From an uncultured Planctomycetia bacterium (GTDB taxonomy: Bacteria; Omnitrophota; Gorgyraeia; Duberdicusellales; 4484-171), in the NCBI GenBank assembly GCA_964536865.1, contig CAZHYN010000007.1, forward strand, positions 1 through 32,000: a DNA stretch of 32,000 nucleotides, given 5' to 3'. Both the position numbers and the translations under genes were made by a program. Below are positions 1 to 32,000 of this stretch, piece by piece (position 1 is the first letter of the stretch; each line of letters opens with the position of its first letter). The notes under the pieces were generated by a model. That model made no database searches, was not told where the DNA came from, and worked only from the letters and a program-made list of their open reading frames with translations.

Positions 1-137
1 AACTTGCTCTTAGTGAGCAAGAGTCATTACCGCCACGTCCGCATTAGCTTCCACTCTCAACATTAACTTATCAAAAAGCGATTTAGTTTAATAAGTAATA
101 CAAAAATAAAAAAAACCACCCTTTCCCTAGAAAATAG

Positions 138-163
138 TGAGCCGCGCCCGAGGCTCGAACTCG
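138..163 (-). repeat. Duplicated tRNA-Lys 3' segment (T-arm plus 3' acceptor strand); not a complete tRNA
   Basis: tgagccgc[gc]ccgaggctcgaactcg at 138-163 equals 400-423 of the intact tRNA-Lys (24/24 nt) apart from a 2-nt GC insertion at 146-147. No matching 5' acceptor strand, D-arm or anticodon arm lies upstream on the minus strand. Confidence 0.7.
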
Positions 164-399
164 TCGCTTCGCTCCTCATAAAGGGAAACCTACGGTTTCC
201 CTCTCTGACGTCCCGCCCTTTTTATTTCTAATGATAATCTTCACAGTAAGAAAGGACGGGACTGTCACTCCCTTCCCCTACAAAGAAGAGTAAATAATTT
301 GAGGGAAAATACTTTTCCCTCAAACTCCCTTTTGCGAGTTCTCGTCTCTGGATTTTCTTATTAACAATTTAACAATTTAGCAGTTTAACATTTATTTTA

Positions 400-472
400 T
401 GAGCCGCCCGAGGCTCGAACTCGGCACTCCCGGCTTAAAAGGCCGGTGCTCTACCTGCTGAGCTAGCGGCTC
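400..472 (-). tRNA. tRNA-Lys (anticodon UUU)
   Basis: The reverse complement folds as a canonical 73-nt cloverleaf: GAGCCGC/TA/GCTC-AGCAGGTA-GAGC/A/CCGGC-CTTTTAA-GCCGG/GAGTG/CCGAG-TTCGAGC-CTCGG/GCGGCTC/A. CCA is not encoded. It starts 16 nt after the frr stop on the same strand. Confidence 0.93.
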
Positions 473-488
473 AAAGAAAACTCGTTAA

Positions 489-1049
489 TCAGAATTCTCT
501 AAGTTCCTTCTCTTTTTCTTCCAAGAGTTTATCTACCTCTTCTATATACTTATCAGTAAGCTTTTGAAGCTCTTCTTCCATCTTAAATCTATCGTCTTCA
601 GATATTTTTTTATCCTTCTCCATCTTCCTAATCTTTTCCTTACTTTCTCTTCTAATAGTGCGCAAAGATACTTTTCCTTCCTCAGCTATCTTTCTTACTA
701 ACTTAATCAATTCTTCTCTTCTCTCCTCAGAAAGAGGGGGAATTACCAATTTTATAATCTTTCCATCTACTATAGGAGTAAGACCTAAATTACTTTCTAG
801 GATTGCTTTCTCTATATCTTTTATAGAATTAGGATCCCAAGGATTAATTACCAGTAACTTTGCTTCAGGCACATTTATTGTAGCAATCTCCTTAAGAAGC
901 GTTGGACTACCATAATAGTTCACTCTTATCCCCTCCACAAATTTTGGATTAGCTCTTCCAGAACGAATCTCTAAAAACTCTCTTTTAGTAGCTTCTATTG
1001 CTTTTTTCATTTCTTCTTCTATAGTTTTGAAAAATTGTTTCTGAATCAT
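489..1049 (-). CDS. frr: Ribosome recycling factor
   Basis: 186-aa ORF with typical RRF sequence (RSGRANPKFVEGIRVNYYGSPTLLKEIATINVPE). GGGGGA SD upstream. Last gene of the conserved rpsB-tsf-pyrH-frr order. Confidence 0.95.
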   Translation of the reverse strand: MIQKQFFKTIEEEMKKAIEATKREFLEIRSGRANPKFVEGIRVNYYGSPTLLKEIATINVPEAKLLVINPWDPNSIKDIEKAILESNLGLTPIVDGKIIKLVIPPLSEERREELIKLVRKIAEEGKVSLRTIRRESKEKIRKMEKDKKISEDDRFKMEEELQKLTDKYIEEVDKLLEEKEKELREF

Positions 1050-1064
1050 ATTTCCCCCTATTTA

Positions 1065-1778
1065 TTACTTTATAACTGTACCTACTTTTTTACCCAATAC
1101 TATCTTCTTTAAATTATCTTTCTTAGTAAAATCAAACACTATTATAGGAATTTTATTCTCCATACACAGAGTAATTGCTGTAGAATCCATTATTTTAAGG
1201 CGTTTGTTTATTACATCAATATATCTAAGTTCACTAAAAAATTTAGCTTTGCTATCTTTTAAAGGATCCGCAGAATACACTCCCTTAACTTTTGTACCTT
1301 TAAGTAAAACTTCTCCTTCTATCTCAATACTCCTTAATGCAGCAGCTGTATCAGTAGTAAAATAGGGATTACCTGTTCCTGCAACAAATATTACTACTCT
1401 TTTTTTTTCTAAGTGTCTAATAGCTCTTCTTCTTATATAAGGTTCAGCTATTTTATTCATTTCAATAGCAGTCATTACTCGGGTAGGAATTCCTCGATGC
1501 TCTAAAGCATTCTGAAGAGCTAAACCATTAAGTACTGTAGCTAACATACCCATATAGTCAGCAACGGTACGTTCTATTTGAAACCGACCGGTAGCTTCTG
1601 CACCTCGAAAAATATTACCTCCCCCTACTACTAAAGCTACTTCTATCCCTAATCCTCTTACATCTTTTATTTGCTCAGCCAAATGAAGACAAATTTTAGC
1701 ATCAACCCCATGTTTCTTCTCACCGGAGAAAGCTTCACCACTTAGCTTTAAAAGAATCCTCTTATATTTAGTTCTCAT
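1065..1778 (-). CDS. pyrH: UMP kinase
   Basis: 237 aa. Amino-acid-kinase fold motifs ILLKLSGEAF and VVGGGNIFRG. Its start overlaps the tsf stop by 4 nt. Confidence 0.95.
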   Translation of the reverse strand: MRTKYKRILLKLSGEAFSGEKKHGVDAKICLHLAEQIKDVRGLGIEVALVVGGGNIFRGAEATGRFQIERTVADYMGMLATVLNGLALQNALEHRGIPTRVMTAIEMNKIAEPYIRRRAIRHLEKKRVVIFVAGTGNPYFTTDTAAALRSIEIEGEVLLKGTKVKGVYSADPLKDSKAKFFSELRYIDVINKRLKIMDSTAITLCMENKIPIIVFDFTKKDNLKKIVLGKKVGTVIK

Positions 1779-2299
1779 TCACCTTCTCCTAAAGAAAAAC
1801 GAACAAATCTTTTTATTACAATATTTTCTCCTGTTTGGGAGATAATTTGATTTAAATAGTCTCCCACAGTGAGAGAATTATTCTTTATAAAAGGTTGCTG
1901 AAGGAGACAATAATTCTTAGCATACTCATCAATATCATTCACTGTCTCTAGCTCTTCTTTAGGAATATCCCCTTTATCTAAATATTTGGGGTCAGCTGCT
2001 GCTATATGCATAGCAATATCCTTAACAAACTTTTTAAAAACATCTGTATGGGCTACAAAGTCTGTCTCACAGTTTACCTCTATGAGAGAACCTAAGTTAC
2101 CTCCAAAATGAACATAAGCTTCAACTAGCCCTTGAGAAGTAGCCCGTTCTTTCTTTCTCTCTCGAAGCTCTATTCCTCGCTTTTTTAAAATCTCTAACGC
2201 TTTTTCTATATCCCCTCCTGCATCACACAGAGCTTTCTTACATTCTCCTATTCCTAAAGAAGTTAACTCTCTTAATTTCTTAATCTTCTCTATACTCAT
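1775..2299 (-). CDS. tsf: Elongation factor Ts, unusually short form (174 aa)
   Basis: N-terminal UBA-like IKKLRELTSLGIGECKKALCDAGGDIEKA, core EVNCETDFVA, and C-terminal LLQQPF...GENIVIKRFVRF. 4-nt overlap with the rpsB stop. Confidence 0.9.
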   Translation of the reverse strand: MSIEKIKKLRELTSLGIGECKKALCDAGGDIEKALEILKKRGIELRERKKERATSQGLVEAYVHFGGNLGSLIEVNCETDFVAHTDVFKKFVKDIAMHIAAADPKYLDKGDIPKEELETVNDIDEYAKNYCLLQQPFIKNNSLTVGDYLNQIISQTGENIVIKRFVRFSLGEGE

Positions 2300-3048
2300 T
2301 TTCCCTCCTCTGGAGACGAATGACTAACTTCTTCCTCCTCACCTTTTGGAGTTGAATGAGCTAAACTCTTTAACCCTTCTAATATTCCTTCTACTAGATA
2401 CTTAGTGATAAATCTTACTGATTTTATAGCATCATCATTACCAGGAATAGGATAATCGATTACCTCAGGATCAGCATCGGTATCTATCAAAGCAACAATG
2501 GGAATAGATAGTTTATTTGCTTCCCTTACACAGGCAACCTCTCTCTTAGGATCTACTATATAGACACACTGAGGTAACTCCTCTAAGGAAACTGTCCCTG
2601 AGTACATTCTTTCCATCCTCTCTAACTCCTTATTTAACCTTACCACCTCTTTATGGGGCATTTTTTCAAACTCTCCCGTTTCTCTTTTTTCTTTTAAAGT
2701 AATATATTTTTTAATCCTCTCTCTTATGGTAGCAAAATTAGTAAGGAACCCCCCTACCCATCTTTCACATACATAAGGCATCTCACACATTACTGCTAAT
2801 TCTTTTATAACTTCTCGAAGCTGTCTCTTAGTGCTTACAAAAAGAATCTTACCACCTTCTTTAGCAACACCTTTTAAGAATTCTCTTGCTTCCTCTAACT
2901 TCTGAGCAGTTTTTTCCAAGTCAATTATGTAGATATTTTTCTTCTTGCCAAAGATAAACTTTTTCATCTTCGGATTCCAATGCTTACTTAGATGCCCGAA
3001 ATGAACACCATTTTCGAGTAACTGTCGAATAATCTCTGGTAGTACCAT
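2296..3048 (-). CDS. rpsB: 30S ribosomal protein S2
   Basis: 250 aa. GVHFGH and WNPKM motifs and an acidic C-terminal tail. AGGAGG SD at 3052-3057. Confidence 0.95.
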   Translation of the reverse strand: MVLPEIIRQLLENGVHFGHLSKHWNPKMKKFIFGKKKNIYIIDLEKTAQKLEEAREFLKGVAKEGGKILFVSTKRQLREVIKELAVMCEMPYVCERWVGGFLTNFATIRERIKKYITLKEKRETGEFEKMPHKEVVRLNKELERMERMYSGTVSLEELPQCVYIVDPKREVACVREANKLSIPIVALIDTDADPEVIDYPIPGNDDAIKSVRFITKYLVEGILEGLKSLAHSTPKGEEEEVSHSSPEEGK

Positions 3049-3070
3049 ATACCTCCTTTTTTAAGAGTAA

Positions 3071-3098
3071 AGTATACCATAATATTCCTTAGTTGCAA
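3071..3098 (-). promoter_or_regulatory. Putative sigma-70 promoter of the rpsB-tsf-pyrH-frr operon
   Basis: Minus strand reads TTGCAA (3098-3093), a 16-nt spacer, then TGgTATACT (extended -10; hexamer 3076-3071). This is about 22 nt upstream of the rpsB ATG, within the 66-bp gap after msbA. Confidence 0.5.
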
Positions 3099-3114
3099 TA
3101 GTTTTGTTAATTGG

Positions 3115-4908
3115 TTACACATTAAATTGCAACTCATAGAGACGTTTATAAACTTTGCCTTCCTTAAGTAAATAACTATGCCTGCCCTGCTCTACAATCC
3201 TTCCTTTCTCTAATACTACTATTTTAGTAGCAGTCTGTACTGTAGAAAGTCGATGAGCAATCACAAACACTGTTTTTTCCCTCATAAGATAAGCTAAAGC
3301 TTCCTGAATTAGCCTCTCCGACTGAGAGTCAAGAAAGCTTGTAGCTTCATCTAAAATCAATATAGGAGCATCCTTTAAAATCGCTCTAGCAATAGCTATC
3401 CTCTGCTTCTGCCCTCCTGATAATTTAAACCCTCTATCCCCTACTATAGTGTCAAATTTCTGCGGTAATTCCATTATAAATTCATAAGCATGGGCTTTTT
3501 TTGCTGCTTCCACTATCTCCTGAAATGAAGCATCCCTCCTGCCGTATGCAATATTTTCTTTTACTGTGTCATTAAAAAGAATCATCTCTTGGGAGACTAC
3601 AGAAAACAATCTTCTTAACGAATCTATCTTTAAATCTTTTAAGTCCTCTCCATCGATAGTGATTCTTCCCTTCTGAGGATCATACAAACGAGGCAAAAGG
3701 CCTACCAAAGTCGACTTACCTGCTCCAGAATGCCCCACTAATGCTATAATATCTTTCTTCTTAACTGTCAAATTTATTCCTTTTAGAACATATTCATCTT
3801 GAGGAGAATACTTAAACCATACGTTATCAAAAACAATCTCTTCTTTAAAATCATTAATGGAAATTGCTCCTCCTTTTTCTTCTATTAAAGGTTTCTCCTC
3901 TAAAACTTCATATATCCTTTTAGAAGCAGAAAGAGCCTTCTGATTAAGAGAGTAAACTCCAGAAAGCTTCTTGAGAGGACGAATCATAGACATAAGAGAA
4001 CCTAAAAAGAGCCCGAATACCCCGAAAGACAATCTCCCTTCTATTACTTCTTTCCCTGCTATAAGAAGAATTGCTACAGCACCCAAAGCACCAATAATCT
4101 CAGTAAGAGGAGAGAGAAGAATAGTCCTTTTTGCAATTTTTAAAATATACTTATAGTAATCGAAATTTATTTTCTTGAAACGTTGATATTCATAATCTTC
4201 TCTGGAGAAAACCTTCACGATATAAGCTCCTTGAATGGTCTCTGCCAAGAGAGAATTTAAATCTGCCATCTTCTTCTGAACTTCAAAAGAATACTTTTTA
4301 ATCTTCTTGCCTATCGTTAACACAGGGAACAAAATTAAAGGAAAGATAATAAAAGAGATTAAAGCTAATTTCCAATAAATGTAGAAGACCAAAAAGGTAA
4401 AGAGAGCCAACTGCATAGATTGATATATAAGGTCAGCGAGTCCATAAGAAATAGCGTTAGTCAAAAATCCTACATCATTGGTAATACGAGAAATAAGCTC
4501 ACCGGTTCTTTTCCGAGCATAAAAATCTAAAGAAAGCTGTTGAAATTTCTTATACACTCTATTTCTTACTTCTCTAACTGCTGATTGACCTATTTTATTC
4601 ATAAGATAATTCTGTAAAAAATAAAAAAATCCTTTAAGAATAAAAAGCACAATTATAGCTACAGCCATCCCCTTTAGCACTACCAAAGGGGATAAAGCGT
4701 TCAATTTCTGAATAAAAGAAGCAACAAATTCAGGTACTTTGGTAGGAATAATTATCTTTTTATCAGTGAGGACCCTATCCGATAAGGGCACAATCATTCC
4801 TAAGGATATCCCATTAAAAACAGTAGAAACCCCCATACATAGAAAAGCAAGAATAAGAAGCCCAGTATAGGGTTTGGCAAATTTTAACAATCTAATATAT
4901 TCTTTCAT
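3115..4908 (-). CDS. msbA: ABC exporter, fused permease/ATPase, MsbA-like (lipid A flippase candidate)
   Basis: 597 aa. N-terminal six-helix TMD, Walker A GHSGAGKST, signature LSGGQKQRIAIARA, Walker B ILILDEATS. Divergent from the lpxB operon. Confidence 0.75.
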   Translation of the reverse strand: MKEYIRLLKFAKPYTGLLILAFLCMGVSTVFNGISLGMIVPLSDRVLTDKKIIIPTKVPEFVASFIQKLNALSPLVVLKGMAVAIIVLFILKGFFYFLQNYLMNKIGQSAVREVRNRVYKKFQQLSLDFYARKRTGELISRITNDVGFLTNAISYGLADLIYQSMQLALFTFLVFYIYWKLALISFIIFPLILFPVLTIGKKIKKYSFEVQKKMADLNSLLAETIQGAYIVKVFSREDYEYQRFKKINFDYYKYILKIAKRTILLSPLTEIIGALGAVAILLIAGKEVIEGRLSFGVFGLFLGSLMSMIRPLKKLSGVYSLNQKALSASKRIYEVLEEKPLIEEKGGAISINDFKEEIVFDNVWFKYSPQDEYVLKGINLTVKKKDIIALVGHSGAGKSTLVGLLPRLYDPQKGRITIDGEDLKDLKIDSLRRLFSVVSQEMILFNDTVKENIAYGRRDASFQEIVEAAKKAHAYEFIMELPQKFDTIVGDRGFKLSGGQKQRIAIARAILKDAPILILDEATSFLDSQSERLIQEALAYLMREKTVFVIAHRLSTVQTATKIVVLEKGRIVEQGRHSYLLKEGKVYKRLYELQFNV

Positions 4909-4926
4909 ATATATTGGACACCAGGG

Positions 4927-4955
4927 ATTATATCAGATAGATTGACTTTTCTCAA
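4927..4955 (-). promoter_or_regulatory. Putative promoter for msbA
   Basis: Minus strand reads TTGAGA (4955-4950), a 17-nt spacer, then TATAAT (4932-4927). Only 18 nt lie between the -10 and the ATG, and there is no SD. Confidence 0.45.
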
Positions 4956-4970
4956 GGTCTTTGATAAGAT
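4942..4970 (+). promoter_or_regulatory. Putative promoter for the Gfo/Idh/MocA-lpxB operon
   Basis: TTGACT (4942-4947), a 17-nt spacer, then TAAGAT (4965-4970). It sits back-to-back with the msbA promoter; the two -35 boxes are 2 nt apart. Confidence 0.5.
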
Positions 4971-5006
4971 ACCCCAAAAAGAAAGTAAAATCTTTCTCTA
5001 CCAATA

Positions 5007-5906
5007 ATGAAGATAGGAATAATAGGGATCGGTAAAATCGGCTCTCTCCATCTAAAAGTTTTTAGGCGAATAAAAGGGGTAAAGAAACTTTACCTTGTAG
5101 ATATTGATAAAAATAAACTCATAAATTCTCCTTACCCTATTTTCAGTGACTACAGAAAGCTAAAAGACCTGGTAGATGGAGTGGTTATTGCTACCCCTAC
5201 CTCTACACACTTTTCTATAGCAAGCTTTTTCTTAGAGAGCAGGGTACCTGTCTTAGTAGAAAAACCACTAACCCCTACTTTAAAGGAAGCAGAATCTCTT
5301 GTTAAACTTGCCAAAGAAAGACGGACTCTTCTCTTTGTAGGTCATGTAGAAAGGTATAATGCTGCCTACATCTGCATAAGGAAACTGATAAAGAACCCTC
5401 AATTCATAGAATGTCATCGTCTGAGTAGTTATCCCTATCGTTCTTTAGATATAAGCGTAGTTTTAGACTTAATGATTCATGATTTAGATATTGTTTTGGA
5501 TATTACTAAAGATAAGGTTAAAAAAATCGAGGCTATAGGAGTGAATGTACTTTCACCCTCTATAGACATAGCTAACGTGCGTCTAACCTTTAAAAAAGGT
5601 TGCGTGGCTAACATTACTGCTTCTCGCATATCTAAAGAACGAATAAGGAAATTTAGAGTTTTTTCGCATAACTCTTATATATCTTTGGATTATGCTAATC
5701 AAATAGTAGAAATTTACCAAAAGAAAAATAAAACCATCCAAAAAAAAATATTAAAGGTTAAGAAACAACAACCTTTAGAGCGGGAGCTTAGAGAATTTGT
5801 AGCTTTAGTAAGAAAGAAAAGAAATCCTTCAACTTTTGCCACTAAAGCTAAAGATGCGTTAGAATTAGCGTTAAAAATACAAAAAATTATAGAGAAGAAT
5901 ATATGA
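5007..5906 (+). CDS. Gfo/Idh/MocA-family NAD(P)-dependent oxidoreductase (GnnA-like candidate)
   Basis: 299 aa. N-terminal Rossmann MKIGIIGIGKIG and the family EKP motif (VLVEKPL). Its stop overlaps the lpxB start (ATGA at 5903-5906). Confidence 0.8.
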   Translation: MKIGIIGIGKIGSLHLKVFRRIKGVKKLYLVDIDKNKLINSPYPIFSDYRKLKDLVDGVVIATPTSTHFSIASFFLESRVPVLVEKPLTPTLKEAESLVKLAKERRTLLFVGHVERYNAAYICIRKLIKNPQFIECHRLSSYPYRSLDISVVLDLMIHDLDIVLDITKDKVKKIEAIGVNVLSPSIDIANVRLTFKKGCVANITASRISKERIRKFRVFSHNSYISLDYANQIVEIYQKKNKTIQKKILKVKKQQPLERELREFVALVRKKRNPSTFATKAKDALELALKIQKIIEKNI

Positions 5907-6988
5907 AGAAACTTGTCTTTGTTGCTGGAGATATTTCCGGAGACTTTTATGCTGGGGCCCTAAGCAAAAAATTAAAAGAAATATACCAAGATAAAATATC
6001 AATCTATTCTTTTGGGGGACCCCACTTAAAAAATTATTCCCATCAAGTGATCAATCTTACCAATTATGCTGTATCAGGAGTATTTGAAGTATTGGGAGGG
6101 TTAAAAAAAATATACTCCACTTTCAAAAAAACAATTGAAGAAATAAAAAATATTGCTCCTCACTTAATAATTCTTGTAGATTTCCCTGAATTTAATTTAA
6201 GATTAGCAAAGAAATTAGGGCCGCAGTTTAATATCCTCTACTACATAAGCCCCCAAGTATGGGCATGGCGAGAAAGAAGAATAGATCTTATTAAAAAATA
6301 CACCGATAAAGTTATCGTACTATTTGAATTTGAAGAGAAACTCTATAGAGAAAAAGGAGCTGATGTTTTATATTTCGGGCATCCTCTTTTAGATATTATA
6401 GAAAACAAAAATGTAGGTAAAGAAAAATTAATTTTACTCTTACCGGGCTCAAGGAAGAATGAAATAAAGAGACACCTTCCAATTATGATAGAAGCAAAAA
6501 CAATTATTGAAAAAAAATTAAAAGACTGGTATTTTGTGGTAGTACGCCCTCCTAATGTTCCCAAAAGTTTCTACGAAAGTCTTATTCCTAATAAAATTGA
6601 AATCATTGATCATTCTTACCAAGCCTTATCTAAAGCAGGATTTGCTATAACTAGTTCAGGCACAGCAACCTTAGAGATTGCTATTTTAGGAGTTCCTTCT
6701 CTTGTAATGTATAAAGTTAACTTCTTAAGCTGGCTAATCCTAAGAAAGCTGGTGAAAGTTAAATTTATTGGTATGCCCAATATTATATCTGGTAAAAAGA
6801 TTATAGAAGAATTCCTCCAATTTCAAGCTTCTCCGCATAGAATAGCCAATTATACTGTCTCTATACTCACTAACGAGGAAAACTATCAAAAGATTAAAAA
6901 AAATCTGGAGGAAGTTAAAAAAAGGCTTGCTCCTTATGGGGCTTTAGAAAACACCGCTAGATTCATCGCTACCTACCTAAACTTATAA
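5903..6988 (+). CDS. lpxB: Lipid-A-disaccharide synthase
   Basis: 361 aa. N-terminal VAGDISGDFYAGAL, then ISPQVWAWR, LPGSR and SGTATLE motifs typical of LpxB (GT19). Confidence 0.9.
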   Translation: MKKLVFVAGDISGDFYAGALSKKLKEIYQDKISIYSFGGPHLKNYSHQVINLTNYAVSGVFEVLGGLKKIYSTFKKTIEEIKNIAPHLIILVDFPEFNLRLAKKLGPQFNILYYISPQVWAWRERRIDLIKKYTDKVIVLFEFEEKLYREKGADVLYFGHPLLDIIENKNVGKEKLILLLPGSRKNEIKRHLPIMIEAKTIIEKKLKDWYFVVVRPPNVPKSFYESLIPNKIEIIDHSYQALSKAGFAITSSGTATLEIAILGVPSLVMYKVNFLSWLILRKLVKVKFIGMPNIISGKKIIEEFLQFQASPHRIANYTVSILTNEENYQKIKKNLEEVKKRLAPYGALENTARFIATYLNL

Positions 6989-7255
6989 GTACCGGAGAAA
7001 GATAAGAACCCCCACTGCTATAAATACTGAACCACTAATATACCGAATAATCTTAGGATTAATTAATTTGGTAAGTAGGTTACCTATTAATATAGCCAAA
7101 AGAGTAGTAAGAGAAAGAGCCAAAACCGCTCCCCAGAATACAGAAAGTTTGCTTTTCTCCTTAATAGCTAAAGAAATTACCGCAAGTTCAGTCTTATCAA
7201 AGATCTCTGCTAAAAAAATAATTGTAAAGGTAGTAAAGAAAGTTTTAAGACTCAT
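6983..7255 (-). CDS. UPF0016 (GDT1/TMEM165) family half-size membrane protein, putative cation transporter subunit
   Basis: Three predicted TM helices and a single EIFDKT motif (family consensus E-x-G-D-K/R-T/S). I prefer the ATG at 7255, preceded by AGGAGG at 7260-7265, over the GTG at 7285 used by the ORF track. The start lies inside the last 11 nt of mnmG. Confidence 0.75.
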   Translation of the reverse strand: MSLKTFFTTFTIIFLAEIFDKTELAVISLAIKEKSKLSVFWGAVLALSLTTLLAILIGNLLTKLINPKIIRYISGSVFIAVGVLIFLRYL

Positions 7256-9086
7256 ATATCCTCCTCTTTCTTCTTTTACGTCCACTAGATAAATAGTTAT
7301 AGATATTAACTATAGCAGCAGGAGTTACCCCACTTATCTTTAGAGCTTCTCCTAGAGTGGAAGGTTTAAAGAAATTAAGTTTTTCTACTACCTCACGGGA
7401 AAGAGAAGGAACTTTAGAGAAATCTAAAGAGGAAGGAATCTTTATCTTATCTATATTAGTAAGGTTTTTAATCTGAGCTAATTCTCTTTTTATAAACCCC
7501 TCATACTTTACATTTATCTCAACTTCTCTTCCTAAAACTCCTTGGGGCACCTCATTATCTATGTAAGATTTAAGGTGGGAAAGCTCAATATTTGGCCTCT
7601 TAAGGATTTCAAAAAGAGAGGATTTCTTCTGTTTATCAAAAACAACTTTTATACTCTTTAACTTTTTTATCTGCTCCTCTATTTTTTTGTTTTTTTCTTT
7701 AACTTTCTCATAAACTGTCTTATCTACTATTCCTAAGTGGTAAGCTAAAGGAGTTAATCTTATATCAGCATTACTTTCTCGAAGAGTTAATCGAAATTCT
7801 GCCCGAGAAGTAAACATCCGATAGGGTTCATCTACTCCCTTTGTAGTTAAATCATCAATTAGTACGCCTAACATCGCTTGATCTCTCCTTAATATAAAAG
7901 GCCTTTCTCTCTTTACTTTTAGTGCAGCATTTATTCCAGCAATTGCTCCTTGAGCTGCTGCCTCTTCATACCCAGTGGTACCGTTTACTTGGCCAGCAAA
8001 AAATAACCCTCTAATCAGTTTAGACTCTAAAGTAGAATAAAGCTGTTCAGGAGAAATTAATCCGTGTTCGATACCATATCCAGGTCTTAATATCTCTGCC
8101 TCTTCTAATCCAGGAATAGTGTGGATAAAATCTCTTTGAACATCGAAAGGTAAAGATGTGGAAATTCCATTGGGATAGACCTCCAGAGATTCCCATCCTT
8201 CGGGCTCAATAAAAATCTGATGCTTCTCTTTTTGAGGAAATTTGACAATCTTGTCCTCCAAAGAAGGACAATAGCGCACTCCTTTTGCTTTAATTTTTCC
8301 TGTATAGAGAGGAGAGCGATCTAAATTTTTTAGAATTACTTTATGGGTTTTTTCGTTAGTATAGGTGATAAAGCAGCTGAGTTGATTCTTTGGCGTAGAC
8401 TCATTATCAAATGAAAAAGGCTCAACGTCGTACTGGGGAGGTTGCTCTATCATTTTAGAAAAATCAACAGTTCTTTTATCCAACCGAGCACAAGTACCTG
8501 TCTTAAAATGTTTCACTTCAAATCCCAACCTCTTTATATCTTTGAAAAGCTCATCACTAGAAAGTTCTCCCAAACGCCCACCAGAAAAACTACTTAGACC
8601 GATATGAAGTTTACTATTTAGAAAGGTTCCCGCACAAATTATTATAGCATCGGCATAGAAAGCTTCATCAAAGTTGGTAACTACACCTTTTACTTTTCTG
8701 TTACTAACAAGAATTCTATCTACTTTCGCTTCTAAAATTTTTATGTTTTTCTGAGACTCCAGAAATAGGCGTGCCACTTTAGGGTATAAGAATCTATCTA
8801 CTTGAGCCCTTGTTGCCCATACCGCTTTACCTTTACTCTTATTTAAACACCTATATCCTACAGCACAGGTGTCTGCTATTTTAGCAATAAGACCTCCTAA
8901 AGCATCTACCTCCTTCACCAAGGTCCCTTTAGAAACTCCTCCTACAGCAGGGTTGCAGGAAAGTTTACCAATACTATCCAAACTTAAAGTTAGAAGAAGT
9001 GTAGAAACTCCTAACTTGGAAGCAAACCAGGTAGCTTCAATCCCTGCGTGTCCTCCTCCTACTACGATTACATCCCACTTTTTCAT
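7245..9086 (-). CDS. mnmG: tRNA uridine-5-carboxymethylaminomethyl modification enzyme MnmG (GidA)
   Basis: 613 aa. FAD motif VIVVGGGHAGIEA, then PSLEDKI and GQxNGTTGYEEAAAQG motifs. Full-length MnmG architecture. Confidence 0.95.
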   Translation of the reverse strand: MKKWDVIVVGGGHAGIEATWFASKLGVSTLLLTLSLDSIGKLSCNPAVGGVSKGTLVKEVDALGGLIAKIADTCAVGYRCLNKSKGKAVWATRAQVDRFLYPKVARLFLESQKNIKILEAKVDRILVSNRKVKGVVTNFDEAFYADAIIICAGTFLNSKLHIGLSSFSGGRLGELSSDELFKDIKRLGFEVKHFKTGTCARLDKRTVDFSKMIEQPPQYDVEPFSFDNESTPKNQLSCFITYTNEKTHKVILKNLDRSPLYTGKIKAKGVRYCPSLEDKIVKFPQKEKHQIFIEPEGWESLEVYPNGISTSLPFDVQRDFIHTIPGLEEAEILRPGYGIEHGLISPEQLYSTLESKLIRGLFFAGQVNGTTGYEEAAAQGAIAGINAALKVKRERPFILRRDQAMLGVLIDDLTTKGVDEPYRMFTSRAEFRLTLRESNADIRLTPLAYHLGIVDKTVYEKVKEKNKKIEEQIKKLKSIKVVFDKQKKSSLFEILKRPNIELSHLKSYIDNEVPQGVLGREVEINVKYEGFIKRELAQIKNLTNIDKIKIPSSLDFSKVPSLSREVVEKLNFFKPSTLGEALKISGVTPAAIVNIYNYLSSGRKRRKRRIYES

Positions 9087-9089
9087 CCT

Positions 9090-10106
9090 TTATAAGCCTA
9101 TTCCCTCTATTTTTGTTTTACAAAATTTACATCTACCTTCTACTAAGTTATACTCTTCTATAAAGAATCCTACTCTTTTTATTAAAAGTTTTCCGCAGCT
9201 GTAACAGTAAGTATTTTCTCCATAATCAGTATAGATATTACCAATATAAACGTAGCGTAACCCTTTGGATTTACCAATGTTATAAGCTTTTTCTAATGTT
9301 TGCAAAGGAGTAGGATAACTATTAGTAAATTTATAATCAGGATGAAAACAAGAAATATGCCAAGGGATATCTCTACCTACCGAAGCAATGAAGGAAGCAA
9401 TATCAGAAAGCTCTTGAGGAGAATCATTTAACTTAGGAATTATCAATGTAGTAACCTCTACCCATATTCCTAACTTCTTCATTAACTCGATATTCTCTAA
9501 CACAGGTAAAAGCCTCCCTTTACACATTTTTCTATAAAAAGAATCACTGAATGATTTTAGGTCTACGTTAGCTGCATCTAAATAAGGAGCAATGTATTCT
9601 AAAGCTTCTTTACTTATAAATCCATTGGTCACGAAATTATTATAAAGTCCTTCTTGTTTTGCTAATTTCGCACAATCATAGGCAAACTCAAAAAAAACTG
9701 TAGGTTCAGTATAAGTATAAGAAATGCTTCTACAATTCGCCTGAAGAGCTTTCCTTACAATCTCTTGAGGAGCAACTTCCACTCCTTTTATCCGTAAATG
9801 GTCTGCCTCTTCTTTTTGAGAAATTTCCCAATTTTGGCAAAACTCACATTTAAAATTACACCCTGCACTAGCAATAGAGTAAGCATAAGAACCAGGGAAA
9901 AAATGATAAAGTGGTTTTTTCTCAATAGGATCTATATTTTGAGCTACCAGGTTACCATAGGTCAATGTATACAGAGTACCTCCTTTATTTCTACGTACAC
10001 CACATAAACCATAGCTTCCATCTTTTACCTTACATCGATGATTACAGAGAAAACATTCTACTAGATTGTCTTTTACTTTATTATAAAATAAAGCCTCTTT
10101 CACCAT
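9090..10106 (-). CDS. amrS: AmmeMemoRadiSam-system radical SAM enzyme
   Basis: 338 aa. N-terminal Cys cluster CFLCNHRCKV...GLCGVRRN, radical SAM CNFKCEFCQN (CX3CX2C), and C-terminal CYSCG...CKFCKTKIEG zinc ribbon. This combination is characteristic of the family. Confidence 0.85.
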   Translation of the reverse strand: MVKEALFYNKVKDNLVECFLCNHRCKVKDGSYGLCGVRRNKGGTLYTLTYGNLVAQNIDPIEKKPLYHFFPGSYAYSIASAGCNFKCEFCQNWEISQKEEADHLRIKGVEVAPQEIVRKALQANCRSISYTYTEPTVFFEFAYDCAKLAKQEGLYNNFVTNGFISKEALEYIAPYLDAANVDLKSFSDSFYRKMCKGRLLPVLENIELMKKLGIWVEVTTLIIPKLNDSPQELSDIASFIASVGRDIPWHISCFHPDYKFTNSYPTPLQTLEKAYNIGKSKGLRYVYIGNIYTDYGENTYCYSCGKLLIKRVGFFIEEYNLVEGRCKFCKTKIEGIGL

Positions 10107-10492
10107 TCCCAGACCTTTTTTGCTTTTCTATATATCTTTTTACTTATCTGCGAAGCAAAAATAGCTTCTGATTCTTTATTTTGAGTATTTACCACTTTTA
10201 CCTTTATTATACTGCGAGTGTCTCCTAAAGGTGTAATCCATATTTTAATTTCTTTGTTCGGCATAGAAGCTTCTATTACTCCCTCTTCTCTTTCCTTCTT
10301 CATTATTTCTGCCCCCAGCTTCCTTAATGTAATCAAGGATATATACCACAGAGAATTGTTATCCACATCTATCTCATTAGCGATAATTCCTTCTTTCTCT
10401 AAATGAGTAATACCTTCTGAACCTAAAAGAAAAGGGATACTCATACAAGCTGGGCCTAAAAGAAGAAGGATAATAAATAAGAGTATTTTCAT
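10100..10492 (-). CDS. Small lipoprotein, function unknown
   Basis: 130 aa. Signal peptide with lipobox LLGPAC. Its stop overlaps the amrS start (ATGGTGA). No family recognised by eye. Confidence 0.7.
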   Translation of the reverse strand: MKILLFIILLLLGPACMSIPFLLGSEGITHLEKEGIIANEIDVDNNSLWYISLITLRKLGAEIMKKEREEGVIEASMPNKEIKIWITPLGDTRSIIKVKVVNTQNKESEAIFASQISKKIYRKAKKVWEW

Positions 10493-10500
10493 TACTCTAA

Positions 10501-10529
10501 ATTATATAATTGATTTTACTATAATTCAA
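10501..10529 (-). promoter_or_regulatory. Putative promoter of the lipoprotein-amrS-mnmG-UPF0016 operon (leaderless geometry)
   Basis: Minus strand reads TTGAAT (10529-10524), a 17-nt spacer, then TATAAT (10506-10501). Only 8 nt (ttagagta) follow before the ATG at 10492, and there is no SD. Confidence 0.45.
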
Positions 10530-10538
10530 TGTTAATAT
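10510..10538 (+). promoter_or_regulatory. Putative promoter of the membrane protein / ParA-CBM48 operon
   Basis: TTGATT (10510-10515), a 17-nt spacer, then TAATAT (10533-10538). The ATG at 10549 is 10 nt downstream and has no SD. It overlaps the divergent promoter. Confidence 0.35.
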
Positions 10539-10548
10539 ATAAAATGGA

Positions 10549-11238
10549 ATGCAAGAAAATCCTTCAAATAACAAAAAATTTCCTCCGTTTTCTCCATTAG
10601 ATATAAAAAGGTTAGAAAACACCTTCTTTGATGAGTCTAAAAAAAGCAAAAAGCGGAAGCCTCTGCCCAACCTCCTTAAGTATCTAATTATCATAGGCCT
10701 TTTAGGAGGAGGATATTTTTTGTTTTCTCGGTATACTCTTGTTATCGTTCCTAAAATTAAACATCCCACCAAGAGTCTCTTGAGCAATAAGTTATTAAAT
10801 TCTATAAATCTTCTAAGCAAGGAGAAAAAAATTAAGTTTTCACAAGGGATAATTTATCTACCTCTTTTCCCTAAGAAAAATGAGGGATTTATCCTCAACA
10901 CAAAAACCTTCGTAGATCTTAATAAATATAATTTAGAGATAATAATAAGCTTCATAGATAAAGAAATAAAGAATAATAACTTAACTCTCTCAGTAGTAGT
11001 AAGAGACAAAAAGTATTTTTCCAATGCCTTAACTCCTTTAGAAGTAGTGCTAGGAAACAATAATTCCTCTTATCATCATTCTTTTCTAAAAATTATCATT
11101 GATTTTAAACAAATCGAATTTCCTCTCCTTAATCTCTCTCAAATAAATCAAATTAGATTTTCTTTCTATAATTATAGAGAAAAACCTATCTCTCTTCTAA
11201 TAAAAGATATAGTTTTGGCAGAAAAGGGGGCAAGATGA
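10549..11238 (+). CDS. Single-pass membrane protein, function unknown (basic cytoplasmic N-tail, about 150-aa external domain)
   Basis: 229 aa. N-terminal 42 residues end in KKSKKRK, followed by TM LLKYLIIIGLLGGGYFLF and then a beta-rich, Asn/Ile/Lys-rich region. Its stop overlaps the ParA-like start (ATGA at 11235-11238). No family recognised. Confidence 0.6.
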   Translation: MQENPSNNKKFPPFSPLDIKRLENTFFDESKKSKKRKPLPNLLKYLIIIGLLGGGYFLFSRYTLVIVPKIKHPTKSLLSNKLLNSINLLSKEKKIKFSQGIIYLPLFPKKNEGFILNTKTFVDLNKYNLEIIISFIDKEIKNNNLTLSVVVRDKKYFSNALTPLEVVLGNNNSSYHHSFLKIIIDFKQIEFPLLNLSQINQIRFSFYNYREKPISLLIKDIVLAEKGAR

Positions 11239-12257
11239 AGGTAATTTCTATTTTAAATCAAAAAGGCGGATGTAGTAAAACCACCACTGCAGTAAACCTA
11301 TCCTGTGCTTTAGCTAAGAATAACTATCCTACTTTAGTAATAGACTTTGACCCTCAAGCACATACTACTTTTTCTCTAGGTATATCTTCTACTAAAGGAG
11401 TATATGAAGTGGTAGAGAACTTTCTTGCTCAAAAAAATATTCAGTGGGAAGAGTATATCGTAAAAAGAGATGAAAATTTATCTGTTCTTCCTGCTAGTAT
11501 TGGATTAACCTCTATGGAGCACAAATTAGCTGAAAGGGAAGATAAGTTATTTATTCTCTATAAGATACTTAACTCTTTTCCTCTTCCTTATCAGTATTGC
11601 ATAGTTGACTGCCCTCCTAACTTAGGACTTCTCTCTCTAAATGCCTTAGTGGGAGCAAATTTTCTTATTATTCCTTTCACAGTATGTGATCTATCTCTAC
11701 AGGGAGTTATTATATTGAATCAAATCATAGATATGATGAGAAAAAATTTTCCTATTCATCATGATATTTTTTATCTTTTAACCCAGTATAATCGACGCTT
11801 CCATCATTCTAAACAATTCTTAGAAAAAGTAAGAAACATCTTAAAGGATAAACTTCTTAAAACTGTGATTCGCACTAACGTAGCTTTGAAAGAAGCTTCG
11901 TCTTTAGGGAAAAGCATTTTTGAACATAAACCCCGCTCCCGAGGAGCGTGTGACTATCAGAATCTTGCTCAAGAGATAATAAACTTAACACAAGAAGTTG
12001 AATGGGCAAATTTCTTTTTTAAAGGAAGTAACTTTAGAGAAATCTATGTAGTGGGTGATTTTAATAAATGGCAAAAAGACGAAAAATTTCGAATGAAAAA
12101 AATAGATTGGGAAACCTGGTCAATAAGTGTCCCCTTAAGGAAAGGAAAATATCACTATAAGTTTTTTGCTGATCAAACCTGGTTAAAAGACCCTTTCAAC
12201 GTTCATGAAGAAGATGATTCTTTTGGAGGAAAAAATTCTGTGTTAGTCATAAAATAA
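11235..12257 (+). CDS. ParA/Soj-family P-loop ATPase fused to a C-terminal CBM48 / AMPK-beta glycogen-binding-like domain
   Basis: 340 aa. Residues 1-250 have the deviant Walker A NQKGGCSKTT, then VIDFDPQ and Walker B IVDCPPNL, and are Soj-like throughout. Residues about 256-340 (nt 12000-12254) read REIYVVGDFNKW...GKYHYKFFADQTWLKDPFN...GGKNSVLVIK. This aligns with the AMPK beta GBD (EVYLSGSFNNW...HQYKFFVDGQWTHDP...NNIIQV). Confidence 0.8.
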   Translation: MKVISILNQKGGCSKTTTAVNLSCALAKNNYPTLVIDFDPQAHTTFSLGISSTKGVYEVVENFLAQKNIQWEEYIVKRDENLSVLPASIGLTSMEHKLAEREDKLFILYKILNSFPLPYQYCIVDCPPNLGLLSLNALVGANFLIIPFTVCDLSLQGVIILNQIIDMMRKNFPIHHDIFYLLTQYNRRFHHSKQFLEKVRNILKDKLLKTVIRTNVALKEASSLGKSIFEHKPRSRGACDYQNLAQEIINLTQEVEWANFFFKGSNFREIYVVGDFNKWQKDEKFRMKKIDWETWSISVPLRKGKYHYKFFADQTWLKDPFNVHEEDDSFGGKNSVLVIK

Positions 12258-12470
12258 GCTACTTCTCCTTATCCAATTTATTTCTATAAATTCCAGCGAG
12301 CAGAATTACCTAATGCCCAAAAAGGAAGCAAGGAAATTAAACCCAAAATTTGCATTAGAAAATACATAAACATTTCTATCTATTCAAATCCATAGAGTTA
12401 TGTGATAACTCTTTGAACCAAAAAAGTACAATACAAATCACAGCCCATTTTTAATGGGCTGGACCTTCGG

Positions 12471-12574
12471 CAGCCCTAATTTTACGAAGGAAGCAAATTT
12501 ATTATATTAGGAGTTTGTTATATAGTCTGTTTATTTTATTCAAAAAATCAATGGTTCCAGTAAAATTAGGGCTG
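12471..12574. repeat. Perfect 15-bp inverted repeat flanking a 74-bp AT-rich core
   Basis: cagccctaattttac (12471-12485) is the exact reverse complement of gtaaaattagggctg (12560-12574). The right arm overlaps the 5' half of the 12568-12589 hairpin. Confidence 0.85.
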
Positions 12575-12598
12575 GGTTAACCCAGCCCTTTATTTCTA
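12568..12598 (+). terminator. Candidate intrinsic terminator (palindromic, could act on either strand)
   Basis: Perfect 9-bp GC-rich stem agggctggg/cccagccct with a ttaa loop (12568-12589), followed by ttatttct. It lies 311 nt after the ParA-like stop. Confidence 0.5.
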
Positions 12599-12624
12599 CG
12601 AATGAATTTCTTCTTATGAAGAAT

Positions 12625-12666
12625 AAAGGGCTGCCCTTTGGGCGGATTTTGCTAATGCAAAATCCG
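12625..12666 (-). terminator. Candidate terminator hairpins downstream of the ACT-domain gene
   Basis: 10-bp perfect stem cggattttgc/gcaaaatccg (12643-12666) starts 19 nt after the ACT gene stop. It is followed on the minus strand by a second hairpin AAAGGG-CAG-CCCTTT (12639-12625) and then ATTCTTCAT. The U-tract is weak. Confidence 0.4.
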
Positions 12667-12684
12667 GGTTAAATCTCATCTAAT

Positions 12685-13083
12685 CTATGCCGAAAGAAGA
12701 TCTACCACTTTCTCATTGTTATCTGAGGAAAAAACAAGTATAGCATTCTCTTGAGGAGCAGCAGTTGTTCCATAGATATAATTTAGATCGATTCCAGCAT
12801 TTTTTATCTTAGAAGCGAAATTATAGAGCTCACCTACCTTATCAGGAAGTTCAACAATCACTACTTCTTTTTTCTCTAAACTATAGTTGTTTGCCTCAAG
12901 AATCTCTTTAGTCTTTGTATTATCTGAGGTAACAATTCTAAAAAAAGCTTTATTATCCACTACATAAGCACAGATAGCACGGATATTTACCCCACTTTCC
13001 GAGATTGATTTACAGATCTCCTCAAGCAAACCTACCTTGTTAGGAGCAGTTAGAAAAATTTCTTCACCTTTTACCACTTTCAT
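12685..13083 (-). CDS. Stand-alone tandem ACT-domain protein
   Basis: 132 aa. Two beta-alpha-beta-beta-alpha-beta repeats, each opening with the ACT-type DxxG/NKxG pattern (APNKVGLLEEI... and LPDKVGELYNF...). AGGAGG SD upstream. Confidence 0.7.
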   Translation of the reverse strand: MKVVKGEEIFLTAPNKVGLLEEICKSISESGVNIRAICAYVVDNKAFFRIVTSDNTKTKEILEANNYSLEKKEVVIVELPDKVGELYNFASKIKNAGIDLNYIYGTTAAPQENAILVFSSDNNEKVVDLLSA

Positions 13084-13163
13084 CTCTCACCTCCTTACTA
13101 TGCCTATCATGAGGCTCTCTTTGCTACAGACAAGTCACTTTTTCTTGTTACCCTTCCTCTTCC

Positions 13164-13463
13164 TTAAATATCTAAGAATTTTTTTGCTTCTTTTCGAGAT
13201 AAAGCTCTTTTAAAATCATCAAAATCTATAAGTTGGAACTGGGGGTTCTCCTTTTTAAGCTTGTCTATTAAAGAGGGATGAACTTTTCTTCTAAATCCTA
13301 TATACCTAAATTGAGTGTGGCAATTAGGACATTCCTTTAGGGGAAGCTTTAATCCTATCTTATGACAAGAGAAACACTCTCCCGATAATTCACCTAACAC
13401 AAAGAGGTGTTTTTCTATATCATCCAAATCTAAAAACTCCCATACTCTCAAGAAACTCTTCAT
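13164..13463 (-). CDS. Small zinc-ribbon protein, function unknown
   Basis: 99 aa. CFSCH...(13 aa)...CPNCH four-ligand motif. Its start overlaps the LOG gene stop (ATGA). No family recognised. Confidence 0.55.
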   Translation of the reverse strand: MKSFLRVWEFLDLDDIEKHLFVLGELSGECFSCHKIGLKLPLKECPNCHTQFRYIGFRRKVHPSLIDKLKKENPQFQLIDFDDFKRALSRKEAKKFLDI

Positions 13464-14116
13464 TTCTTTCTGTAGAATTTCCTTATGGCTTTTAAAACCT
13501 CTTGAGGAGTATCAACAACTTCAAAGAGAGATAAGTCTTTTTTTACGATTGTCCGTTCTTTTAATAAAGTGTTCTTAAGCCAAGTTAACATACCTTTCCA
13601 GTAGTTACTGACTACTAAAATTATAGGAAAGGGATTTATGCGATGAGTCTGAACTAATGCTAAAGCTTCAAAAAGTTCATCTAAAGTTCCATACCCTCCA
13701 GGAAAAACTACAAAAGCTCGAGAGTACTTTGCAAATAATACCTTCCTCACAAAGAAATACTTAAACTCTAAGAGGTAGTTAACGTAACGGTTGGGGACCT
13801 GCTGTTCAGGAATAAGGATATTTAAACCAATAGATTTACCTTTTGCGTGATAAGCTCCTTTATTAGCTGCCTCCATAATTCCTGGACCTGCACCGGTAAT
13901 TATACTATAACCATTTCTGACTAAAAATCTTGCACATCGGTAAGCAAGCTTATAATAAGGGTGAGCAGAAGTCACTCTTTTGGAGCCAAAGAAAGATACT
14001 GCTTTTTTTATACGAGAAAGCCCTTCAAAACCCTCTACAAACTCACTCATTATACGGAATATGCGCCAGGTATCTTGTTTAATAAAATTATTACCGAAAT
14101 TAATTTTGTTATCCAT
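13460..14116 (-). CDS. LOG-family (TIGR00730, lysine-decarboxylase-like) nucleotide N-glycosidase
   Basis: 218 aa. TGAGPGIMEAANKGA and PGGYGTLDELFE signature motifs. Confidence 0.85.
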   Translation of the reverse strand: MDNKINFGNNFIKQDTWRIFRIMSEFVEGFEGLSRIKKAVSFFGSKRVTSAHPYYKLAYRCARFLVRNGYSIITGAGPGIMEAANKGAYHAKGKSIGLNILIPEQQVPNRYVNYLLEFKYFFVRKVLFAKYSRAFVVFPGGYGTLDELFEALALVQTHRINPFPIILVVSNYWKGMLTWLKNTLLKERTIVKKDLSLFEVVDTPQEVLKAIRKFYRKK

Positions 14117-14118
14117 CT

Positions 14119-14448
14119 TTAGATTACTAACTTCTCTGCAATATCGGTTACTATAGGAATTTTACACAACTTGCCAGTTAAAGCAGAGTAGATACCGTAG
14201 AGAGAAAGAGCCAAAAAGATAATCATTCCTAAAACATAGAATATCCCTCCAATCAGAGGAATAAGAGAAAGTACAGCGAAAATAACCTCTCCTATAAAGA
14301 TTACTAAACCATGCTTAGCATGGTAGTGGGTAAAACGGTTGTCTTTCTTTATGAGAAAAGCCAAAATCCATAAAAAAAATACATAAGAAAGTGCAGCTAA
14401 GCCTGCTCCTTCTTTAATCTCTTCTAAACTTAAATCTTCTTTATTCAT
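14119..14448 (-). CDS. Small membrane protein, DUF4870-like
   Basis: 109 aa. Three hydrophobic helices with the conserved-looking KDNRFTHYHAKHGL segment between TM1 and TM2. It ends 2 nt before the LOG start. Confidence 0.6.
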   Translation of the reverse strand: MNKEDLSLEEIKEGAGLAALSYVFFLWILAFLIKKDNRFTHYHAKHGLVIFIGEVIFAVLSLIPLIGGIFYVLGMIIFLALSLYGIYSALTGKLCKIPIVTDIAEKLVI

Positions 14449-14502
14449 CCTTAACCTCCTTCAAACCTCATTTATATTATAGACAATTTACAGTTGATAA
14501 CA

Positions 14503-14540
14503 ATAAAAAATTACCCCCTGGCCTTTAAGAAGCCAGGGGG
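14503..14540 (-). terminator. Rho-independent terminator of the OMP gene
   Basis: Minus strand reads a 9-12 bp GC-rich stem (TTA)CCCCCTGGC-ttcttaaag-GCCAGGGGG(TAA) followed by TTTTTTATT. It starts 22 nt after the stop at 14563. Confidence 0.85.
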
Positions 14541-14562
14541 TAATTAGTTAGCTTGTTAATCC

Positions 14563-15852
14563 TTAGAAGGTAATCTTCATTTTTCCAATGACCTGGGAAG
14601 CACTATCGTCGTTGGAGCTGTTAAAAGCATCGCCAGGATTAAAATAGCCATACATTAGGCTGAATTGAACATCTTCAGTGTAGTTGTAAGTAAGATGTAA
14701 ATCTATTTCGTTACCTAAATCTTTCTCAGAATCCATAGTGTAACCATCCCAGGAATCAGTGACAGAATCAGTATCATTAGAGAGAGTGCTTACCTTACCT
14801 ACCAACCTTAAGTTAGCATAGCGTAAGCTTAAAGAGATATCATCGGTAAGGTCAGCACCTAAATTTACGCATATTGCTTGATAGTTAGAATTCTTAAATA
14901 GAGCATTGGCAATATCGGCAGGAGTAATTTCCTCATACATCGGGTCCCACTTATCACTTATTCTGATGTAGTCTAAACCTATGCTCATAGGAACCCAGGT
15001 ATCAGTAAGTTTGTAAGTTGCGCCAGCTAAAATTGCTAAATCACTGCTATGTTTATCGGTTCGGGGAGCAGAAGAAAATCCAACATTAGCGTATCTCTGA
15101 TACTGATAAGCTATCTCTCCGGTTAAGGTTAAATTCTCAACAGGAGAAGAAACTACTCTTACACCTATGTTACCAATATCTGCCTTTTTCCTGTCGTCGA
15201 GGATGTAGTAAAGCTCAGCGCTGGTAGTTTCGTCAACTTCATAGTTGGCATCTAAAATGTAAATATCTCTATCATCATTTTTGTACTCATCACCTTCTGA
15301 CTTCTTAATTAATCCTAAATTAACCACTAAAGGAGAATAATCTAAAGTTGCCATTATCCCTTCAAATGTCTTTGCTCCACAGAGATCAGAAAAAGCAGTT
15401 CCTGCAAAATTAGAAGCTCCTTTATAGTTGGTGTTAGGGTCAGCAATAATTAGACCACTTCCTATCTTTACTCCCTGCTTACCAATCTTTAAGGTAAGAG
15501 GATAGTCAAGGAAGTTTTTCAAGGTAATCCATAACCCTCCTAAGAGTATATTACCACTTCCGGTAGAGGTTCCTGAGGCACTAGTTCCTCCACTCCATAT
15601 TCTCTCATGGAAAAGCACAGTATTTGCTGATACATCTTCAGTTAAATCAGCACTGATAGAGAGTTTAAGGATAGATGCCAGGGCACTGGCATCGTAATCA
15701 GTTGCTCCTCCAGCGCCTAGATCAAAATCACTGCGGGAAAGGGCATACATATCAATCTTCCCGCCCACTTTAACATTCTCTACAGCAGCAAAAGCAGTAC
15801 CGAGAAAAGATACTGCTAAGATTGCTGCTAAAACAGTCAATTTCTTACTCAT
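14563..15852 (-). CDS. Outer-membrane beta-barrel protein (porin-like), family not recognised
   Basis: 429 aa. Sec signal MSKKLTVLAAILAVSFLGTAFA/AV. Composition rich in G/S/T/D/N/Y with alternating hydrophobic patterns and a C-terminal ...GKMKITF (terminal Phe). AAGGAGG SD, its own promoter region and its own terminator. Confidence 0.75.
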   Translation of the reverse strand: MSKKLTVLAAILAVSFLGTAFAAVENVKVGGKIDMYALSRSDFDLGAGGATDYDASALASILKLSISADLTEDVSANTVLFHERIWSGGTSASGTSTGSGNILLGGLWITLKNFLDYPLTLKIGKQGVKIGSGLIIADPNTNYKGASNFAGTAFSDLCGAKTFEGIMATLDYSPLVVNLGLIKKSEGDEYKNDDRDIYILDANYEVDETTSAELYYILDDRKKADIGNIGVRVVSSPVENLTLTGEIAYQYQRYANVGFSSAPRTDKHSSDLAILAGATYKLTDTWVPMSIGLDYIRISDKWDPMYEEITPADIANALFKNSNYQAICVNLGADLTDDISLSLRYANLRLVGKVSTLSNDTDSVTDSWDGYTMDSEKDLGNEIDLHLTYNYTEDVQFSLMYGYFNPGDAFNSSNDDSASQVIGKMKITF

Positions 15853-16067
15853 TCTCAGCCTCCTTTCTCAAAGTTTTTATTTATCTCTAACAAGGGTTAA
15901 ATCCTTGCTAATATCTTGCCTCATCTATGTTATATCATCCACTTCTTCAACAATCTCTTAGGAATTTTTTGAATTATTTTATAGACTCACCTCCTTTCCT
16001 CCTGGATTGAGATTGTTTGTGGATGGTATAACCTTTCTGTAAACGTTTTCAAAGAACTCACTATTCT

Positions 16068-16096
16068 TTTTTAGCAAATAATTATTTAGTTGTCAA
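16068..16096 (-). promoter_or_regulatory. Candidate distal promoter of the OMP gene
   Basis: Minus strand reads TTGACA (16096-16091), a 17-nt spacer, then TAAAAA (16073-16068). The -10 lacks the final T. An alternative extended -10, TGaTATAAC, lies at 15937-15929. Confidence 0.3.
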
Positions 16097-16235
16097 GATT
16101 TTTTTACCTTTTTCTTCCCATAAATTGTTATCATTATTTTTAAAAACCCTATATATTGTGTCCAAATTTAACAACTAAGTTTTTATCCTAATTTTTACTA
16201 TTTTTCTTATCCTTTTTGTGATATTTTTACTTCTC

Positions 16236-16308
16236 TGCCCCCAGCCCGATTCGAACGGGCCCACCAGGCTTAGGAGGCCTGTGCTCTATCCTCTTAAGCT
16301 ATGGGGGC
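16236..16308 (-). tRNA. tRNA-Arg (anticodon CCU)
   Basis: The reverse complement folds as GCCCCCA/TA/GCTT-AAGAGGATA-GAGC/A/CAGGC-CTCCTAA-GCCTG/GTGG/GCCCG-TTCGAAT-CGGGC/TGGGGGC/A. CCA is not encoded. It starts 9 nt after the apt stop. Confidence 0.92.
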
Positions 16309-16317
16309 AAAGATAAT

Positions 16318-16830
16318 TCAGAACTTTATTAATGAGTAAACAGGATAAGGTTTAAGTTTTCTTCTTCCTCTTAGAGAAAGGAGCTCAATGAGAAAAACTA
16401 TACCTGCTATTTTACCTCTCAATTTCCTTACTAACTTTACAATAGCATGAGCTGTACCACCGGTAGCTAGAAGGTCATCCACTATTAAAATTTTCGCTCC
16501 TTTAGGAAAAGCATCACGATGAATACAAAAACTATCTTTTCCATACTCCAGCCCGTAACTCACCTTATAACTCTTATAGGGGAGTTTACCTGGCTTTCTT
16601 ACAGGAACAAACCCACACCCCAATTTATAAGCTAGAGCTCCTCCTAAGATGAATCCTCTAGCTTCAGCACAGACGATATAGTCTATCTTCTTATCTTTAA
16701 ATAGGTTAGCCAGACGATCGATAGTTATTTTAAATGCTTTCCTGTTATTAAGAAGGGTGGTTATATCTCTAAAGAGAATACCTTTTTTAGGAAAATCAGG
16801 AATAGTCCTTATAAGATTTTTCAGGTCCAA
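16318..16830 (-). CDS. apt: Adenine phosphoribosyltransferase
   Basis: 170 aa. IPDFPKKGILFRDIT N-terminus and PRPP-binding motif ILIVDDLLATGGTA. Confidence 0.95.
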   Translation of the reverse strand: MDLKNLIRTIPDFPKKGILFRDITTLLNNRKAFKITIDRLANLFKDKKIDYIVCAEARGFILGGALAYKLGCGFVPVRKPGKLPYKSYKVSYGLEYGKDSFCIHRDAFPKGAKILIVDDLLATGGTAHAIVKLVRKLRGKIAGIVFLIELLSLRGRRKLKPYPVYSLIKF

Positions 16831-16847
16831 CTTTACCTCCTTAAAAC

Positions 16848-17669
16848 TTAAAATACTATCTCTTTCTTCTGTTCCTGAGAGACATACTTCCTTAACTTCT
16901 TTATCGCTACCTCTTCAATCTGCCTCACTCTCTCTCGAGAGACTCCAAGTTCCTTAGCTACCTCAGCTAAGGTATGTGATTTTCCATCAGTTATCCCAAA
17001 CCTTAAGTCTAAAACTCTCTTCTCTCTATCGCTGATAACATCTAAAAGATGAGCAACTTCTTCACGTAAGAAAAAACTTTCTATTTCTTTCTCTGTATCA
17101 GCATATCCTGTAGCCTTAATGAAATCTCCTAACTGAGAATCTCCTTCTTCCCCCACAGGAGCTTCCAGAGAAGTCTTCTTCGTCATCCATCTCTCTAATT
17201 GTGCAATTTTCTCTATAGAAAGCTTCATCTTTTTAGCTAACTCTGAAGGAGCAGGTTCTCTCTTCATTTTTTGACGCAATTGCTCCTTTTTTTTCTTATA
17301 CTTAGAAATTAACTCACTCATATATACGGGTATCCTTATAGTTTTACCCTGATCAATTAAAGCACGAGTTATTGCCTGCCTTATCCACCAAGCAGCGTAA
17401 GTAGAAAACCTGTAACCTTTTTTTAAACTAAACTTATCGATGGCTTTCATTAACCCAATATTTCCTTCAGCAATCAAATCCATAAGAGGTAAACCTAGAT
17501 GGATATAATGTTTGGCAATATTTACTACCAATTTTAAGTTAGAGTTTATTAATTTCCTTCGTGCATGTTTATTCCCCTTTTTAGCTTTCCTTATCAACTC
17601 CTCTTCTTCCTTTTTAGAAAGTAAAGGAATATCTTTTATCCTCTCTAAGTAAGCCTTAATTGCATCCAT
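16848..17669 (-). CDS. RNA polymerase sigma-70 family factor, RpoD/RpoS-like (regions 1.2-4.2, no region 1.1 or NCR)
   Basis: 273 aa. Region 2, DLIAEGNIGLMKAIDKF...YRFSTYAAWWIRQAITRA...TIRIPVYM, is nearly identical in pattern to RpoD. Region 4.2 reads TLAEVAKELGVSRERVRQIE. Confidence 0.9.
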   Translation of the reverse strand: MDAIKAYLERIKDIPLLSKKEEEELIRKAKKGNKHARRKLINSNLKLVVNIAKHYIHLGLPLMDLIAEGNIGLMKAIDKFSLKKGYRFSTYAAWWIRQAITRALIDQGKTIRIPVYMSELISKYKKKKEQLRQKMKREPAPSELAKKMKLSIEKIAQLERWMTKKTSLEAPVGEEGDSQLGDFIKATGYADTEKEIESFFLREEVAHLLDVISDREKRVLDLRFGITDGKSHTLAEVAKELGVSRERVRQIEEVAIKKLRKYVSQEQKKEIVF

Positions 17670-17675
17670 AAATAA

Positions 17676-20333
17676 TCATTTTCTTTTTTTCCTTTTTCTT
17701 ATCTTTCTCTTCCCCAAAGCTGCCTGAGCAGCAGCTAACCTAGCTATAGGAACTCTAAATGGAGAACAACTCACATAGCTTAAGCCGATTCGATGACAAA
17801 ACCTTACTGACTGGGGATCGCCTCCTTGCTCACCGCATATCCCTACTTTTAAACCTTTTCTTGTCTTTCTTCCTAAGTTTACTGCCATCTCCATAAGCTT
17901 GCCTACCCCTGTCTCATCTACAGACACAAAAGGGTCGTAAGGTAAAAGTTTATTCTCTAAATAAATTTTTAAGAATCTCCCTGCATCGTCACGGGAAAAA
18001 CCAAATGTCATCTGAGTAAGATCATTGGTACCAAAAGAAAAGAACTCCGCATAGGAAGCAATCTCATCAGCAGTTAGAGCAGCACGAGGAACTTCTACCA
18101 TTGTACCTACAGTGTAGTTTAATTTTACCTTGTAGTTCCTACTTACTTCCTTAGCTACCTCATCAATATAATTTTTAGTAATTATAATCTCGTTAACATG
18201 ACCTACTAAGGGAACCATGACTTCTGGTTTTACTTTAATCCTCTCCTCCTTTATAAGGTAAGCTGCTGCTTCAAATATTGATTGAGCCTGCATCTTTACA
18301 ATCTCAGGATAAACCACTCCTAACCTACAACCTCTAAATCCTAACATAGGATTAAATTCGTGTAGACTAGTTACTGTATCTTTTATCTTCTGAGGGGAAA
18401 TACCAATTTTCTCAGAAAGTTGTTCTATCTCTTCATCAGTTTTAGGAAGGAATTCATGAAGAGGAGGATCAAGTAGCCTTATAGTTACCGGATATCCTTT
18501 CATTACCTTAAATATCTCCTTAAAATCTTCTCTTTGAAGAGGAAGGAGTTCTTTTAAAGCTTTTTCTCTCTCCTCTTTGTTTTCAGAAAGAATCATCTTC
18601 TGCATTTTAGGAAGTCTATCCTTACCAAAGAACATATGCTCTGTTCGACATAAACCTATACCTTCAGCACCAAAATCGCGAGCAATTTTAGCATCGTGAG
18701 GTGTATCAGCATTAGTCCTTACCCCCAACTTTCTTATTTGATCAGCCCATTTCATCAACTGAGCAAACTCTCCAGATAATTTAGGCTCAACTAACTTTAC
18801 CTTTTCTAAAAATACTTCTCCTGTAGAACCATCAATACTTATAACTTGACCTTTCTTTATCAGATTATTTTTTACCTTAAAATATCCCTCTCCTTCATTA
18901 ACGATAACTTCAGAACATCCTACTACACAAGGCTTCCCCATTCCTCTTCCCACTACCGCAGCATGGCTAGTCAATCCTCCTGTAGAAGTAAGGATACCGC
19001 AAGAAGCTGCCATCCCTCCTACATCTTCAGGGGAAGTCTCTTTTCTTACCAAGATCACCTTTTTTCCTTTTTCTGCTTCTTTAACTGCTTCCTCAGCAGT
19101 AAAAACAACCTCTCCTACAGCTGCTCCAGGAGAAGCAGCTAACCCTTTAGCTACAGGCATAGGCTTAGAGGAAGGATCTATTGTAGGATGAAGAAGCTGA
19201 TCTAAAGAGTGAGGATCAACTCTTTTTACTGCCTCTTCTTTAGTGATTAAACCTTCTTTAACCATATCCACAGCAATTCTTACACTAGCTTGAGCAGTCC
19301 TTTTACCCGTTCTTGTCTGAAGAAGGTAAAGCGTGCCTTTCTCAATAGTAAATTCTAAATCTTGCATCTCCTTAAAGTGCTTCTCCAGCTTATTTTGAAT
19401 TTTATATAACTGATCATATATCTTAGGCATAGTATTTTTAAGCTCCTCTATACTTTGAGGGGTCCTAATTCCTGCTACCACGTCTTCACCTTGAGCATTC
19501 ATTAAAAATTCTCCGTAGAATCTCCTCTCTCCTGTAGAAGGATTTCTGGTAAATGCCACGCCTGTGCCAGAATCAGGGCCCATATTTCCAAATACCATAG
19601 CTTGTACATTTACCGCTGTTCCTAAGGTATGAGGGATTTTATTTAAATTCCGGTAAGTTATCGCTCGAGGATTATTCCAAGACTCGAAAACTGCCAGAAT
19701 AGCCATCTTAAGTTGTTTCCATACATCTTGAGGAAAATCATAACCCATTGTTTTTTTAAAGAGTTGTTTAAACTCTTGTGCAATATCCTTCCAATCACTG
19801 GCATCTAACTCTATATCTAATCTTACATTTTTCTCTTCCTTCTTCTTCTCAATTATCTTCTCAAATTTATCCTTTTCTATCTTTAAAACTACATCTGAAA
19901 ACATCTGAATAAATCGGCGGTAAGCATCAAATACAAACCGTTCATCCTTAGTTTGAGTAATTAACCCTTTAATAGTAGTGTCATTTAAACCTAAATTAAG
20001 AATTGTATCCATCATTCCCGGCATAGAAATCGCTGCACCACTCCTTACAGAAACTAAAAGAGGATTATCTTTTGAACCAAATTTTTTACCCATTGCTTCT
20101 TCAATCTTTTTCATATACTTTTTAACTTCCTCAAAAAAACCTGAGGGGAACTTTTTGTTATTCTTATAGTAGTAAGTGCACATTTGGGTAGAAATCGTAA
20201 ATCCTGCAGGCACAGGGATACCTAAATTAGTCATCTCAGCAAGATTCGCTCCCTTACCTCCTAAGATATCCCTCATCCTGGCGTTCCCTTCTGCTTTCCC
20301 TTTACCGAAGAAGTAAATATATTTTTTTGCCAT
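17676..20333 (-). CDS. ppdK: Pyruvate, phosphate dikinase
   Basis: 885 aa. ATP-grasp N-terminus (GGKGANLAEM), phosphohistidine swivel GGLTSHAAVVGRGMGKPCV, and PEP/pyruvate TIM barrel (GLCRTEHMF, FSFGTNDLTQ, CGEQGGDP). Confidence 0.95.
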   Translation of the reverse strand: MAKKYIYFFGKGKAEGNARMRDILGGKGANLAEMTNLGIPVPAGFTISTQMCTYYYKNNKKFPSGFFEEVKKYMKKIEEAMGKKFGSKDNPLLVSVRSGAAISMPGMMDTILNLGLNDTTIKGLITQTKDERFVFDAYRRFIQMFSDVVLKIEKDKFEKIIEKKKEEKNVRLDIELDASDWKDIAQEFKQLFKKTMGYDFPQDVWKQLKMAILAVFESWNNPRAITYRNLNKIPHTLGTAVNVQAMVFGNMGPDSGTGVAFTRNPSTGERRFYGEFLMNAQGEDVVAGIRTPQSIEELKNTMPKIYDQLYKIQNKLEKHFKEMQDLEFTIEKGTLYLLQTRTGKRTAQASVRIAVDMVKEGLITKEEAVKRVDPHSLDQLLHPTIDPSSKPMPVAKGLAASPGAAVGEVVFTAEEAVKEAEKGKKVILVRKETSPEDVGGMAASCGILTSTGGLTSHAAVVGRGMGKPCVVGCSEVIVNEGEGYFKVKNNLIKKGQVISIDGSTGEVFLEKVKLVEPKLSGEFAQLMKWADQIRKLGVRTNADTPHDAKIARDFGAEGIGLCRTEHMFFGKDRLPKMQKMILSENKEEREKALKELLPLQREDFKEIFKVMKGYPVTIRLLDPPLHEFLPKTDEEIEQLSEKIGISPQKIKDTVTSLHEFNPMLGFRGCRLGVVYPEIVKMQAQSIFEAAAYLIKEERIKVKPEVMVPLVGHVNEIIITKNYIDEVAKEVSRNYKVKLNYTVGTMVEVPRAALTADEIASYAEFFSFGTNDLTQMTFGFSRDDAGRFLKIYLENKLLPYDPFVSVDETGVGKLMEMAVNLGRKTRKGLKVGICGEQGGDPQSVRFCHRIGLSYVSCSPFRVPIARLAAAQAALGKRKIRKRKKRK

Positions 20334-20351
20334 TGCCTATCCCTCCTCTCT

Positions 20352-21689
20352 TTAAGTTAATTCTAATTTATCCATCACGTACTCATAAGCTCTATCTATT
20401 TCTACTCTTTGCTGAATCATACTATCCCTATCTCTTACAGTAACTTTTTTATCATTTAAAGTCTCTACATCCACAGTAATACAAAAAGGAGTTCCTATCT
20501 CGTCTTGTCGGCGATATAGCTTACCGATAGCTGCTGTATCGTCATAGACAGCAGGCATCTTATCTTTTACACCATAAAAAATTTTCTTAGCAAGTTCTAC
20601 TAACTGAGATTTATTTTTAAGAAGAGGAAAAACTGCTACCTTATAAGGGGCTAAACGAGGATGAATTTTTAAAACCACTCGCACTTTCCCTTTTACTACT
20701 TCTTCAGTGTAAGCATCACAAATTACTGCAAAGAAAGTTCTGTCTACTCCTGCAGAAGGTTCAATTACATAAGGGATAAATCTTTTACTTCTCTGATCAT
20801 CAAAGTAGGAAAAATCTTTTTTACTTACTTGAGAATGTCGAGTTAAGTCATAATCTCCTCTATCAGCAATTCCTTCAAGCTCTGACCAACCAAAAGGGAA
20901 ATTATACTCTACATCAGTGCAGGCACGGGCATAATGAGCAAGTTCCTCTTTTGAATGTTCCCTTAACCGTAAATTTTCCTTTTTTATCCCTATCTTATCG
21001 ATATAGAAATTATATCTATCTTCTACCCACCAATGGTAAAATTTTCCTGCATCTTCAGGTTTAGTAAAATACTCAATCTCCATCTGGTCAAATTCTTTCA
21101 TCCGAAAAATAAAATTTCCTCCTGTAACTTCGTTTCGAAAGGCTTTTCCAATTTGAGCGATACCAAAAGGAAGTTTCTTATGAGTAGTATTTATAACATT
21201 TATAAAATTAGTAAAAATACCTTGGGCAGTCTCTGGACGAAGGTAAGCAATCTGGGGTTGGTCCTCAGTAGCGCTTATGTTTGTTTTTAGCATCAAATTA
21301 AATTTCCTAGGCTTGTATTTAGATGAATCGATATGGAAACCACAATTAGAACACCTGTAAGTAGTATCATCTACCTTCTCTAACTTATCTAAACGTTCTC
21401 TCTTTTTGCACTGAGGACAATCAATAAGAAAATCAACAAATCCCTCCAGATGCCCACTAGCTATGAATACATCCTGATGCATTATGATTGCACTATCCAA
21501 ACCTACGATATCATCTCTTTTCTCTACATACTCATTCCACCAGATGTCTTTTATCCTCTTTTTTACTATTGCTCCTAAGGGTCCGTAGTCCCAGACACTA
21601 GAAAGCCCTCCGTATACTTCTGAGCCTCCAAAGATAAATCCTCTACGTCGGCAGAGAGATATAATTTTAGATAATTTATCTTCAGGCAT
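20352..21689 (-). CDS. glyQS: Glycine--tRNA ligase, alpha2 (GlyQS) type
   Basis: 445 aa. Class II motifs (YLRPETAQG, FRNE, GxxDR), the CPQC...CSNCG insertion typical of this type, and a C-terminal anticodon-binding domain. Confidence 0.93.
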   Translation of the reverse strand: MPEDKLSKIISLCRRRGFIFGGSEVYGGLSSVWDYGPLGAIVKKRIKDIWWNEYVEKRDDIVGLDSAIIMHQDVFIASGHLEGFVDFLIDCPQCKKRERLDKLEKVDDTTYRCSNCGFHIDSSKYKPRKFNLMLKTNISATEDQPQIAYLRPETAQGIFTNFINVINTTHKKLPFGIAQIGKAFRNEVTGGNFIFRMKEFDQMEIEYFTKPEDAGKFYHWWVEDRYNFYIDKIGIKKENLRLREHSKEELAHYARACTDVEYNFPFGWSELEGIADRGDYDLTRHSQVSKKDFSYFDDQRSKRFIPYVIEPSAGVDRTFFAVICDAYTEEVVKGKVRVVLKIHPRLAPYKVAVFPLLKNKSQLVELAKKIFYGVKDKMPAVYDDTAAIGKLYRRQDEIGTPFCITVDVETLNDKKVTVRDRDSMIQQRVEIDRAYEYVMDKLELT

Positions 21690-21697
21690 AGATTTTT

Positions 21698-21725
21698 ATT
21701 ATATCTAAAAAAAAATAAATTGCAA
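21698..21725 (-). promoter_or_regulatory. Putative internal promoter giving a leaderless glyQS mRNA
   Basis: Minus strand reads TTGCAA (21725-21720), a 16-nt spacer, then TATAAT (21703-21698). 8 nt (aaaaatct) follow before the ATG at 21689. There is no SD. Confidence 0.5.
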
Positions 21726-21727
21726 TT

Positions 21728-22600
21728 TTATCTTTTTCTTAAGTAATCCTTCAACTTCTTAAACTCTTCTTCATTCATGAGAAAACTTTCTTCGGTGAGA
21801 GGAAAATGACTACCTTTAACATCGCAAATGAAATCTTTCAATGCTTTAACTATTAGGGGATATAAATCACAGTAAACCCTTACAAATTTTGCCTTCATCC
21901 TCTTATACAACCCTAACAAATCATAGAGAACGAGAACCTGACCATCACAGTGAGGACCCGCTCCTATACCAATGGTGGGAATCTTAAGGGACTGTGTAAT
22001 TAATCCTGCTAATTGCAGAGGCAGACACTCCAGGACTAAGCTAAATACCCCTATCCTTTGAAGCTCTTTTGCTTCTCTCAATAAACTTAAGGCCTGATGA
22101 ACCTTTTTCCCCTGAACTTTAAATCCCCCTAATTTCTGCACTGTTTGGGGGGTAAGACCAATATGCCCCATCACAGGAATTCGATTAGCTATAAGTTGGC
22201 TAGTTACCTGAAGGCAGTTAGAGAACCACTCTATCTTCACCGCTTCTGCTCCCGCTTCGTAAATAAACTTTTTAGCATAGTAAACTGCTTTCTTAGGAGC
22301 TTTCTGATAACATACATAAGGCATATCTGCTACTACCAAGCTATGTTGGGCAGCTTTCTTTACTGCTTTGGTGTGTTCAAACATTTCCCGAAAACCCACT
22401 TCTTTGGTAAGCTCTTTCCCCAAGACTACGTTGGCAAGAGAATCTCCTACTAAAATTATATCTAACCCTACTTGATCTAAAATAGAAGCAAAAGAGTAAT
22501 CGTAGCAAGTAACCATAACAACTTTTTCCTTACCTTTCTTTTTAAGTAGATTATCTATCTTTTCCGAATTAGAAAATGTAGAGATGTTCTCCTTCTTCAT
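21728..22600 (-). CDS. panB: 3-methyl-2-oxobutanoate hydroxymethyltransferase
   Basis: 290 aa. VMVTCYDY, LVGDSLANV and VKIE motifs. With this start it overlaps the apbE 3' end by 32 nt. Confidence 0.9.
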   Translation of the reverse strand: MKKENISTFSNSEKIDNLLKKKGKEKVVMVTCYDYSFASILDQVGLDIILVGDSLANVVLGKELTKEVGFREMFEHTKAVKKAAQHSLVVADMPYVCYQKAPKKAVYYAKKFIYEAGAEAVKIEWFSNCLQVTSQLIANRIPVMGHIGLTPQTVQKLGGFKVQGKKVHQALSLLREAKELQRIGVFSLVLECLPLQLAGLITQSLKIPTIGIGAGPHCDGQVLVLYDLLGLYKRMKAKFVRVYCDLYPLIVKALKDFICDVKGSHFPLTEESFLMNEEEFKKLKDYLRKR

Positions 22601-23525
22601 CTTTAGTAATCACAAAAATCTTTAATGTAGATAGGTTTTGAGAAAGAAACTCCTTTAGCTTATCTATCCCCATAATAAAAAATGCCGTGGCTAAACTATC
22701 AGCTGTAGTAGCATTCTTTGCTACTACACTCACACTTAAAACATCACCTCTTTGAGGAAAACCAGAAAAAGGGTTAATAAGATGAGAGTAGGTTTGTCCT
22801 TTATAAGTGAAGAACTGCTCATAGTTGCCTGAAGTAGCTATCGCTTGGTTATAAAGTTTAAGAGAGTAAATCCATTCACCTTTTCTTAGAGGATCGCCTA
22901 TCCCTACTTGCCAAAACTTTCCTTCCTTCTTGCCCAAACAATAAATATCTCCCCCTCCATTAATTAAGGCACTATCTATATTGGCTTCTTTTAATTTTTC
23001 CACTGCTTTATCTACCATGTACCCTTTGGCAATCCCTCCTAAATCAATAATTAATCCTTTCTTTTTGATAGTTATTGTACCTTTTTCTTTATCTAAAAGG
23101 ATATACTCCATGCCTCCTATTTTCTTTATCTCCTTTATCAGTTGAGGCGAAGGGAAAAAGTCCTTCTTCTTATTATTTATTAAGTCCTTCCAAAACTTAT
23201 AAAGGGCGCCTCTGCTCACATCAAAATATCCACCAGTTAATTGATAAACCTGTTTAGCCAAATTTATAACTTCTATAAGCTCTTTTGATACTCTAACAGG
23301 CTTATTATAACTTCTGTTTAAGGAATATAATTCAGAGTAAGGAGCGTAAAGATTAAAAATTTTATCTAATCTCTTAAACTCTCTATAAACTATCTTACCT
23401 GCATCAGGATATGGAGAGATTACCTCCAAAAATGTGGAACTAATAACAAACTTATCTCTATAAAGGCGGGGCTGAGCACAATTTACCAAAAGGGGTAGTA
23501 AAAGAATAAAAAGTATTTTCTTCAT
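22569..23525 (-). CDS. apbE: FAD:protein FMN transferase (ApbE family) lipoprotein
   Basis: 318 aa. Lipobox LLVNC, then GGIAKGY, ATSGNYE and TADSLATAF motifs. Confidence 0.9.
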   Translation of the reverse strand: MKKILFILLLPLLVNCAQPRLYRDKFVISSTFLEVISPYPDAGKIVYREFKRLDKIFNLYAPYSELYSLNRSYNKPVRVSKELIEVINLAKQVYQLTGGYFDVSRGALYKFWKDLINNKKKDFFPSPQLIKEIKKIGGMEYILLDKEKGTITIKKKGLIIDLGGIAKGYMVDKAVEKLKEANIDSALINGGGDIYCLGKKEGKFWQVGIGDPLRKGEWIYSLKLYNQAIATSGNYEQFFTYKGQTYSHLINPFSGFPQRGDVLSVSVVAKNATTADSLATAFFIMGIDKLKEFLSQNLSTLKIFVITKDEEGEHLYIF

Positions 23526-23534
23526 AGAGGTATC

Positions 23535-25259
23535 TTATTTCTTCAACCACTTCAGAAGTTTATCCAGAGACCAACAATTTAAAACATCTTCCTTCTCCAG
23601 CCATCCTCTTCTTGCTACATTTACTCCTAAATCCATAGTAAGCATCTGATCAAGAATGTGCGCATCTGTTCCTAAAGCAATCTTTACTTTCTTTGTTCGT
23701 GCACGCATACAGTTTATATCATTTAAATCCAACCTCTGAGGGAAACAGTTAAGTTCCAGAGCAACTTGATAATCTCTGGCCACTTTGAATATCTCGTCAA
23801 GATCAATTTCATAAGAATCTCTCACACCAAAAAGTCTTCCTGTAGGATGAGCAATAATATGAACATATTTATTTTTGCAAGCACTTACTATTCTCTTGGT
23901 AAGCTGATGCTGGGACTGTTTAAATCCTGAATGGATAGCAGCAATGACTAAATCCAACTCCTTCAAAACACTATCAGGATAATCAAGACTTCCATCGTTT
24001 AAAATATCTACTTCTGTCCCGCATAGAACTTTTACTTTTTTAAGCTGGCGATTGATTTTTCTTACTTCTTCAATCTTATTATAAACGTCTTTTATAGAAA
24101 CTCCTCCTGCCACTTTAAGTCCTTGAGAATGATCACAAATCCCTACATATTGGTAACCCATTTTCTCTGCATAGATAGCTATATCTCTTATAGTAGATGT
24201 TCCATCACTATACTTAGAATGAACATGCAAATCACCTTTAATATCTTTTCTATCTATAATTTTAGGCAGTTTATTTTTTAAAGCTAACTCTACTTCTCCT
24301 CTATCCTCTCTTAACTCAGGAGCAATGAAAGGCATCTTAAAGAGTTTAAAGATTTCCTCCTCAGTTCTACCTGCTATCTTTTTCTCTTTACCTTTAGTTA
24401 AAGTAAACACTCCATACTCATTTATCTTATAACCATCTTTGATAGCCAATTGCCTTAACTTTATATTAAATGCTTTGGAACCAGTAAAGTACATAAGTGC
24501 TGATCCAAAACTTTCTCTATCTACTACCCTTAAATCAACTTGGATTTCATTCTCACCTGCTCTCACTGAGGACTTTGTTTCTCCCTTAGCAAGAACCTCT
24601 CTAACATAACTTAAACTCACGAACTTATCCATAACTTTAGGTGGATTTTTAGAAACTATAAGAATATCTATATCTCTTATCGTCTCTCTTCTTCTCCTTA
24701 CAGAACCAGCTACTTCGATTTTTTCTACCTCCTTCATCTGTTTTAAAGGTTGTAAAAAACCCTCTGCTATCTTTAAAGCGAGATAAAGGGGTGTCCTTTC
24801 TCTTCCTTTTTTTAGAAGACCGATGCCTTTTAAAATATTCTCCTCAGTTTTTTCTCTTATGCCATCTAACTTTCTTAATTTACCACTTTTAGCAGCCTCT
24901 TCTAACTTTCCTATAGAATCTATCTTAAGTTTCTCATAAATAAGCTTTACTGTCTTGGATCCTAAGCCAGGTATCTCCATCATTTCCAATAAGCCCTTAG
25001 GCACCTCTTTTTTTAACTTCTCATATTGAGTCAGCGTACCTGTCTTGATTATCTCCTTTATCTTATTAGCTAAGTCTTGGCCTATACCGGGAAGAGAAGT
25101 AAGCTTATTCTCTTTAGTAAGAGCCTCTACATCTTGGGCAAGGCTCTCTATATTCTGAGCCGCTTTCTCATAGGCTCTAATTCGAAAAGGATTTTCTCCT
25201 TTAAGTTCTAAGAGCTTAGCAATCTCTCTAAAAATATCAGCTACAAGCTTATTCTTCAT
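23535..25259 (-). CDS. polX: DNA polymerase / 3'-5' exonuclease PolX (Pol-beta-like core plus PHP domain)
   Basis: 574 aa. HhH motifs (LPGIGQDLA, IPGLGSKT), nucleotidyltransferase GSVRRRRETIRDIDIL, and a C-terminal PHP domain (GDLHVHSKYSDG...). Confidence 0.92.
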   Translation of the reverse strand: MKNKLVADIFREIAKLLELKGENPFRIRAYEKAAQNIESLAQDVEALTKENKLTSLPGIGQDLANKIKEIIKTGTLTQYEKLKKEVPKGLLEMMEIPGLGSKTVKLIYEKLKIDSIGKLEEAAKSGKLRKLDGIREKTEENILKGIGLLKKGRERTPLYLALKIAEGFLQPLKQMKEVEKIEVAGSVRRRRETIRDIDILIVSKNPPKVMDKFVSLSYVREVLAKGETKSSVRAGENEIQVDLRVVDRESFGSALMYFTGSKAFNIKLRQLAIKDGYKINEYGVFTLTKGKEKKIAGRTEEEIFKLFKMPFIAPELREDRGEVELALKNKLPKIIDRKDIKGDLHVHSKYSDGTSTIRDIAIYAEKMGYQYVGICDHSQGLKVAGGVSIKDVYNKIEEVRKINRQLKKVKVLCGTEVDILNDGSLDYPDSVLKELDLVIAAIHSGFKQSQHQLTKRIVSACKNKYVHIIAHPTGRLFGVRDSYEIDLDEIFKVARDYQVALELNCFPQRLDLNDINCMRARTKKVKIALGTDAHILDQMLTMDLGVNVARRGWLEKEDVLNCWSLDKLLKWLKK

Positions 25260-25702
25260 GTCTTAATAAACTTAAGGTTTAAAGGATATGAAGCAGAAAC
25301 TTTGTTCTTAATCCCTCCTCGTATAGTGAAATCTCCTATAACTAAAATTTCATAGGGCGTTATAACTTTTTTTAAATCTACCAGAATTTTATTTACTGCA
25401 TGCTCATTATAAATTTTAACGTTGCGGTAAGCGTAAAGATAGTACTTTAAAGACTTAAGCTCTATCAATTTCTTTTTAGGTACATACTTTATAGTAAGTC
25501 TAGCGAAATCAGGAAGTTCTGAGAAAGGACAAAGAGATGTAAATTCATCGGTAGTAAGCTCTATCACGATTTTACGTTGAGGATAAAGGTAATCAATTGT
25601 CTTAAGAATTGAGGTATCTATATCTTGAGGAAGAAACGTTTGGGCTTGCGTTTTCTTTGCTTTTTTTTCTATTTCTGATTCCTTCCTATCTGGATAAATC
25701 AT
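25256..25702 (-). CDS. queF: NADPH-dependent 7-cyano-7-deazaguanine (preQ0) reductase, unimodular type
   Basis: 148 aa. Catalytic-Cys segment EFTSLCPFSELPDFA and QueF motif ELKSLKYYLYAYRN. 4-nt overlaps on both sides. Confidence 0.9.
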   Translation of the reverse strand: MIYPDRKESEIEKKAKKTQAQTFLPQDIDTSILKTIDYLYPQRKIVIELTTDEFTSLCPFSELPDFARLTIKYVPKKKLIELKSLKYYLYAYRNVKIYNEHAVNKILVDLKKVITPYEILVIGDFTIRGGIKNKVSASYPLNLKFIKT

Positions 25703-26427
25703 TGCAGATAAAGATTACTAAATAGATTAAAATTTAAATGGTGCGTAAGAAATCCATTTAAAATATTTAAAATTTCTTCCTCATCATCGGAACTAGGTTC
25801 TATCCTGAGTACCAGGGGAAAATCTGTTCTTTGAATATAAGAAATAATAGCCACTACTGAAGAACTGATAGAATAAGCATCGGAATAAAAAACTCGACAT
25901 TTCCCACAAAGGAGCCCTCCACAAGAAATACTAAAAGAAAAACCGTGATATAAGTTCTTATGGCATCTAATGCATTTAGTAAATTCTGGTTTGAATCCAC
26001 AAAAAGTTAAGAACTTAATAAAAAAAATACACAACAGTTTCGTAGGACGATAATGAGCAAAAGATAATAGAGAATCTCTAAGGAGGGAAAATACCGAAGG
26101 ATTTTTGCTCCAGAGAGGAAGGGTTTTGTCAATAACTTCTATAAATTTACAAGCAATAGAATTTTTCTCTAGATCTTCCCTTAAAAATGGAAAATCTTCA
26201 ATTAAATCAGCGAATGATATGAGCCACAAAGTAGACCTCTTAGGATAGAAGACAAACTCATTGTAGGTGAAAATGTCCATCGAAGAAGAAAACTCCTTTT
26301 TAAGAGTGTAAAAACCTTTTAAAATACCATTAATTTTACCAAACCTTTGGGTAAATACAGTAACAATTAAACTTGTTTCTCTAAAATCAATCCTTTTAAG
26401 TACAAATCCAAAATCTTTAGCAATCAT
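25699..26427 (-). CDS. recO: DNA repair protein RecO
   Basis: 242 aa. N-terminal OB fold (VLKRIDFRETSLIVTVFT) and a central Cys4 zinc motif (CIRCH...CGKC). Confidence 0.85.
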   Translation of the reverse strand: MIAKDFGFVLKRIDFRETSLIVTVFTQRFGKINGILKGFYTLKKEFSSSMDIFTYNEFVFYPKRSTLWLISFADLIEDFPFLREDLEKNSIACKFIEVIDKTLPLWSKNPSVFSLLRDSLLSFAHYRPTKLLCIFFIKFLTFCGFKPEFTKCIRCHKNLYHGFSFSISCGGLLCGKCRVFYSDAYSISSSVVAIISYIQRTDFPLVLRIEPSSDDEEEILNILNGFLTHHLNFNLFSNLYLQ

Positions 26428-26842
26428 TTTCTAAAAAAAGTAAAACCTCTTCTTCTTTTTTCTGCATCTTTCTTCTTTCCCTTAAACTTTTATCTCTATA
26501 CCCTAAAAGATGAAGTATCCCATGAGTAATACAAAGAAAAAGCTCTCTTTTAAAAGAAGTACGATATAATTTAGTGTTCTCAACAACCTTTTCTACAGAA
26601 ACAATCACTTCACCTAAGAGGTCATCTGGATATTTGTCTGCTAAGAAGAACGCAATAACGTCAGTAGGAATATTTTTTTTAAGATACTTTGCATTTAACT
26701 TCTTTATTAAATCGTTACTACAAAATGCTAAGTTAACTTCTTTTTGAACATTCAAAAAACGTAAAATTTTCTCAACCTTTCTTCTAATATCTCTTAGATT
26801 AACTTTCTTTCTGGTTTGGAGATTTTTTATTCGAATTCTCAT
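26417..26842 (-). CDS. ybeY: rRNA maturation endoribonuclease YbeY
   Basis: 141 aa. TDVIAF and metal-binding HGILHLLGYRD motifs. Confidence 0.92.
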   Translation of the reverse strand: MRIRIKNLQTRKKVNLRDIRRKVEKILRFLNVQKEVNLAFCSNDLIKKLNAKYLKKNIPTDVIAFFLADKYPDDLLGEVIVSVEKVVENTKLYRTSFKRELFLCITHGILHLLGYRDKSLRERRKMQKKEEEVLLFLENDC

Positions 26843-28184
26843 CCTTAGGATAATTTACCCGGGTATGAAATATAGCATTCAAAATGCGTATAAAACTCTG
26901 AGTTATACGCTCTAAATCTCTAAGGGTAAGACTGCTCTCGTCTAACTCTCCTTCCATAAACTTTTTTCTTATCACCTCCCTTACCATCTCTTCCACTCGA
27001 GAAGGTGTGGGTTCTTCTAATGTACGGGAAAGAGCCTCAACAGTGTCTGCCAAAGCTACAATCGCTACTTCTTTAGATTGAGGACGTGGTCCAGGATAAC
27101 GATACTCCTCTTTGTGTTCTTTATCGGGCTCTAGTTCCTTAGCTCTTTGATAGAAGTAGTAAACTAGAGTTCTACCGTGATGCTGTTGAATGAAATCTAT
27201 TATTCGAGGGTTAAGATGATACTTCTTTGCTAACTCTACACCTTCTCTCACATGATTTATGATAATTAACTTACTTATGGAAGGCTTTAGTCTTTTGTGA
27301 ACATCACGGTAGGGAGTTTGATTCTCTACAAAATAGTGGGGTTTAATAACTTTACCTATGTCATGATAGTATGCTCCTACTCTAGCTAAGAGGGAATTCG
27401 CTCCAATCGCTTCAGCAGCTGCTTCCGCTAGATTAGCTACCACCAACGAGTGCTGATAAGTTCCTGGTGCTTCTAAAATCATTCTTCTCAAGAGAGGATG
27501 ATTAAAATCAGACAGCTCTAGCAATGATATATTGGTTACTACCTTAAAAATGAATTCAAATATAGGAAGAATACCGATAACTACAATGGAAGATACAACT
27601 CCGTTAATAAGACAAATTCTGAGAAGGTCTAAGTTGAGAGAGGAAATGCTAAATCCTGCTTGAGAATTTTCTATCGTAAAAGCTATAAAAAATTGAATAA
27701 AACCAGCAATTGCTCCTGCTCGTATAATCTGCAATCTTCTCCTTAAGCGATAACTTAAAAGGGCCGTAGATAAAGATGCACAAAACAAAGAAATACCTAC
27801 ATCGAAACTTCCTCCCTGCATGCTTGCAGAGAGATAAGAAATAAATATGGAGAATAAAAGCGATAGCTCTAAATTATCAAATAAAAAAGTGACTAACATT
27901 ATAAAACCAATAGCAGGAATAGCATAACCCGATTGCCTAAAAGTTACCGTAGTTAAAAAGGCAATTATCACCCCAATGCTTATTAAAAGAAGCAAATCTA
28001 TATAGAAAGGTAAATTTTCTATCTTCCTAAAAAATTTAGCATAGACAAAAAGAAGGAGAGCAAGAATAAGAGGAGAAAAATCTATACTATATAGATAAAA
28101 AACAAAACCACTTATTAAGAAAAAACTAGCAGAAAGAGATATGGTTCCTAAATGAAATTTACTCTTTTTCGTAAAAATCTTCAT
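26799..28184 (-). CDS. pgpH: 7TM-HD (HDIG) membrane phosphohydrolase, PgpH-like, lacking the large extracellular domain
   Basis: 461 aa. About 7-8 TM helices in residues 10-215, then an HD domain (HSLVVANLAEA..., GAYYHDIGK). It sits between phoH and ybeY, as in the Bacillus phoH-yqfF-ybeY cluster. Confidence 0.8.
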   Translation of the reverse strand: MKIFTKKSKFHLGTISLSASFFLISGFVFYLYSIDFSPLILALLLFVYAKFFRKIENLPFYIDLLLLISIGVIIAFLTTVTFRQSGYAIPAIGFIMLVTFLFDNLELSLLFSIFISYLSASMQGGSFDVGISLFCASLSTALLSYRLRRRLQIIRAGAIAGFIQFFIAFTIENSQAGFSISSLNLDLLRICLINGVVSSIVVIGILPIFEFIFKVVTNISLLELSDFNHPLLRRMILEAPGTYQHSLVVANLAEAAAEAIGANSLLARVGAYYHDIGKVIKPHYFVENQTPYRDVHKRLKPSISKLIIINHVREGVELAKKYHLNPRIIDFIQQHHGRTLVYYFYQRAKELEPDKEHKEEYRYPGPRPQSKEVAIVALADTVEALSRTLEEPTPSRVEEMVREVIRKKFMEGELDESSLTLRDLERITQSFIRILNAIFHTRVNYPKDENSNKKSPNQKES

Positions 28185-29103
28185 AAGCTTGAATTATCTT
28201 CTGAATTAAAGGATGCCTAACCACATCTTTCTTGGTAAGGTAGACAAATTTTATCCCTTTTATAGGTTTTAAAATTTTTACTGCCTCCATTAATCCAATA
28301 GGTTTTCCCCCTGGCAGGTCACTTTGAGTGATATCTCCTGTAATTACTGTTTTTGAATCAAATCCTAAACGAGTAAGAAACATCTTAAGTTGCTCAGAAG
28401 TGCAGTTTTGTGCCTCATCTAAAATGATGAAAGCATTATTTAGAGTCCTTCCCCTCATGTAGGCTAAAGGAGCAATCTCAATAACTCCTGTCTCTAAGTA
28501 CTCCTCAATAGTATCCGGCTCCATCATATCGTATAAGGCATCGTAAAGAGGTCTTAAGTAAGGACCTAATTTCTGGTACATATCACCGGGGAGAAAACCT
28601 AAAGATTCCCCTGCTTCAATTGCTGGACGGGTTAAAATTATCCTACTTACTTTTTGATTGGTAAGGTAATTTACTGCATAGGCCATAGCTAAATAGGTCT
28701 TTCCTGTACCTGCAGGTCCGATGGCAAAAGTTATATCGTAATCCTTCATCGCTAGGAGATACTTTTTCTGCCCCTCAGTTTTGGGAAAAACGAACCTTTT
28801 CTTAGAAGAAGGAACCTTTATTCTAAATGACTGCAAATAATTATCTAAATCTATAGCTGAAGAAAAATTTAACTCTAACTCCTTAGGAGTAAAAACGATA
28901 CCTCTTTTAAAAAGCTCATACATCTTATCAAGTAAACTACCTACTTTTTCTACTTGTTTTTCTTCTCCCTTTACTGAAATACCTTCGCTCCTTAGAATAA
29001 TCTGGACCTTAAATTTTTCTTCCAGTTCTTTAACGTTCTTATCTCCTACACCAAAGAGTGACTTTATAAACTCGTTATCCTTAATCTTTATAAGTTTCTC
29101 CAT
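28159..29103 (-). CDS. phoH: PhoH-family ATPase (YbeZ-like)
   Basis: 314 aa. Walker A GPAGTGKTY and Walker B ILDEAQN, with an N-terminal KH-like segment. Confidence 0.92.
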   Translation of the reverse strand: MEKLIKIKDNEFIKSLFGVGDKNVKELEEKFKVQIILRSEGISVKGEEKQVEKVGSLLDKMYELFKRGIVFTPKELELNFSSAIDLDNYLQSFRIKVPSSKKRFVFPKTEGQKKYLLAMKDYDITFAIGPAGTGKTYLAMAYAVNYLTNQKVSRIILTRPAIEAGESLGFLPGDMYQKLGPYLRPLYDALYDMMEPDTIEEYLETGVIEIAPLAYMRGRTLNNAFIILDEAQNCTSEQLKMFLTRLGFDSKTVITGDITQSDLPGGKPIGLMEAVKILKPIKGIKFVYLTKKDVVRHPLIQKIIQAYEDFYEKE

Positions 29104-29118
29104 TCTCTCCCTCTACGA

Positions 29119-29661
29119 TTAATCTTTTAAGGGAATTTTTATAACTATTCCTGGATAAATCTTATCAGGATTCTTAATTATATCCTTATTTTCCTCATAA
29201 ATTACTGGCCATTTCTTCGTCGTTCCATAGAATTTTTTAGATATCTTTTGGAGAGTGTCATTTTCTTTAACTTTATAAGTAGTATATCTAGAGATAACTT
29301 TTTGTTGAGGTATAGCTAACTTAGATTCCTGCTTACCTTCTTGAGGTTTTTGTTCAATAACTTCTTCTTCCAAAATAGTCTCTTCTAGAGAAGGACTTTC
29401 AGAAGGAGGTTTCAGCTCTTCCTCCTTAGACGCAGGAGGAATAAAGGTCTCCTTGGGTTGATGAGGACCTAATTCTACTTCAAATACAATGAATGTCCTG
29501 GCAGTCTTAGAAGGTGTAGGTCTCTTCTTTGGTGTACCTATCAGGTATCCTTGATTACCTTTAATATCCAAATCTCTCCTCGGCTTCTGGATAGTATAAG
29601 TTCTTATCAAACATCCACTAAATACCCCTACCACTAATAAAAGTGGTAATATCCTTTTCAT
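29119..29661 (-). CDS. LysM-domain lipoprotein
   Basis: 180 aa. Lipobox VFSGC, a Pro/Glu-rich linker, and a C-terminal LysM (YKVKENDTLQKISKKFYG...IYPGIVIKIP). Its ATG shares one base with the aspS stop (TAATG). Confidence 0.8.
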   Translation of the reverse strand: MKRILPLLLVVGVFSGCLIRTYTIQKPRRDLDIKGNQGYLIGTPKKRPTPSKTARTFIVFEVELGPHQPKETFIPPASKEEELKPPSESPSLEETILEEEVIEQKPQEGKQESKLAIPQQKVISRYTTYKVKENDTLQKISKKFYGTTKKWPVIYEENKDIIKNPDKIYPGIVIKIPLKD

Positions 29662-31046
29662 TATTCACCTCCTTTTTCCATCAAATCAATATATAACTCC
29701 TTCAATTGAGTTTCTTCCACAGGGGAAGGAGCTTGCGTGAGAAGACAAATTCCTTTTTGTGTCTTAGGAAAAGCAATCACCTCACGAATACTTTCAGAGT
29801 TAGTAATCAAAGTGTAAAGTCTATCTAATCCAAAAGCAATACCTCCATGGGGGGGAGCACCAAATTCTAAAGCACGAAGGAAAAAACCAAAATTCTCCTC
29901 CACTTCTTGAGAGGTTATCCCTAATAAAAAAAAGATCTTTTTTTGAAGAGATAAAGAATTTACTCTTATCGAACCACTGGCTACTTCTACTCCATTTAGA
30001 ACTAAGTCATATGCTCGAGCTTTTACTTTACTCATATCTTTATCTAAAAATTCTATATCCTCTTCTTTAGGAGCAGTAAAAGGGTGATGATTTGATTTCC
30101 ATCTCTTTTCTTCTTGGCTATATTCAAAAAGAGGGAAATCATAAACCCATAAAAATCGAAATTTTCCCTCACCTATATCCGGTTTATCACAGGAATATTT
30201 ATTAATAGCTTCCTGATAACTTATACGAGGAAAGGGAATTTTAATTTCCACATTCAAAACATCTTTAAAAGTGTAAACAAGCATTTCCTCTACTAAAGAG
30301 AATATATCTTCCTCATCTATAAAAGAAGCTTCGATATCCAGTTGAGTAAATTCTGGCTGTCTGTCTTTTCTTAAATCTTCATCACGAAAGCATCTCACTA
30401 TCTGATAGTACTTATCAATCCCTGAAACCATCAGAATCTGTTTAAACAGTTGAGGAGATTGAGGAAGAGCATAGAATTTATTAGGGTTTAACCGCGAAGG
30501 AACTAAAAAATCTCTAGCCCCCTCAGGAGTGGATTTAGAAAGATAAGGAGTCTCTATCTCTATAAAACCCTTTTTATGCAAAAATTCTCTAAATTTGTAG
30601 TTAAACCTACTCCTTAAAATGAATTTCTCTAATACAGAAGGACGACGAAGATCAAGATAACGATAATAAAGCCTTATCTCCTCAGAAACATCAATATTTT
30701 CTTCTATAGAAAAAGGCAACTCCCCAGAAGAAGCAAGAATGTCCAGTTTCTCCACCAAGACTTCGATCTCTCCAGTAGTAATTTTAGGATTTTCTGTGCC
30801 CTGAGGACGCCTATTAACTACTCCCCTTACTTTCACCACATCTTCATTCTTTAAACTTTTTGCTTTTTTATAAGTATTACTATATGGTTTAGGAGTGAAT
30901 ACTAACTGAGTTAAACCATATCTATCTCTTAAATCAATGAAAATTATCTTCCCATGGTCACGACGACTATGAACCCACCCACAGAGACTAACTTCCCTCT
31001 CTATATCTTTGTGAGTTAACTCTCCACAGGTATGAGTCCTTAACAT
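29661..31046 (-). CDS. aspS: Aspartate--tRNA ligase, bacterial-type sequence but without the GAD insertion domain
   Basis: 461 aa. OB anticodon-binding N-domain plus class II motifs (QSPQLFKQILMVSG, FRDEDLRKDRQPEFTQLDIE, GLDRL). DKPDIGEGKFRFLWVYDFPLFE joins the two segments that flank the roughly 130-aa GAD domain in E. coli AspRS. Confidence 0.9.
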   Translation of the reverse strand: MLRTHTCGELTHKDIEREVSLCGWVHSRRDHGKIIFIDLRDRYGLTQLVFTPKPYSNTYKKAKSLKNEDVVKVRGVVNRRPQGTENPKITTGEIEVLVEKLDILASSGELPFSIEENIDVSEEIRLYYRYLDLRRPSVLEKFILRSRFNYKFREFLHKKGFIEIETPYLSKSTPEGARDFLVPSRLNPNKFYALPQSPQLFKQILMVSGIDKYYQIVRCFRDEDLRKDRQPEFTQLDIEASFIDEEDIFSLVEEMLVYTFKDVLNVEIKIPFPRISYQEAINKYSCDKPDIGEGKFRFLWVYDFPLFEYSQEEKRWKSNHHPFTAPKEEDIEFLDKDMSKVKARAYDLVLNGVEVASGSIRVNSLSLQKKIFFLLGITSQEVEENFGFFLRALEFGAPPHGGIAFGLDRLYTLITNSESIREVIAFPKTQKGICLLTQAPSPVEETQLKELYIDLMEKGGE

Positions 31047-31051
31047 AACCC

Positions 31052-32000
31052 TTAAGAAATAAAAAAATCAAGTATACGAGAATACTCCACAGTTTTTTGA
31101 TAAGATTTTTTCATATCCCTTACTATTAAATAACCTTGTTTTATCTCCTCATCGCCTACGATAATAACAAAATCCGCGCCTGCTTTTTCAGCGCCGCGTA
31201 ATTGACCCTTAAGAGACCTTTCTTTATAGCTGATATCTGAAGAAATCTTATTTTCTCGGAGGATATTCAATAACTTGTAAGCTTGGGGGTAAACATTGGG
31301 TGAAGTATAAGCTACAAAAACTAAAACTTTAGGGACAAGATTGGGTTTCTTTAGAAGTAATAACATTCTCTCCAGACCTAAGGCAAAACCTATTGCTGGA
31401 ATAGATGGTCCTCCTAAATTCTTTACCAGATCATTATATCGTCCTCCTGCTCCACAAGCATCTTGACTCCCCAATTGCTTATGAACTAGCTCAAACACAG
31501 TATTGGTGTAGTAATCTAATCCCCTCACCAAAGTAGGTTGGTATAAAAAGTTAATTCCTAACTCCTCTAGAAGTGAAAGAATTCTTTTAAAATGAGAAAA
31601 GCATTCACTACATAGGAATCTATTTGAAATGTCTAAATGACTTACTACTTTTCTACAACTTTCTCTTTTACAATCAAGAACTCTTAAGGGGTTAGTTTTT
31701 AATCTCTTTTGACATAGAGGGCATAGCTTACTTCTATAAGAAGTTAACTCTTTCTTCAAAAAATTAATAAGATTAACTTTATCTTGATGGCATCCTAAGC
31801 TGTTCACCTTTAGTTCGATATCTTTTATTCCACATTCCTGAAGAATAGATAAAGCAAGTTTGATTACTTCTACATCTAAGTAAGGACTGTTAGAACCAAA
31901 TGCTTCACAACCTATATGGTAGAACTGACGTAAGCGCCCCTTTTGAGGTCTTTCCCCTCTGAACATTGGTCCAATATAAAAAAACTTGTAAAAATCTTTC
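31052..32000 (-). CDS. hisS: Histidine--tRNA ligase (N-terminus beyond window edge)
   Basis: The reading frame stays open to position 32000 (KDFYKFFYIGPMFRGERPQKGRLRQF is motif 2). The Met at 31966 in the ORF track is internal. Motif 3 (GGRYD, GFALGLERM) and a C-terminal anticodon-binding domain are present. Confidence 0.92.
   Translation of the reverse strand, partial: KDFYKFFYIGPMFRGERPQKGRLRQFYHIGCEAFGSNSPYLDVEVIKLALSILQECGIKDIELKVNSLGCHQDKVNLINFLKKELTSYRSKLCPLCQKRLKTNPLRVLDCKRESCRKVVSHLDISNRFLCSECFSHFKRILSLLEELGINFLYQPTLVRGLDYYTNTVFELVHKQLGSQDACGAGGRYNDLVKNLGGPSIPAIGFALGLERMLLLLKKPNLVPKVLVFVAYTSPNVYPQAYKLLNILRENKISSDISYKERSLKGQLRGAEKAGADFVIIVGDEEIKQGYLIVRDMKKSYQKTVEYSRILDFFIS

Follow-up and report, generated by a model that had tools for sequence, protein, structure and literature searches.

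A ParA-type ATPase fused to a predicted glucan-binding CBM48 module, with a conserved membrane partner: a candidate glycogen-positioning gene pair of Omnitrophota

Several ParA/MinD-family systems resemble the gene pair described here, the chromosomal ParA/Soj ATPases being the nearest. In McdA/McdB, PomXYZ, ParC/ParP and PpfA a ParA-type ATPase likewise serves a non-DNA cytoplasmic cargo with the help of a co-encoded partner, probably by way of an N-terminal peptide, but there it is the cargo that bears the adaptor or activator, and the ATPase itself has no cargo-binding domain. In BcsQ/BcsR a ParA/MinD-family ATPase is combined with a small membrane-located partner in a polysaccharide-related process, and BcsQ is thereby a precedent for a ParA/MinD protein in polysaccharide secretion. 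Storage-polymer granules are furthermore tied to a cellular scaffold for distribution by PhaM/PhaF, the granule-nucleoid tethers of PHB/PHA granules; although that outcome is like the one proposed below, these proteins are unrelated to ours, are not ATPases and act on a different polymer. Glycogen is the most widespread carbon store, and to our knowledge next to nothing is known of how bacteria place it and share it out. The list of ParA/MinD cargoes presently contains no polysaccharide, and a 2024 review of the family mentions glycogen, polysaccharide or granule not a single time (PMC11407121). The CBM48 module is, on the other side of the comparison, familiar from the AMPK beta subunit, GH13 enzymes and plant PTST/LSF1, where it is attached to a kinase scaffold, a glycoside hydrolase or a coiled coil, and in plants CBM48 proteins direct other proteins to starch granules (PMC4339375). 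Our literature search retrieved no description of a ParA-CBM48 system, in keeping with the original prediction, which knew of no ParA-based system for such a cargo.

The gene pair lies in a window of 32,000 nt, the whole stretch of DNA that was analysed, from contig CAZHYN010000007.1 of an uncultured Omnitrophota bacterium (assembly GCA_964536865.1). An open reading frame at positions 10549-11238 encodes a 229-residue protein without database annotation, predicted to be bitopic with its N-terminus inside and hereafter called the partner, and a second one at 11235-12257 encodes the 340-residue ParA-CBM48 fusion; these and all features within them are on the forward strand. Both frames, as well as their ATGA stop/start overlap at 11235-11238 (...GCA AGA TGA / ATG AAG GTA, with an SD-like G-rich run upstream), were found as first described, and the overlap indicates that translation of the two genes is coupled. 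A hairpin at 12568-12589, with a nine-bp stem, 7 of whose pairs are GC, and runs of T on either strand, resembles a bidirectional terminator and would close the two-gene unit (terminator-like sites numbered 13 against 1.7 expected). Our preferred reading, to which we assign a probability of about 0.45, is that this module positions, tethers or partitions glycogen particles by means of the ParA-CBM48 fusion and a peptide of the membrane partner.

The fusion architecture is shared by over 120 protein clusters, almost all of them from Omnitrophota, and recurs in other phyla, and 584 relatives are found in species-representative genomes. A one-off or chance fusion is ruled out by these numbers, and indeed the conservation of the architecture across hundreds of sequences, down to about 31-37% identity, is far beyond chance. 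Conservation extends to the upstream membrane gene, as the original prediction would have it, since the partner adjoins the ATPase gene in 59 of 85 loci, with a median gap of 19 nt (48 loci); of eight apparent exceptions four have a divergently transcribed partner and one a partner of a different type, c2. With a 40-sequence profile the partner family comprises at least 142 clusters, all annotated as hypothetical, as compared to 5 matches in a word-indexed search with the partner alone. An apparent loss of the partner in the main clade was likewise due to a 7-sequence HMM missing it, and the partner appeared when all three classes were aligned. On these sequence grounds the partner and the fusion can be regarded as a conserved two-gene module. 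Outside Omnitrophota the place of the partner is often taken by a protein that is soluble and bears a genuine ParB-type LGRGL peptide at its N-terminus, and the c2 partner is such a soluble pseudo-ParA, belonging to an unannotated family in Myxococcota and related phyla. As the LGRGL peptide of ParB is known to bind ParA (PMC11229316), its presence in the c2 partner argues that the ATPases of the fusion family are run by N-terminal peptides of their neighbours.

Residues 1-252 of the fusion (11235-11990) constitute a Soj-like ParA/MinD ATPase domain matching Pfam AAA_31 (residues 1-171, E 1.7e-44, 152 bits), CbiA (E 3.3e-18) and the ParA structure 8ray (E 2.8e-37), and sharing 31-37% identity with Soj structures. 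AlphaFold2 models the fusion with confidence (pLDDT 89.9) as a Soj-like domain followed by a beta-sandwich at 255-339; fold and length of the ATPase are those of T. thermophilus Soj (1wcv/2bek), H. pylori Soj (6iub) and ParA 8ray (TMt 0.85-0.94), the fit to 2bek/2bej being particularly close (TMt 0.92-0.94, rmsd 1.5-1.6). The complete Soj-like ParA that had been proposed is borne out by the Walker A motif KGGCSKTT (residues 10-17, 11262-11285), DFDPQ and DCPP, and the deviant Walker A with its signature lysine (xKGGxxK[ST]), the D-x-D and Walker B are features held in common with chromosomal ParA/Soj. Of 85 fusions, 84 keep K10 and K15 and the other has a gap there, and D37, D39, which corresponds to HpParA D41 (our alignment and PMC11229316), and the Walker B D125 are kept in all 85, from which the ATPase appears to be catalytically intact and of Soj type. 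The Walker A cysteine (KGGC[GS]KT) is invariant in the fusion family and sets it apart from chromosomal ParA/Soj. The basic patch by which Soj binds DNA (R189, K201, R215 and R218 in BsSoj) is shared in part: R188 and R200 of the window copy are basic, but the two other positions, T214 and A217, are not and are flanked by R213 and K219, which might substitute for them. Across the family R188 is found in 83, K/R200 in 71 and K/R217 in 62 of 85 proteins, and the fusion ATPase may be able to bind DNA.

Other members of the superfamily fit less well. MinD is disfavoured by the NCBIfam minD_bact score (49 versus a cut-off of 213), by a C-terminus that is a CBM48 and not an amphipathic membrane-targeting helix, and by the lack of minC and minE in the window; McdA structures are poorer matches than those of Soj, and neither McdB nor carboxysome genes occur in the window or in the loci of relatives; and a BY-kinase (Wzc/CapB) is disfavoured by the missing Tyr cluster and a TIGR01007 score of 27 versus 108.

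The closeness to Soj makes it necessary to consider that the fusion could simply be the chromosomal Soj/ParA of Omnitrophota, functioning in segregation and/or replication control, with the CBM48 as an added sensor or anchor linking the cell cycle to the state of the carbon stores, much as the AMPK beta CBM senses glycogen. This we find unlikely, though it is the strongest of the competing explanations. It agrees with the similarity of the ATPase to chromosomal ParA/Soj above all else, with the near invariance of R188, with the widespread, core-gene-like occurrence of the fusion in Omnitrophota, and with the position of mnmG/gidA, a classic neighbour of parA, 2 kb away in the window; this adjacency is however confined to the clade of the window. 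About 1.3 Mb of flanks showed no second canonical ParA, but this is all one genomic region and a parAB operon may be located elsewhere, which makes the ATPase, called an orphan in the original prediction, at most a putative one. A second ParA at one related locus (L054) proved not to be canonical ParAB but a separate BY-kinase gene in a Wzz/Poly_export EPS cluster. Against a chromosomal role stands that the gene conserved beside the fusion encodes a membrane protein having a periplasmic domain, and that a ParB-like gene is found there in 0 of 85 loci. As originally noted, no known partner is nearby: no ParB-, MinE-, MinC- or McdB-like gene is present among the window ORFs of at least 90 aa that were scanned (all but a few antisense overlaps). 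Likewise the parS sequence TGTTTCACGTGAAACA has 0 matches in the window at up to 3 mismatches, and GC skew across the window gives no sign of an origin. Our literature search found nothing on ParB in Omnitrophota.

In place of ParB the module has the partner, the window copy of which (229 aa) is matched by no Pfam or NCBIfam model. It was correctly described as a single-pass membrane protein, with one hydrophobic helix at residues ~41-61 (10669-10731; hydropathy peak and AlphaFold helix) and the basic run KKSKKRK at 31-37 (10639-10659), which is predicted to be disordered. The median net charge in the family is +5 before and +1 after the transmembrane helix, and the N-terminal side is the more positive one in 36 of 40 sequences, which supports an N-in topology with about 40 cytoplasmic residues. 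The basic run had been likened to the ATPase-stimulating peptides of ParB. A ParB-like N-terminal element does seem to exist, but it is a different one: the best conserved part of the partner is a motif at residues 21-27 within a predicted cytoplasmic helix, PLDIKRLENTFF (residues 16-27, 10594-10629), reading R-L-E-N-T-F-F in the window and [H/R]-L-x-x-[I/V/T]-[Y/F]-[L/F] in the family. Among 40 sequences 37 have L at position 22, all 40 have Y/F at position 26 and L/F/I/M at position 27, and 34 have H/R/K at position 21, while K or R occupies positions 33-35 in roughly 27-35 of 40, varying by position. The conserved candidate for an interaction element is thus this helix motif and not KKSKKRK as such, a run of the kind that the positive-inside rule would also lead one to expect beside a transmembrane helix. 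The helix resembles both the ParB N-terminal peptide and the LGRGL..F[LI]S peptide of the c2 partners, and is in our opinion a candidate ParA-docking or ATPase-activating peptide that would contact the ATPase of the fusion.

On the other side of the membrane the partner is predicted to form a CBM-like beta-jelly-roll (residues 83-225, 10795-11223), modelled by AlphaFold2 as a beta-sandwich with pLDDT of about 85-95 and matched by Foldseek to CBM28, CBM11, CBM16, CBM30 and CBM61 (TMt about 0.5, E 1e-5 to 1e-3). Family members reach the Pfam models CBM30 (28.5 versus a cut-off of 27) and CBM27 (26.6 versus 20), whereas the window copy matches no Pfam CBM. The partner is therefore the co-conserved neighbour that had been suspected, but more than the mere anchor that was one of the options.

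Relatives show a genomic linkage of the fusion with genes for cytoplasmic GH57, GH77 and GT35 enzymes. In 20 of 29 loci of the main clade (class 2) a GH57 gene is found directly upstream; the enzyme has no signal peptide and is cytoplasmic, its nearest solved structure is an amylopullulanase, and the gaps at these loci are operon-like (medians 55, 19 and 6 nt). GH57 clusters are found within 9 kb of the fusion in two loci (L002 and L003), and at another (L017) GH77, GH57 and GT35 glycogen phosphorylase genes adjoin the fusion gene. In the genome of the window no alpha-glucan enzyme gene is present in the 52 kb around the fusion (the window and 10 kb on either side). The order porin, GH57, partner, ATPase, DUF4870 is common to 22-30 loci, and the long co-directional block around GH57 also holds PPDK and sigma-70 genes; as GH57 sits in such a long synteny block, its linkage may partly reflect inherited gene order and not function. 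The porin is an Alginate_exp-like outer-membrane beta-barrel, conserved in 30 loci on the same strand and usually 2-4 genes upstream, and DUF4870, a small MamF/MmsF-like membrane protein, directly follows the fusion on the same strand in 22 loci of the main clade. In the clade of the window both are unlinked from the gene pair, and in the window both are on the reverse strand, the porin at 14563-15852 (Pfam Alginate_exp 43.7 bits) and the displaced DUF4870 gene at 14119-14448 (21.5 bits, under the Pfam cut-off of 25).

This block, together with the CBM-type fold of the periplasmic domain, might be taken to mean that the ATPase docks on the partner and, like BcsQ, localises or regulates a trans-envelope complex, made up of the CBM-like domain, DUF4870 and the Alginate_exp-like barrel, for glucan import or export. 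Besides the precedent of BcsQ itself, such an explanation can draw on the Pfam CBP_BcsQ score of the fusion (26.9 versus a cut-off of 21.3), but this is a generic superfamily match, and the curated NCBIfam model TIGR03371 is far from being reached (80.5 versus 157.85). Similarity to BcsQ is indeed much weaker than to Soj, as also reflected by rmsd values of about 5 Å to BcsQ (6yay, 6ybb) versus 1.5-2.4 Å to Soj. BcsQ has no CBM, bcs genes are absent from the window, no glycosyltransferase, synthase or transporter is encoded in the block, both GH57 and CBM48 are cytoplasmic, and the unlinking of porin and DUF4870 in the window clade is in poor agreement with a common complex. We hence hold this explanation to be even less likely than a chromosomal one.

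The glycogen reading depends on the C-terminal domain of the fusion (residues 255-340, 11997-12254), which we predict to be an alpha-glucan-binding module of the CBM48 or AMPK-beta type. Here the original proposal of a CBM48 holds, as AMPK1_CBM (PF16561) scores 40.3 bits at residues 268-339, above the gathering cut-off of 26.8, and 43.9 bits on the isolated C-terminal fragment, and the domain matches PDB 1z0n (E 1.6e-5). AAA_31, CbiA and AMPK1_CBM thus all recognise the fusion, and it is only the sister model CBM_48 (PF02922) that stays just under threshold (20.5 versus 22.4). The model has seven or eight strands at 255-339 (pLDDT 86-93), and plant LSF1 (8j5d) is among the PDB matches of the C-domain. 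A Foldseek search with the whole model was dominated by the ATPase domain. When the CBM was searched alone, its nearest relatives outside ParA proteins were found on GH13 amylases and GH57 enzymes, which marks it as alpha-glucan type; this search was ranked by summed score, whereby tandem-repeat proteins swamped the single-domain fusions, and it therefore shows the carriers but not the size of the fusion family.

The sugar contacts of AMPK beta are listed in PMC9788615, and the original claim that the corresponding Trp, Lys, Trp and Asn are kept is correct. By direct alignment to 1z0n, W100, K126 and W133 of rat AMPK beta1 correspond to W279, K309 and W316 of the fusion, whereas N150 and L146 were placed at N334 and F330 by a hand extension past the local alignment that needs a one-residue insertion. 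The stacking tryptophans are invariant in the family (W279 in 85/85, W316 in 84/84), position 309 is K/R in 75 and Q in 9 of 85, and position 334 is N/D in 83 of 85, 34 of these being D. From this we infer that the module would bind glucan. That it has instead kept the CBM48 fold without sugar binding and serves as a protein-protein module, for instance for a glycogen enzyme, the true cargo being a protein complex, seems improbable to us, for the subthreshold CBM_48 score, the Q and D substitutions and the finding that no glycogen genes adjoin the copies outside Omnitrophota are outweighed by the invariant tryptophans, the full AMPK-beta contact set of the window protein, the clear AMPK1_CBM match and homologous domains on amylolytic enzymes.

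Returning to the glycogen-positioning model, we envisage a CBM48 rigidly attached to the C-terminus of the ATPase and binding alpha-1,4/1,6-glucan in the manner of AMPK beta. ATP binding would dimerise the ATPase and thus bring two CBM48 modules together for a bivalent grip on cytoplasmic glycogen particles, while the dimer would also hold a surface, which may be the nucleoid, by way of what remains of the Soj basic patch, and/or the membrane, by way of the N-terminal peptide of the partner. This peptide would recruit the ATPase and/or trigger ATP hydrolysis, resetting it to monomers, with the net outcome that glycogen particles would be positioned, tethered or partitioned, probably near the co-encoded GH57-type degrading enzyme; what we call positioning may really be tethering. 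The polysaccharide-granule cargo that was first proposed is supported by the alpha-glucan type of the CBM and by the linkage to GH57, GH77 and GT35 genes in relatives. What the sequences show is the architecture, the conservation of residues and partner and this linkage, and the cellular function is what we infer from them.

With a cargo module on the ATPase and a candidate activator on the membrane, the geometry would be unlike the classical ratchet with its cargo-borne activator, and unlike McdA/McdB, PomXYZ, ParC/ParP and PpfA also in that the cargo would be a polysaccharide. This misfit with the classical ParA ratchet counts against the glycogen-positioning model, as do the non-basic T214 and A217 of the window copy, the 52 kb devoid of alpha-glucan enzyme genes and the lack of adjoining glycogen genes outside Omnitrophota.

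If the model is right, the gene pair would probably be the first ParA system for a carbohydrate storage particle. More tentatively than for the model itself, we suggest that the fusions may form an undescribed ParA/MinD class that carries its own CBM48 cargo receptor, has a storage polysaccharide as cargo, and has an ATPase cycle governed by a ParB-like peptide. The transmembrane protein bearing this peptide could, through its periplasmic CBM-like domain, signal the glycan status of the envelope or periplasm, and partners would have been swapped during evolution between the membrane protein in Omnitrophota and the soluble LGRGL-bearing pseudo-ParA elsewhere. This would mean a new class of ParA cargo, a new design principle in which the motor bears the cargo module while the activator is membrane-borne, and a connection across the membrane from the envelope to the carbon stores of the cytoplasm. 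The model would furthermore allow a core gene pair of Omnitrophota, a large phylum hardly represented in culture, to be approached functionally for the first time, and likewise the second, unannotated partner family of Myxococcota and related phyla.

The two open reading frames of the original prediction and their ATGA overlap are present in the sequence: the first (10549..11238, + strand) encodes the 229-residue membrane partner and the second (11235..12257, + strand), whose start codon is preceded by a G-rich, ribosome-binding-like run, encodes the 340-residue ParA-CBM48 fusion. By its sequence and fold features the latter belongs to the ParA/MinD superfamily. Residues 1-171 match Pfam AAA_31 (E 1.7e-44), CbiA is likewise matched (E 3.3e-18), and a high-confidence AlphaFold2 model from 12 family members (pLDDT 89.9, pTM 0.77) superposes on Soj in Foldseek with target-normalised TM-scores of 0.85-0.94 and rmsd of 1.5-2.5 Å. 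Furthermore, in 85 fusion proteins from related loci the signature lysine K10, the Walker A lysine K15, D37, D39 and the Walker B residue D125 are invariant except in one gapped row, D39 being the equivalent of HpParA D41, which positions the hydrolytic water (PMC11229316), and the ParA portion is thus as complete and Soj-like as predicted. ParA/Soj proteins normally have Val at a P-loop position where this family has Cys13 (KGGC[GS]KT; codon at window 11271-11273); the cysteine is invariant across all 84 aligned fusions, is a family signature and might possibly confer redox sensitivity. The closest structures by sequence are chromosomal ParA/Soj proteins (8ray, E 2.8e-37; H. pylori and T. thermophilus Soj, about 1e-30), and one could regard the fusion as the chromosomal Soj of the phylum with a glycogen-sensing appendage, but it does not qualify as a ParABS ATPase, there being no parS and, as was foreseen, no ParB nearby, and we consider this unlikely. 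The non-specific DNA-binding patch of Soj (BsSoj R189/K201/R215/R218, TtSoj R182/R194/R208/R211; PMC6393308) is partly retained in the window copy, where R188 and R200 are kept, T214 and A217 are non-basic and R213 and K219 are adjacent, and it is better conserved family-wide (R188 in 83/85, K/R200 in 71/85, K/R217 in 62/85), which makes nucleoid binding by the fusion plausible.

The partner of the window has zero matches in Pfam and NCBIfam. In 6/6 loci retrieved by exact-protein look-up, with ATPases of 40-54% identity, the gene directly upstream on the same strand is unannotated and encodes a protein of 216-238 aa, and these upstream proteins are homologous. Over all loci the upstream neighbours form three length classes (about 190, 230 and 250-300 aa) that align end to end and share one design, in which a short helix at the N-terminus is followed by a Lys/Arg run, a single TM helix and a beta-rich C-domain. 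By profile HMM the partner lies upstream in the same orientation in 55/85 loci and, with four divergent copies, beside the fusion in 59/85, in keeping with the significance originally attached to the upstream membrane gene; the partner family numbers at least 142 clusters, every one of them annotated as 'hypothetical'. The best-conserved element among 40 partners is the motif of the N-terminal helix (K-R-L-E-N-T-F-F in the window copy), with Leu at position 22 in 37/40, Tyr/Phe at 26 and a hydrophobic residue at 27 in 40/40, and His/Arg/Lys at 21 in 34/40. The N side of the TM helix is the more positive flank in 36/40 (median charge +5 vs +1), and this bias gives a predicted topology with the N-terminus inside and the C-domain in the periplasm. 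In the window copy, as modelled by AlphaFold2 (pLDDT 81.5), residues 16-27 form a helix, 31-36 are disordered, 41-61 make up the TM helix and 83-225 a confident beta-sandwich, which in Foldseek resembles the jelly-roll CBMs CBM28, 11, 16, 30 and 61 (TMt about 0.5, E 1e-5 to 1e-3). Pfam CBM30 or CBM27 is matched above threshold by some partners, though not by the window copy. The divergent partner genes (L020:8814-9728, L024:666-1565, L047:2313-3188 and L062:8772-9614, - strand) belong to one subclade labelled Planctomycetia or Omnitrophota, and the L020 product scores 26.6 bits against Pfam CBM27 (cut-off 20). With such a partner the ATPase might be imagined to organise an envelope glucan machine in the manner of BcsQ; the fusion reaches none of the curated NCBIfam models, BcsQ falling far under its cut-off along with RepA, ParA_partition and MinD, and this idea appears rather improbable.

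The proposed relationship of the C-terminal region to AMPK-beta/CBM48 is upheld by profile search, since residues 268-339 match Pfam AMPK1_CBM with 40.3 bits (gathering threshold 26.8), the related CBM_48 model being narrowly missed (20.5 vs 22.4 bits), and the C-terminal 90 residues alone match the AMPK beta1 and beta2 CBMs directly (1z0n, E 1.6e-5). The AMPK CBM holds cyclodextrin by stacking of W100 and W133 on glucose rings, by hydrogen bonds from K126 and N150 and by insertion of L146 into the ring (PMC9788615). Counted through the 1z0n alignment, W279, K309 and W316 correspond to W100, K126 and W133 of AMPK beta1, whereas N334 and F330 correspond to N150 and L146 by manual extension past the local alignment, with a one-residue insertion in the query; the sugar-contacting residues originally named are hence recovered, the asparagine by the hand-extended alignment. 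The stacking tryptophans are conserved in 85/85 (W279) and 84/84 (W316) fusions, and in the 85 fusions position 309 is K/R in 75, 334 is N/D in 83 and 330 is aromatic in 68, next to which a CBM fold without sugar binding seems very unlikely. An exhaustive domain search furthermore finds tandem arrays of the same CBM48 subtype attached to GH13 alpha-amylase catalytic domains, to a GH57 enzyme and alongside GlgB_N, and finds the subtype in secreted multi-CBM proteins as well, which is the company expected of an alpha-glucan binder. Tandem carriers with 3-17 copies (P0244, P0255, P0350, P0378, P0392, P0262 and P0250) include secreted four-copy proteins of about 480 aa with signal peptides and giants of 5,000-7,400 aa.

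Alpha-glucan genes also occur around the pair in relatives. In the main Omnitrophota clade one strand carries, in order, an Alginate_exp-like outer-membrane barrel, GH57, the partner, ParA-CBM48, a DUF4870 membrane protein and a small Lys-rich protein (median gaps 55, 19 and 6 nt). The GH57 begins at its catalytic N-terminus without a signal peptide, among solved structures it is nearest to a GH57 amylopullulanase (E 1e-75), and it lies directly upstream in 20/42 partner-bearing loci with enough upstream sequence, all 20 among the 29 loci of partner class 2. Part of the linkage may be inherited synteny, since the block also holds PPDK, sigma-70 and a phosphoribosyltransferase, the full co-directional order being PPDK, sigma-70, PRT, porin, GH57, partner, ATPase and DUF4870 (L029, L053 and L063, 1-11100). 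Downstream of the fusion in this clade (for example at L041:11169-11936) come small genes for a DUF4870/MamF-MmsF-like three-TM protein, at +1 in 22 loci, and for a protein that combines a Lys-rich N-tail with a small beta domain and lacks a Pfam match, at +1 or +2 in 26. Two loci of the window clade (L002 and L003) have three GH57 genes 4-9 kb away, one with a branching-enzyme C-domain and one AmyA-like, accompanied by DUF4912 and DUF2934 genes. In Omnitrophica RBG_13_46_9 (L017:2981-9486, - strand), GH77 MalQ (591 bits), GH57+DUF3536 and GT35 glycogen phosphorylase (1100 bits) form what is by gene content a compact glycogen-catabolic cluster, convergent with the fusion gene. No alpha-glucan enzyme genes are found within the 32-kb window or 10 kb either side, and no glycogen genes near non-Omnitrophota copies. 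One Omnitrophota MAG has an EPS cluster (Poly_export, Wzz/GNVR, AAA_22, BY-kinase-like) followed by phosphoglucomutase 2-6 kb downstream of the fusion (L054:12756-16631), probably unrelated to it.

The window itself is chromosomal, of about 34% GC and housekeeping-rich (rpsB, tsf, pyrH, frr, lpxB, mnmG, PPDK, a sigma-70 factor, tRNA synthetases, recO, ybeY). Compared with the main clade it has the pair in inverted orientation, lacks GH57 and carries inserted LOG/ACT genes (12685-20333), which suggests local rearrangement in this lineage; the DUF4870/MamF-MmsF-like gene is displaced (14119-14448, - strand) and that for the small Lys-rich-tail protein is absent. A strong bidirectional hairpin (12568-12589, both strands) lies between the pair and the ACT-domain gene convergent with it. 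The 428-nt gap between these convergent genes (12258-12684) holds a further GC-rich hairpin (12441-12461) with related arms (GGGCTG/CAGCCC), and RNA of its first 343 nt (12258-12600) folds better than 100/100 shuffles (z = -3.45); the gap has no Rfam match and only ORFs of up to 29 aa, and the hairpins are probably terminators or a small repeat element.

A word-indexed search with the fusion gave 677 relatives, the best 120 of which are nearly all 332-379 aa with both domains and identity down to 36-37%; their named sources are all Omnitrophota/Omnitrophica, as are the labels of the closest relatives (Candidatus Omnitrophota), and their database names are only 'ParA family protein' or 'AAA family ATPase'. 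A one-genome-per-species scan gave 584 relatives, of which the best 80 span residues 1-340 and include MAGs labelled Myxococcota, delta proteobacterium, Thermodesulfobacteriota, Krumholzibacteriota, Auribacter, Margulisiibacteriota, Eisenbacteria, Fibrobacteraceae and Planctomycetia. All loci are from MAGs with labels as deposited, ORFs were called heuristically and the locus sample is the top-scoring subset of relatives. Full-text literature searches find no description of a ParA with CBM48, glycogen or glycogen granules or in Omnitrophota, and glycogen, polysaccharide and granule are all unmentioned in a 2024 review of ParA/MinD cargo, in agreement with the original remark that no described ParA-based system for such a cargo was known. 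MinD, BcsQ, McdAB and BY-kinase identities were rejected on membership tests.

Most non-Omnitrophota loci lack the TM partner. In at least 10 loci the ATPase gene is followed by one for a 260-330-aa protein, here called c2, of which we found no published description (unannotated + strand genes at L065:3770-4693, L074:11094-11987, L081:6024-6875, L083:4476-5462, L084:3339-4277 and the Omnitrophota-labelled L077:11128-12045, all with a ParB-type N-peptide). Its N-terminus, (K)LG[RK]GL-x-[DE]-[VI]-x-x-[FL]-F-L-S or (K)LG[RK]GL.[DE][VI]..F[LI]S, is at the sequence level the ParB N-terminal signature; HpParB binds HpParA through its residues 1-10 (MAKNKVLGRG), with Leu7 and Arg9 conserved across ParBs (PMC11229316). 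The body resembles a ParA/MinD fold whose Walker A is eroded, Pfam ParA/AAA_31 still being matched by one member, and c2 therefore looks like a pseudo-ATPase partner. The TM partner and c2 are mutually unrelated, yet each has a short N-terminal amphipathic peptide ending aromatic-hydrophobic-Ser/Asp, and this likeness is an indirect argument, and the strongest one, that the neighbour's N-peptide may govern the ATPase family. The Omnitrophota motif may even be a derived LGRGL peptide, as drawn without statistics from comparing c2 L-S-D-V-(S-H)-I-F-L-S-G with class 3 L-A-D-I-Y-F-S-S-G.

The best-supported reading, to which we give a probability of roughly 0.45, is that a ParA-type ATPase itself grips cytoplasmic glycogen, its ATP dimer providing a bivalent grip, and that the cytoplasmic N-peptide of the membrane partner would recruit and/or reset it, the nucleoid being a possible second surface. 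Such a system would depart from the canonical diffusion-ratchet, in which the activator rides the cargo, in that the peptide is on a membrane protein, and granules would as likely be tethered or retained at the membrane or nucleoid as actively transported.
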